Shown in pieces: positions 1-64,000 of a stretch of 64,000 nucleotides of DNA. The stretch lies in contig CAWBCP010000008.1 in NCBI GenBank assembly GCA_963787355.1, forward strand, positions 327,682 to 391,681, given 5' to 3'. The notes below the pieces were generated by a model. It saw nothing but the letters and a program-made list of their open reading frames with translations, ran no database searches and was not told the DNA's origin. Both the position numbers and the translations under genes were made by a program. Position 1 is the first letter of the stretch; each line of letters begins with the position of its first letter. Origin of the DNA: an uncultured Planctomycetaceae bacterium (lineage in GTDB: Bacteria; Planctomycetota; Planctomycetia; Pirellulales; PALSA-1355).

Positions 1-706
1 CGAACCGACCACCGACCTGGCGCGCTACAACCGGCGCCTGGGCCTGCTCGGCAGCCTGGAACATACCGCGGTCAACAGCAACGCCAAGCAAGAAGTCTCG
101 GAGCATCAGAAGCTCTACACCAAGGCTTCGCGGATGATCCAGAGCTCGCAGATGAAGGCGTTCGATCTCGATCACGAGTCGAGCGAAATCCGCGAGGGCT
201 ATGGCGACGGCCAGTTCGGCCTCGGCTGCCTGCTGGCCCGGCGGCTAGTCGAGACGGGCGTTCCCTGCGTCGAGATCGTCGTCAACGGCTGGGATACGCA
301 CCTCGACAACTTCCCGCGCACCAAAGAGCTGGCCTCGCAGATCGACGGCCCGATGGCCTACCTGCTCAAGGACCTCAAGCAGCGCGGTCTGCTCGACACG
401 ACGCTCGTGGTGTGGATGGGCGAATTCGGCCGCACGCCGAAGATCAATCCCCGCGCCGGCCGCGACCATTATCCCAAGGCGTTCAACGTCGTGGTGGCCG
501 GCGGCGGAACGCGCGGCGGGCAAGTGATCGGCAAGACCGACGAAGCCGGCGGCGAAGTGACCGATCGGCCGGTCGGCGTGGCCGATCTGTTCCAAAGCTT
601 CTGTCAGAGCCTGAAGATCAACCCCAAGCTCGAGAACATCGCGCCCAACGGCCGCCCGATCAAGATCGTCGACGGCGGCAAGCCGGTCGACGAGCTGTTC
701 GCCTGA
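1..706 (+). CDS. DUF1501 family protein (5'-truncated by window edge)
   Basis: Motifs YGDGQFGLGCLLARRLVETGV, GWDTH, LVVWMGEFGRTPKIN and GRDHYP are typical of DUF1501, which is expanded in Planctomycetes. The frame is open upstream of the listed ATG at 134. Confidence 0.9.
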   Translation, partial: EPTTDLARYNRRLGLLGSLEHTAVNSNAKQEVSEHQKLYTKASRMIQSSQMKAFDLDHESSEIREGYGDGQFGLGCLLARRLVETGVPCVEIVVNGWDTHLDNFPRTKELASQIDGPMAYLLKDLKQRGLLDTTLVVWMGEFGRTPKINPRAGRDHYPKAFNVVVAGGGTRGGQVIGKTDEAGGEVTDRPVGVADLFQSFCQSLKINPKLENIAPNGRPIKIVDGGKPVDELFA

Positions 707-719
707 GCTCCGCAGGCTC

Positions 720-815
720 TGTAGCCGGCCTCTGCGAGGCTGGTGATCGGCGGGAAGTTCCTTGGATCGCTTTGCCCCGGGGTCACCTCACCGGGGTCAC
801 GGATCCCCGGCCACA
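720..815. repeat. REP-like inverted pair of palindromes
   Basis: TGTAGCCGGCCTCTGCGAGGCTGG and CCGGGGTCACGGATCCCCGGCCACA are each hairpin-forming and imperfectly inverted to each other. They lie just after the DUF1501 stop. Confidence 0.55.
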
Positions 816-884
816 GGACGCTTCAAACGGCTGCTGAAGAGCCGGGCTTGGAAATCGACGCCGCGGCAAGGTAGCATGGCAGGC

Positions 885-1398
885 ATGAGCTCTGCCGAAC
901 AGCCCGCCGACCGCCTTCCCAGCAAGACCCAGCGCCATTTCGACTCGCTCGAGCAAGAGGCCTTTCTCAACCTCTGGCGGACCTACGATCGCCTGCACCA
1001 GCTCGAAGAGTCGCTCTTCAGCCGCTACGATCTGACGCCGCAGCAGTACAACGCCCTGCGCCTGCTGCGCGGTGAAGGAGGGCGCAAGCTGGCCACCTTG
1101 GCCTTGGCGGCCCGGCTGGTCTCGCGCGCTCCCGACATCACGCGGCTGCTCGACAAGCTCGAAGAGCGCGGGCTCGATCGAACGCGAGCGCCCCAGCGAT
1201 AACCGCCGCGTCGTGCTGATCGGGCTGACAGCCGCCGGCCGTGGCCTGCTCACGGATCTCGACCAGCAGGTGCGCGCCTGCCACGTGCACCAGTTGGGGC
1301 ACCTTTCCGAGGAAGAGCTGCGGCAATTGATCGCTCTGCTCGAGTCGGCGCGGGCTCCGCACGAAGAGTCGAGCAGCCCCTGGCGGCCGGCGTTATAA
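885..1398 (+). CDS. MarR family transcriptional regulator (frameshift ~1175)
   Basis: DLTPQQYNALRLL...PDITRLLDKLEERG continues in another frame as IERERPSDNRRVVLIGLTAAG, giving a complete MarR winged helix. Confidence 0.88.
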
Positions 1399-1489
1399 TG
1401 GGCCCGCGATAACCGCCGCTGCCTGCCAGGCCGCACGCGCGGCCCGTTGGCCGGCGCGGCCGACTGCCAGCCATTCCGACGAGGTCCGC

Positions 1490-2524
1490 ATGGCCCAAGA
1501 GAAACCGGTCTTGCCCGAGGTGCGTCGCTTCGACGCGGCCGGCGGGGCGCGGATTTACCGCATCACGTGCGAGGCGTTTCCGGGTCTGGCAGTCCATGTC
1601 TATCTGCTGCTCGAAGCCGGCGAGCCGACGATCATCGACGCCGGCAGCGGCTTCGGAGCCGCCAACGAACAGTTGCTCGCCGGCCTGGAACGGGTCCGCG
1701 GCGAGTTCGACGAGACGGCCACGCTGGCCGACGTGCGGCGGATCATCATCACCCACGGACACATCGATCACTTCGGCGGGCTGGCGTTTCTTCACGAACG
1801 AGCGCCGCGGGCGGAAATCGCGATTCACGAGCTCGACGTGCGAATTCTGACCGGGTTCGACGAGCGCGTGGCCGTGGCCAAAAAGGCCATCCGCCGCTTC
1901 CTGCAGGAAGCCGGCGTCAGCGGCGACCTGCTCGGCGGCTTCATGGACGTCTACGGATTCTCGAAGAAGAACGTCCACAGCCTGCCGGTCGAGCCGCACG
2001 CTGGTCGACGGCCAGGAGCTGGACGGGTTGCGGTTCGTCCACACCCCCGGCCACTGCCCGGGTCAGGTCTGCATCGCGCTGGGCGAGGTGCTGTTCACGG
2101 CCGACCACGTGCTGCCGGAAATCTCGCCTCATCAGGCCCCCGAAAGCATCACGCCCTATACGGGCCTGGGTCACTACCTGCAATCGCTCGACAAGATCGG
2201 ACGCTTCGAAGGCGTCGAGCTGCGCTGGGGGGCCACGGGCAGCCGATCACGGACGTCTACAAACGCGTGGGCGAAATCCGCGACGGCCACCGCCGCAAGC
2301 TCGACAAGGTGCTGGCCGTCATCCGCGAATCGCGCGAGCCCCTGACGATGGATCAGATCTCCCGGCAGCTCTACACCCACGTGCGCGGATTCCACGTGCT
2401 GTTGGCGCTCGAAGAGGTGGCAGCCCACGTCGAGTATCTCTACCAGCACGGCAAGCTGTCGATCGCGAATCTCGACGAGTACCAGCGCGAAGAGAACCCG
2501 CCGATTCGCTACGTCGTGGCGTGA
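1490..2524 (+). CDS. Metallo-beta-lactamase fold hydrolase (two compensating frameshifts ~1995 and ~2225)
   Basis: HxHxDH motif (THGHIDH). HTPGHCPGQ and LFTADHVL lie in the shifted frame (ORF 2028..2345). C-terminal winged-helix-like tail. Confidence 0.88.
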   Translation: MAQEKPVLPEVRRFDAAGGARIYRITCEAFPGLAVHVYLLLEAGEPTIIDAGSGFGAANEQLLAGLERVRGEFDETATLADVRRIIITHGHIDHFGGLAFLHERAPRAEIAIHELDVRILTGFDERVAVAKKAIRRFLQEAGVSGDLLGGFMDVYGFSKKNVHSLPVEPHAGRRPGAGRVAVRPHPRPLPGSGLHRAGRGAVHGRPRAAGNLASSGPRKHHALYGPGSLPAIARQDRTLRRRRAALGGHGQPITDVYKRVGEIRDGHRRKLDKVLAVIRESREPLTMDQISRQLYTHVRGFHVLLALEEVAAHVEYLYQHGKLSIANLDEYQREENPPIRYVVA

Positions 2525-2547
2525 CGGGCGGCGCGGTTTCGATCGGC

Positions 2548-2618
2548 GTGGCACTGGCGTCTTGCCAGTGCGGAGACAACGCGCGACAGCCGACGCACTG
2601 GCGAGATGCCAGTGCCAC
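2548..2618. repeat. REP-like inverted pair (GTGGCACTGGC...GCCAGTGC family)
   Basis: GTGGCACTGGCGTCTTGCCAGTGC (2548-2571) and GCACTGGCGAGATGCCAGTGCCAC (2595-2618). A near-identical pair occurs at 60493-60563. Confidence 0.85.
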
Positions 2619-2642
2619 CAGGGACGAAGCGACGGCGTAACC

Positions 2643-2837
2643 CTATATCGTAAAGGGGCTCTGCCAGGGGCTGGGCAGATCGCAGCGCTCCAGGTCGGTC
2701 GCCGCGGCCGAGGCGCGGACGCCGTTGCGCTCGATGTAGAAGCCGCCGGCGCCGTCTTCGCCGACAACGGTCCAGATCTGTCCCAGCTTGAGATCGCGAA
2801 CCGTTTCGCCCGTTCGGAAGGTGATTGCCCAGAACAT
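2643..2837 (-). CDS. Small hypothetical protein (64 aa), possible SH3/KOW-like barrel
   Basis: Protein-like sequence FRTGETVRDLKLGQIWTVVGEDGAGGFYIERNG. It fills an intergenic gap and has promoter-like elements upstream. Confidence 0.55.
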   Translation of the reverse strand: MFWAITFRTGETVRDLKLGQIWTVVGEDGAGGFYIERNGVRASAAATDLERCDLPSPWQSPFTI

Positions 2838-2951
2838 GACGCGCTGCGCCCGCGGGTGCCAGGTTGGAATATGGCCGCCAGACCGACGGCCGGGTGACGA
2901 GAAACCAGGTGCGGAGGGACCATTCAGGACGAATGGCCCATTCGCGGGGGT

Positions 2952-3014
2952 ACTTTCCCGAATTCGCGACCACTTGTCAACGGAGTTTTTACCCCCAATG
3001 ACACATAGCTGTCA
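2952..3014 (-). promoter_or_regulatory. Putative sigma70 promoter plus TGACA-N6-TGTCA palindromic operator upstream of the small ORF
   Basis: Minus-strand TTGACA (2980-2975), 17-nt spacer, weak -10 GAAAGT (2957-2952). Palindrome TGACAcatagcTGTCA at 2999-3014. Confidence 0.45.
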
Positions 3015-3058
3015 GCGGAATCGGGGGGGGGCTGTCAGGCAGGCGGCGCCCAGGGGGA

Positions 3059-3420
3059 CTATTTCTTGAGAGCTACCGGCAGCCGGTCGATTTTGGCGGC
3101 CAGAATGAAATCGTTTTCCGACAGGCCGCCGATGGCGTGCGTGTAAATCTCGATGGCCACGTTGCGGTACCCTTCCAGGTGCAGGTCGGGATGGTGGCCT
3201 TCGTCCTCGGCCACTTGGGCCACGCGATTGAAAAAGTCGATGCCTGCCATGAAATGCTGCACGACCCACGATTTGCGGATCCGCTGGTTGTCGTGCACGA
3301 GCTTCCAGCCGCTGAGCCTTGCCAATTGCGCTGGGCCTCGTCGAGCGTGTACTTCGCCACGCCCCCCTCGCACGGAACGCACTTCTTGCCGGTCAATTGT
3401 TCGCTGGTCAGTGTTTCCAT
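3059..3420 (-). CDS. phhB: Pterin-4-alpha-carbinolamine dehydratase (frameshift ~3325)
   Basis: METLTSEQLTGKKCVPCEGG joins GWKLV...AEDEGHHPDLHLEGYRNV...THAIGGLSENDFILAAKID. Confidence 0.92.
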
Positions 3421-3517
3421 GATCGTGCTCCTCGGAGAAAGATGGCACGGCTGTTGAAGGATTGCTGCAGGCCCTGGGCGCGGCGGGCTGTCGCTGCCAG
3501 GCGCCTCGCTAGTGCCA

Positions 3518-4127
3518 TTATCGGGCGAGTGGTCGGAGCGTCAAATCCAAGGGACCGCACGGCGGAAATGCCGCGTGGCGGGTGGGCCCGATCGCCTGGC
3601 GGGAGGAAGCGGCGGTCGCCGTGGGCGCGACTTGGCCGACAGGACGGTCGCGCGAAAAGAGCCGGCGCGGCGAAGCCGATTTGGGCGGCTCGGCATTGCG
3701 GGGAGCCGGCGAGCCGGCCACGGGCGGCCGCAGCGGATTGAGCCGCCGCGACTTCTCGACCAGTTGCACCAGCACGCTGGCGTTGAACGGCTTGCGCAGG
3801 AAATAGACCCCGTCGCCGTTGGGCTGCTGCCGGCGAACCACGTCGGGCACTTGCGCCGCCGAAAGAAACATCACCGGCACGTCGCAAATGCCGGCCAGCT
3901 CCTTGAGCTCGTCGCAAACCGAACGGCCGCTGCGGCCGCCGAGGTTCACGTTGGCAATGATCAGATCGGGCTGGTGAAGCGAGGTTGCTTTTTGCGCGGA
4001 ATCGGCATCGCGCGGCACATTGGCAGGTGTAGCCTGCCTCGCCGAGGATGTCGGCAATCCGACTGAGGATTTCCGACTCCTCGTCGATCGCCAACACCGA
4101 CATCGCCCCGCCTGTTGCCTCGTTCAT
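3518..4127 (-). CDS. Single-domain response-regulator-like (atypical receiver) protein with low-complexity tail (frameshift ~4010)
   Basis: VLAIDEE...LGEAGY, then PDLIIANVNL, VPVMFLSA and YFLRKPF follow the receiver fold. The phosphoacceptor Asp position is Asn. Confidence 0.75.
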
Positions 4128-4492
4128 AGCTCGCCTGCCGTCGCGATCTGATTTCGTCGCGGCTGGGCCTTTTGCCCAAAGCGGGCCGACGACGTCTGTT
4201 CCACTACGATTGTATTCGACGGGGACAGTCGATTTTCTTCACGTGATTTTTCCATACTACGTAGCCGGCCATCTTTGAGTCACCTGCAGAATCGTTATTT
4301 TGGTACTTTTCGGCCCTGGCGGCTGAAAGGCTTCGACCCCACTGCCCGCGGCGGATAAAATGCTTGACGGGGCTGGGGGGCGACTCGGACATTTGAAAAT
4401 CGGCAGCTCCGCCGTCCACGATCGTCCCAAGCTTTTTACGGCAAAATCCCCTTAAGGGTTTGGCAGGGGGTCGGCAGAGGAGGCCCCGTCGA

Positions 4493-6067
4493 ATGGCGGT
4501 TGCACAGGGCAGGCCGATCGTGGGGCCCGTCGCGATGGCGCTGGCTGCGGCTTGGCTGCCTGCGGTCCTGGCCCAGCGCCCGCGGACCGCTCGAACGCCG
4601 ACCAGGCCGATCTGCCGGCAGTGATCATCCGCGTGCATTCGAGCGATCGGCGGCCGTTGACCACCGTGCTGGGTTCGATCGTCAAGGTCGAGCCCGTGAT
4701 CGGCGCTGCGGGCTCGCCGCCGGCCGACCCGGCCTGCCATCCCGACTGCGGGCGCCACGCGGTCGCCGGTGCCGATGGCACGCTGTGGTTCGACGATCTG
4801 CAGATGGATCAGCGCTACACGATCTACCTGGAATCGAAATTCCACCTGGCCAAGGCGGTGTCGGTCGTACCGAAGGTCCCGCGCGCGATCCTGGACGTCG
4901 TGTTGCCGCGCGAGCCGCCAGCGTTCGACGAGCGCAGCCGGATTCTCGGCCTGGTGCTGCTGCCCGGGGGCCAGCCGGCCGTCGACGCCCACGTCGTGGT
5001 GAACAACGTGGCTTCGCCGGTGCGCGCCGGCCATTACGACTCGGAAGCCGCCACCGACAAGGAAGGCCATTTCGTGCTCAACGGCAGCGGCGCCTGGGCA
5101 CCGTCACGGTGAGCGTCGACGCCGAAGGCTGCGTGCCGCAGATGCAGTTTCCCGTGACCGGGCGCTGAAGCTCAACACGCTGCAGCTCGTCGCCGGGGCC
5201 ACGGTCCGCGGTCGCGTGCTGCGCGACGCGCAGCCCATGGAAGGGGTAATCGTGGCCCTGTTGCCGCTGCCGGAGATGCCCACAGTCGGCATGGCTCAAC
5301 GCATCTCCGCTACCGCGATCTCCGTGCCGCGGTACGCGACAACCGACGCGCGGGGCCGTTATGCGTTCGAGCACGTCTATCCCGATCGCGAATGCCAGGT
5401 GTTCGTGCCCATGGCGGCCGTGGCGAAGCACAACTTGTTCGCCCATCGCCAGCACATTCACTCGGGCCGCTCCGGAGCGACGACCGAGGCCGCCGAGCTC
5501 AACCTGCATCCGGCGCACCGGCTGACGGGCCAGATCGTCACCAGCGACAACCGGCCGCTGCCCCCTGGCGCGATTGTCGTGCTGGAGCGGACTCGGGTGC
5601 GCGACCTGCAACGCTCGGCGATCGACGGCACCGGGGGGTTCTCTTTCGATGCGGTCCCCTCGGAATCGGTGGTGTTGTCGTTCCATACTTCCGGCAATCA
5701 AGCCGTGCCCGGCTATCGGCTTTCGCGGAAGAATTACAGCATCCATCCGACGGCGGCCACGTTGTGCGGTTGGGTCGACGACGATCGACAATTGCTGGTG
5801 TTGTTCGAGCCCGGAAGCGGCCCGCGCTACGCGGCTGGTGCAATGAACGCCTGGCCCGGGGCCGCTGGCGTGGTCGTTCGGGGCAACGTCGCCATCGTCC
5901 AGCAGGTCGTCGTGCAGAGAAACGGACAGCGCGTGGTGGTGCGCCAGGCGATTCAACAGGGAGCGCGCGGGCCCACTGCGCGCGACCTTCAGCCCTTGAG
6001 CGGCGTGACCGAGGATGACTTGTCGCGGATGGACATGCTGCCGAAAACCGCCCCCAGCCGGCGGTAG
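4493..6067 (+). CDS. Secreted carboxypeptidase-regulatory-like (beta-sandwich repeat) protein, paralog 1 (several frameshifts)
   Basis: Signal-like N-terminus from ATG 4493. Repeats such as ATDKEGHFVL, TTDARGRYAFEHV and IDGTGGFSFDAVP are spread over ORFs 4552..5112 and 5216..6067. Confidence 0.7.
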
Positions 6068-6091
6068 TCGGCCGCCCCGTTCTTTCATGCT

Positions 6092-6120
6092 GGGTGCCAC
6101 TGCTGGGCTTGTCCAGCAGC
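6092..6120. repeat. REP-like palindrome (GTGCCACTGCTGG...CCAGCAG)
   Basis: GGGTGCCACTGCTGGGCTTGTCCAGCAG is related to the inverted copy CACTGCCGGACATGCCAGCAGTGGCACC near 60437-60464. Confidence 0.6.
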
Positions 6121-6265
6121 GCGAAACGACGGCTGTCTGCTGCGCAGCCGCCCGGGGCACCGTTGCCTGCCCCTGACAATCAAGCGAAGTCTCTTAGTTG
6201 GGCGTCCCCTGGATGGCGTCGAGACGCCGGCCGTGCGGTCGCAGCCGGATCGGCGGTGCGATAAA

Positions 6266-7679
6266 ATGCCTCTCATGCTCCGCCCGCCCGCAAGCCTTTT
6301 GTTTGCCGCGCTCGCCGCGCTGTTGTCGACGACGCTGGCGTCCGCCGCCGGGCCGCCAGTCGCCAACGCGCTGGTTGGCAACGTGAAAGCGCCGGACGGC
6401 CGCCCGCTCGACGGGGCGCTGGTGTCGATCGTCGGCGCTCGCCCACGGGCCGGCGCCACGCTGGCCAGCCCCTGGTGCTACGCCGACTGTGGCCGGCACA
6501 CGCGGAGCCGCGAAGGGGGGCAGTTTGCCATCGGCGGCATCGACCCGGTTTGGCTTTACGACGTGTACGTCGAAGCGCCCGGCTACTTGCCGCAAACGAT
6601 CGAGCTCAATCCGCGCTGCGAGCTGCCGACGACCGTGCGGCTGTACACGGCCGACGATCCGGCGCTGCGAGTGGTCGGGCGCGTGCTCCATCCCGATGGC
6701 CGGCCGGCCGCCGGCGCGGCGCTGAAGGTCGACGATTTCGCGCTGGAAGGCTCGCAGACCGGCGATTGCCAGATCGACCGCCGAGTGCGGGCCGACGACG
6801 ACGGCCACTTCGCGATTTGCGCCACCCGACCGGTCAGCCGAGTGACCGTGATGGTCAGTGACATCGGCACGATGAAGCAAAAGCAATTTCACCTCCGCCC
6901 CGGGGCGCGGACAATATCCTGCAGCTCGCCTCGGGTGCCAGCATCACGGGCATCGTGCTGCGCAAGGCGCGGCCGGTGGCGGGCGTGGCCGTCGTGCTCA
7001 GTGGCTTCGATCGGCCGGGCGCGCCCTGGCCGAAACGCACGAGGACACGACCGACGAGGCCGGGCGATTCCGCTTCGAGGGCGTGCTGCCCGGGGGCGAG
7101 TTCCGGCTGTTCACTCGCATGGGCTCACCCGCGGAACAGCACCTGGCGTCGATTCCCCGCGACGTCACCGCGCCGGGCGACCGCCAGACGCTGGAAGTGG
7201 CCGAGCTCAACCTGCACCCCGGCCATCGGCTGCGGGGGCGGGTGCTGTTTGCCGACGGCCAGCGGCCCGCAGACGTGCTGGCCGTGCTCGAGCGCTCGAC
7301 TGCCGGCGACGAACAGCAGCAGCCGCTGGACGCCAACGGGACATTTACGTTCGAGGGCGTCCCCAGCGAATCGGTCGTGCTGTGGTTTCGCACCGCGGGG
7401 GCCAATCACGTGAGCGGCTACCGGCTTTCGCCTCAGCACTACAGCCTCGACTACTTGCTGCGGGCCGCGCTGTGCGGCCGCGTCGACGACGACCTGGAGC
7501 TGATCGTGCTGATGGAGCCGGGTGCGGCCACGGCCTACGTGCCGGGCGAGTTTCGCCGCCGCCGCCGGCTGGCCCCGACCGATGGCCGCCTGGCCGATCA
7601 GCAGCGGATCGAAAGCGATCCGCTGCGCGGCGTGCCGCCCGAGCTAGTGACGCGCGTGCCCGCCCGCGGTGAACGGTGA
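6266..7679 (+). CDS. Secreted carboxypeptidase-regulatory-like protein, paralog 2 (frameshifts ~6910-7030)
   Basis: Signal peptide LLFAALAALLSTTLASAA. Motifs GNVKAPDGRPLDGALV, GRVLHPDGRPAAGA and DDDGHFAI. Shares CxxDCGRH, AELNLHP and GYRLS with paralog 1. Confidence 0.75.
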
Positions 7680-7718
7680 ATTTCAAGGGCGTGCGTCAGT
7701 GCAAAGCATGCTCTGCTG

Positions 7719-7783
7719 GCCACTGGCTCTTTCAGTGCCGGTATCGCGAGCAGTTCCATTCACTGGCAAAGCCAGTGGCACAC
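7719..7783. repeat. REP-like inverted pair (CACTGGCAAAGCCAGTGGCACAC family)
   Basis: GCCACTGGCTCTTTCAGTG and CACTGGCAAAGCCAGTGGCACAC lie between convergent genes. The second unit is identical to one at 50977-50999. Confidence 0.8.
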
Positions 7784-7821
7784 CCGTGGGACACCAGGCT
7801 TCATGCTGGCGTGCGCGGCCG

Positions 7822-13875
<6,054 letters not shown>

Positions 13876-13974
13876 GGCGTTTTCCTTCGCGCTGACGATG
13901 TCCTTACGCGTTTGGCCCCTGGATAGGAATGGCTGGCCCGAAAGGTTCGATTGGCGCCGCTTTTGAAAGGGAAG

Positions 13975-15145
13975 TCACGGGATCTGGTTGACGACGGCCT
14001 CTTCTTCCTCTTCGGCGACCTCGACGCTTGCCGCGCGTCCGAGGTTCGCTCGCTTGTGTCCATTGCCGGCGGCGGCGTGCCCGGCGACGGCGTGCCCAGC
14101 GACGGCGTGCCCGCGACGGCGTGCCCGGCGACGGCGTGCCCAGCGACGGCGTGGCTGTCGCCGGTGCTTGGGTCGGCGGCCAGCGCGTGGCCGTTGCGGA
14201 CGTCGAGGTAGCTGCCGGCGGCGGTGGCGGCCTCGGCAGCGGAGCTTGGGTCCGCGTCGCCGTCTTGCGGCTCGCTGCGCAACAGCTCGATGAATCGCCG
14301 CGCCGTGGCGCTGAGCTTCTTGCCGCGGCGGTGAATGACGCCCAACGGCCGCACCAGCTCGTCGCTGGCCAGCGGAACCTGGACCAGCGTGCCCGCCTCG
14401 ACCTCGCGGCGCACCGTGGGTTCGGGCAGCAGGGCCACGCCGGCGTCGATTTCGACGGCGCGCTTGATGGTCTCGATATTGTCGAATTCCATGGCCACGG
14501 TGGCTTCCGCGTGGTGCAGTTGCAGCACGCGGTCGATTTCGCGGCGGATGGTCAGATCGCTGTCGAAGCCGATCATTTTTTCGCCCGCCAGCTCTTCCAG
14601 CGGCAGCGTCTGGCGGCCCGCCAGGCGGTGGCCCGGCGCACAGACCAGCACCATCGGCTCTTCGCGCCAGCCGATGGCGTCGATCGTCCGCGACGGCGCG
14701 GGTAGCTCACCAGCCCCAGGTCGGCATGATCCTTTTCAATCGCGTCGTAGAGGCGGTGCGGATGTTGATATTCGAGGCGCACGTTGGCCTTGGGATACTG
14801 GCTGAGGAACTTCTGCAAGTAGCGGTTCATGTGGTGCAGCCCGACTGAGTAGATCGAGACCACGCGCACGCGGCCTGCGACCTCCTCGTGCAGCGTGCGC
14901 ACCTGGTCGACCAGCGCGTCGTAGCGCTGCACCAGTTTGCGGCAGCCTTCGTAGTAGGTTTCGCCCTCGGGGGTGAGCACGAAGGGGCGCTTCGAGCGGT
15001 CGATCAACTTGACTCCCAGGCGGCGTTCGAGCTGGTTGACGACCTGGCTGGCGCCCGACTGGGAAATGCCGTTTTCATCCGCGGCCCGCGAAAAACTCCG
15101 CCATCCGACGACGTCACAAAACACCTTGAGCGATTTCAATTGCAT
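13975..15145 (-). CDS. LysR family transcriptional regulator with His-repeat C-terminal extension (frameshifts ~14700 and ~14112)
   Basis: HTH SFSRAADENGISQSGASQVVNQLERRLGVKLIDRS. Substrate domain DNIETIKRAVEIDAGVALLP. Reconstructed stop TGA at 13975-13977. Confidence 0.9.
14074..14153 (-). repeat. 15-bp tandem repeat (about 5 copies) encoding HAVAG in the LysR tail
   Basis: Plus-strand unit GGCGTGCCC(G/A)GCGAC. One copy is 14 bp, which causes a frameshift. Confidence 0.85.
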
Positions 15146-15210
15146 GACACGGTGCGCCCTAATGAATTTATTGAATAGAGCACGAACGCAAGATTTGAAT
15201 CGAACATGTT

Positions 15211-15239
15211 ACGGTAGCCGCTCGGCCGGGCCCCGTCAA
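15211..15239 (-). promoter_or_regulatory. Putative sigma70 promoter of lysR-gltB-gltD
   Basis: Minus-strand TTGACG-N17-TACCGT about 65 nt upstream of the LysR ATG. Confidence 0.5.
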
Positions 15240-15520
15240 GCATTTTTTTGACATCGCGCCGAGCGGCGCATTTCGGCCGGCGGAGCGGCGTTTTTCACCA
15301 GTGGCACAGCGCACGCCCGTGAAGCAGAACGACTTAGCACGGCCGCGCCGACAAGCGCCGATGCCGACGCTCGATTAGTTTTCCTGCTAGGTCCCCAAAG
15401 CTAGCAGAAAACAGGGGCGCTAGCGAGCAACCGCCGGGACAACTAGCGGGGCCCTCCGCTGGCGGCTTAGCAGGTGGCGGGTTCGGCGTCCCCTGCAAAT
15501 GGGACGGGCCTCGTGCGCCG

Positions 15521-16732
15521 CTACTTCTTGTCGGGCCGCACGATGGGACGGTAGGGATGCTTGCGCTTGGAGAGCACCGTCGCATGAACGATCTTGTCGG
15601 GCTGGCCCCCGCGATCCGGCTGGATGCGGCGCAGCTTGGCCAGGACGTCCATGCCCTCGACCACGCGGCCAAACACGGTGTGCTTGCCGTCCAGGTGGCC
15701 GGTGGGCAGGAAGGTGATGAAGAACTGCGAACCGCCGCTGTCGCGTTGGCCGTTGTTGCCCATGCTGAGGCTGCCGCGAAAATGGTCGCGGTGGTTCTCC
15801 TGGACACACTCGTCGGGAATCGTGTAGCCGGGGCCGCCGCTGCCGTCGCCACTGGGATCGCCGGTTTGGGCCATGAAACCGGCCAGCACGCGGTGGAAGC
15901 TCAGGCCGTCATAAAACTTCTTCTCGACGAGGCTGATGAAGTTGGCCACGGTATTGGGGGCTTGGTTTTCGAACAGTTCGACGACAATGTCTCCCTGGGT
16001 CGTTTCGAGCTTGACCCGCGGCAGGTTGTCCGCTTTTTCCTCGACCGCGCACAGCTTCTGTTCCTTGGCCCATTTCTCCTTGTAGGTCTCGATCTGCTCC
16101 AGATACTGCTGCGCGGGGCGAGTGATTTGCTGGCTGTCGTTGGCCAGTTTCAAGTATTTCTCGGCGTTCTCGTAGTCGTTGACGGCAAAGAAACTCACCC
16201 CGGCCAGCAGGTTGAATTGCGGCGCCTCGAAATCGTGTTCCGTCAGCAGGCGCGCCAGCTTGGCCGCCTTCTCGAAGTCGTCGGCCTGCACGAACCCCAA
16301 CAGGTTGGTGAACAGAAAGCTGTTGAGCTCCTTGTTCTTGTTGGGGGCCGCCAGGTATTCCTTTTCGCCCGCGGCGAGCACCGGCGGCAGCTCGTCCTGG
16401 GCCTTTTCCATGATGTCGTTGAACTCGGCCAGCAGCGCCTCCTTGTCGGCCGAGGCATCGTTCTTGTAGAGCTGCTGAATCTGGTACATCCGCGCCACGC
16501 GCTGCTTCCAGCCCTTGTAGAGCGTGGCGAAATCGGCGGCCGGGGCCGCGTCGGCGGACGATGCTTTGGCCGAGGATGTCTTGGCCGCGGCGGTTTTGGT
16601 TGCGGGCGTTTTGGCCGAGGACGTCTTGGCGGCGGGCGCCTTGGCCGCGGGCGTTTTGGCCTCCTCCTCGGCGACGGCGGCCGAAACAAGCGCCAGGCCC
16701 AAGGCCACGGCCAGAATCGAGCGAACAAGCAT
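15521..16732 (-). CDS. Secreted cyclophilin-type peptidyl-prolyl isomerase with helical/TPR-like N-terminal region
   Basis: Signal peptide, an (AKTPA)-like low-complexity linker, then FYDGLSFHRVLAGFMAQTGDP, GGSQFFIT and HLDGKHTVFGRV. Confidence 0.93.
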   Translation of the reverse strand: MLVRSILAVALGLALVSAAVAEEEAKTPAAKAPAAKTSSAKTPATKTAAAKTSSAKASSADAAPAADFATLYKGWKQRVARMYQIQQLYKNDASADKEALLAEFNDIMEKAQDELPPVLAAGEKEYLAAPNKNKELNSFLFTNLLGFVQADDFEKAAKLARLLTEHDFEAPQFNLLAGVSFFAVNDYENAEKYLKLANDSQQITRPAQQYLEQIETYKEKWAKEQKLCAVEEKADNLPRVKLETTQGDIVVELFENQAPNTVANFISLVEKKFYDGLSFHRVLAGFMAQTGDPSGDGSGGPGYTIPDECVQENHRDHFRGSLSMGNNGQRDSGGSQFFITFLPTGHLDGKHTVFGRVVEGMDVLAKLRRIQPDRGGQPDKIVHATVLSKRKHPYRPIVRPDKK

Positions 16733-16914
16733 GGCGCAGAATCCTGAATGAGGGCGGGCGGCCCGCACGCGAAGGGACAATTGACTACGATCTAGCATAA
16801 TCGAGATATTGTGCTCGACGGGAGCGTAAATTCCAACCGCCGGCCCGCGCTGGTCCGCGGGCCGGCGGTGTAATCCTACGAATCGTGACATCCAGCAAGA
16901 AGGCCCGCCCCCTC

Positions 16915-17571
16915 GTGGCACGCCAGCGAAAACCTGCTTCCAAGCCGCCCCGCGATCCGCTCGCGGGCCGCGAGCCCTCGGAGCTGCGAATCATCGGCGG
17001 CAGCATGCGCGGACGCCGCCTGGCCTACAGCGGCCAGGCCCACATCCGCCCCATGAAGGAACGGGTCCGCGAGGCCGTGTTCAACCTGGTTGGCCCGGCG
17101 GTCGTCGGCAGCCATGCGGTCGACCTGTTCGCCGGCACCGGCGCCCTGGGGCTGGAAGCCCTCAGCCGCGGTGCCCGGCGGGCCACGTTCGTCGAGCGCC
17201 ATTTTCCCACGGCCGACCTGGTGCGTCAAAACGCGGCCGCCCTGGGCGTGGCCGATCGCGTCCAGATCGAGCCGGCTGACGCTATCATCTGGGTCGCCGG
17301 CAACCATCTGGCCGCCGATACCCCCTGGGTGGTGTTTTGTTCGCCGCCGTATGTGCTCTATAACCAGCGCGAGGCCGATCTGCTCGCGATGCTCGGCTCG
17401 CTCGTCGAAAGGGCCCCGCCGGCGAGCACGCTGGTCGTCGAAGCCGACGAGCGATTCGACATGAGTTGCCTGCCGCGGGCCGAGGAGTGGGACGTGCGTC
17501 GCTACCCGCCGGCCGTGGTGGCGATTTTTCGCACACGCGCCAGGGGGGCCATCGGGTTCTTGATTCGATGA
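16915..17571 (+). CDS. rsmD: 16S rRNA (guanine966-N2) methyltransferase RsmD family
   Basis: LRIIGGSMRGRRL, RPMKERVREAVFN, DLFAGTGALGLEALSRGA, SPPY. The start could alternatively be 16885. Confidence 0.9.
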   Translation: MARQRKPASKPPRDPLAGREPSELRIIGGSMRGRRLAYSGQAHIRPMKERVREAVFNLVGPAVVGSHAVDLFAGTGALGLEALSRGARRATFVERHFPTADLVRQNAAALGVADRVQIEPADAIIWVAGNHLAADTPWVVFCSPPYVLYNQREADLLAMLGSLVERAPPASTLVVEADERFDMSCLPRAEEWDVRRYPPAVVAIFRTRARGAIGFLIR

Positions 17572-17605
17572 CGAAGCCGTTTGTCGACCAGCGAGGAGTT
17601 CCTCA

Positions 17606-17966
17606 ATGGACGTTCGCAACCTGGATCGCATGGCCAGCTTCACGACGAAGGACGGCTCGCAAATTCGCGAGCTGCTGGCGTATCGCAACTCGTCGATCCG
17701 CAAACAGAGCCTGGCCGAAGCCCGCGTGCCGCCGGGTGTGACGACGGCCGCCCACTATCATCGCCAGACCGAAGAGATTTACTACGTCCTCGCCGGCCGC
17801 GGCCGGATGCGGATCAACGAAGAAACGACCGAAGTAACGGCGGGCGACGCGATCGCCATTCCGCCCGGCGCCGAGCACCAGATCACCAACACCGGCGACC
17901 AGGAGCTCGTATTCCTCTGCTGCTGCTGCGCCGGCCTATGAGCACGAGGACACGGTGCTGGTTTAG
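17606..17966 (+). CDS. Cupin domain protein (frameshift ~17930)
   Basis: AHYHRQTEEIYYVLAGRG and AIPPGAEHQI cupin motifs. Reconstructed end AYEHEDTVLV*. Confidence 0.88.
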
Positions 17967-17993
17967 CAGACGCAAAACGTGCGTTGATTCTTG

Positions 17994-18073
17994 CTCTTCG
18001 TCGTGCCGTCGTGTCGTTGTGGTTATTTGCCGGCTTTAAAACTACCACGACGGCACGACGGCACAACGAAGAG
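17994..18073. repeat. 30-bp inverted repeat (REP-like, ACCACGACGGCACGACG family)
   Basis: 17994-18023 versus 18044-18073: 27 of 30 positions complementary. Confidence 0.8.
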
Positions 18074-18142
18074 TTTGCAACCCCGAAGTCGTTCTTGTCA
18101 TCCCTTGGTGTAGTGAAGCGAGTCGTGACGCGGCAGATGCTC

Positions 18143-18193
18143 TACTACGTCCTCTCCGGCCGCCGGATGATGCGGATCAACGAGGAAGCGACT
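18143..18193 (+). repeat. Degenerate 51-bp copy of an internal segment of the cupin gene (17780-17830)
   Basis: 43/51 ungapped identity, TACTACGTCCTC...ATGCGGATCAACGA. Confidence 0.8.
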
Positions 18194-18206
18194 CCCGTCC
18201 CCCTTT

Positions 18207-19597
<1,391 letters not shown>

Positions 19598-19620
19598 GGT
19601 TTGCCTCGACTCATCGGGTG

Positions 19621-21047
19621 TCACGGGCCGGCGGCCGGCTCGAGCTGTTCATGGGTTTCGGTGACGCCGGCGGCCGCCTGGGAACGGGCGTCGTCGGCTG
19701 GCTGCGAGGGCAGCACGACTTCGAACGTCGTGGCGCCCTCGGTCGTGCAATGGATCGTGCCGCCGTGCGATTCGGCGATCTTCTTGGCCACCGTCAGGCC
19801 CAGGCCGATGCCCTCGGGCTTGCCGGAGGCGAACGGCTCGAACAGCCGCTGGGCCACTTCGGGCGCCGGGCCGGGGCCATTGTCGACGACGCGGATGATC
19901 GTGGCCGCGGCGGTTTGCGACAGCTCGATCCGCACCCAGCCGTCGCGTCCCGCTGCTTCGATGGCGTTGACGGCCAGGTTCAGGATCAATTGGCGGAGCT
20001 GTTCGGCATCGGCCGACAGTGGGCAGGGCGCCGCGTCGGCGTCGCACTGCAACGCGACGTCCCGATGGCGGCAGGTCGGCGCGACCAGCGACACCACGTC
20101 GGCGACGATGGCCCGCAGCTCGCAAGGCTCGCGCTTGGTTAGGGTAGTTTGTCCGGCGGTCAGGAACCGCTGCAGATGTTGTTCGGTCATCGTCAACTGG
20201 CGCAGCGCCACGGCCAGGCTGTCTTGATCGACGTCGCCGCAGCGGCGCTGGTGAAGCTGCACGGCCATGCGTGCTCCGGCCACGCTGTTGCGCAGTTGAT
20301 GGGCCAGCCCGCCGCTGAGCTGGCCCAACAGCGCCAGCCGTTCGGAGCGTTTGATCACGCGGCGCATCTCTTCGAGCTGGTCGCCCAATGCGTTGACGCA
20401 GCCGATCAGGTCGCGCAGCTCGTCGTTGCGCTGGCCCAGCGGAACGGGTCGGAAATCGCCCTGCACCAGCCGGCTCAGTTCGCGGCGGACTTCCAGAATC
20501 GGGCGGCTGAAGCGGCCGGCGATGGCAAAGGCCATGGCGATCACCACGCCCAACAACCCGGCCCCGACCCACAGCGGCGGATAGGCGGCCTGCCAGCGGG
20601 CTTCGCGCAGCACGCCCTGCGGGTAGAGGATGTGCAGCCGCATCGTCTCGCGCTGCGCGCCGCGGGGCGCAGATCGATGGCGGTGTGAAAATAGGCCTGC
20701 CCGCCGAGCTCGACGCCCTGGCCAAGTTGCACCTGGTCGCGGGGCGTAACCGTCTGCGGCAACGAAGCGGGTTCCACCTCTTTCAGGCTGGCCGCTTCAA
20801 CCGCGCCCCGACGGTCGGTCAGCACGAACTCGGCCCCCGACAGCCCGCGGGTCTGTTTGAGCACGGCGTCGGTGAGCGGAAAGGTGGCGTCGGCCAGCGT
20901 GAGGGCCACCTCCTGCAATTGGTGTTCGATTTGCCGCTGCGTGCGGCGGGCCGACAAGTAGGCCTCCAACAAGCTCAGGCTCACCACCACCGCCAGCATC
21001 ACGGCAGCGAAGGGAAACAGAATCTGGTACCGCAACGGCCAACGCAT
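19621..21047 (-). CDS. Membrane sensor histidine kinase with HAMP domain (frameshift ~20660)
   Basis: Two TM segments, HAMP (RNDELRDL), H-box [31 protein letters not shown]. Confidence 0.92.
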
Positions 21048-21601
21048 CAAGCAGCCCTCGTCGACGAACGTGTCTCGCGCCCAACGGCCATCTTAAACCG
21101 TGGACCGCGCCAGCGGCAAACAAGGCCCCTGGGCGGCGATAGCCCCCTTTTTTGCGACCCGCGCGCTGCCTTCCGGTCGCGTCATTCGCCATTCGAGCGG
21201 CGCCTGCGCGAGGCAAGACTGGACGGGCCGAAGGAACTGCTCTCCCCGGTTGAGCACGGCGTCTGGCGGCAGCGGTGCCGCCACGGGCCACTCCCTAGGC
21301 CCCCGCCAAGCGGTCGAGAAGCGGCGAAATCGGCACTGCTTGCGGGCGTTAAAGTCGACTTAGTTTTCCCCGGCGCGCGCGGTCGCGCCCTTCCTCCCGC
21401 TATTGGCCGCCGAAGCGGTCCGCTGGCAAATCGGGGTCCACTCAGTCGCCGCGGTTTTCCGATTCTTAGGAAGTGCACCGCGAGAACGGACTTTCGGCCA
21501 ACCCTCGAGCGCGCGTCCTCCGAGCGCCGACGGCTGCGCGACGTTGTGCCCGAGCTGCCGCTTTCGCGCCCGAGTCGTGAGCGGTTCGAGGAGTCGAGCG
21601 G

Positions 21602-24178
21602 ATGAGACGCAAGTCAAGCCGGCGAAACGCCGTCTGGCCCTACCTGGGCGTGCTGGCCTGTTTGTTCGCGCTGAGCGTGACGGCACCGCGCGCCTGGCAG
21701 CGGGTGGCGCGGCAGACGCCGTTCGACGGCGAGCCCGCGCGGCCCCGGATTGCCAGGTCGAATGCGCCGAGCGAGCATCCGACGCCCGCGCGATCGCACG
21801 CCAGCGTCGCGATCGACGTCTCGCCAGCGCGAATGGACGCGGTGCGACAACCGCCCGTCGAGCCGGTGAACCGCGAGACGGCCGCCGCGGCTGCGGATTC
21901 GAATTCGCAGCCGCCATCGGTCGGCCCGCTGCTGGCGGCCCCAGAACAGCCCAAACTCGCGCCGCCGCAAAACGCTCCGACCGCAAGCGAATTGGCGGTC
22001 AAGACAAGCGACGCGACAGAGAATGACCGGGCCGCCAGCGATCGCGATGCCCCTGTCCAAGAGGCACCCGCCGCGCCCGAAGCGCCCCGCAACGAACCCG
22101 CCGACGAGCTGGCTGCCGATGTTCCGCCGGCGCCCGCCCAGGAAAACGTCTCGCGGCCGACCGCGTTGATCCATCGGTTCGAGGAACTGGCCGCCGACCG
22201 CCGCACGGGCCATTGGGCCAATGAGTGTCTCGAGGCGATCGCGGCCGTGTGGCCGACGCCGCCGCAGCCGACCTCGGCCCGCGACCCCGACGTGCTCAAG
22301 CTCCGGCGGCTGGCCGCTCGCGAAATGAGCGCGGGCGGAAACCCGCAGTTGGCGACGATGGCCGAGCGGGCCCGCTGGGCGCTGGTCCGCTGGCTCGACA
22401 TTCGCGATGCCGTGGCCGAGCTCGACGCCGCGCCGACGGCCAAGACCTCAGACGACGCGACGAAACAGGTCGCCGCGTCTCTGTCGGCCATCGACAAGCT
22501 GTCGCTCAAGGGCATCGCGGGCGGCGAGTGGCGCAACTTTCTGCTGGTCGATCGGCTGCGGCTGCTGACCAGCGAAGTGGCCAGCCCCGAGGCGCGCTGC
22601 GCGGCGGCCCGCCGCGTGCTCGATCGTTTGGACTCGCCGCGCCTGACGAGCGGGCAGCGACGGTTCATCGCCCAAGAGCCGGTGGCCAGCTTACGGGCCG
22701 CGCTGGCAGGCTGGGCCGCCGAGCCGGTGGCGCCGGCGCGCCTGCTGGCCGACGTCGAACGCTACGAGCGCAGCGGGCTGCCGAGCGACGCCACGAGCGT
22801 GGCCAACGATCTGCGCGGGTTGAAGTGGTCGGATGCCGGCGGCGCGGCCCGCGTCAGCGAGCAGCTCGACACCCATTATCGCAACGCGAACTTGCGCGTC
22901 ACGGCTTCGGTCGCGCTGATGAACCGCCTGGTGCCGCAACGCCGGCCGACGGAGGCGCCCGTCTACGACACCGTGGTCGACGTGCCGGTCTACGGCAACA
23001 GCTTGACTTCGACGCGGCTGAAGGTGCTGTTGGTTCCCGATCCGCAGCGGATTCGCATCGGGCTGGAAGTCGACGGCAAGGTCGATTCGAACACCGTGGC
23101 CACGAGCGGGCCGGCGACTTTTTACAACCAGGGCCGCTCGACGTTCGTCGTGCAGAAGCTATTCGTGCTGGGACCCTATGGCCTGACGGTGTTTCCGGCC
23201 AAGGCCAACGCCGACGCCAGCGGCACGTACCTGGTGTCGATGGACACGAACTTTGACGGCGTGCCGCTGTTCGGCGGCATCGTCCGCAACATTGCCCGCT
23301 CGAAGCACGACGAGCAGAGCGGTCAGGCCCGCGTGGAAGTCGAGTACAAGCTTTCCGAACGGGCCCGCAAGGAGCTCGACGGCGAGATCGGCCCACGATT
23401 GAGCCGCCTGGTCGACAAAGTCGAAAACAAGCAGTTGGCCCTCGTCAATCGCCTGGGGCTGGAGCTGGTGCCGCTCGAAATGGCCACGACCAAGGAGACG
23501 ATCGTCGCCCGGGCACGGCTGGGCAATCCCCGGCAACTGGGGGCGCACACGCCGCGGCCGCGCGTGCCGGCCGGTAGTTGGTTCAGCTTCGAGATCGAGC
23601 AATCGGCCTTGAACAACCTGTTCGAGCGGCTCGAGCTCGACGGCCGCACCTTCGAGCTGAGCGAACTGTTCCGCTGGCTGGCCAAAAAGTTGGACCGGCC
23701 GCAACAGGCGAACCTCGACGAGCTGCCCGAGGGGGTTCGCGTGACGTTCGCCGAGCGCGATGCCGTGCGCGTGCGAGTGGCCGACGAGCGCGTCGAGCTG
23801 ACCTTGTCATTTGCCGAACTGGTGCACGAGCGGCGGCGGTTTACGAACTTCAGCGTTCGAACCACGTTCCAGCCCGAGGTCCGCTCGCGGCAAGCCGTGC
23901 TGGTGCGCGACAGCGGGATCAGCCTGGACGGCAGGCACTTGAACACGCGGGCCAAAGTGCCGCTGTACACGATCTTCAGCAAGGTCTTTGCCCACAGGGA
24001 CGAGGTCCCGTTGCTCGACGAGAAGATCACGCAGGACTTGCGGCTGTCGGACCTGGCGCTGACGCAGTTCACGCTGGACGACGGCTGGATTTCGCTGGCT
24101 TACGGCACGAGCCGAGTGGCCACGCAGCGCGCCCGCCCTGCGTCGACGAGCGGTTCGCTACCGGTGCGAAGCCGCTAA
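21602..24178 (+). CDS. Large hypothetical protein with N-terminal membrane anchor/signal and Pro/Ala-rich linker
   Basis: Intact 858-aa ORF with GAGGAG upstream. Hydrophobic VWPYLGVLACLFALSVTA. Beta-rich C-terminal half. No family recognised. Confidence 0.85.
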   Translation: MRRKSSRRNAVWPYLGVLACLFALSVTAPRAWQRVARQTPFDGEPARPRIARSNAPSEHPTPARSHASVAIDVSPARMDAVRQPPVEPVNRETAAAAADSNSQPPSVGPLLAAPEQPKLAPPQNAPTASELAVKTSDATENDRAASDRDAPVQEAPAAPEAPRNEPADELAADVPPAPAQENVSRPTALIHRFEELAADRRTGHWANECLEAIAAVWPTPPQPTSARDPDVLKLRRLAAREMSAGGNPQLATMAERARWALVRWLDIRDAVAELDAAPTAKTSDDATKQVAASLSAIDKLSLKGIAGGEWRNFLLVDRLRLLTSEVASPEARCAAARRVLDRLDSPRLTSGQRRFIAQEPVASLRAALAGWAAEPVAPARLLADVERYERSGLPSDATSVANDLRGLKWSDAGGAARVSEQLDTHYRNANLRVTASVALMNRLVPQRRPTEAPVYDTVVDVPVYGNSLTSTRLKVLLVPDPQRIRIGLEVDGKVDSNTVATSGPATFYNQGRSTFVVQKLFVLGPYGLTVFPAKANADASGTYLVSMDTNFDGVPLFGGIVRNIARSKHDEQSGQARVEVEYKLSERARKELDGEIGPRLSRLVDKVENKQLALVNRLGLELVPLEMATTKETIVARARLGNPRQLGAHTPRPRVPAGSWFSFEIEQSALNNLFERLELDGRTFELSELFRWLAKKLDRPQQANLDELPEGVRVTFAERDAVRVRVADERVELTLSFAELVHERRRFTNFSVRTTFQPEVRSRQAVLVRDSGISLDGRHLNTRAKVPLYTIFSKVFAHRDEVPLLDEKITQDLRLSDLALTQFTLDDGWISLAYGTSRVATQRARPASTSGSLPVRSR

Positions 24179-24281
24179 GCTCTGGCCACCCGCTTGGTCG
24201 ACGCGCTGCATTTCGTGCTTTCTCAGCAATGCTGTCATGCGCGGCGAGGTTGTCCCCTGAGTAAGAATCCTCAGAATCGTT

Positions 24282-24309
24282 CAAAGCTGCCCGGTGCTCA
24301 TGCCGATAC
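24282..24309 (+). promoter_or_regulatory. Possible sigma28-like promoter
   Basis: CAAAG...GCCGATAC resembles TAAA-N15-GCCGATAA and lies about 75 nt upstream of ATG 24384. Confidence 0.35.
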
Positions 24310-24383
24310 TTTCCCAACGATGGAGGACACTTTCCGCCGTTGTATCGGCGAATAGGTTTTACGTGCTAGCAAAGGAGAGCGGC

Positions 24384-25939
24384 ATGGTTCGCCCTGCAAC
24401 TTGGCTGTCGTCGGTTACCATGGGCTTGGCGTTGGCCTGGCAAGCGTCGCCGTGCTCGCCCAAACCATTCTTCCGGAAAACAAACAGGCGTCGGCCAAGT
24501 TGGCGCCGCACGACGACGCTCGCGAGTGCGACGACGCCGAGTGCGACGACGCCGAGTGCGATGCGGCCGAGCACGATGAGAGCACTCCGTGCAAAGGCAA
24601 GTGCAAGGGCGAGTGCAAGTGCGAGGGCGAGTGCAAGTGCAAGGGCGAGTGCAAGTGCAAGGGCGAATGCAAGTGCAAGGGCGAGTGCAAGTGCAAGGGC
24701 GAGTGCAAATGCCCAGCGGCCAAGGCCGATTCGAAGCCTGAAGCGACCGTCGACAAGGATGTCGTGCCAGCCTCGATCGACTCGGTCGACGAAGCGGATG
24801 CGGACGACGAAACGCCGCCCGTCGCCGAGGACTTCGGCACCAGCAGCCACGTCGGCAACGGCGTGGCCGAAGTGCCCATCTCCGAGCTGATCAAAGAGCG
24901 CTACCCCAACGGCTCGGTGCGCATCGAGCGCCGCGCCACGCAAGACGCACAGGGCAACTACGTCAACCACGGCTCGTGGAAGATGTGGGACGAACGGGGC
25001 AACCCCGTGGCCCAAGGCTCGTACGACATGGGCAACCGCACCGGTCTGTGGACCCGCTGGTATCGCAACGGCCAGGACGCCGAGCTGTTCGGCCAGACGC
25101 CGTACTCGCAATTCCCGGCTCCGTACATCTCGCAGGCCTCGTTCAAGCACGATCAGCTCGACGGCTTGTGGACGATTCACGACAGCAAGATGCGCAAGAT
25201 CAGCCAGATCCGCTTCGCCGACGGCAAGCGGCACGGCACGGCCAACTGGTGGTTTGCCAACGGCCACAAGATGCGCGAGATCGAATATCGCGACGGTGAC
25301 CTCGACGGCCAGTACCTCGAATGGAATCCCGAGGGCAAGCTGACCATCAAGGACACCTACCAGACCGGCCATAAGCTGGCGGCGAAGCTGAGCAATCATC
25401 CCAATGGCTCGAAGAAGTCGGAAGGCATGTACTTGTTCGCCAAGGAAGTCGAACAGAGCCCCGACGACTGGTGGAGCTGCAAGCTGATGGTCACCAACCG
25501 GGCCGGCCACGAAGAGCGGCACGGTGCCTGGAAGAGCTGGTACACCAACGGCCAGATCCAGCTCGAAGGCAACTACGAGCACGACGTGCAAGTCGGCACG
25601 TTCACCTGGTGGCACGCCAACGGGCAGAAAGCGCAGGAAGGCCGCTTCGACCACGGCAAACAGGACGGCGTCTGGACCTGGTGGCATGCCAACGGTCAGA
25701 AGTCGATCAACGGCGAATACACGCACGGCAATCCGACCGGTCGCTGGACCTGGTGGAAGGAAGACGGCCGCGTCGTGCAATCGGCCGACCTGTCGCACTC
25801 CGACGGCGTGGCCGTCGAGACCCTGCCCACGACGCCCGGCGACAGCCTGATACCGCGGCCGAACGTGCCTACGACGCGGGAGAAGTCGTTGTTACCGCGG
25901 GCCCAGGCACCCTCGTTCGGCAAGCCCATCAAACGCTAG
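24384..25939 (+). CDS. Secreted MORN-variant repeat (YwqK-like) protein with Cys-rich tract (frameshift ~24450)
   Basis: RBS AAGGAG and signal-like MVRPATWLSSVTMGLALAWQ. Repeats such as GxWTWWHANGQKxxEGxY. N-terminal (ECDDA)x3 and (KGECKC)x6. Confidence 0.88.
24524..24712 (+). repeat. Coding tandem repeats: 15-bp x3 (ECDDA) and 18-bp x6 (KGECKC)
   Basis: GAGTGCGACGACGCC at 24524-24568 and AAGGGCGAGTGCAAGTGC at 24605-24712. Confidence 0.95.
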
Positions 25940-25970
25940 AGCGCGACGACGGTCGCACGCGAAGCAATCG

Positions 25971-26010
25971 AAACCCGCCGGCCGCGCCATGGCCGGCGGG
26001 TTTTTTTTTT
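25971..26010 (+). terminator. Rho-independent terminator
   Basis: AAACCCGCCGGCC-loop-GGCCGGCGGGTTT hairpin followed by a long T run, after the stop at 25939. Confidence 0.92.
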
Positions 26011-26150
26011 GCGCTTCGAGCACGGCCGGCTCGGCCGGTCGGCCCGCGGAGCCGCTAGCGGAGAATCGCCTCGGCCGGCAGCCCAAGGCTGCCGCGAAGA
26101 GCCCGCGATGCGGGCCGAAAAAAGGCGTTGGTTCGGGGTGAAAATCGCCC

Positions 26151-26179
26151 TTGACCCGGTTTTGCGATTCTCATATCCT
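26151..26179 (+). promoter_or_regulatory. Sigma70-type promoter not followed by a credible ORF
   Basis: TTGACC (26151-26156), 17-nt spacer, TATCCT (26174-26179). Confidence 0.65.
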
Positions 26180-26185
26180 CCCGCC

Positions 26186-26491
26186 TCACGACGCCGGACG
26201 GCGAGGGGCCACGCCGAAAAACGGGGCCAAATCGAGCGTTCGGCCGACGGCAAAACAATCACGACAATCCACGTGGATCGGTCTGCACGGGGAAGGCCCC
26301 CTGGGCTTTCCTGCGGACCACGAAGCGGTCCGTTGGCATGGACGCCGGCGGTACGCTTCGGAAGCAAGCTGGCTGCGGCGCGTGGGGTCGAGAGTAGGGT
26401 GCGCAAGCGCCGCGAAGCGTCCAATCGCTCCCGGATAAGGTTGTTGTCCTCTGCCCCCCTGGGACACAGCCTTTCCGGGGGCCTTTTTTTT
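26186..26491 (+). ncRNA. Candidate ~300-nt structured non-coding RNA (family not recognised)
   Basis: Own promoter and terminator, multiple nested helices with G-U pairs, no protein-like ORF. It lies between a terminator and a convergent gene. Confidence 0.6.
26427..26491 (+). terminator. Long hairpin with C-rich loop followed by T8
   Basis: GCTCCCGGATAAGGTTGTTGTCC pairs with GGGACACAGCCTTTCCGGGGGC, then TTTTTTTT. Confidence 0.75.
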
Positions 26492-26547
26492 GCGCCGTTG
26501 CCCTGCCGGGCAGATCGCCGCGCACTCGGGTGAATCGCGTCGCGTCG

Positions 26548-28311
26548 CTACGATGCCATCCGCAGCACCAGCGTGAAGCAAGCGCCTTCGCTCGACGGCT
26601 CGTGGCGCAGATCGCCGCCCATTTCGCGCGCGCAGCCGCCGGCACAGCGCTAGTCCCAAGCCGACTCCCGGCGCCGAGTGGGCCGCCTCGTGCGCCGACT
26701 TGCCAAACGGGCGAAACAGCAATCGCCTTCCGCCAGCTGAGATGCCCGGCCCGTGGTCGCGCAGGCGAATCCAGAGGCGGCCGTCATTCTGAGTCATCGA
26801 CAGTTGCAGCGTGCGGTCGTCTGCCGTGGCCGCGTATCGACACGCATTGTCGACGAGATTGAACAGAATCTGCTCGACGATGGCAGGATCGGCCTGCACG
26901 CGGCGTTCCAGCACGCCGTCGGCCGGCTCGATCGACAGGGCCAGTTGGGCGTGCGCGGCGCGATCGGCCAGCCGCTCGGTGGACACGTCAAGCAGTTCGC
27001 GGACGCTGACAGGGGACGGCCGTTCGATCCGGCGCCGCTCCAGTCGGGCGTACGCCAGCACGTTGGCCACGAGATGTGTCAACCGCTCAGCCTCGACGCG
27101 AAGCGCGTGCGCAAGTAAGCCTGGCGCCGGTCGTCGTCGCTGACCATGCCTTCGCTGAGCATTTCGGTATACATGCGAAACGTCGTGAGCGGCGTGCGCA
27201 GTTCGTGGGTAACCGCCGAGACGAACGCCGCGCGCCGTTCGGCCAGGCCGATCGCGCCGCCCAGCAGCGCCGCCACAGCCACCGCCGCCACGGCCATGGC
27301 CGTCCAGGCGATGACCAACGACAGCCGCAAGGGCGACAGCAGCGCGTCCGCCTCCGCGACACCGGCTGCCCCGGGGATCAACTGCACCGGCAACGATGCC
27401 AGGCGGCGAACGTCGGCTACCTGGCTTGCGTCGACAATCGGCTCGACGGTCTCCTGCGGGAGCAAGTCGGCAACTTCGTCCAGCAACTCGCGCCGGATGA
27501 CCGGCCAATCGAGCCAACAGCCTTGCAACACCGTGCGACTTCCGAAGACTGCGCGGCGCAGCAAGACCAGCTCGCCGTCCAGCCACCGCGGCGTCATGAT
27601 CGATGCCCGGGCTTCGCCGGCCGACGCCTCCTGCGCGTCGTCGCGCGGATTCGGCAACGCCGGTGGCGCCAGCGCGCTATTTGACATGATGAAGCGTTGT
27701 CGCGCCTGAAACTCCGTTTCACTGCGACCGAGTTGGCCGTTCGAGCTCGCTCGTTGTCGGTCTGCTTGAGCGGGGAACGAAGCAATCGAAACCGCCGCCG
27801 GCTCGGCCTGCGGCAGTTCGGCCAGCAGACGGGGAACGTCGACCAGTTTTTCCATGCGAGCCAAAAATGCACGATAGCGATCGATTTCGGCGCCCGCGAC
27901 CCCCGAGGGCGAGGATCCTATGGAGGGGGGCAATTGCGGCGAGCTGACGTGTCCCTGCGTATCGATCTGAAAGTGCATGCGAACGCCGTGCGGCGGCGGT
28001 ACGAACAGCGGCCCGCCCGGGTCGTTGAGCGGCGCGGCGATCTCGTTGGCCTCGGGGCGAATGAATCGGGTGCCGGGCCGCAACGAATGATAGTTCTGCG
28101 GCGGCCGGGCCTCTTCGCCCAGCAGCGGGGCCACGAACGAATCCATCCGCCAGAGCGCCAATCGCACGCGCTCCTCGAGATCGGCACGGCGGCTGGCCGC
28201 GATCTGATCGCGCTCGGCCTCGAGCGCCGAGACGCTCAGCCAGCCCACCGCCAAGGCCGTCGCCGCCAGCAAGGCCGCAAACGCAGTCCAGATTTGCCAG
28301 GCACGACGCAT
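26548..28311 (-). CDS. Membrane sensor histidine kinase (frameshifts ~27100 and ~26630)
   Basis: TM helices, H-box VTHELRTPLTT, NLVDNACRY, DHGPGI, GVGLGL. Confidence 0.92.
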
Positions 28312-28325
28312 GGGGGGCTCTCGAT

Positions 28326-29052
28326 TCAGGCAGAGGCCGGAGGAACGGTGGGCACGGCCGGCGCGGCAAACATATAACCTTTGCCGCGCACGGTCAGCAC
28401 GATGCGGGGATCGTTCGGATCGTCGCGGAATTTCTGGCGCAGCCGGGCGACGTGCACGTCGATCGTGCGGGTCGACAATCCGCGCGGATCGAGCTGCCAT
28501 ACGCGGCGCAGCAGCTCCTCGCGCGAAATGGCCCGGCCAGCGTTGGCCGCCAGGTAGCGGAGCACCTCGGCCTCCTTGTCGGCAAGCTGGAAGCGCGCCG
28601 CCGTCGGAAAATCGCACTTCGCAGCGGGCCAGATCGGCCACCACTCCCGGCAGCTCGATCCGCGCGACGTCGCGAGGCCGCTCCGGCGTGCGCCGCAGCA
28701 CGGCTTCGACCCGCGCCAAGAGTTCCTTGACGCTGAACGGCTTGACGACGTAGTCGTCGGCACCCAGGCGAAGCCCCGCGACCCGATCCTGCTCGTCGCC
28801 GCGAGCGGTGAGGATGATCACTGCTTGCGTGGGGCGCGCCTGCCGTACGGCGCGCAGCAGGTCGAGGCCGTCGCCGCCGGGGAGCACGAGGTCCAACAAC
28901 AGCAAGTCGTACGACCGCGAAAGCGCCAGCTCACGGCCCACATCGCCGCGAGCCGCCTTGAAGATTCGATAGCCGGCATGCCGCAAGGCGTCGACGATGC
29001 CGCGGCGAATGGCGGCATCGTCTTCGATGACGAGAACGGCCTGGGGTGACAT
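28326..29052 (-). CDS. OmpR/PhoB-family response regulator (frameshift ~28600)
   Basis: VLVIEDD, LLDLVLPGGDG, GADDYVVKPFS, then RTIDVHVARLRQK...TVRGKGY in the shifted frame. Confidence 0.93.
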
Positions 29053-29059
29053 GGCGAGC

Positions 29060-30677
29060 CTAATTCGACGGGACGTATCGCTCGTACTGGTACTTTAACA
29101 TCTTCGACTCGCCGGGAGGTATCTTCAACGTCCAGCGGATGCTGCCGGACCGCTCCACCAGCTTGAGCCGCGTGGGATCGACGCGGGTCACGCCGCCGTC
29201 GCTGGCTGAAATGGGCCGGCCGGGCACGGGGTTGGTGATCACGACGTCGACTTCGCGCTGCTCGAAATTCTCAAGCTTGAGAACCCCGCCCAGGGTGACC
29301 AGGTCGAGTGACACGTCCTTGGCGGGCAAGAGGACTTTGAACTTGCGATCGGTTTCTTCCTCCTGCCTGGCGTGGGCGACGTTGACCGAGGTAGTCAATG
29401 GAATCTCGCAGCGCCCGCCGCGCGGCGTGTAGCGCAACAAGTCTTCGCCCAGCGGCTGATCGTTGCTCAATGCCAAGCAGGGCCCGGTCGTCCACGCGCT
29501 GTCGGTGTCGTTCTGCAACACGAGGAAGTGCTGGATTTCCTCGGGCGGCGACCAGCGATAGATGTGAGAGTAGTTGATCCGCTTGACGAGCAACGTGACG
29601 ATGGCCCGTTCGCCGCGCCGCACGGTGAGGTCTTTCTTGGTGTACACGGTGTAATCGCTGCCGCCGGCCGTTTCGAGCTGGGGCAGATTGCCCAGGGTGG
29701 CGGCCAGGCCGGCGTCGGTGGGGGCCGCAGGTTCGGCGGCCGGGGGCCCCGCGCGGCGGTCGCGATTGAATGGATTGGCGGTCGAGGAATTGCTGGCAAT
29801 AGCCGCGCGGTTGGAGATTTGCGATTGCAGCCCGGGCGGAGCGACCGCGGCGCCGAGCGTGCGTAGCGCCTGCCTGACCGCCAGCGGCGCCAAGTACCCG
29901 GTGTGCGTGAAGTGCGGCACGCCCACGACGAAGTTGACGTCGCAATGCACGAGATCCTCGGCTTCGTTCACCAGCGTGCCGCGCAACGTGAGCTCGGCCG
30001 TCTGGTCGTCGTTGACGACCAGCGAGTATTCGGGAATCCAGGTGATTCCCTCGCGAAGGTAGGCCATGCCGATTTCGGTGGGCCCGGCCGCGCGATCTTC
30101 TCCGCCATCCCGGGCGACGTGAATCCGTAGCGGCAGGTCGAACACCTGCATTTTTAGAATGCCCTTCACCGGCACGGCAAAGCTGCTGCCCTCGCCCTCG
30201 AGCACGGCAAAATCGGGTCCCAGCGACACGAGCTTGCCAGCCGCGGTCCGCTCGGCGCCGTGATGGCGGTACGTGAATTCGACGTTGAGCAACAACGCGG
30301 CCTCCAATCGCTTGTGGACGGTTTCGAGGCTTTTGCCCACGTCAACCCCGTCGAATTCGACGATCTCGCCCGGTCCCGAGCCGACCACGTCGACGAACTC
30401 GTCCTGGCGGGCGGCATAAATGGCCAGCGTGCCGAATTTGGCGGGCGGGATTTCCTTGGCCAGGCACCAGCCTTGGTGAGGCGTCACCGCTGCTTGACGG
30501 ACGAAGAATCCCAGCCCGTTCTTGAAGACCGCCACCGACTTGGTTCGCGGCTGCCAAACGGACGCCGAGCGTGCGTCGCGGTCGGAGGGGGGACCGCTTT
30601 CCGCGCCCGAGTGCGCGAGACGAAAACGCCAGGATCGAGGCAGCGATCATCGCCAGCAGGGTGGTTCGCGCGGACAT
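29060..30677 (-). CDS. Secreted DUF4139/DUF4140-like protein (frameshift ~30550)
   Basis: Signal peptide MSARTTLLAMIAASILAF. VAVFKNGLGFFVR, MAYLREGITWIPEY and WTLKIPPGESKMLKYQY resemble the DUF4139/4140 architecture. Confidence 0.65.
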
Positions 30678-30769
30678 GGTAGGCTCCCAAGAGTTGTTGC
30701 TGTGGGTCGAGCACGTTTTGACTCGGTGCTGCTCTACAGCGGATCCTACCGGCAACGAACCTCCCATGG

Positions 30770-30786
30770 TGTAAACGGTTTGTAAC
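30770..30786 (-). promoter_or_regulatory. Direct repeat TGTAA-N6-TGTAA, candidate OmpR-family operator
   Basis: TGTAAACGGTTTGTAAC with an 11-bp period, about 95 nt upstream of the DUF4139-RR-HK operon. Confidence 0.45.
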
Positions 30787-30802
30787 GACCTCGCGCGGCT
30801 TC

Positions 30803-31721
30803 TTATCCAAGCAAGGGGCAGTTGTCGGGGAGCTTCATGACAAGGGCATGTGGCAGCACCTCGAAGCGAAACCGAGTGCCCGAGATAGGCTCGCCGTCGA
30901 GGTTGATTTGCAGCGCCTCATCGGTCTCGATTTCCAGCCAGGCCACTCGGGCGTGCACGAGCTGGTGATGAACGGCGTCGAGGCCTTCGCAGCAACAAGG
31001 TGGCCAGGGCCGCGGGAATCTCCTCGTTCGCTAAGCGGGGCAGCAGTCGGACGTCGAGCAATCCGTCGTTGAGGAGCGCTTCAGGACAAAGCGGATGCCC
31101 GCCGCCGGCTTGCCGTCCGTTGCCTACTGCCAGGATCAGAAACGCGCCCTGCCAGTCGAAGCCGGGCCCCGCGAGTCGCCCGCTGGCCGGCCGGATACTG
31201 TTGAAGTGCGTCAACCCGGTGATGAAGTACGCCGCGCCGCCGAGGATCCTCTTCAGCTCGTTGGGAGTGGCCACCGTCACCTGGGTGCCGAAGCCGCCGG
31301 TGGCGACGTTGAGGAAGTGCTTCCCGTTCGCGTTTCCGACATCTACGGCCGCGCTGCGTCCGGCGACGGCCAGCCGCATCGCGCCCGCGGCGTCGAGCGG
31401 AATCTGACAAGCATGAGCCAAATCGTTGGCCGTGCCGAGCGGCAAGATGGCCAATGCCGGGCGCGGTGCCCCGGGAGCGGCCGCTTCAATCAATCCACAG
31501 ACGACTTCGTTGACGGTGCCATCGCCGCCGCCGGCAATCACGACGTCGTAGCCGGACTGCGCCGCCTCGCGCGAGAGCGCAGGCGCGTCGCCGGCTTCCC
31601 AAGTGACGCGCACCTCGACGCGCACGCCCTCGTCGCGGGCGGCGCGGACGGCGGCCCGCACGTCGTCGCGCATCGCGGCCTTGCCGTGCAGCACCAGGCA
31701 GGCGGATCGTTCAGAGGTCAT
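30803..31721 (-). CDS. yegS: Lipid kinase YegS (frameshift ~30990)
   Basis: LHGKAA, VRVTWEAGDA, GGGDGTVNEV, PLGTANDLA, NVATGGFG, GNGRQAGGG, NLDGEP. Confidence 0.9.
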
Positions 31722-32509
31722 ACCGCGTTCTCGGAGGCCGTTCAGCGCGATAGACGTCGGTCGGCTGCGGCGGAAGCTGGCGGCCCAGGGTGAACGGCTT
31801 GACCAGCACCGCGCCGGCGATGAAGCCGCCGATGTGAGCCGCATAGGCGACGCCATCGGCCATCCCGCCGCCGCCCAGCATGCCCAGGCTGCTGACCACC
31901 TGGAACAGGAACCAGATGCCCACGGCCACGTAGCCGGGCACCACGGTCAGCACGCGGAACAAAATCACCCGCACGCGCCGCTTGGGATACAACACGAGAT
32001 AGCCGCCCATCACCGCCGAAATCGCGCCCGAGGCCCCCAGGCTGGGCACCAGCGCGCCCGGCCCATTCAAGTTCACCAGCACGTGGCTGAGCGAGGCGAT
32101 CAAGCCGGCCAACAGGTAGAAGACCGCGTAGCGCAGCGTGGCCCATCGCGTCTTCAACGTTGTCGCCGAAGATCCACAAGAACCACATGTTGCCGAGGAT
32201 GTGCGCGATGCCCCCGTGCATGAACATCGAGGTCAGCAGCGTCAAGTAGACCGACACGGGCGTGGGCGGCAGTCCTGGGAGCTGGACTCTTTGGCCGTCG
32301 GCGGTCTCGACGATGCGGGGCTGGTCGCCGGCGTCCCTCGATCCGCTGGCGATGCGGGCGGGCACGGCGGAGAACTCGTAGGTGAAGCGTTCGTCGCTGC
32401 CCATTTGTTGAAAGACGACGAACACCAGCACGTTGATCGCGATGATCACGTAGTTGACCACCGGCTGGCTGCGGCGGTCGGAGTTGTCGTCGCCGAGGGG
32501 AAATACCAT
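31711..32509 (-). CDS. Rhomboid family intramembrane serine protease (frameshift ~32140)
   Basis: SMFMHGGIAHILGNMWFLWIFGDNVED, GASGA catalytic Ser motif, AHIGGF. Confidence 0.94.
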
Positions 32510-32860
32510 GGCCGCGTTCCTTGGGATCGTTTGGGGGGCCGCTGCTGCGGCCGGGGACCACGGTCACACCTGGCGCGAGGATGCGTGGAGGACGGCCCCA
32601 CAACGGCTACATGCCGGAAATGATAGCGTATCGCACGCCCGCTGAGGCGGAAAAAACGGGACGGGCGCCTCGGCCACGCCCGGCACCCAGCCGTGCTTCG
32701 CGTCGGCAAGTGCGCATGATCCGAGCCCTGGCAGATCGCAGCAGTCGCAGTCTCTCGGTCGGAACAATTCGGGTATAATCGACGCCGCGCTGTGGCGACG
32801 GATGGTTTAGTCCAGCGCGTGTCGAATGATCGACCACAAGCGGCTGTTTATTTGCCTCGC

Positions 32861-34129
32861 ATGGATGCCGCCCACACGAAGCTCGACCTCGACGTGCTGA
32901 TCTTCGGCGGCGGCTGCGCCGGGCTGTGGCTCGTCGACGAACTTCGCCGCCGTGGACTGCGCGTGCTGCTCTTGGAAAGCGGCCGGCTGGGGAGCGGTCA
33001 AACAGCCAGCGCGCAGGGCATCTTGCACGGCGGCCTGAAGTATTCGCTGGGCGGAATCCTTTCGCCCGCGGCACGCATGGTCCGCGACATGCCCGAGCGC
33101 TGGGCGGCCTGCCTGGCTGGCCGCGCGGAGCCTGACCTTTCGGCCGTGCGGCTGCGCAGCAGCATGGGTTGCTACCTGTGGCGCGGCGAATCGCTGGCCT
33201 CGTGGGCCGCGATGCTCGGGGCCGTGGCGGGGCTGACCGTCAAGCCGGTGCCGATCGACGACGGCTGCCGCCCCGCGCCCTTGAAGGGCTGCCCCGGAAC
33301 GGTGTATCGCCTCGACGAGCCGGTGATCGACACGATCAGCTTCCTCGGGGTGATGGCCCGGCGCAATCGCGGCGTCATCTGGAAGATCGAAGCCGGCGAC
33401 GGGTTGAAGTTCGAGCGGAGCGCGGGCGGGGCGGGTGTCGGCGTGACGTTGCGCCATCCGCGTACCGGTTTGGCCGTAGGATTGAATCCCGCGCGCGTCG
33501 TCTTGACGGCGGGTGAAGGCAATGCCCTGTTGCGGGAGTTACTGGGGCTGGCGACCGCCGCGGCGCAATTGCGGCCGCTGCACGTGGCGCTGCTGCGCGG
33601 CGAGCTTCCGCCGCTGGCAGGTCACTCAGTCGCCGGCACGTCGACCCGCGTCACGATTACCTCCGACGTCGATGCCCGCGGCCGCACGGTCTGGCAGCTT
33701 GGCGGCAAGCTGAGCGAAGACGGCGTGGCGCTGGATGGGCCGACGTTTCTGCGGCACGCCCGCGAAGAGCTGGCGGTCGTGCTTCCCGGTTGGCAGAGCG
33801 GACCGGTGGAATGGGCCTCCTATCGCGTCAATCGGGCCGAGCGCGCCACGCGCACCGGCGCCATGCCCGGCGACGTGCAGATCGTCCGCGAAGGTCCGGT
33901 GTGGACCGTCTGGCCGACCAAGCTCGTGCTTGCCCCGCGACTGACCGACTGCCTGGCCGACGAGCTCGACGTCGACCCGACGCCTCGCACCCCGCTTGCT
34001 GGCCTGGCAGATCGCAAGGAAGCGCATGCAACGCCTTGGCAAGCCGAACTGGCCGCGTTCGATTGGCCCACGGCCGACGTGGCTGATGCGCCTTGGAATC
34101 GGGAGCTGACATGGATCTCCGACGTTTAG
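32861..34129 (+). CDS. FAD-dependent oxidoreductase (DAO/GlpD-like fold)
   Basis: DVLIFGGGCAGLWL Rossmann motif, GSGQTASAQGILHGGLKY, WPTKLVLAP. Confidence 0.88.
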   Translation: MDAAHTKLDLDVLIFGGGCAGLWLVDELRRRGLRVLLLESGRLGSGQTASAQGILHGGLKYSLGGILSPAARMVRDMPERWAACLAGRAEPDLSAVRLRSSMGCYLWRGESLASWAAMLGAVAGLTVKPVPIDDGCRPAPLKGCPGTVYRLDEPVIDTISFLGVMARRNRGVIWKIEAGDGLKFERSAGGAGVGVTLRHPRTGLAVGLNPARVVLTAGEGNALLRELLGLATAAAQLRPLHVALLRGELPPLAGHSVAGTSTRVTITSDVDARGRTVWQLGGKLSEDGVALDGPTFLRHAREELAVVLPGWQSGPVEWASYRVNRAERATRTGAMPGDVQIVREGPVWTVWPTKLVLAPRLTDCLADELDVDPTPRTPLAGLADRKEAHATPWQAELAAFDWPTADVADAPWNRELTWISDV

Positions 34130-34998
34130 CCGCCACGGGGCCGCCGGTCAGCCCGATCGGCTTCGGCGCGTTCAAGATCGGCCGCAACCAGCGGACGAAA
34201 TACGGCGCGGCTTACGAACTGCCCGACGACGCCCAAGTCGCGCGGTTGCTGAACGCGGTGCTCGACATGGGCATCAACTACATCGACACCGCGCCGGCGT
34301 ACGGCACGAGCGAAGAGCGGATCGCGCGGGCCATCGGCCATCGGCGGGGCGAATACACGTTGTCGACCAAGGTCGGCGAAACGTTCGAGGGCGGCGTCTC
34401 GACGTACGATTTTTCGGCACCGGCTATCCGCTCCAGCGTCGAGCGCAGCTTGCGCCGCCTGCAGACCGACGTGCTCGACCTGGTCTTCATCCACTCCGAC
34501 GGCAACGATCTGGCGATCCTGGAGGGGACCGACGCGGTGCCGGCGCTCGTCGCGTTGCGCGAGGCCGGGCGGGTCCGCGCGATCGGACTGTCGGCCAAAA
34601 CCGCCGCCGCGCCGCGGGCGGCGCTCGACTGGTCCGACGCGATCATGGTCGAGTACCACCTTGACGACCGCTCGGCCGAAACGGTGATTGGCGAAGCGGC
34701 GGCGCGCGGCTTGGGCGTGGTGGTGAAAAAAGGGCTCGCCTCGGGCCGGCTGCCGCCCGTCGCGGCCGTGCCCTTCGCGCTGGCGAACCCGGGCGTGTCG
34801 ACGCTGATCGTCGGCTCGCTGTCGGAGGCCCATCTGCGCGAGAATCTGGCCCTGGCGCGGCGCGGCGGCCCGTGCGGGGTGACGCAGCCGCGTCGGCTCG
34901 CGGTTCCCGCGGCCATTCTCTCTCGGCGCCGCGCTGCTTATACTCGATTGCGTGTCGCGACACCGCCGGATGCTCGCCCTTGGAGGAAGTCGTCATGA
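34111..34998 (+). CDS. Aldo/keto reductase
   Basis: GINYIDTAPAYGTSE, LSTKVG, SVERSLRRLQTDVLDLVFIH. The true C-terminus may be earlier (~34880). Confidence 0.9.
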   Translation: MDLRRLAATGPPVSPIGFGAFKIGRNQRTKYGAAYELPDDAQVARLLNAVLDMGINYIDTAPAYGTSEERIARAIGHRRGEYTLSTKVGETFEGGVSTYDFSAPAIRSSVERSLRRLQTDVLDLVFIHSDGNDLAILEGTDAVPALVALREAGRVRAIGLSAKTAAAPRAALDWSDAIMVEYHLDDRSAETVIGEAAARGLGVVVKKGLASGRLPPVAAVPFALANPGVSTLIVGSLSEAHLRENLALARRGGPCGVTQPRRLAVPAAILSRRRAAYTRLRVATPPDARPWRKSS

Positions 34999-36347
34999 AA
35001 CGCCCGCTCGCACGATTGGCGATGGTCTTTTGTTGTGCCTGGGCCGCGCTGGCTGCTGCGAGTGCCGCGTCGGACGATGCGTCCGCGCCGCGCCGGCTGG
35101 TGATCAAGGCAGGCCGGCTGTTCGATGGCACGGCCGACACCTATCGCACCAACGTGCTGATCGTCGTCGAAGGCGAGCGGATCAAGGCGGTCGGCACCGC
35201 CGACGAAATCTCGCTGCCCGAGGGCGCCGAGACTATCGACTTGTCGAATGCCACGGTCCTGCCGGGCCTGATCGATTGCCACACGCACCTCGGCAACCGG
35301 GCCGACCGATACGACGAAATGCTCAAGTTCGAGACGACGCCCAATCACCGCGCCTTCGCCGCGGTGGTCAATGCCCGCACGACGCTCGAGGCCGGCTTCA
35401 CGAGCGTCCGCGACGTCGGCTCGTCGCCGTTCCTGGCCGTCGACCTGCGCGACTCGATCGACGAGGGATACCTCGTCGGCCCACGCATCATGGCCAGCGG
35501 GCCGGGAATTTCCATGACCGGCGGCCACGGCGATTTGAACCGTTACGCGCCGCAGGTCCGCGTGACGACGTTTCCCGACGAGAACGATTTTCGCATCGCC
35601 GACGGCCCCGACCAGATGCGTCGCGTGGTCCGCTCGCAGTTCAAGCACGGCGTCGATTTGATCAAGGTACACGCCTCGGGCGGGGTGCTGTCGCGAGGCG
35701 ATTCTCCGGGCGCCGCGCAATTCACGATCGAAGAACTCAAGGCCGCGGTCGAAGAAGCCCACGCCGCCGGCCGCAAGGTCGCCGCCCATGCCCACGGGGC
35801 CCAGGGCATCAAGAACGCGATCGTGGCGGGCGTCGATTCGATCGAGCACGGCAGCTAGATCGACGACGAGGGAATTCAGCTGATGCTCAAGCACGGCACC
35901 TGGCTGGTGGCCGACATCTACAACGACGATTACCTGCTGGGAAAGGCGATCGAGTTCAAGCTGCCGCAAGAATCGATCGACAAGGAGCGGGCCCTGGGCC
36001 AGGTGCAGCGAGACAACTTCGCCCGTTGCCGTTCAGGCGGGCGTCAAAGTCGCCTTCGGCACCGATGCGGGCGTCTATCCGCATGGCGACAACGCCAAAC
36101 AGTTCTATCTACATGGTCAAATACGGTCTGACGCCCGCCCAGGCCATCCGCGCCGCCACGTCGCGACGCCGCCGAGCTGTTGGGCCGCTCGAAGGACGTG
36201 GGCCGCGTCGCGCCGGGCTTGTACGCCGACATGATCGCCGTGGCCGGCGACCCCTTGAGCGACGTGCAGGCGCTGGAGAAGGTGGGCTTCGTGGCCAAGG
36301 GCGGCGTGGTCGTCAAGGACGAGATCTCGTCGCATGCGCGGCCGTGA
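34995..36347 (+). CDS. Secreted amidohydrolase (Xaa-Pro dipeptidase-like), with in-frame TAG at 35856 and frameshifts
   Basis: PGLIDCHTH, GFTSVRDVG, VAAHAHG, GVDSIEHG, AFGTDAG, GDPLSD. Confidence 0.9.
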
Positions 36348-36533
36348 ATGCGGATCGCCGCCGCCTGCTCAACGTGCTTTAGCGCCCTTGGTTCAACACT
36401 TCGCCGACGGCACGGGTGAACGCGCCCGCAGCAGGCGAGGGCCGACCGTGTTGGCGATGAAATGCACCGCGCCATTGGCGGTCAGGGCCGCGGCTGCCGG
36501 TCAGGTTTCGAGGTGTCCCGGACGATCGAATCG

Positions 36534-38207
36534 CTATTTCGCCGCGGCGGCTTGCTCGCCGTAGACCTTGGTAACCGGCAACAGCACGCGCGACGCGGCC
36601 GAGGCGGCGTGATGCACGCTGTTGTGGGCTGGCACCGCCTGGTCGATGCTCTTCACCGGCTCCCAGGTGTTCGAGTGCGGCTCGAACCGCGGGTTGTTGC
36701 TGCTGGTCACGTGAATCGCGATCTTGTGACCGCGGTTGAATACCAGCGCCGTCGACCAGAGGTTCACCCTGAGCGGGTAGACTTTGCCTTTTTCGGCGCG
36801 GACCATCTTGTCGAAGCCTTCGCGAAAGCGGAGCCGCGCCGCCTGGTCGAGCACCAGGGCTTCGTAGCCGTCGGGGTAGACGTCGACCAGCTTGACCGTG
36901 AAGTCGGTGTCCTCGGCGTCGGTGCTGACCATCAGCTCGGCGATGACCGGCCCGACGATTTCCACGGCTTGTTCGAGCGGCTCGGTTTCGTACTTGACGA
37001 CGTCCGGCCGGCTGCTGACTTCGCGCTGGTCCATCGGGCCCAGCGGGATCATGAGGTTGTTGCCGCCCACCGTGGGCACGGGGTTCTTGGGGTCGTAGAC
37101 GTACGTGTCGACGGCTTCGGCCGAGCGGGCGTCGGCCGTTGGCGCGGCGGTCGACAGCCGATGGCCGGCCTCGAGGTAGTAAGGCGTGACGTCGGCCTTG
37201 GGCGGCCAGACGTCGCTCGTGCGCCACACGTTGCCGGGGGCCTGGGGGTCGCGGGTGTCGCCCATCAGGTAGTAGCGGACGGCCGGCTCGCGCTCAACGC
37301 CGTTGTCGGCCCCCTTGAGCCAGTGGTCGAACCAGCGGTGGGCGAAGTTGCCATTGGCTATCCGGCCGGCGTTGTCGGGATATTTCAAATCGCCGGCCAG
37401 CTTGCCGTGGCCGAAGGCGCCCATCACGAGCTTCTGGTTGCCGCGGGCCCCCGGGCCGCCCTGGTATTGCAGGCCGACGAACGCGTCGATGTCGCCCTGG
37501 CTGAAGATGTCGTACCAGCCGCCGACGTTGACGCTGGGCGTTTTGATCTGGTTGAAATAGTGGTGGATGTCGCGCTTGGCGAACGATGCGTCGTAGGGCT
37601 GGATGATCGGGCGCGGCACGTCGGCCGGCGGCACGCCCTGCTTGCGCAGCCATTCCTCGTTGAGGTTTTTCAGGAACACGCCGCCCGGGTAGCCTGAGTA
37701 GTGATACGTGCTGCCGTGGGCGACGTAGACGAAGGTGCACAGCAGGTGCGGGGCGCCGGCCATGGCGGCCAGGTTGGCAGTGATGCCGGTGGCCGAGCCG
37801 CCGACCATGCCCACCTTGCCGTTGGACCACGGCTGGGCGGCAGCCCATTCGACCGTGTCGTACCCGTCGTCCATGTCGTCGATAAAGGCCCGGTAGGCGC
37901 CTTCGCTGGCGAAGCGACCGCGACAATCCTGTACGACGCGGACATAGCCTTGGCCGGTGTATTCGCTTTCGGCCTTTTCGCGCGCGGCGGTCGTGCCCTT
38001 GTTGTAGGGCGTGCGCGTGAGCACGACCGGCCAGGGCCCGTCGCCCTCGGGCAGAAAGACGTTGGTGGCCAGCTTCACGCCGTCGCGCATCGGCACCATG
38101 ACCTCTAGCGATTCGGCCAGGGCGACGGCCGAGGCGAACAGCGCGATCAGAAACGCAGCCGCGCACGATGTCGCCGCCAGCGGTCGCGTGTGGGATTTGG
38201 TGGTCAT
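36534..38207 (-). CDS. CocE/NonD family hydrolase, secreted
   Basis: VPMRDGVKLAT, RTPYNK, QDCRGRFASEG, WSNGKVGMVGGS, GGWYDIF. Confidence 0.95.
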   Translation of the reverse strand: MTTKSHTRPLAATSCAAAFLIALFASAVALAESLEVMVPMRDGVKLATNVFLPEGDGPWPVVLTRTPYNKGTTAAREKAESEYTGQGYVRVVQDCRGRFASEGAYRAFIDDMDDGYDTVEWAAAQPWSNGKVGMVGGSATGITANLAAMAGAPHLLCTFVYVAHGSTYHYSGYPGGVFLKNLNEEWLRKQGVPPADVPRPIIQPYDASFAKRDIHHYFNQIKTPSVNVGGWYDIFSQGDIDAFVGLQYQGGPGARGNQKLVMGAFGHGKLAGDLKYPDNAGRIANGNFAHRWFDHWLKGADNGVEREPAVRYYLMGDTRDPQAPGNVWRTSDVWPPKADVTPYYLEAGHRLSTAAPTADARSAEAVDTYVYDPKNPVPTVGGNNLMIPLGPMDQREVSSRPDVVKYETEPLEQAVEIVGPVIAELMVSTDAEDTDFTVKLVDVYPDGYEALVLDQAARLRFREGFDKMVRAEKGKVYPLRVNLWSTALVFNRGHKIAIHVTSSNNPRFEPHSNTWEPVKSIDQAVPAHNSVHHAASAASRVLLPVTKVYGEQAAAAK

Positions 38208-38401
38208 GCGAATGTCCTCGCGATGGGAGATGCAATTGGAAGTGCGCGCCTGCGTATTCGCGGCACGCGGCCGCCGGCCGCCGCCAAGCGCGGATTATCA
38301 ACCGCCGTGCAAGCCGGGTCAACGGATGGGCCGGCGATGCCCCGTTGTTGGATGTTTGCAGGCACGCAGGTCCAACCCGATTTTTCCGGGCCAGACGGCG
38401 C

Positions 38402-39655
38402 CTACTTCCGCACCGCTTCGGCTTCGAGAAAGTGATCCACGCCGTCGGCCTTGGCGATCACCACCACGCCCCCTTCGCTGACGGTGAAGCCGCGGGCGCG
38501 GTCGTGCTCGTGGTCGAAGCCGATGTGGGTGCCCGGCGGAATGCGCACGCCCTTGTCGATGATCGCCCGGCGCACGCGGGCGTGGCGGCCGATGTCGACC
38601 CCGTCGAGCAGGATCGAATCCTGCACGTGGGCAAAACTGTTGACGCGCGTATTGTTGCCCAGCACCGAGCGCTCGACCGTGCCGCCGGAGATGATCGAGC
38701 CCTGGCAGACGATGCTATCGAGCGCCTGGCCGCGGCGGGCATTGAAACCCTCTTCGGCGAACACGAACTTCGGCGGCGGGAACATCGGCAGGTAGGTGCG
38801 AATCGGCCACCGCTCGTCGTACATGTTCAACTGCGGGTCGACGGAGATCAGGTCCATGTTGGCTTCGAAGTAGGCGTCGAGCGTGCCCACGTCGCGCCAA
38901 TAGTCTTCCTTGCGGTTTTCGTCGAGAAACGGGAAGGCAAACACGCGATGAGTGCCGATGATCGGCGGGATGATGTTGCGGCCGAAGTCGTGGACGCTCG
39001 CCGGCCGTGTGGCGTCGAGGCACAACTGCTCGAACAAGAACCGGGCCGTGAACACGTACACGCCCATCGAGGCGTAAATGTGACTGGGATCGCCGGGCAC
39101 CGTGGCCGGATCGGCCGGCTTTTCCTGGAAGCCCCGGATGCGCTGATCGTCGTCGATTTCGATGACGCCGAAGTGCCGCGATTCGCTGGCCGGGGCCCGC
39201 AAGGCGCTGACCGTCAGGTCGGCCTGGTTTTGCTTGTGATAATCGACCAGCTTGCCGTAGTTCATCTTGTAGATGTGGTCGCCGGCCAGGACAACGACGT
39301 AGTCGGGTCGCTCCTTTTCGAGCGTGTAGATGTTCTGATAGACGGCGTCGGCCGTGCCTAGGTACCAGTGCTCGTCGATCCGCTGCTGGGGCGGGACGAC
39401 GTCGATGAACTCGTCCAGCTCGCGGCACAACAGGCTGCGCCAGCCGAGATTGATGTGGCGGTCGAGGCTCATCGCCTTGTATTGCGTGAGCACGAGGATG
39501 CGCCGCAGCCCGCTGTTGAGGCAGTTGGACAGCGTGAAGTCGATGATCCGGTAGGCTCCGCCGAAGGGCACCGCCGGCTTGGCGCGATCGCGCGTCAGAG
39601 GTTCCAGCCGCTCGCCCTTGCCGCCTGCCAAGACCACCGCTAGCACATTGTCCAT
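38402..39655 (-). CDS. glgC: Glucose-1-phosphate adenylyltransferase
   Basis: LAGGKGERLEPLTRDRAKPAVPFGG, WYLGTADAVYQN, GDHIYKMNY, ASMGVYVF, YWRDVGT. Confidence 0.98.
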   Translation of the reverse strand: MDNVLAVVLAGGKGERLEPLTRDRAKPAVPFGGAYRIIDFTLSNCLNSGLRRILVLTQYKAMSLDRHINLGWRSLLCRELDEFIDVVPPQQRIDEHWYLGTADAVYQNIYTLEKERPDYVVVLAGDHIYKMNYGKLVDYHKQNQADLTVSALRAPASESRHFGVIEIDDDQRIRGFQEKPADPATVPGDPSHIYASMGVYVFTARFLFEQLCLDATRPASVHDFGRNIIPPIIGTHRVFAFPFLDENRKEDYWRDVGTLDAYFEANMDLISVDPQLNMYDERWPIRTYLPMFPPPKFVFAEEGFNARRGQALDSIVCQGSIISGGTVERSVLGNNTRVNSFAHVQDSILLDGVDIGRHARVRRAIIDKGVRIPPGTHIGFDHEHDRARGFTVSEGGVVVIAKADGVDHFLEAEAVRK

Positions 39656-39837
39656 GCCGCTTGCTCCTCGTTGTTATCGGTCCTCGAGTTCTGGGCTCTC
39701 GTAATCTTATCTGCTGGCGGCGATTGGCTAAAGGGTCGAAGTCCGCCAGAGTGTCACAATCGGCCGCGCGGCACGATGCAGGATGCCGCTTTGCGATACG
39801 GCGCATCGAGAGACCAGGCTGCTAGTGCTCGGCGCGG

Positions 39838-41820
39838 CTAGCGCTCGGCGCCGCGGCCCAGCGCCTTGGTCGGTTCGTCGCCAGCGGCCGGCCGCGACGA
39901 GCGGCCCGCGTCGAGCCACTGCCGATGCCACAACTCGAAGAACAACAGGCCCCACAGCCGATGACCGTGGTCGGCGGTGCTCGCGGCGTGCTCGGCCAGC
40001 AGGCCCTCGACCGCGCCGGGACGAAAATACCCGCGAGCCAAGGTCGAGGGGTCGAGCAATACGTCGCGGGCCAGCGTGCCCAGCTCGCCGCGGAACCATT
40101 CGGCCAAGGGGACCGCAAAGCCCATCTTTCGCCGCCTCGTCACCTGCCGAGGCAGCAACTCGGGGAAGGCCTCGCCGAGAATTCGCTTGGTACGGCGGCC
40201 GCGCAACTTGTACGAAATCGGCAAGGCCGCGGCCAGTTCGACGACCCGATGATCGAGAAACGGCGCCCGGCATTCGAGGCTCGTGGCCATCGAGGCGACG
40301 TCGACCTTGGTCAGCAGGTCGCAAGGCAGATACGTGAGCACGTCGGCGAGGCTGGCGGCCGTCACCCGATCGCGCAGCCGGCAGCGCCGTTGGGCGGACG
40401 CCAGAAAGGCATAAGGGTCGGCGTCGGGCAAGTCCGCCAGGAACGCATCGCTGTACAGCGCCGCGCGGGCCGGCTCGTTGAATAACGAGACCAGCTCCAG
40501 GTAGCGGCGCCCGGGCGGATAGCGCAGCGCCTCGGCCAGCCGGCCGGCACGGCGCAGCATCGACCGCGGCGGGCGGCCGCGGCCTAGTCGTTCCCACCAC
40601 CGCGCGGCCGCCAGGCGATTCAACGGCGGCAGCCGATCGAGCGCGGCCGCCAGCCGCACGGCCTGGTAGCGCAGATAGCCGGCGAACAGCTCGTCGCCGC
40701 CGTCGCCGGTGAGCGCCACCGTGACGTGCTCGCGCGATAGCTTCGACACCCAATACGTCGGCACGGCCGAGCTGTCGGCAAACGGCTCGTCGTAATGCCA
40801 TACGAGCTTCGAGAGCACCTCGGCCGAGCGCGGCTCGACGATAAACTCGTGATGCTCGGTGCCCAACCGGGCGGCCACCTCGCGGGCGTAGGGCGTTTCG
40901 TCGTAAGCGCTTTCGGCAAAGCCGATCGAGAACGTCTTGACCGGCGCGGCGCTCAGCCGCTGCATCAGGCCCACGACCAGCGACGAATCGACACCGCCGG
41001 AGAGAAACGCCCCCAGCGGCACTTCCGATTCGAGCCGCATCCGCACGGCCGAGGTCATCAGCTCGCGCAGCTCGGCCGCACAGTCGGCCAACGGACGCTC
41101 GAGCTGGCGATTGAAGTCGACGTGCCAATAGGGCTCGACCGTCCAACGGTCGTCGGCGAACACGCCGTAGTGCCCCGGCGGCAGCTTGGCGAAGCCGCGC
41201 AAGATCGTTCGCGGGTGCGGCACGTATTGATACGTCAGATACTCGTCGAGCGCCTGAGGGTCGAGCTGCCGCTCGATCCCCGGAATCTCCAGCAGGCTCT
41301 TCAGTTCGCTGGCAAACGCCAGCCGCCCGGCCTCGTGGCGGTAGTAGAGCGGCTTTTCGCCCAGGCGGTCGCGGGCCACCACCAGCCGGCCGTAGCGTTC
41401 GTCCCAGATCGCCAGACCGAACATGCCGTTGAGATGATCGAGGAAGCCGAGCCCCTCGTCTTCGTAGAGATGGACGATCGCCTCGGTGTCGCTGGCGGTG
41501 CGAAACCGATGGCCCGCGCCTTCCAGCCGGCGGTGAAGTTCGTGATGGTTGTAGATTTCGCCGTTGAAGACGATCCACACCGAGCCGTCTTCGTTCGAGA
41601 GCGGCTGATGGCCGCCGGCCACGTCGATGATCGACAGCCGCCGCAGCCCCAGCGCCGCGCCGGGCACCGCGCCATAGCCCGGCCGATGGCGCAGCTCGCT
41701 GCGATACGCCCCCGCGTCGTCGGGGCCGCGATGCGCCAGCACGCTTGTCATGCGGGCCAGCACGTCGGGCTCGATCGCCAGTCGAGCATCGGTCCAGACT
41801 GCGCCGGTGATTCCGCACAT
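39838..41820 (-). CDS. asnB: Asparagine synthase (glutamine-hydrolysing) family amidotransferase
   Basis: N-terminal MCGITG, HRGPD, RRLSIID, FNGEIYN, LSGGVDSS, GDGGDELFAGY. Confidence 0.95.
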   Translation of the reverse strand: MCGITGAVWTDARLAIEPDVLARMTSVLAHRGPDDAGAYRSELRHRPGYGAVPGAALGLRRLSIIDVAGGHQPLSNEDGSVWIVFNGEIYNHHELHRRLEGAGHRFRTASDTEAIVHLYEDEGLGFLDHLNGMFGLAIWDERYGRLVVARDRLGEKPLYYRHEAGRLAFASELKSLLEIPGIERQLDPQALDEYLTYQYVPHPRTILRGFAKLPPGHYGVFADDRWTVEPYWHVDFNRQLERPLADCAAELRELMTSAVRMRLESEVPLGAFLSGGVDSSLVVGLMQRLSAAPVKTFSIGFAESAYDETPYAREVAARLGTEHHEFIVEPRSAEVLSKLVWHYDEPFADSSAVPTYWVSKLSREHVTVALTGDGGDELFAGYLRYQAVRLAAALDRLPPLNRLAAARWWERLGRGRPPRSMLRRAGRLAEALRYPPGRRYLELVSLFNEPARAALYSDAFLADLPDADPYAFLASAQRRCRLRDRVTAASLADVLTYLPCDLLTKVDVASMATSLECRAPFLDHRVVELAAALPISYKLRGRRTKRILGEAFPELLPRQVTRRRKMGFAVPLAEWFRGELGTLARDVLLDPSTLARGYFRPGAVEGLLAEHAASTADHGHRLWGLLFFELWHRQWLDAGRSSRPAAGDEPTKALGRGAER

Positions 41821-41893
41821 GAATGTATTTCCAGGCGATCGAGCCGCAACCCGGTGCCGCGAGTACGCCGTGGCGTGCGGCATGGGCTATTTC

Positions 41894-41962
41894 GTGTGCC
41901 ACGGGCTACGCCCGTGTGGCGCTGGCCAGCGTGGTCTTCACTGGCACAGCCAGTGGCACGCG
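41894..41962. repeat. REP-like inverted pair (GTGCCAC family)
   Basis: GTGTGCCACGGGCTACGCCCGTG and CACTGGCACAGCCAGTGGCAC. Confidence 0.7.
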
Positions 41963-41969
41963 AGGTCGT

Positions 41970-43079
41970 TCAACCACGCGCCACTAGTTCACGGTACAGC
42001 GCCGCGTGGGCGGCGACCATTGCGGCCACGGAGAAATCGGCAGCCACGCGGGCGCGAGCGGCCTCGCCCAGCCGCTGGGCCAGGTCGCCGTTGTCCAGCA
42101 ACCTATTGGCTGCGCGGGCCAGGCCGGCCCGATCGCCGAGCGGAACCAGAAAGCCGTTTTCGCCATCCACGACCAGCTCGCCGCAGCCCGGTGCGTCGCC
42201 GACCACGACGGGAATGCCGGCGGCCATGGCCTCGACCAGTGAGCCGCGCAGTCCCCCTCGTCGCCGGCCTGCCAGAACAGGTCGCACAGCCGCAGGATCC
42301 GCGCGGGGTCGGCGCGGGCCAAGAAAATGGACCTTGTCGTCGATATGGCATTGGCGGCGAAACCGCTCGAGGATCGCCCGCTGCGGCCCGTCGCCAACGA
42401 CGAGCAGGTGCACGTCGGCGCGAATCACCTTCAGCAGATCGGCGGCCCAGATCAGATCCTTGATGCGCGATGCCAGCGTCAACTTCGCCACCGAGCCAAT
42501 CAGCCGCGCGCCGGCGGGCAAACCCAGCTCGGCCAGCAGGGCGGCGCACGACTCGGCGAGGTGCGGCAGCGGCGCAAGCGGCTCGACGCCGTCGCGCACC
42601 AGACGCAACCTGGCGGCCGGCAGCCCCTGGGCTCGGGCAAAGTCCGCCAGCCACTGGCTGTTGACCAGCACCGCGTCGGTATAGGCCAGCAGCCGCCGCG
42701 CGGCGAGCCTGCGGCGCCACCCGCAGAGCACGCTCCCGTGGCGCAGCGAGGCCACGATGTGCGGCACGCCAGAGGCCAAAGCCGCCAGCCGCCCAGGCGT
42801 GGCCGCCGCGTCCCAGGCATGTGCCACGGATGGCCGCAAGGCGTGCAAGTGCTTGCGCAATTGCCACCAGGCTGCCGGATCATTGGGCGTGCGGCCCTCG
42901 ATGATCGTCAGCCGCTGGCCCAACGCGGCCAACTCGGTGAAGTTCGCGCGCCGCGGCGCGACGGCGCAGACGTGCATCTCGAACTCGTCGCCGCCAAGCC
43001 GTGAGATCACTTGCGCGAGCTGCTTGACCGCGGCCAACGGGCCGCCGGCCGCCGCGATGTGCACGATGCGTGCGGTCAT
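41970..43079 (-). CDS. Glycosyltransferase family 4 (GT-B), compensating frameshifts ~42250-42315
   Basis: HLLVVGDGPQR, SLVEAMAAGIPVV, ELVVDGENGFLVP. Confidence 0.9.
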   Translation of the reverse strand: MTARIVHIAAAGGPLAAVKQLAQVISRLGGDEFEMHVCAVAPRRANFTELAALGQRLTIIEGRTPNDPAAWWQLRKHLHALRPSVAHAWDAAATPGRLAALASGVPHIVASLRHGSVLCGWRRRLAARRLLAYTDAVLVNSQWLADFARAQGLPAARLRLVRDGVEPLAPLPHLAESCAALLAELGLPAGARLIGSVAKLTLASRIKDLIWAADLLKVIRADVHLLVVGDGPQRAILERFRRQCHIDDKVHFLGPRRPRADPAAVRPVLAGRRRGGLRGSLVEAMAAGIPVVVGDAPGCGELVVDGENGFLVPLGDRAGLARAANRLLDNGDLAQRLGEAARARVAADFSVAAMVAAHAALYRELVARG

Positions 43080-43612
43080 TTCCAGCGCCCCGGCTCGAGG
43101 TCCGCTTCATCGAGCGCCGCCACGTACGGCAGGTTGCGATACGCGTCGCAATAGTCGAGCCCGTAGCCCACCACGAACACGTCGGGAATCGGGAACACGA
43201 CGTGGTCGGGCTCGAAGTCGACCACCTGCCGGCCGATTTTCCGCAACAAGACCGCCGTGCGCAGCGACCGCGGCTCGAGGGCCTGCATCTGGGCATGGAG
43301 CGTGGCCAGGGTGCGCCCGGTGTCGAAAATGTCGTCGACCAACAGCACGTCGCGGTCGCGGATGTCGGGCAACAGCGCGTCGTTGATGACCAGCTCGCCG
43401 GGCCGCGTGGCGCCGCCGCGGTAGCTGCGGGCCTGCACCAGGCCCACGCGCAGCGGCAGATCGAGCCGGCGGATCAAGTCGGCCACGATCACGATGCTGC
43501 CGGTCAACACGGCCACGACGGTCAGCGTCCGGCCGGCGTAATGCGCGGCCACCTCGGCGGCCAGCCGCTCGATGCCCGCTTCGAGCTGCTCGGGAGTGAG
43601 AATCTGCTTCAA
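43076..43612 (-). CDS. hpt: Hypoxanthine phosphoribosyltransferase
   Basis: PRPP-binding VLLVDDIFDTGRTL and FVVGYGLDY...YRNLPYV. Confidence 0.95.
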   Translation of the reverse strand: MKQILTPEQLEAGIERLAAEVAAHYAGRTLTVVAVLTGSIVIVADLIRRLDLPLRVGLVQARSYRGGATRPGELVINDALLPDIRDRDVLLVDDIFDTGRTLATLHAQMQALEPRSLRTAVLLRKIGRQVVDFEPDHVVFPIPDVFVVGYGLDYCDAYRNLPYVAALDEADLEPGRWK

Positions 43613-43919
43613 GAAGCTTTCCCTCGGTTGGGTCGCGGGTCTGTCGAGCGGTCGAGAATCCGCGACGGCGTGCGCCTATTGTAAGAATCCGCCGGAAGGT
43701 CGAATAGGCGCGCCGTTCCTGGTCGCGGGCGTCGAATCCGCCAGTTTTGCTCGCTCAAACACGCGCTGCGGCCGTGGTTTGACTCGCGCTTGCGGAATTG
43801 GCCATGCACGCCGCTTTGGGCTATCATGAACCGTCGGCGCTCGCGGGGCAGGCGCCCGAACGGCGACGGCCTTACCCATGCGCGATCGAGGCAGCGAAGG
43901 TCATGATCGGGGGCGGCAC

Positions 43920-44360
43920 GTGCAGGCAAAACTGGTGGTCGTCGGCGGCAAGGCGATGGCCCGCCAATACGACCTCGATTTGCCGACCGTGATCGGACGC
44001 AGCCGCAGCACCGATCTGACGCTCCGCCATCCGCTGGTCAGCCGCCAGCACTGCGAAGTTTTCGAATCCAACGGCATGCTGATGGTCCGCGACCTGGGCT
44101 CGCTCAACGGCACGTTCATCGGCGACATGCGGATCGCCGAACAAGCGATGCCCGTCAAGCCGGGCGACTTGCTGACGATCGGCCCGGTGACGTTTCGGGC
44201 CGTTTACAAGTCGCCGGGGCGCCGCGCCAAGGCGGTCGATTGGGACGCCAGCGGACCGACGCTCGATGCCCCGCTGCCAGGGAAGGACAAGCCCCAGGGC
44301 AAGCACCGCGGCAAGCGCGACACCGACGGCGACGCCATGGGGCCGCCCTCGAATAACTGA
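43920..44360 (+). CDS. FHA domain protein
   Basis: [23 protein letters not shown]. Confidence 0.92.
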
Positions 44361-44434
44361 TGTTCCGCCAATCGCTCCGCTGGTCGCCAAATCGCCAGGC
44401 GCCGCGGGAGTACCCCTTGCAAGGATTGTTCGCG

Positions 44435-46390
<1,956 letters not shown>

Positions 46391-46412
<22 letters not shown>

Positions 46413-46549
46413 AGGGCGGAGGCGGGAGGCCGGCACACCGGGGTCCCGAGGGAGCGCGCGCTCGCGCATTGAGAAAGCGTTGCCTCGAAGCCATACCGCA
46501 GCGGCAGTTTTTCTTCCCTCCGGCCTCCGGTCTCCCGCTTCCGGCCTCT
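46391..46549. repeat. Inverted low-complexity heptamer-like repeats (GGAGGC(C/G)G versus CCTCCGG), REP-like
   Basis: GGAGGCCGGAGGCGGGAAG...GGAGGCGGGAGGCCGG is answered by CCTCCGGCCTCCGGTCTCCCGCTTCCGGCCTC. Confidence 0.55.
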
Positions 46550-46794
46550 CACTGTGCTGGCAATAGTTTCGCCCGCTCGGCTTCCTTGCGATGGACGCCG
46601 TAACAGTAGGTGGCTTTCTCATCGGCAGAGCTGACGAGGACCATGTCGGGCGGCAGCTTCGTTTTGGCCAGCGGCCAGGCGCGCTCGTCGTCGATGGACC
46701 AGCGGCGAAGGTTGTCGGCGGGAAGCTCGGCACCTTGGGCGAAAATCGTGCCGGTGTCCTTGTCGATGCCGAGCCACTGAGAAAACGAGCGCAT
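46549..46794 (-). CDS. Small hypothetical protein (81 aa)
   Basis: MRSFSQWLGIDKDTGTIFAQG... is protein-like, with GAGG before the ATG and a TACAAT -10-like element at 46890-46885. Confidence 0.6.
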   Translation of the reverse strand: MRSFSQWLGIDKDTGTIFAQGAELPADNLRRWSIDDERAWPLAKTKLPPDMVLVSSADEKATYCYGVHRKEAERAKLLPAQ

Positions 46795-47021
46795 GGCGAA
46801 CCTCGCGTGGTGACCGAGTTGATCCAAGTCACCGGCGAGCCGTTAACGTACCGAGGGCCCGCTTCCGCCATGGTGCGACGCCGATTGTAGCCCAAAGAGG
46901 CGGCCGATTGCAGCCCGAAAAGTCCGTCGGCGGCAGATGTTTTTCCGCGGCGCTTGCCCGCCGGGCGCGAGCGAGGTCCAATCGAGCACCTGCACCGTCC
47001 ATCAGGCCAGGGCCCGCTGCC

Positions 47022-47639
47022 GTGCTCTTGTTCAAGAAGAAATTCCTGCCCGCCATCCGTTCAGGGGAGAAGACGCAGACGATCCGGCTATGGAACGTCT
47101 GCCGCATGAAGTCGGGACAACGCAGCTATATTCCCGGGGCCGGCTACATCCGCGTCGAGTCGGTCGAGCCGGTCGAGCTGGCGGTGCTCACCGACGAGGA
47201 CGCGCGTCCCGACGGCTTCGCCACCGCCGACGCCCTGCGCCGCGAAATCGAGCTGCTCTACGCCGGCCAGTTGGCTGCCGGACATCGTGCCTACCGCGTC
47301 CGCTTCCGGCTGCTGCCGCCCGACGAGCAGGCCGCCGCCGTGGCCGCGCGCAAGGCCGCCAAGCGCGCCGCCGCCAGCGTCAATCCGCCGCCACGCCAGC
47401 CGACGCTCGATGCCGCCGGCACCGCGAAGGCGCGGCGCGGTCAAGGATTGAGCATGCGGCTGAAGCCTTGGGCAATGGCTTGCGGGTCGTCGGAAACCCA
47501 CAGCGCGAGCGTGGCCAGGATCGCCATTCCAGCCAGCACCAGCCAGACGCCGTGGGGCTGCAGGCGGACGCTCGTGCTCTGCAATCGCTCGCGCAGCGCC
47601 GCTTCGAGCCGTCGCCAGCCGCTGGCGCTCTGGTCGTAG
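47022..47639 (+). CDS. ASCH (PUA-like) domain protein
   Basis: LLFKKKFLPAIRSGEKTQTIR and LTDEDARPDGF. The long overlap with the convergent gene suggests a true end near 47450. Confidence 0.85.
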   Translation: MLLFKKKFLPAIRSGEKTQTIRLWNVCRMKSGQRSYIPGAGYIRVESVEPVELAVLTDEDARPDGFATADALRREIELLYAGQLAAGHRAYRVRFRLLPPDEQAAAVAARKAAKRAAASVNPPPRQPTLDAAGTAKARRGQGLSMRLKPWAMACGSSETHSASVARIAIPASTSQTPWGCRRTLVLCNRSRSAASSRRQPLALWS

Positions 47640-48091
47640 CTGGTGGCCACTAGCGAGATGTTGGCCAGCGGCGGAAACGTTTCGACGTGAAAGCCGATGC
47701 GCACCAGCGGCAGGTTCACCGCCCGGCCGGCGAACGCGGCGTCGCCGTCGAGCCGCCGCACGGTCTCTTCCAGCAAGGGCCGTAGCTGTTCCATCGTGAT
47801 GCCGTAGATCACCAGCCGCGGCCGGCTGAGGATGACCGCCAACAGCAGGCTCAGGGCATAAAAACTGGCCATCAGCAGCCACACGTAGGCGCCGAATTGA
47901 GCCGCGGCCTCCAGCGGCATGAACAACTGCAGGGGACCGACCACGACCAGGCCCCCCAACGCCAGCCCCAGGGCCAGCGTCTCGCGCGCGCCGCCCAACA
48001 CCACCGGCCGCCGCGCCAGGTTCAAGAGCCCCACGAACACCAGGTAAATCGCCAGCGGGCCAAAGGCCAGGCAGGCCGCGAAGGGTTCCAT
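47441..48091 (-). CDS. Hypothetical membrane protein (about 4 TM segments)
   Basis: Several hydrophobic helices starting at MEPFAACLAFGPLAIYLV. Confidence 0.8.
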   Translation of the reverse strand: MEPFAACLAFGPLAIYLVFVGLLNLARRPVVLGGARETLALGLALGGLVVVGPLQLFMPLEAAAQFGAYVWLLMASFYALSLLLAVILSRPRLVIYGITMEQLRPLLEETVRRLDGDAAFAGRAVNLPLVRIGFHVETFPPLANISLVATSYDQSASGWRRLEAALRERLQSTSVRLQPHGVWLVLAGMAILATLALWVSDDPQAIAQGFSRMLNP

Positions 48092-48170
48092 CGGTTCTGC
48101 TCTCTTGGTCCGTGAGTGGGGCCTGCCAGGCCGCAAGCGCTCGAGGCGGCGTGTTCGGCTGGCCCGTTCT

Positions 48171-49192
48171 TCACTTCTTGACCGCTTGTTCCAGCCAGGT
48201 GCTGACGACCCAGCCGACCTTGGCTAGCGACAGCGCGCTGCAGCGCTCGGCCGTGTCGGCGCGGGTGTGCCAAGCGGGGTAGTCGAAATCGATGATGTCG
48301 CAGCAGGCGATGCCGCCCATGTCGTGCAGGCGGATGTGATCGTCGTTGACGTTCCAAGCCCGGCCGCTCATGAACTCGCGCACGCCGAGGCGTCGGGCCG
48401 TGCCCCAGATCTGCTCGACCAGGGGGCGCGTATCGGGCCAGGCGAGGCTATGGCGGTCGGGATAGATCTGCAATTCGGCGTCGGCCACCATGTCCAGCAA
48501 TACGCCCCAGCGATAGGCATAGCCCTCGTGCCCCGCGGCATACTGCCGGGCGAAATACTCGGCGCCGACGAAGTAGGGATCGCGTTGCTCGTCGAACACG
48601 TATTCTTCGGCGTCGAACAAGGCGAAATCGACTCCCAGCTTGCCGGGCAGCTCGCCCATGCCGTGCGCCATTTCCATCAACAATGCGGTGCCGCTGGCGC
48701 CGTCGTTGGCGCCCAGGAACGTGCCCCGGCGGTCGGTCGGGTCGCGGTCGGGGTAGGGCCGCGTATCGTAATGTGCGCACAGCAAGATGCGCTCCTGGCG
48801 CTTGGGATGCCAACGGACCAGCAGGTTGGCCATCGAGACGGGTTTGCCATTGGTGGGGTCTCGGATGGCAAATCGTTGCAGCTGGACCTCGCCGCCCAGC
48901 TTCTGGAAATGGTCGGCGAGCAGTTTCTGCTGCGCCGCCATGCCAGTCGAGCCGCTCACGCGCGGGCCCAGGTCGCAGAGCTTCGTCAGGTATTCGTATG
49001 CGCGGCGCCGTTGAAGGGGATGTCATCGAGCGCCAGCCGCAAGCGCGCCTGCGGCGCGCCGCGCACCGTCGAGGCCGGATCGTGAAACGCGACCAGATAT
49101 ACGACCAGCAGGCAGCCGCCGACGACCACTGCGGCCAGCAGGAGGGCCTGGGCCGAGAGTCGGGCGCGCGGCGTTTTGTCGGCTGGCGTCAT
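48171..49192 (-). CDS. M28 family peptidase / glutaminyl-peptide cyclotransferase-like (frameshift ~49005)
   Basis: AHYDTRP, GANDGASG, FDAEE, LLDMV, DDH, WHTRADT. N-terminal anchor in ORF 48986..49192. Confidence 0.9.
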
Positions 49193-49355
49193 GCTTTCAT
49201 TCTAAGTCGACCGCGCTCTAGGGCCTAGACGGATCAAACCCTTCGGCGCGCCGAAAGCGACAGCTTGTGAGCTATTGCCGGCGGGGATAAAATCGCCGCG
49301 AGTCTACGATTTCACGCGTGGCACGCGCGGGTCCGCCCGGCCCTGCAAAATGAGC

Positions 49356-49964
49356 ATGATCAGCGTCAGCGAAATCACCGACCTGCAAACCCGCTGCGTC
49401 GCCGAGTGGCATGCCGGGCCGATGGCCAATCCGTACACGGGTTTTTTGCACACGGTCTGCCGCCAGCACACGTTCAACTACCTGCTCTGGCACGAGGAAG
49501 ACATCGCTCGCAGCCCGCAGGCGAGCACCGAGCAGATCGCCGCGGTGAAGCGGGCCATCGACGGGTATAACCAGCAGCGCAACGACGCAATCGAAGCGAT
49601 CGACGCCGAATTGCTCAAAGAGCTGGCCGCTCGCCAGGTCGTGCCGCAAGCCGGCGCACGGCAGAACACGGAAACGCCCGGTAGCACGATCGATCGGCTT
49701 TCGATCCTGTCGCTGCGGCTGTATCACATGCAGGAACAGGCCGACCGTGCCGACGCCAGCGAAGCCCATCGGGCCAAGGCCCGCGACCGCCTGGTCATCC
49801 TGCGCGAGCAACACCGCGACTTGTCGCAATCGCTGGCCGAGCTGTTGGACGAAATCTTTGCCGGCCGCAAGCGGCTGAAGGTGTATTTCCAGTTCAAGAT
49901 GTACAACGACCCGACGATGAATCCGTACTTGTACCGGCAGGGTGGCAAGCCGGACGGGGCGTGA
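49356..49964 (+). CDS. DUF4254 domain protein
   Basis: LWHEEDIAR, KRAIDGYNQQRND, TETPGSTIDRLSILSLRLYHM, FKMYNDP. Confidence 0.88.
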   Translation: MISVSEITDLQTRCVAEWHAGPMANPYTGFLHTVCRQHTFNYLLWHEEDIARSPQASTEQIAAVKRAIDGYNQQRNDAIEAIDAELLKELAARQVVPQAGARQNTETPGSTIDRLSILSLRLYHMQEQADRADASEAHRAKARDRLVILREQHRDLSQSLAELLDEIFAGRKRLKVYFQFKMYNDPTMNPYLYRQGGKPDGA

Positions 49965-50072
49965 GCTTGGCGCGTTGGCGTGCCTGGCAGCGTGTGCCAC
50001 GGCCGGCTCGCAGAGACAGCCGCGCCCGCGCGAGACGGACGTCAGCAATCATGCGCCGCACGCTCGAGTTGG

Positions 50073-50886
50073 CTATGCGGTCCCCGTGTCGCGCTGGCGC
50101 CAGGCTTCGTAGAACAGCACGGCGGCGGTGGCCGACACGTTCAGGCTGTCGGCCGAGCCCAGCATGGGCAGCTTGATGGGTGCGATGTCGTCGGCGCGCC
50201 AGGGGTCGCTCAGGCCCGCGGCCTCGCTGCCCAGCACGATGGCCACGTCGCCGCGCAGATCGACGTCGGTGTAGAGCCGCCGGGCGTCGAGCCGGGCCGC
50301 GAAGATCTGGCAGCCGCGCTCGCGCAGCCAGGCCAGCGTCTCGTCGGTCGTGGCGTGGCAGACCTGCGTCGTGAATAGCGTGCCCAGGCTGGCGCGGATG
50401 CAATTGGGATTGTAGAGGTCGGTGCCTCCGCTGGCGGCAATCACGGCCGAGACGCCCGCGGCATCGGCGCTGCGCAGCACGGCCCCCACGTTGCCCGGTT
50501 TTTCCAGTCCTTCGAGCACCACGACCAGCGCATCGCCTTCGAGCCGCAAATCGGCCAGCGTGCGGCTCGGCGTTTCGGCCACGGCCACCACGCCCTCGTG
50601 CCGATCGCCGAAGGCCAGCTTCTCGAACACCTCGGGCGCAACGTGATAGACCTGCGCCGGCAGGCGTTCGAGCCCGTCGAGCACGTGCAGGCTTTCAGCC
50701 GATTTGCACAGCGGCACGCAGGCGAAGACCTCGACGAGCGCCACCCCGCCCTCGATCGCCAGCAGCAGCTCGCGGGCCCCGTCGATGACGAAGCGGCCCT
50801 GGCGCGGCCCGCTGGCGGCGGTCGCGCAACTTCGCGGCCTCCTTGACCCGGGGATTGTGCAGACTGGTGATTTCCTTGACGCGCAT
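50073..50886 (-). CDS. TrmH/SpoU family RNA methyltransferase (local indels ~50810)
   Basis: ITSLHNPRVK, EKPGNVGAVLRSADA, LGSEAAGL, DSLNVSAT. Confidence 0.93.
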
Positions 50887-50928
50887 CGAATGGCGATGTG
50901 GGTGCTGAATCTGACTGGGGCTGATTTC

Positions 50929-50999
50929 GTGTGCCACTGGCTCTGCCAGTGCCTTCCCGACGTTTGAGCATGGCGGCACTGGCAAAGCCAGTGGCACAC
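50929..50999. repeat. REP-like inverted pair (GTGCCAC family)
   Basis: GTGTGCCACTGGCTCTGCCAGTGC and GCACTGGCAAAGCCAGTGGCACAC. Confidence 0.88.
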
Positions 51000-51014
51000 G
51001 AGTGGCGATTTCCC

Positions 51015-51893
51015 TCAGTCTCGGGGCTGACGCTGCCGGCCTCGATGGGCGCTGAAGCGGATCGCGGCGCCGGCGTGCAGCCAGCCGCCGGCAACCGACG
51101 CCAAGGCCATGTCGAGGCCACTGATTGTACCTTCGTCGCGAAGCTCCGGTTTCTTGGCTAACACTTCCCTCATGAAGTCGGAGGGATGCGCCCACTCGCC
51201 CGAGTGGCACGTGAGCAACATGAACGCCGGCCGGCCGCCCGCCAGCTCCAGGCAGCTCGACAGCAGCTTGCCGAAATCGGTTTCCAGCTTCCACACCTCG
51301 CCGTGGGGGCCGTGGCCATAGGCGGGCGGATCGAGAACCAGGCCGTCGTAGCGCCGCCCGCGCTTCAGCTCGCGGCCAACGAACTTCAGCGCGTCGTCGA
51401 CGATCCAGCGGATCGGAGCCTCGCTCAGGTCCGACAGCAGCGCGTTGCGCCGCGCCCAGGCGACCACGCCGGGGGCCGCGTCGACGTGGGTCACCTCGGC
51501 CCCGGCCGCGGCCGCCGACAACGTCGCGGCGCCGGTGTAGGCGAACAGGTTCAGCACCCGGACCGGCCGCCCGTGGGCCCGCACCTGTTCGGCGAGCCAG
51601 GTCCAGTTGTCGGCCTGTTCGGGAAAGACGCCCACCTGGCCGAACTCGGTGAGTTTCAGCTCCAGCGCGAGCTCGGCAAACCGCAACGGCCAGCTTTCCT
51701 CGATGGCTGGCGACCAGCGGCCCCTACCTGCCTGGCGGTCGTAGCGGGCATCGGCCCCAGCCCAGCGGGCCGGGTCGCGCCGCTCAAGTCCCTCGGCGGC
51801 CGGTGCCGGGCGATCGAGCACCCAGCGGCCAAACCGCTCGAGTTTTCGCCCCTGGCCAAAGTCGAGCAGTTGGTATGGATCGCGGGGGAGCAT
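51015..51893 (-). CDS. Class I SAM-dependent methyltransferase (RlmI/RlmK-like)
   Basis: YQLLDFGQGRKLERFG, GVFPEQADNW, LNLFAYTG, LDPPAYG. Confidence 0.9.
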   Translation of the reverse strand: MLPRDPYQLLDFGQGRKLERFGRWVLDRPAPAAEGLERRDPARWAGADARYDRQAGRGRWSPAIEESWPLRFAELALELKLTEFGQVGVFPEQADNWTWLAEQVRAHGRPVRVLNLFAYTGAATLSAAAAGAEVTHVDAAPGVVAWARRNALLSDLSEAPIRWIVDDALKFVGRELKRGRRYDGLVLDPPAYGHGPHGEVWKLETDFGKLLSSCLELAGGRPAFMLLTCHSGEWAHPSDFMREVLAKKPELRDEGTISGLDMALASVAGGWLHAGAAIRFSAHRGRQRQPRD

Positions 51894-51971
51894 GCGTCGG
51901 TATTTCGCCCGGGGAAAATTCGGAAGAATGTGCGCTGACTGGCCATCATAATGCGTATCGACGCCTGGAAG

Positions 51972-52008
51972 GTGCCACGGGTGGCTGTGCAGCAGACACC
52001 CGTGGCAC
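51972..52008. repeat. REP-like hairpin (GTGCCAC family)
   Basis: GTGCCACGGGTG...CACCCGTGGCAC, a perfect 12-bp stem. Confidence 0.75.
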
Positions 52009-52040
52009 ACGAACACGCCCGTTGCAAAGCGCCGCGCTTC

Positions 52041-54060
52041 CTATCCGCGATTCCGCTCGCGCTTGGCGGCCGTCTTGCGCTCAGGGCGGTAGCCCTTGGC
52101 GGGCTTCGAGCGGATGTGGTCGCCGGACGTTTGTTCCGTCAGCGAGCGGGCGGCTTCCTGGCGGCGGCGGTCGAGCGCCGCATGCGGCGGCTGCGCGGGG
52201 ATCAGGCAGTCGCAGCCCGAGCCGATCAGGTCCTGCCGCCCGGCCTGCTCCAAGGCGCGGCGAACCTCGAAATAGTTCTCGGGCTTGAAGAACTGCATGA
52301 GCGCGCGCTGCAGCTTGCGGTCGCGGAGGTGCCGGGCGATGTAGACCGGCTTCTTGGTGAACGGGTCGAGGCCCGTGTGGTACATCGAGGCCGCGATGTC
52401 GAACGGGCTGGGGATGAAATCCTGCACCTGGTCGGGGCGATAGTGATTGCGCTTGAGGAACAGCGCCAGGTCGATCATCGAGTCGAGCGTGCTGCCCGGG
52501 TGGCTGGCAATGAAATAGGGGACCAGAAACTGCTTCTTGCCGGCGGCTTGCGAAGCTCTGGCGAACTCCTGGCCGAACTTCTCGAAGTCGTCGTTGGCCG
52601 GCTTTTTCATCAGGGCCAGCACGGTCGGGTCGGTGTGCTCGGGCGCCACTTTCAAATGGCCGCCCACGTGGTGCTCGGCCAGCTCGCGCATGTACTCGGG
52701 GCTTTTGCGAGCCAGGTCCATGCGAATGCCCGAGGCCACGAAGACCTTTTTCACGCCCGGCGTCTGGCGGGCCTGCTTCATCAGCTCGACTAGCGGGCCG
52801 TGGTCGGTGCCCAGCAGCTTGCAGACGGTTGGGTGCACGCAGCTCAGACGGCGGCAGCGGGCTTCGACCTCCGGGCGGCTGCAGCGCATCTGGTACATGT
52901 TGGCCGTGGGGCCGCCGATGTCGCTGACGATGCCTTTGAACTGGGGATCGGCCGCCATCTGGCGGATTTCGCCCAGCACCGACTGCGGGCTGCGGCTTTG
53001 GATGATGCGGCCTTCGTGGGCCGTGATCGAGCAGAACGTGCAGCCGCCAAAGCAGCCGCGCATGATCTGCACCGAGTCCTTCACCACTTCATAGGCCGGA
53101 ATCGTCTGGTCGCGGTAGCTGGGGTGCGGCTTGCGCGTGAAGGGCAGGCCATAGACGCGGTCCATTTCGGCCTGCGACAGCGGAATGGCCGGCGGGTTGG
53201 CCACCACCGCTTCGCGATCGTGATATTGCACCAGCCGCCGGGCGTTGTAGGGGTTCGTCTCGTTGTGGGCGATTTTCGTCAGCTCGCTGAAAGCCCACTT
53301 GTCGGTCGCGACGGCTTCGTAGCTGGGCAGCGTGAGCGTGTCTTCCGTGGGCGGCGATTCCTTGGCCCCCAGCCGGTAGGCGACGCCGCGCATGTCGCGC
53401 AGATCGCGCACGGTCTGGCCGGCCGCCAGGCGATGGGCGATCTCGACGATGCCCCGCTCGCCCATGCCGAAGACCAGCAGGTCGGCCTTGCAATCGAGCA
53501 GGATCGAGCGGCGCACCTTGTCGCTCCAGTAGTCGTAGTGCGCCAGCCGCCGCAAACTGGCCTCGACGCCGCCGGCGATCACCGGCACGCCGCGATACGC
53601 TTCGCGGGCCCGCTGGCAATAGGCGAGCGTGGCCCGATCGGGGCGGCGGCCGATCTGGCCGCCGGGGCTGTAGGCATCGTCGTTGCGGCACCTTGCGGTT
53701 GGCCGTGTAGTGGTTGATCATCGAGTCCATGTTGCCGGCGCTGACGGCAAAAAACAGCCGCGGCCGGCCGAACGTCCGCCAGGCGTCGCAGGCGTGCCAA
53801 TCGGGCTGGCTGAGGATCGCCACGCGAAAGCCTTCGCTTTCCAACAGCCGCCCCAACAGGGCCATCGCAAAGCTCGGATGATCGACGTAGGCGTCGCCGG
53901 TGACGAACACGACGTCAACAGCCTCCCAGCCGCGGTCGAGCATTTCGGCGCCGACATCGGCAAGGGGGGCGTCGCAGCGGGGCGCGCCGCCCCCCGCCGG
54001 GCGGCCGACGCTAATATCGCCCAGGACGGGCAGGCTCGAATTCGAAGTTATCGAGGGCAT
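52041..54060 (-). CDS. ygiQ: YgiQ family (UPF0313) radical SAM protein (frameshift ~53690)
   Basis: [34 protein letters not shown] (CxxxCxxC), [19 protein letters not shown]. Confidence 0.95.
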
Positions 54061-54159
54061 TTGCAAGGTGCGGCGCAAAAGCTTGAATTTATCGCGCCGC
54101 CAGTGAAGTGTGGATTGAGCAAGGCAGCCAGGTATTCTACCACTGGCGGGTGCGATCTA

Positions 54160-54249
54160 AAAAAGGGGGGGACGGGAGACGTTTTTTTCACTCATGCCTC
54201 GTTAGCGGCCCATCGATGTCCTGAAAAACGACTGCCGTCCCCCCTTTTT
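54160..54249. repeat. Inverted repeat (AAAAGGGGGGACGG / CCGTCCCCCCTTTT), REP-like
   Basis: Arms at about 54160-54190 and 54222-54249. A half copy occurs at 18190-18207. Confidence 0.7.
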
Positions 54250-54328
54250 CATTCCGCCGTCGGTCTACAATGAAGCGTCGTCCGGCCAACTTTGCCCCTG
54301 GCGTCAATCACTTTTGCTCGAACGAATC

Positions 54329-54557
54329 ATGTCCGAACCGCGATCCAAGTATTCCCCCCGGCTCATCTTAGCGGCCATCATGCTCGCGCTGTTGGCGTGG
54401 GCTGGCTACATCGCCGCCGGTTCGTACTGGGTGGCGCGAGAACAACTCGAATCCCTGGCGGGGCGTGATCGTGCTGCTGTCGATGGCCGTATTTCTCGGA
54501 TTCTGGCTGTTGGCCTTGTGGGTGCAAAGCCGTCGCGGCCCGCGGAGCAGGCCATAG
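54329..54557 (+). CDS. Small two-TM membrane protein (frameshift ~54440)
   Basis: LILAAIMLALLAWAGYIAAGSY joins NPWRGVIVLLSMAVFLGFWLLALWVQSRR. Confidence 0.7.
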
Positions 54558-54846
54558 CTCTCTGCTGCACGGCCTGCCGACGTCCCTGCGCCGCCCTCTC
54601 CCCTCGCGGGAGAGGGACCGCTCGTCGGCGCATGTCGACGAGCAGGGTGAGGGAGGCGGCGCGACCGAGCAACCCCGCTTGAGCGCGTGCCTGGCGGATG
54701 TTTTCGCGGAACTGTCACTTGGCGCAAGCGCGCGTCCCGGCCCGATCGCCGAAGGCGGGCTTGCGCCACCACTTAGGCCCCACCCGCCGCCGCCTGCTCC
54801 GACCCCGCCGGTGGGTTCTTCCGTAGAATCTGCTGGCGAATCTGAA

Positions 54847-54875
54847 TTGTTCACCCGCGGCGATTGCGGCATAAT
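54847..54875 (+). promoter_or_regulatory. Putative sigma70 promoter of the decarboxylase gene
   Basis: TTGTTC-N17-CATAAT. Confidence 0.45.
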
Positions 54876-54995
54876 CGCGGCCGCTTCGTCCGACGGTTTC
54901 ACGAGCGACGTCGCGCAGCCGCCCCTCGTCTTTCGGCGGCCCGCGGGTCGCTCGTCGCAAGACGCAAAAAAAGCCACACGCGAGGCCCATCCACC

Positions 54996-56697
<1,702 letters not shown>

Positions 56698-56725
56698 TTC
56701 GGCTGGCGCCTGCGCGGCTACGAAA

Positions 56726-56788
56726 ACGAGCCCGACGCGCAAGCGAGGGTTCTTCGTTCAGCGTCCCTCGCTTGCGCGTCGGATTCGT
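56726..56788. repeat. REP-like inverted pair (CCCGACGCGCAAGCGAGGG family)
   Basis: CCGACGCGCAAGCGAGGG and CCCTCGCTTGCGCGTCGG are exactly complementary. Confidence 0.85.
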
Positions 56789-56840
56789 GTTGTCGGGTTA
56801 GTGCAGAAGAAGAGCCTCGCGATGCTGCGGGGAGTTTTCC

Positions 56841-57636
56841 ATGCCCCGATTCTCTGGCGAAGTCATCGTGATTACCGGCGCCAGCTCGGGCATCGGGCGG
56901 GCGGCTGGCCGAAGAGCTAGCAGCGCAGGGGCCAAAGCTCGTGCTGGCGGCCCGCAATGTCGAACGGCTGGAAGCGGCCGCCGACGCCTGCCGCCGCCGT
57001 GGTGCCGAAGCAATCGCCGTGCCCACGGACGTGACCAGCCAGTGCAATGCGCCGCCCTGATCGAAGCGGCCATCGCCCGTTTCGGCCGGCTCGACGTGCT
57101 GGTGAACAACGCCGGCCGGGCGATGTGGGCCCGCTTCGACCAGTTGGCTGACGCCTCGGTGATCGAAGACCTGATGCGCGTCAATTTTCTGGGCGGCGTC
57201 TACTGCACGCACGCGGTGCTTGAACACCTGAAGCAGTCGCGGGGATTGATCGTGGCGCTGGCCAGCATCTCGGGCCTGACCGGGGTGCCGTTGCTCAGCG
57301 GCTATGCTGCCAGCAAGCACGCTATCATCGGCTTTTTCGAGTCGCTGCGGATCGAACTGGCCGAAAGCGGGGTCGGCGTGACCATCGCGGCCCCCGACTT
57401 CGTGCAATCGGAGATTCTGGAGCGGGCAACCGGCAAGGACGGTCTGCCGCTGGACCACAGCCCGCTCGAGCAGTCGAAGTTGATGACCGCCGAGGCCTGC
57501 GCCCGGCGGATCGTGCGGGCAATGGCGGGCCGACGGCGGCTGGTGTTCACGTCGCAGCGATCGGCCTTTGCGCTGGGGGAAACTGCTGGCGCCGAAGCTC
57601 GTCGACCGCATCTCCCGGCGGGCCGTCGGGGACTGA
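56841..57636 (+). CDS. Short-chain dehydrogenase/reductase (several frameshifts)
   Basis: ITGASSGIG, LVNNAG, catalytic YAASK. Confidence 0.92.
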
Positions 57637-57809
57637 GATTCATCGACGCGCAAGTTCCCCGGGGGAACTACTTCCTTAGTGGAATCGCTATTGGGGCCAG
57701 CGACCGGCAGCGGCTAAGATTCCCCGCAATCGGCCGCCCGCTGGCGCCGCCAGCAGGGCTCGAAATGCCGCAAGCCGCCCGCCGTCACGCCGCTCGATGA
57801 GACGAAGCG

Positions 57810-58921
57810 ATGTTGAAGCTCAAGCCTGATGCCCGCATCCTGATCGTGCGTCTGACCGCCATCGGCGACGTCGTCCACGCGATTCCGACCGCCTGTGCGC
57901 TGCGCGAAGCGCTGCCCGGCGCCTTTCTGGCCTGGATCGTCGAAGGCCGCCCGGGCGACGTGCTCCAGCGCCATCGGGCACTCGACGAAGTGATCGTGAT
58001 GGAGCGCCATTTCTGGAAGTCGCTGGCCACGATTCGCGCCATGCGCCGCCGCCTGCGCGAGCTGCGCTTCGACGCCACGATCGACATCCAGGGCTTGAGC
58101 AAGAGCTCGATCACCGCCTGGTTGTCGGGCGCGCCGTGGCGCGTGGGCTACGACGGGCGCGACGGGCGCGAAGTGAGCCGCTGGTGCAACAACGTTCGCG
58201 TGCTGCCGAAGACCACGCACATCGTCGATCGGAATCTCGAGCTATTGCAGCCCTTTGGCATCGAGCATCCGCGCGTGCGGTTCGACCTGCAGGATACGCC
58301 CCGCGACGCGGCCACGGCCGCGCGCGTGCTGGAAGAGCGGCAACTTCTCGATCGTTTCGCGCTGGTGAATCCCGGGGCCGGCTGGCGGTCGAAACGCTGG
58401 CCTCCCGACCGCTACGCCGCGGTCACCCGACACCTGGGCCAGCGCACGGCATGGAGTCGCTAGTGGTCTGGGCGGGCGACGAGGAGCGCGCCTGGGCCGA
58501 GCAGATCGTGGCCGGCTCGGGCGGTCATGGCCGGCTGGCGCCGCCGACGACGCTCAAGGAGCTGGTGGCGCTGGCGCGACGCGCGTCGCTGTTCCTTGGC
58601 TCCGACAGCCTGCGCCGTTGCACCTGGCTTCGGCGGTCGACACGCCTTGCATTGCCTTGTTCGGCCCCACGCCGGGCGAGCGGAACGGGCCCTACGGCCC
58701 GCAGCACGTCGTGCTGCAAACCATGCTGCCGCCGCCGACCACGCGCAACAAGCGCCGCAGCGACACCACGGCCATCAACGCCATCACCGTCGCCCAAGCC
58801 TGCGTCGCCAGCGACCAGCTCGTCGAGCAAATGCGCCCGAGCGCAGCGCAGCGCGCAGGATACGCGCACGTGGAGCGACACGTTCCCCAACCCGCTCAAG
58901 CGACCAGCTTGCGGGCCATGA
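57810..58921 (+). CDS. Glycosyltransferase family 9 (LPS heptosyltransferase-like; frameshifts ~58445, ~58612; end approximate)
   Basis: ILIVRLTAIGDVVH, IDIQGLSKS, NPGAGWRSKRWP, HLASAVDTPCIALFGPT. Confidence 0.9.
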
Positions 58922-60217
58922 TGGCGCTGGCCTGGCCTTGCGGGGTGACGTTGACGGTCAAGAAACTCTGGCCCGGATCGGTCGGCTCGGTCACGACGGC
59001 CAACGGGCAGGCGGGGTCGGGGGTGTCGTAGTTGAGCACCTTGAACAGCCGGTCGTGCTTGAGGGCCAGGATGCTGGCGGCCAGCTCGATCAATCCGCTG
59101 CCGGTGCCCAGGTTGCCGAAATAGCTCTTGGCGGCGGTCACCGGCAGCCGGCTGGCGCGTGGCCGAACACGGCTTGAATCGCCCGCGCTTCGTCGGCGTC
59201 GCAACTGCGCGTGCTCAGGCCATGGGCGTGCAGGTGGCCGACGTCCACGGGCTGGCAGTCCGCGTCGCGCAAAGCCGCCTTCATCACGTTGACCAGCGCC
59301 GCTTCGCGGCGCCCCACGCCGTGGGCGTTGGTCACCGAGCTGGAGGCCGTGCCGATCAGCTCGCAGTAGATCTTGGCGCCGCGGGCCTGGGCGGATTGCA
59401 ATTCCTCGAGAATCACGGCGCCGGAGCCTTCGCCCAGCACCATGCCGCTGCGGTTCAGGTCGAACGGCCGGCTGGCGCGGGCCGGGTCGACGCCGTTGGC
59501 AGCGACTTCTTCCTGCGTCAGCGTGTGAACCATCTTCATCGGGTGGACGCGGGTGCCGGTGGTGCCGGCCACCATGATGTCGGCACTGCCGCGGACGATC
59601 GTGCGAAAGGCCTCGCCTACGGCGGCATTGGCCGAGGCCTCGCGCAGCGTGACCGAGTTGTTCGGCCCCCGCAGGTCGTTGTAGATGGCGACGTGGCTGG
59701 CCGGCATGTTAGGCAGGTACTTGAGCAGCCACAGGGGTGTGACCTGCGGCATGCCGTCGGCGGCCCAGCGCGAAAAGTCGAAGTTGCCGCTCTCGTCGAG
59801 GCAGCGGAGGATGCCGGCCGTGAAGTCGTCGGGCAGCGTCAGCATGTAGTCGGAGCCGAACACCACGCCGACGCGGTCCGGGTCGACTTTCGAGGTATCG
59901 CCAAGGCCCGCGTCGGCCAGTGCCTGTTGAGCGGCGGCCACGCCCATCTGCGATTCGCGGCACATCACTTTGAGGCCTTTGCGAATCGCCTTCTTCTTTT
60001 CACCTTGGAGCGGGCCGAAATTCTCGATCGCCCCGGTGAACTCGCGGGCCTCGCCGGCGAACGAAGTCGGCAGGTAGTCGATGGGCACAGCTTGCATCGT
60101 CGCCACGCCACTGCGGCCGGTCGACAGGGCGTCCCAGAACGTTTCCAGCGAGCTTCCCAGGGGGCTGACGACGCCCATCCCGGTGACGACCACGCGACGC
60201 GAGCTATGCGATATCAT
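58896..60217 (-). CDS. Beta-ketoacyl-ACP synthase (FabF-like), non-canonical active site (frameshift ~59160)
   Basis: RRVVVTGMGVVSPLG, ASRPFDLNRSGMVLGEGSG, HAHGLST, KSYFGN. The catalytic Cys position reads TLREAS. Confidence 0.9.
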
Positions 60218-60400
60218 GTGCCATTGCGCCTTGGAAACGGTGCGCTTTATAATTCGTCGAACAGCGATGGCCGACTTAAATGCTTACGTGCGTCCCTTAG
60301 TGTAGCGGCATGCGACTTTTCCGGCGACGGGGGCACGGCTGACATTTCCGACAGGCGGCGTAGTGTTTTCGGACGGTCGACTAAGCCCTCCTCGTATTTC

Positions 60401-60599
60401 GGGTGTCCACGGGTGGCTCGGTGCGCCCGCGATTCCGCACTGCCGGACATGCCAGCAGTGGCACCGAACGCCGTTAACCGTGACATTCTCGGGTGGCACT
60501 GGCATCTTGCCAGTGCAGCCCATGCCATGGCGCCGCCTTGCACTGGCGAGACGCCAGTGCCACCGATAAAAGCAAGGTTAACGGCGTCGAGTGGCACCC
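60401..60599. repeat. Cluster of REP-like elements (GTGCCAC/GTGGCAC families)
   Basis: The pair at 60493-60516 / 60540-60563 is almost identical to 2548-2618. A further degenerate pair lies at 60401-60464. Confidence 0.8.
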
Positions 60600-60628
60600 T
60601 GCATGCGGGCGCAAGCGTGATCACTCGG

Positions 60629-61943
60629 CTAGTAACGCGGCCCGTACGTGGCGGCGTTCCGCTGCGCGGGGGCCAGCGCCGACGGGGGGCTGGCGACCTT
60701 CCCCTTGCTTTCCACGAATACCAGCATCTCGGCCCGCGGGGGCGAAAAGGCCAGCGAGCTGAGCGTGCTGGGCGTGGCGGCCACCGGGGCCGGACCGATG
60801 CCCAGGCTCACCAACAGCACCTGGTCGGCCGGCCAGCGAAAACGCTCGTGCAGCCGCGTGCAGATGCCCTGCGGCACTTCGATCTTGAGCGCTGCCCGCG
60901 CACTGATGGGGTCGACACGTCGATCTGCACGGGAATCATCTTTTCGATCTGGTCGACTTCGCAGCGAATCACCGCGTCGACCACCTTGCCGTCGAGCGAC
61001 AACAGCGGGCTGAACTCGAGCTTGAAGCCCTCGTCGAACTTGCGCCATCTGCGGCTCGAAATCGCCCCAGCCGTCCGGACTTCAGCAGCACGTCGCGCAC
61101 GTAGTTGCGGGCGCGGATGGCCGGCACCTGCGGATTGGCCGTTGTTGACCATCAGGTGCGGCGTGCTGTGCTCCTGGAAGTCCTGCGGCGCGCAGGCGGC
61201 CGAGAAGCAGGGCAAAATCTTCCTTGGCCAGCAGCCAGGCCTGCACGCCCTGGGTCTGCGTGTTGACCGGGTGCAGCATCTTGTGGGCCTTCTATCGCCA
61301 GTTGGGGCTGCCCAGCGTGATCACGCGCATGCCGAAGGCCTGCGACTCGGCCTCGGTGTTGACGAATCGATCGACCAGGTCGGAAACGATCGCGTGCATC
61401 TCGGGCGTGTGGTACATGCGCAGCCGGCGGTTGTCGATGTTCAGGAAGGCCACCGGGGCCGGTGTGCCACGCCTCGTAGCCGGTCTCGCGCAGAATCCAA
61501 TCGAGGATCGCCTGCTCGGGCCGGTTGGTGGAGGTCACGCGCGCGGTGTAGGGAGTGATGTCGTAATCGCGCGATTCCTGGCCGGCGTCACTCGGCAGCG
61601 AATCGGGGCCGGGAGTGACGCGAGCGATCGGGGCATGCGCCGTGGCCGGCACCACGCCGGGCTGACCCGCCGACTCCAACGGCTGCGCCGCGGGCAACAC
61701 AGCCGATTCGCCGCTGGTCCGCAGGATCGTGCTCGACGTGCGCCACTTGAAGTTGCTGCCGCTCGATTTGGTGGCGCTGCTGGGCGGTGCGGTGGCAGCC
61801 CCAGCCGAAGGCGCCGCGCTGGCCGGCGCGGCTGCTCGCGGCGAACTGGCCGGCTGCAAGGGAATCTGCGTGCGCACTTGCGCCTCGGCGGCGGTGACTG
61901 CCAGCAGGGCCGCGGCAGCCGTCATCAGGCACTTCATCGACAT
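60629..61943 (-). CDS. Secreted hypothetical protein, divergent secretin-like (multiple frameshifts)
   Basis: Signal peptide. Reconstructed motifs STPHLMVNNGQSA, GFKLEFSPLLSLDGKVVDAVI, QVLLVSLG and RAEMLVFVE appear in secretin-domain order. Confidence 0.6.
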
Positions 61944-62021
61944 AAGCTCGGCCTCCTTGCCTTGCTCGCGCTCTCGGCCCTTGAACCCGATTGCCCCCGA
62001 GCAGCGCCCTCGCGGGTCGCG

Positions 62022-62050
62022 AGTATAGAAAGGCCGCAAAGGCTCCACAA
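62022..62050 (-). promoter_or_regulatory. Putative sigma70 promoter
   Basis: Minus-strand TTGTGG-N17-TATACT about 80 nt upstream of ATG 61943. Confidence 0.45.
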
Positions 62051-62186
62051 GGGCGGCTGAGGGCGCCGCGTTGGTTTCCACGCGGTTCCGGGCAACGGGC
62101 TGGGCTGTGCCCGGCTTTGACGCTAGCACCGAGTCGCTATCGCGAGCGATCGTGGTCTTCGACGGTCAGCTTGCCCAGCGGCCGCT

Positions 62187-64000
62187 TCACGGCCGCGGGG
62201 CGCCGTCGAGGTTCGCTGGTGGCGTGCGCTGGGCTTGGGCTGGCTCGACTCGGCGGGCGCCGAGCACCTGGATCGTCACGTCGTCGATCCAGGCTTCGCC
62301 CAGGCCGCACAAGGCGAACGTCACGGCCATCTGGCCGCTGTGGCCGGCCGCGCGATAGCAGGTGAATTGCCGCCACTCGGCCCCATCGGTGATTCGCAGC
62401 GCCAACGGTTCGCCGCCCAACGTGTCGACGACCAGCAGGCCGTCGACGCTGCCGGCGATAGGCTGCTTGATGCGCGTCCAGCCTTGGATCTGCACGGTCG
62501 CTCCTTGCTCGACGTATACCGCGGGGCTGGTGATCCATAACGGCGGCGTCTCGATGGGGCCGGGCTTGCGCCTGGGGATCGGCGGCCACGACGGCCAGGT
62601 GCAGGCTCATCCGCCCGCCGTGCGGCTTGGCCGGTGCTAGCTCGACCCGCGAGGTCAGCGGTGCCTCGGCGTCGGTGTGGCCCGGCTGCCCGGTGCGCGG
62701 TGCTCGAAGTGGCGCCAGCCGGCGGCCCGCATGGCCGAGAGGTCCTCAAAGCCCCCTTCGGCCAACAGGTTGGGCCCGCGAGCGGCCAGCATCGCGTCGT
62801 GCTTGAAGCGGTAATGCTCGGGCAGCGTGACGAAGCTGGCCGTGAACGGATCGACCAGGGGCGCCGCGCCAGGCGGCACGGCCTGCTCCCAGTGGATGCG
62901 CTGCAAGATGCGCAGGGCCTGCTGTGCATAGCGGGCCTGATAGTAGGCCTTTTGCAGGCTGCCGGGCTGCGTGCTCTTGAGCGAGGCTTCGCACTCTCCC
63001 AGGCTCTTCAGAGCCGCATCGCGCAACCGCCCGGTTCCCTCGCCGACCAGCGCGTGTCCCATGTCGGCCAGCCGCCGCTCGGTGACTTCGCTCTCGACGA
63101 GCTCGGCATTGGCCACCTCGCGCGCCATTTGAGCGGCGCGGGCCTGGGTCTTGGCGATGCGGTTTCGCAGGGCCCGAATCACCACGTCGTCGCGCGTGAA
63201 GACCACCAGCGAGTCGTACTCGGCCACCAGCGATCGTTCGTCGGCCTCGCCCAGCGCGACGCGCGTGCCGCCGCTCACTCGCCGTGAGAACAGGGGCCGA
63301 AAACTGGTCGGCGACAGCTCGTAGGCGTTGTTTCCTTCGGGCACGCCGGAGACCACGAAGCCCAGCGTGCCGACGGCCGTGTTGCCCATCACGAGCTGGC
63401 TGTGCGGCGGTTGATAGATGGGCAACAGCAGCCGGCTGCGATCGGTCTCGATGACCGCGCCGGTGACGTTCTTGTCGGTGGTGTCGGCGCTGCGGCGAAA
63501 TTTCCCGAGGCCGGCCAGCGTTCGACGAGATCGAGCTCCAGGTTCAGCAGCTCGAGCGTCGCCGCTCGCCGCCGAGCCGCCGGGTCGGGCCGATCGAGCC
63601 GGTCGCGCGAGCTGAAGATCAGGCCGCGAGCCCGCGAAGCCAGCGCCGCGTGCACGAGCATCCGCAGTTGGATCTCGGCCAGGACGACGCTGGGAGCCTG
63701 GCCGCCGGACAATAGGGCCATCTGCTCCAGCAGCCGCGGCGAGGGCTCGGTCTGGATCGCGGCCCAAAGCGGCGTGCCGGCGCGGGCCAGCCGCGCGCGG
63801 TCGTGCAGCCAAGCCATGTAGCCGGCCAGCGGCATCGAGGTGCCCAGCGGCTCGCGACGCGCCACCTGGATGTCGACCGCGCGGGTGTAGTCGCGAACGT
63901 CGGACTCGGCATCGCAGATGAGAGGCCGGCGGCGCGGGTCGGCAGCCTGCACGAGCCTGGCCCAACGGCGCGTGGCCTCGAGCTCGGCGGTTGCCAGTCC
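62187..64000 (-). CDS. Large hypothetical protein with C-terminal CBM-like jelly-roll (5'-truncated by window edge; frameshifted)
   Basis: PNLLAEGGFEDL and GEAWIDDVTIQ bracket a CBM4/9-like domain. Coding segments are spread over ORFs 63389..63952, 62655..63965 and 62187..62495. Confidence 0.7.

Follow-up and report, generated by a model that had tools for sequence, protein, structure and literature searches.

At positions 26186-26491 on the plus strand, the window (the whole stretch of 64,000 nucleotides that was analyzed) carries what is almost certainly an independent gene for a structured non-coding RNA, present as a single copy in this genome and belonging to a real family of such RNAs. 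The terminator search placed the terminator of the upstream gene at 25970-26004, with a T run after it. Downstream of it lies the promoter TTGACC-N17-TATCCT (26151-26179), the sole sigma-70-like site in 25000-28000 (1 found, versus 0.3 +/- 0.7 in shuffled sequences). The RNA gene ends in a terminator of its own, recovered as a hairpin plus T8 at 26456-26491; the whole terminator helix spans 26427-26482. The initial annotation had pointed out the promoter and both terminators, and all three were found again here. The 5' end of the RNA is predicted 7 nt after the -10 hexamer and its 3' end at the close of the U8 tract, on the basis of the promoter and the terminator, respectively. The features of the locus are collected in Table 1.

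Table 1. Predicted features of the RNA gene and its promoter (positions in the window)
Feature	Position	Strand	Evidence or conservation
A-rich stretch GAAAAAAGG...GAAAATCGCCC, directly 5' of the -35 hexamer	26119-26150	+	A-rich there in most of 38 aligned homologues
-35 hexamer TTGACC	26151-26156	+	sigma-70-like site scan
-10 hexamer TATCCT	26174-26179	+	sigma-70-like site scan
GC-rich discriminator CCCGCC	26180-26185	+	CCCGCC in 55/143 family promoters
Predicted RNA, 306 nt	26186-26491	+	fold z = -4.26 on this strand only; single copy
Variable 5' domain with lineage-specific hairpins	26186-26259	+	hairpins in own MFE; not alignable between genera
P2, mini-hairpin AUCC-ACGU-GGAU with invariant CC...G.G	26267-26278	+	88.4% of cells paired
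P3, GGUCUGC (26280-26286) / GCGGACC (26313-26319), around P3a	26280-26319	+	covariation
P4, CGAAGC (26321-26326) / GCUUCG (26355-26360), around P4a	26321-26360	+	covariation
P4a closing pair and loop, C-A-U-G-G-A-C-G	26337-26344	+	six positions invariant, 35/35
Variable domain, here with hairpin GCGGCGC/GCGCCGC and a G-rich loop	26361-26416	+	hairpin in MFE
CCAAUCG directly before the terminator helix, single-stranded in the model	26421-26427	+	invariant, 38/38
P6, 22-pair terminator hairpin	26427-26482	+	covariation, 93.4% paired
Apical loop CUGCCCCCCU, six consecutive C	26451-26460	+	shared by every family form
U8 tract of the intrinsic terminator	26484-26491	+	terminator search

The promoter is a feature of the family as well. 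At 143 of 151 loci we found a TTGAC-type -35 hexamer with a spacing of 16-19 nt to a TAnnn[T/A] -10 hexamer, each of these promoters being required to have at least 4 G/C among the six discriminator bases. The -35 hexamer is TTGACC in 105 of the 143, and the family consensus for the -10 hexamer is TATTCT (94/143), the TATCCT of this genome occurring in 7/143. A pattern search of this genome for TTGACN-N16-18-TATYCTNCC matched only this locus, with no second promoter of the kind. The A-rich stretch upstream is possibly an UP-like element. GC-rich discriminators are of the kind seen at stable-RNA genes, and the one found here suggests that synthesis of the RNA tracks growth rate or the stringent response.

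Folding of the interval 26186-26491 is strand-specific. The plus strand has a minimum free energy of -154.6 kcal/mol (z = -4.26), and none of 100 shuffled sequences folds as well; the minus strand is unremarkable (z = +0.09), with 51/100 shuffles as good. Conserved U-G pairs are present in 29/35, 31/38 and 36/38 sequences, and since these would be A-C mismatches on the other strand, they assign the RNA to the plus strand, in agreement with the initial annotation, which had argued the same from the many G-U pairs. Its further statement that no protein-like ORF lies here needs qualification: three mechanical ORFs do cross the region (plus strand, 26151-26438, 95 aa, and 26009-26533, 174 aa; minus strand, 26186-27586, 466 aa), but the indels between homologues are not multiples of three and the helices show paired changes; no coding frame is conserved. 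We also weighed whether the sequence could belong to the converging kinase gene, as conserved coding or antisense sequence, or serve a neighbour as a cis-acting leader or attenuator. On the minus strand, the frame encoding the kinase's ATPase part runs without a stop through the region to 26186, and a co-directional SIS+CBS gene lies 3' of the RNA at 22/151 loci. Both versions are nevertheless very improbable given the lack of excess folding on the minus strand, the conserved U-G pairs, the indel lengths, and the terminator with its T run in nearly all members. The neighbours, moreover, vary between lineages, the commonest neighbour family being found at 25/151 loci; because neighbouring genes are not conserved, the RNA is regarded as an independent gene.

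Transcript data come from contigs of four metatranscriptome runs, all representing relatives. They span 26411-26497, and one run also has contigs over parts of the core; neither ends nor strand can be read from them. At a likeness of at least 80%, the four runs yielded 25, 1, 6 and 4 contigs, mostly of the conserved 3' module; these matches say nothing on expression level, ends or habitat. Some of the contigs continue beyond the terminator.

Alignment of the homologues supports a branched fold, with five separate helices and two branch points. These five helices comprise 54 pairs, 92.6-93.4% paired, and none of 500 shuffles was as good. In the 5' core there are 32 pairs (92.6% paired, 18 with changes on both sides; 0/500 shuffles match), and in the P6 alignment 22 pairs (93.4% paired, 8 with changes on both sides; 0/500 shuffles match). 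Slid controls reached 37-60% paired across both helix sets, and 41-60% for P6.

From 5' to 3', the RNA begins with a variable domain of which only the opening bases, UCACGA, are conserved. The hairpin CCGGACG/CGTTCGG here, like GCGGCGC/GCGCCGC further downstream, both paired by eye in the initial annotation, is present in the RNA's own MFE structure, both lying in domains that cannot be aligned between genera. A helix joining the 5' and 3' parts, GACGC (26190-26194) with GCGUC (26417-26421), is weakly supported: there is a marginal excess of own over cross pairing (duplex energy -14.39 vs -13.55; 89/2000 permutations as good). In P2 the two C-G pairs are invariant (35/35) and the outer pairs are weak. 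P3 consists of 7 pairs (98.8% paired), with a change from U-A to C-G in 2 sequences, and encloses the variable hairpin P3a (26290-26297/26305-26312), in which 7 of 8 pairs show changes on both sides; P3a is the helix GGGAAGGCCC/GGGCTTTCCT of the initial annotation, now with covariation. Three other helices proposed there are incorrect or not favoured. GCGGACC/GGTCCGT is 80.9% paired, with 228/500 shuffles as good, whereas GCGGACC pairs with GGTCTGC in P3. The bases assigned to GCCGGC/GCTGGC around GCTT-CGG-AAGC sit in the covarying P4 (6 pairs, 94.3% paired, 5 with changes on both sides) and P4a (26330-26337/26344-26351; 7 pairs, 93.4% paired, 4 with changes on both sides), and TGGACGC/GCGTCCA, thought to close a multibranch domain, gives way to P4a, with which it overlaps by two pairs. 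In the P4a loop, the positions C, A, G, G, A and G (C78, A79, G81, G82, A83 and G85 of the first alignment row) are the invariant ones, the third and seventh being variable.

The second variable domain (26361-26416) differs in length and sequence even inside a genus. Its G-rich loop had been proposed to form a pseudoknot with the C-rich loop, an idea that finds no support: the domain around the G-rich loop is unconserved even within the genus. CCAATC is present at 138/151 loci, which were chosen by a pattern starting at ATCGC; at 5 loci CUCAUC stands in place of CCAAUCG and pairs there with an upstream GAUGAG. In P6, the base (GCUCCCGGA/UCCGGGGGC) and the top (GUCC/GGAC) are nearly invariant, and the middle covaries. 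The loop is invariant from G40 to T47 in 38/38 sequences and is kept in the second order and in forms of 79-84 nt, so the terminator hairpin with its C-rich loop CTGCCCCCCT, as described initially, stands. A T run follows the helix in 37/38 aligned homologues, the remaining one (L048) being without a visible run.

Homologues were identified in 39 of the 41 relatives, 38 by blastn and one (G027) by covariance model. Across the class, 64/151 genomes (Pirellulales and Planctomycetaceae-type) carry the RNA, including 34/35 in one order, and it was not found in the other 87/151; a phylum-wide sample gave only 6/151 genomes. Among the matches listed, all motif-bearing records with a lineage name belong to Planctomycetota (79 of 80, the other being named "uncultured bacterium"); Bythopirellula polymerisocia Pla144 and Aeoliella sp. 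SH292 are among them. The RNA, initially called an orphan, is a member of a family that had not been catalogued before and that belongs to the class Planctomycetia (Pirellulales, Planctomycetales). With five covarying helices and folding unmatched by shuffles, together with the strand specificity, the variable neighbours and, as set out below, the absence of an Rfam match and the location of other housekeeping RNAs elsewhere, the initial view of an uncharacterized plus-strand non-coding RNA that has its own promoter and terminator and is not a leader is borne out.

The family is modular, and all that its forms have in common is the terminator hairpin, with UGCCCCCCUG as its invariant loop. Lengths are predicted between 79 and 449 nt. 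The 3' end is in each case a long terminator hairpin whose invariant apical loop reads (U)GCCCCCC(U), and in most members CCAAUCG comes before it. Most members, this one included, have in addition a structured 5' domain of 150-350 nt (P2, P3/P3a, P4/P4a), which the core model R2 found in 67/100 loci outside its training set, and which was upstream on the same strand in 10/10 loci compared by eye. In the long forms this domain holds the hairpin loop C-A-N-G-G-A-N-G, and the same kind of hairpin recurs in the long forms of the second order; medium forms carry a different loop, and the predicted forms of 79-84 nt consist of a short 5' tail and the C-loop hairpin only. This size series already shows which part is indispensable, and the C-rich loop, present in every form including those of about 80 nt, has gained weight as the business end of the RNA.

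Searching the whole window against Rfam at gathering thresholds gave 0 matches. With the limit relaxed to E <= 10, the region 25900-26700 gave 19, of which 18 were on or near the terminator of the upstream gene and 1 (13 bits) on the RNA's own terminator. The 6C and Csr/Rsm families were absent from the matches in both searches (window at gathering score, region at E <= 10). RNase P RNA, tmRNA and SRP RNA sit elsewhere in this genome, consistent with the initial annotation, which had seen no signature of these or of a tRNA. It had also raised the case of a divergent 6S RNA. No 6S match (RF00013) was obtained in 25900-26700 at E <= 10 or genome-wide at E <= 1, nor did the 6S RNAs of two relatives match this genome by blastn, and an RNA with a strong promoter might be thought to fill this place. 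However, RF00013 has matches in 13/41 relatives (5 above cut-off), at a different locus, and 12 of these 13 also carry the RNA described here; in relative G003, for instance, the two are at C1:6010876 and C1:205639, respectively. In addition, 6S RNA is a rod of about 180-200 nt that opens into a large bubble at its centre, unlike a branched fold of five helices in a family of 79-449 nt. On these grounds we rejected a divergent 6S RNA, which is barely credible. The RNA shares with 6S and Ms1 that it is an independently transcribed, conserved and apparently stable RNA, and Ms1, an RNA-polymerase-binding RNA, is close in size to its about 300 nt; it differs from them in the separate 6S of relatives, in its branched fold, and in having no link to RNA polymerase.

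Our literature search for this RNA in planctomycetes returned nothing matching. For the PVC group as a whole, the table of one review counts 8 distinct sRNAs. Among published motifs, the table entry for "Rhodopirellula-1" (Weinberg 2010) gives Proteobacteria and Planctomycetes, a "y" in the cis-regulatory column and no Rfam accession; judged by this entry, identity of that motif with part of our RNA is unlikely.

As to function, our best guess, tentative and unproven, is a chaperone-independent sRNA that pairs with its targets through the C-rich loop. It would regulate other genes post-transcriptionally and in trans, its exposed six-C loop pairing with mRNAs where these are G-rich and single-stranded, for example in ribosome-binding regions. 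Such G-C-rich pairing would be strong enough to dispense with Hfq and ProQ. A search of this genome found neither of the two, although with a completeness score of only 72% their absence is not proven. In the long forms, the 5' domain would tune how stable or available the 3' module is, or which partners it chooses, and synthesis would follow growth rate or the stringent response, as the discriminator suggests. Several observations speak for such base pairing: the strict conservation of the loop, extending to the second order, the reduction of the shortest forms to a tail and the C-loop hairpin, and the failure to find Hfq or ProQ here. CCAAUCG, by comparison, is not a universal seed, as the equivalent stretch is paired in Planctomicrobium-type forms.

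Comparable loops are known from other bacteria. In RsaE/RoxS of Bacillota and sX13 of Xanthomonas, C-rich apical loops pair with G-rich ribosome-binding regions, largely without Hfq. These RNAs are alike in the loop but not homologous to the present one, and the region's sole match to sX13, which at 29.6 bits stays below the gathering score of 50, falls on the terminator of the upstream gene, at 25931-26008. The 6C RNA of Actinobacteria (M. tuberculosis 6C/B11) is likewise a small, highly conserved RNA of a high-GC lineage, with runs of six or more C in its hairpin loops. By definition, 6C has two or more hairpins, each with six or more C in the loop, whereas our RNA has one C-rich loop, located on the terminator hairpin. 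The family described here is also from a different phylum, has no sequence or structure match to the 6C model, and in most members possesses a structured 5' domain that 6C lacks. A passage of one report describes the C-rich loops of the 6C sRNA as binding mRNAs directly, apparently without RNA chaperones (PMC6486639), which is a precedent for chaperone-free C-loop pairing from another high-GC lineage. For C. glutamicum, a passage of another describes strong transcription of 6C from a SigA- and SigB-dependent promoter (PMC5014011).

In this genome, the antisense, 11-mer and duplex scans for targets did not rise above their controls. Antisense matches of the RNA (blastn-short) were at chance level, the best having E = 0.3. 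The word AGGGGGGCA occurs 70 times, versus 10 for the reversed word, mostly as Lys-Gly-Gly codons. The 11-mer CCAGGGGGGCA, the complement of the loop, is found at 8 further sites. One of these is in a terminator-like hairpin and the rest are within open frames, 5 of them in similar-looking genes, and the sites are uninformative. When the loop was paired with 3482 crudely defined start regions, the duplex energies (mean -16.29) barely differed from those with gene interiors (-15.61) or those of a reversed seed (-15.94), in a test that is biased because start codons were chosen in a way that favoured G-rich Shine-Dalgarno motifs. RNase P RNA, tmRNA, SRP RNA and the rRNA region contain no stretch of at least 8 nt complementary to the loop. 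Among the csrA paralogues, the leader of the best-scoring one is conserved, with AGGAGGGGC in 14/20 relatives and in this genome; we rejected it as a target, since it offers only 6 + 2 pairs with the loop, and a strong Shine-Dalgarno sequence or a CsrA autoregulation site explains it equally well. Separately, a 15-nt same-sense copy of TCCAATCGCTCCCGG was noticed at C12:81638, where no C-loop hairpin follows and the surroundings look like coding sequence (frames unchecked).

Conservation of P6 goes beyond pairing, both strands of its base and top being conserved in sequence, and this fits protein recognition at least as well as it does base pairing. Accordingly, we considered that the RNA might be part of another RNA-protein particle, or of housekeeping type, with RNA polymerase (as for Ms1), the ribosome, a KH-domain protein or a nuclease as partner. 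We hold this to be doubtful, and so too its corollary that a protein would contact the invariant stem and loop sequences, which would then not serve as a pairing seed. CCAAUCG is frozen in the same way as the stem, the RNA is single copy and present in nearly all of one order (34/35; 39/41 among the relatives), and the strong conserved promoter with its GC-rich discriminator and the large structured 5' domain would suit such a role. On the other side, no conserved neighbouring protein gene hints at a partner, and a scaffold RNA would not usually vary in length as widely as this one does (79-449 nt). As it was not found in 87/151 genomes, the RNA is not essential for the class.

The P4a loop points to a different kind of protein partner. 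Its C-A-N-G-G-A-N-G presumably resembles the consensus of CsrA/RsmE sites, a putative match, and if it were a high-affinity site, the RNA could titrate CsrA, or be stabilized or gated by it. We regard this as unlikely on balance. The specified positions are invariant and the two N are free, the same kind of hairpin recurs in the second order, and CsrA (PF02599) is encoded in 41/41 relatives, with 2-17 matches each (9 in this genome), and in 151/151 genomes of the class, while Hfq and ProQ were not detected here. A passage of a published study likewise describes CsrA as widespread in Planctomycetota, with up to 15 paralogues in some genomes (PMC13443453). ANGGA is enriched in 38 RNAs (82 observed, 52.9 expected), but only one GGA is conserved in a loop, and the total of GGA exceeds expectation just 1.22-fold (328 vs 268.5). 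CsrB and RsmZ have many-fold GGA repetition, and this RNA is far below it. Further, the hairpin is missing from the forms of 79-84 nt and its loop is different in the medium forms, and CsrA is equally multiplied where the RNA is scarce: family f103 has 6-11 copies with the RNA in 1/35 genomes (one marginal hit), and family f104 has 3-7 copies with the RNA in 0/30 genomes. Of the 151 loci, only 1 has a csrA gene in the flanks that were retrieved. Thus, with CsrB/CsrC and RsmX/Y/Z of Gammaproteobacteria the RNA has in common a stand-alone gene, its own terminator, a CsrA-bearing host and one hairpin loop that presumably fits the CsrA/RsmE consensus; it differs in the single GGA loop, in the short members that lack the hairpin, and in showing neither co-distribution nor gene linkage with csrA.

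The two activities could also be combined, in a two-part riboregulator of a novel kind, with the universal six-C hairpin as effector and, added ahead of it in most lineages, a structured sensor domain whose GGA hairpin would dock a CsrA paralogue, a possibility that we consider decidedly slim. Docking of CsrA, or pairing of the P4a loop with UCCA beside the effector, would switch the effector on or off, and in Planctomicrobium-type forms the counterpart of that pairing would be GAUGAG with CUCAUC. This latter pair of motifs is found together at 4/5 of these loci versus 3/146 of the others. The UGGA/UCCA loop contact is possible and unproven: in Pirellulales-type forms the two show no association, an upstream TGGA being present at 62/110 loci with TCCA and at 23/41 without it. 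If the combined scheme were true, the expanded CsrA network of Planctomycetia would be tied to base-pairing control in a phylum without Hfq and ProQ, and no global RNA regulator would have been known in Planctomycetota before this one.

Planctomycetota are ecologically widespread bacteria with an unusual cell biology, for which our literature search found no regulatory RNA of their own described. The family offers an entry point: it is single copy, is carried by nearly all of the Pirellulales genomes searched and by most of the Planctomycetaceae-type ones, and has strong covariation and a C-rich loop conserved more strictly than most protein motifs. A covariance model of its 3' module would stop spurious ORF calls over the locus, such as the kinase frame seen here. 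More broadly, it gives a handle on post-transcriptional control in a lineage that apparently lacks Hfq and ProQ but has 2-17 copies of CsrA.

The boundaries of the predicted RNA (306 nt, 26186-26491, plus strand) are well marked in the sequence. The initial annotation had placed a near-consensus promoter ahead of it and a long hairpin with a T8 tract at its end, and both were recovered (see the table). The promoter is the only sigma-70-like site between 25000 and 28000 (shuffles gave 0.3 +/- 0.7); its position predicts a start near 26186, and it lies about 150 nt beyond the terminator of the upstream gene. By analogy with the stable-RNA promoters of E. coli, the GC-rich discriminator suggests that the RNA may be under growth-rate or stringent control. 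The source genome (G000) has one copy of the stretch. As anticipated, folding favours the plus strand (MFE -154.6 kcal/mol, z = -4.26, with none of 100 dinucleotide shuffles as stable) and not the minus strand (z = +0.09, 51/100 shuffles as good). The strand preference earlier read from G-U pairs also held, since conserved U-G pairs (in 29/35, 31/38 and 36/38 sequences) fix the transcribed strand. Mechanical ORFs traverse the region on both strands, as expected at a G+C content of 65.9%; on the comparative sequence data, we consider a coding explanation ruled out.

Features of the RNA, its surroundings and other loci of the source genome (window positions unless a contig, C, is named; P2 to P4a, core helices; P6, terminator hairpin of the 3' module)
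Feature	Position	Strand	Basis or remark
MORN_2 repeat protein gene, 512 aa, PF07661	24401-25939	+	upstream neighbour
Strong terminator of upstream gene	25970-26004, then T run	+	terminator search
Promoter TTGACC-N17-TATCCT	26151-26179	+	sigma-70-like pattern search
Discriminator CCCGCC, GC-rich	directly after -10	+	sequence
Variable 5' domain	5' end of RNA	+	supported model
A/C-rich linker	after 5' domain	+	supported model
P2	26267-26278	+	supported model
P3, enclosing variable P3a	26280-26286 with 26313-26319	+	98.8% paired
P4, enclosing P4a	26321-26326 with 26355-26360	+	covarying
P4a, loop C-A-U-G-G-A-C-G	26330-26351	+	covarying
Variable domain	between P4 and CCAAUCG	+	supported model
CCAAUCG, unpaired	26421-26427	+	supported model
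P6, 22 pairs, loop CUGCCCCCCU, then U8	26427-26482 (3' end of RNA)	+	supported model; closes unit
T8 tract	26484-26491	+	after P6, ends unit
HATPase_c domain	~26614-26887, frame of ORF 26186-27586	-	hybrid histidine kinase
Receiver and HisKA domains	ORF 27079-29052	-	hybrid histidine kinase
RNase P RNA	C4:970316		elsewhere in genome
SRP RNA	C4:75702		elsewhere in genome
tmRNA	C13:146427		elsewhere in genome
csrA matches	C12:47987, C13:601621, C1:46827, C9:552495, five more

The RNA had been called uncharacterised, and the Rfam search left this standing: no family reached threshold in the whole 64-kb window, and of the 19 weak matches at E <= 10 on the region, 18 fall at the upstream terminator or close to it and the other (13 bits) on the terminator of the RNA itself. 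RNase P RNA, tmRNA and SRP RNA were located elsewhere in the genome, in agreement with the absence of their signatures noted earlier. The initial annotation had also allowed for a divergent 6S RNA. No 6S RNA was found in G000 with RF00013 (E <= 1) or by blastn with the 6S RNAs of two relatives; among the 41 relatives, RF00013 matches a separate locus in 13, and 12 of these 13 also carry the RNA, so this identity is excluded. A leader of the neighbouring gene, already doubted, was rejected because the neighbours vary over the 151 distinct loci analyzed (162 taken, 11 duplicates dropped). After exclusion of the two largest neighbour clusters, which are spurious ORFs over the RNA itself, the commonest neighbour is a nucleotidyl-transferase gene (25/151), followed by a SIS+CBS gene (22/151); a MORN gene adjoins at 16/151 loci, so that the local gene order is conserved in only part of the family's range. 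Rfam 15 contains no family for the RNA, and a full-text literature search returned no matching description. Weinberg 2010 lists a single planctomycete motif, "Rhodopirellula-1", with a "y" in the cis-regulatory column of the table and without accession; it is unlikely to be identical with part of the RNA.

The domains of the converging hybrid histidine kinase (26553-29052, minus strand) are split over two frames, as a frameshift, a pseudogene or an error of assembly around 27080-27230 would explain. Antisense to the RNA gene, the second of these frames is open over its entire length, and a gene caller could therefore annotate a spurious C-terminal kinase extension over it.

By blastn, the RNA was found in 38 of the 41 genomes that make up the relatives set, among them G000, and each has one main locus. 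A covariance model also matched G027, missed by blastn (E = 9.9e-14), and there was no match in G029 (95% complete). G018, a blastn-negative member of the same family as G000, had only a marginal match (E = 0.025) to R1, the model of the 3' module; in its sequence 359 bases are withheld and given as N, about the size of the RNA gene, and the locus may simply be masked. Across the 38 aligned homologues the promoter is conserved, the final 78 nt have a mean identity of 86%, and CCAAUCGCUCCCG and GCCCCCCU are invariant (38/38), while the first 75 nt and the 55-120 nt preceding the 3' module are unalignable between genera. The 22 pairs of the 3' hairpin are formed in 93.4% of cells, 8 of them changed on both sides (slid controls, 41-60% paired); the five helices of the core comprise 32 pairs, formed in 92.6% of cells, with changes on both sides at 18 of them, in 83 cells (slid controls, 38-47%). 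None of 500 shuffles equalled the hairpin on any of five measures or was as good as the core, counts that are not probabilities because the aligned sequences are related; in our reading, the case for covariation is carried by the comparison with slid controls and by how many different pair types occur.

P3, P3a, P4, P4a and P6 were all already in the unconstrained fold of the window RNA, and enforcing them changed its energy only from -154.6 to -153.7. The helices initially drawn by eye were partly correct: P3a, the terminator hairpin with its loop, and the A/C-rich linker all belong to the supported model. The GCGGACC/GGTCCGT helix could form but is not favoured (80.9% paired, no better than shuffles, against 98.8% for P3), and GCCGGC/GCTGGC and TGGACGC/GCGTCCA conflict with P4 and P4a, which covary. 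The internal G-rich loop offered as pseudoknot partner of the C-rich loop is not conserved.

In the class sample, R1 matched 64/151 genomes: 34/35 in families of the window's own order, 26/35 in f18, a family of another order, and 1/1, 1/2 and 1/35 (marginal) in families f102, f107 and f103, with none in f104 (0/30), f105 (0/5), f106 (0/2) or f108 (0/5). In the phylum sample it matched 6/151 genomes, namely G000 and five of six from f18. An exact-pattern scan of 185,579 species genomes returned at least 119 stretches. Among the matches listed, 79 of 80 have a name of the Planctomycetota lineage and one is an "uncultured bacterium"; they include Pirellulaceae, Lacipirellulaceae, Thermoguttaceae, Bythopirellula, Aeoliella, Pirellula, Planctomicrobium and Fuerstiella, of which Bythopirellula belongs to Pirellulales and the last two to Planctomycetales by lineage records. 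R2, the model of the core, detected the 5' domain in 67/100 pattern loci, none of them used in building it. Of the words sampled from the stretch, no RNA run contained as much as half (top share 0.10). Metatranscriptome contigs with at least 80% likeness to the conserved parts (25, 1, 6 and 4 in four runs from four studies) fall mainly on 26411-26497, and in one run two contigs pass directly from the core into the 3' module, skipping the variable domain. These contigs derive from relatives, some extend beyond the terminator, and without ends, strand or level they are a weak hint of expression at most.

The main new point is the modularity of the family. A promoter of the same type (TTGAC, 16-19 nt, TAnnn[T/A], then a GC-rich discriminator) was recognised at 143/151 loci, and four of the other eight have too short a flank. 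Predicted lengths range from 79 to 449 nt (median 308); promoter-like words within the RNA may account for a few of the intermediate values. The shortest forms (79-84 nt; L103, L140, L166, L132 and L123) consist solely of the P6 hairpin, CCAAUCG and, at the 5' end, a tail of some 20 nt. In Planctomicrobium-type forms (about 107-109 nt) there is a single additional helix, in which GAUGAG pairs with CUCAUC, the sequence that corresponds to CCAAUC; GATGAG lies upstream at 4/5 of these loci versus 3/146 others, essentially one evolutionary event since the five loci are close kin. Long forms of both orders share the GGA hairpin. Comparison of the short, medium and long forms leaves the terminator hairpin, capped by the unchanging six-C loop, as the sole universal element.

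This loop, which caps a stable helix, is also the most strictly conserved part. The best-supported reading, which we advance tentatively, is that the RNA would act in trans, its exposed C-rich loop pairing with G-rich mRNA stretches. Such action would resemble that of the 6C sRNA of another high-GC lineage, described as pairing with mRNAs through C-rich loops, apparently independently of chaperones (PMC6486639). No Hfq (PF17209) or ProQ (PF04352) match was found in G000 (72% complete), and searches of this genome found no targets. Both strands of the terminator helix are conserved in sequence, which would fit protein contact as well as pairing.

A block around CCAGGGGGGCAT is present at five sites in G000 (C5:864795, C5:505666, C7:134123, C12:266396 and C13:516421), with flanks that closely resemble one another; on the opposite strand it reads ATG CCC CCC TGG, and the sites have the appearance of paralogous genes in that orientation. 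At C5:572698-572750, a terminator-like hairpin, AAGGGGGGCA/TGCCCCCCTT with a T run, is preceded by a second CCAGGGGGGCA. G6/C6 words are present in ordinary terminators of the genome also.

The RNA could instead be a partner of CsrA, given that the P4a loop is invariant as C-A-N-G-G-A-N-G and that CsrA, matched in 151/151 class genomes, is strongly multiplied (nine PF02599 matches in G000, 2-17 in each of 41 relatives; up to 15 paralogues are mentioned for some genomes in PMC13443453). We consider this unlikely: the defining feature of Csr/Rsm-type sponges is multiple GGA motifs, whereas GGA is enriched only 1.22-fold here; short family members lack the GGA hairpin; CsrA is equally multiplied in families with the RNA in 1/35 (marginal) or 0/30 genomes; and csrA neighbours the RNA at only 1/151 loci. 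A gated model combining CsrA with C-loop pairing appears more improbable still. The best-scoring csrA paralogue (C12, upstream of 47987) has a leader, GCCCAACA-N-AGGAGGGGC, shortly before its ATG, kept in G000 and 14/20 relatives; CsrA autoregulation at this site, or strong ribosome binding, may explain it.

With pairing through the C-rich loop as the proposed mechanism, and only proposed, the RNA represents a widespread and well-supported new family of a known kind, the stand-alone regulatory sRNA.
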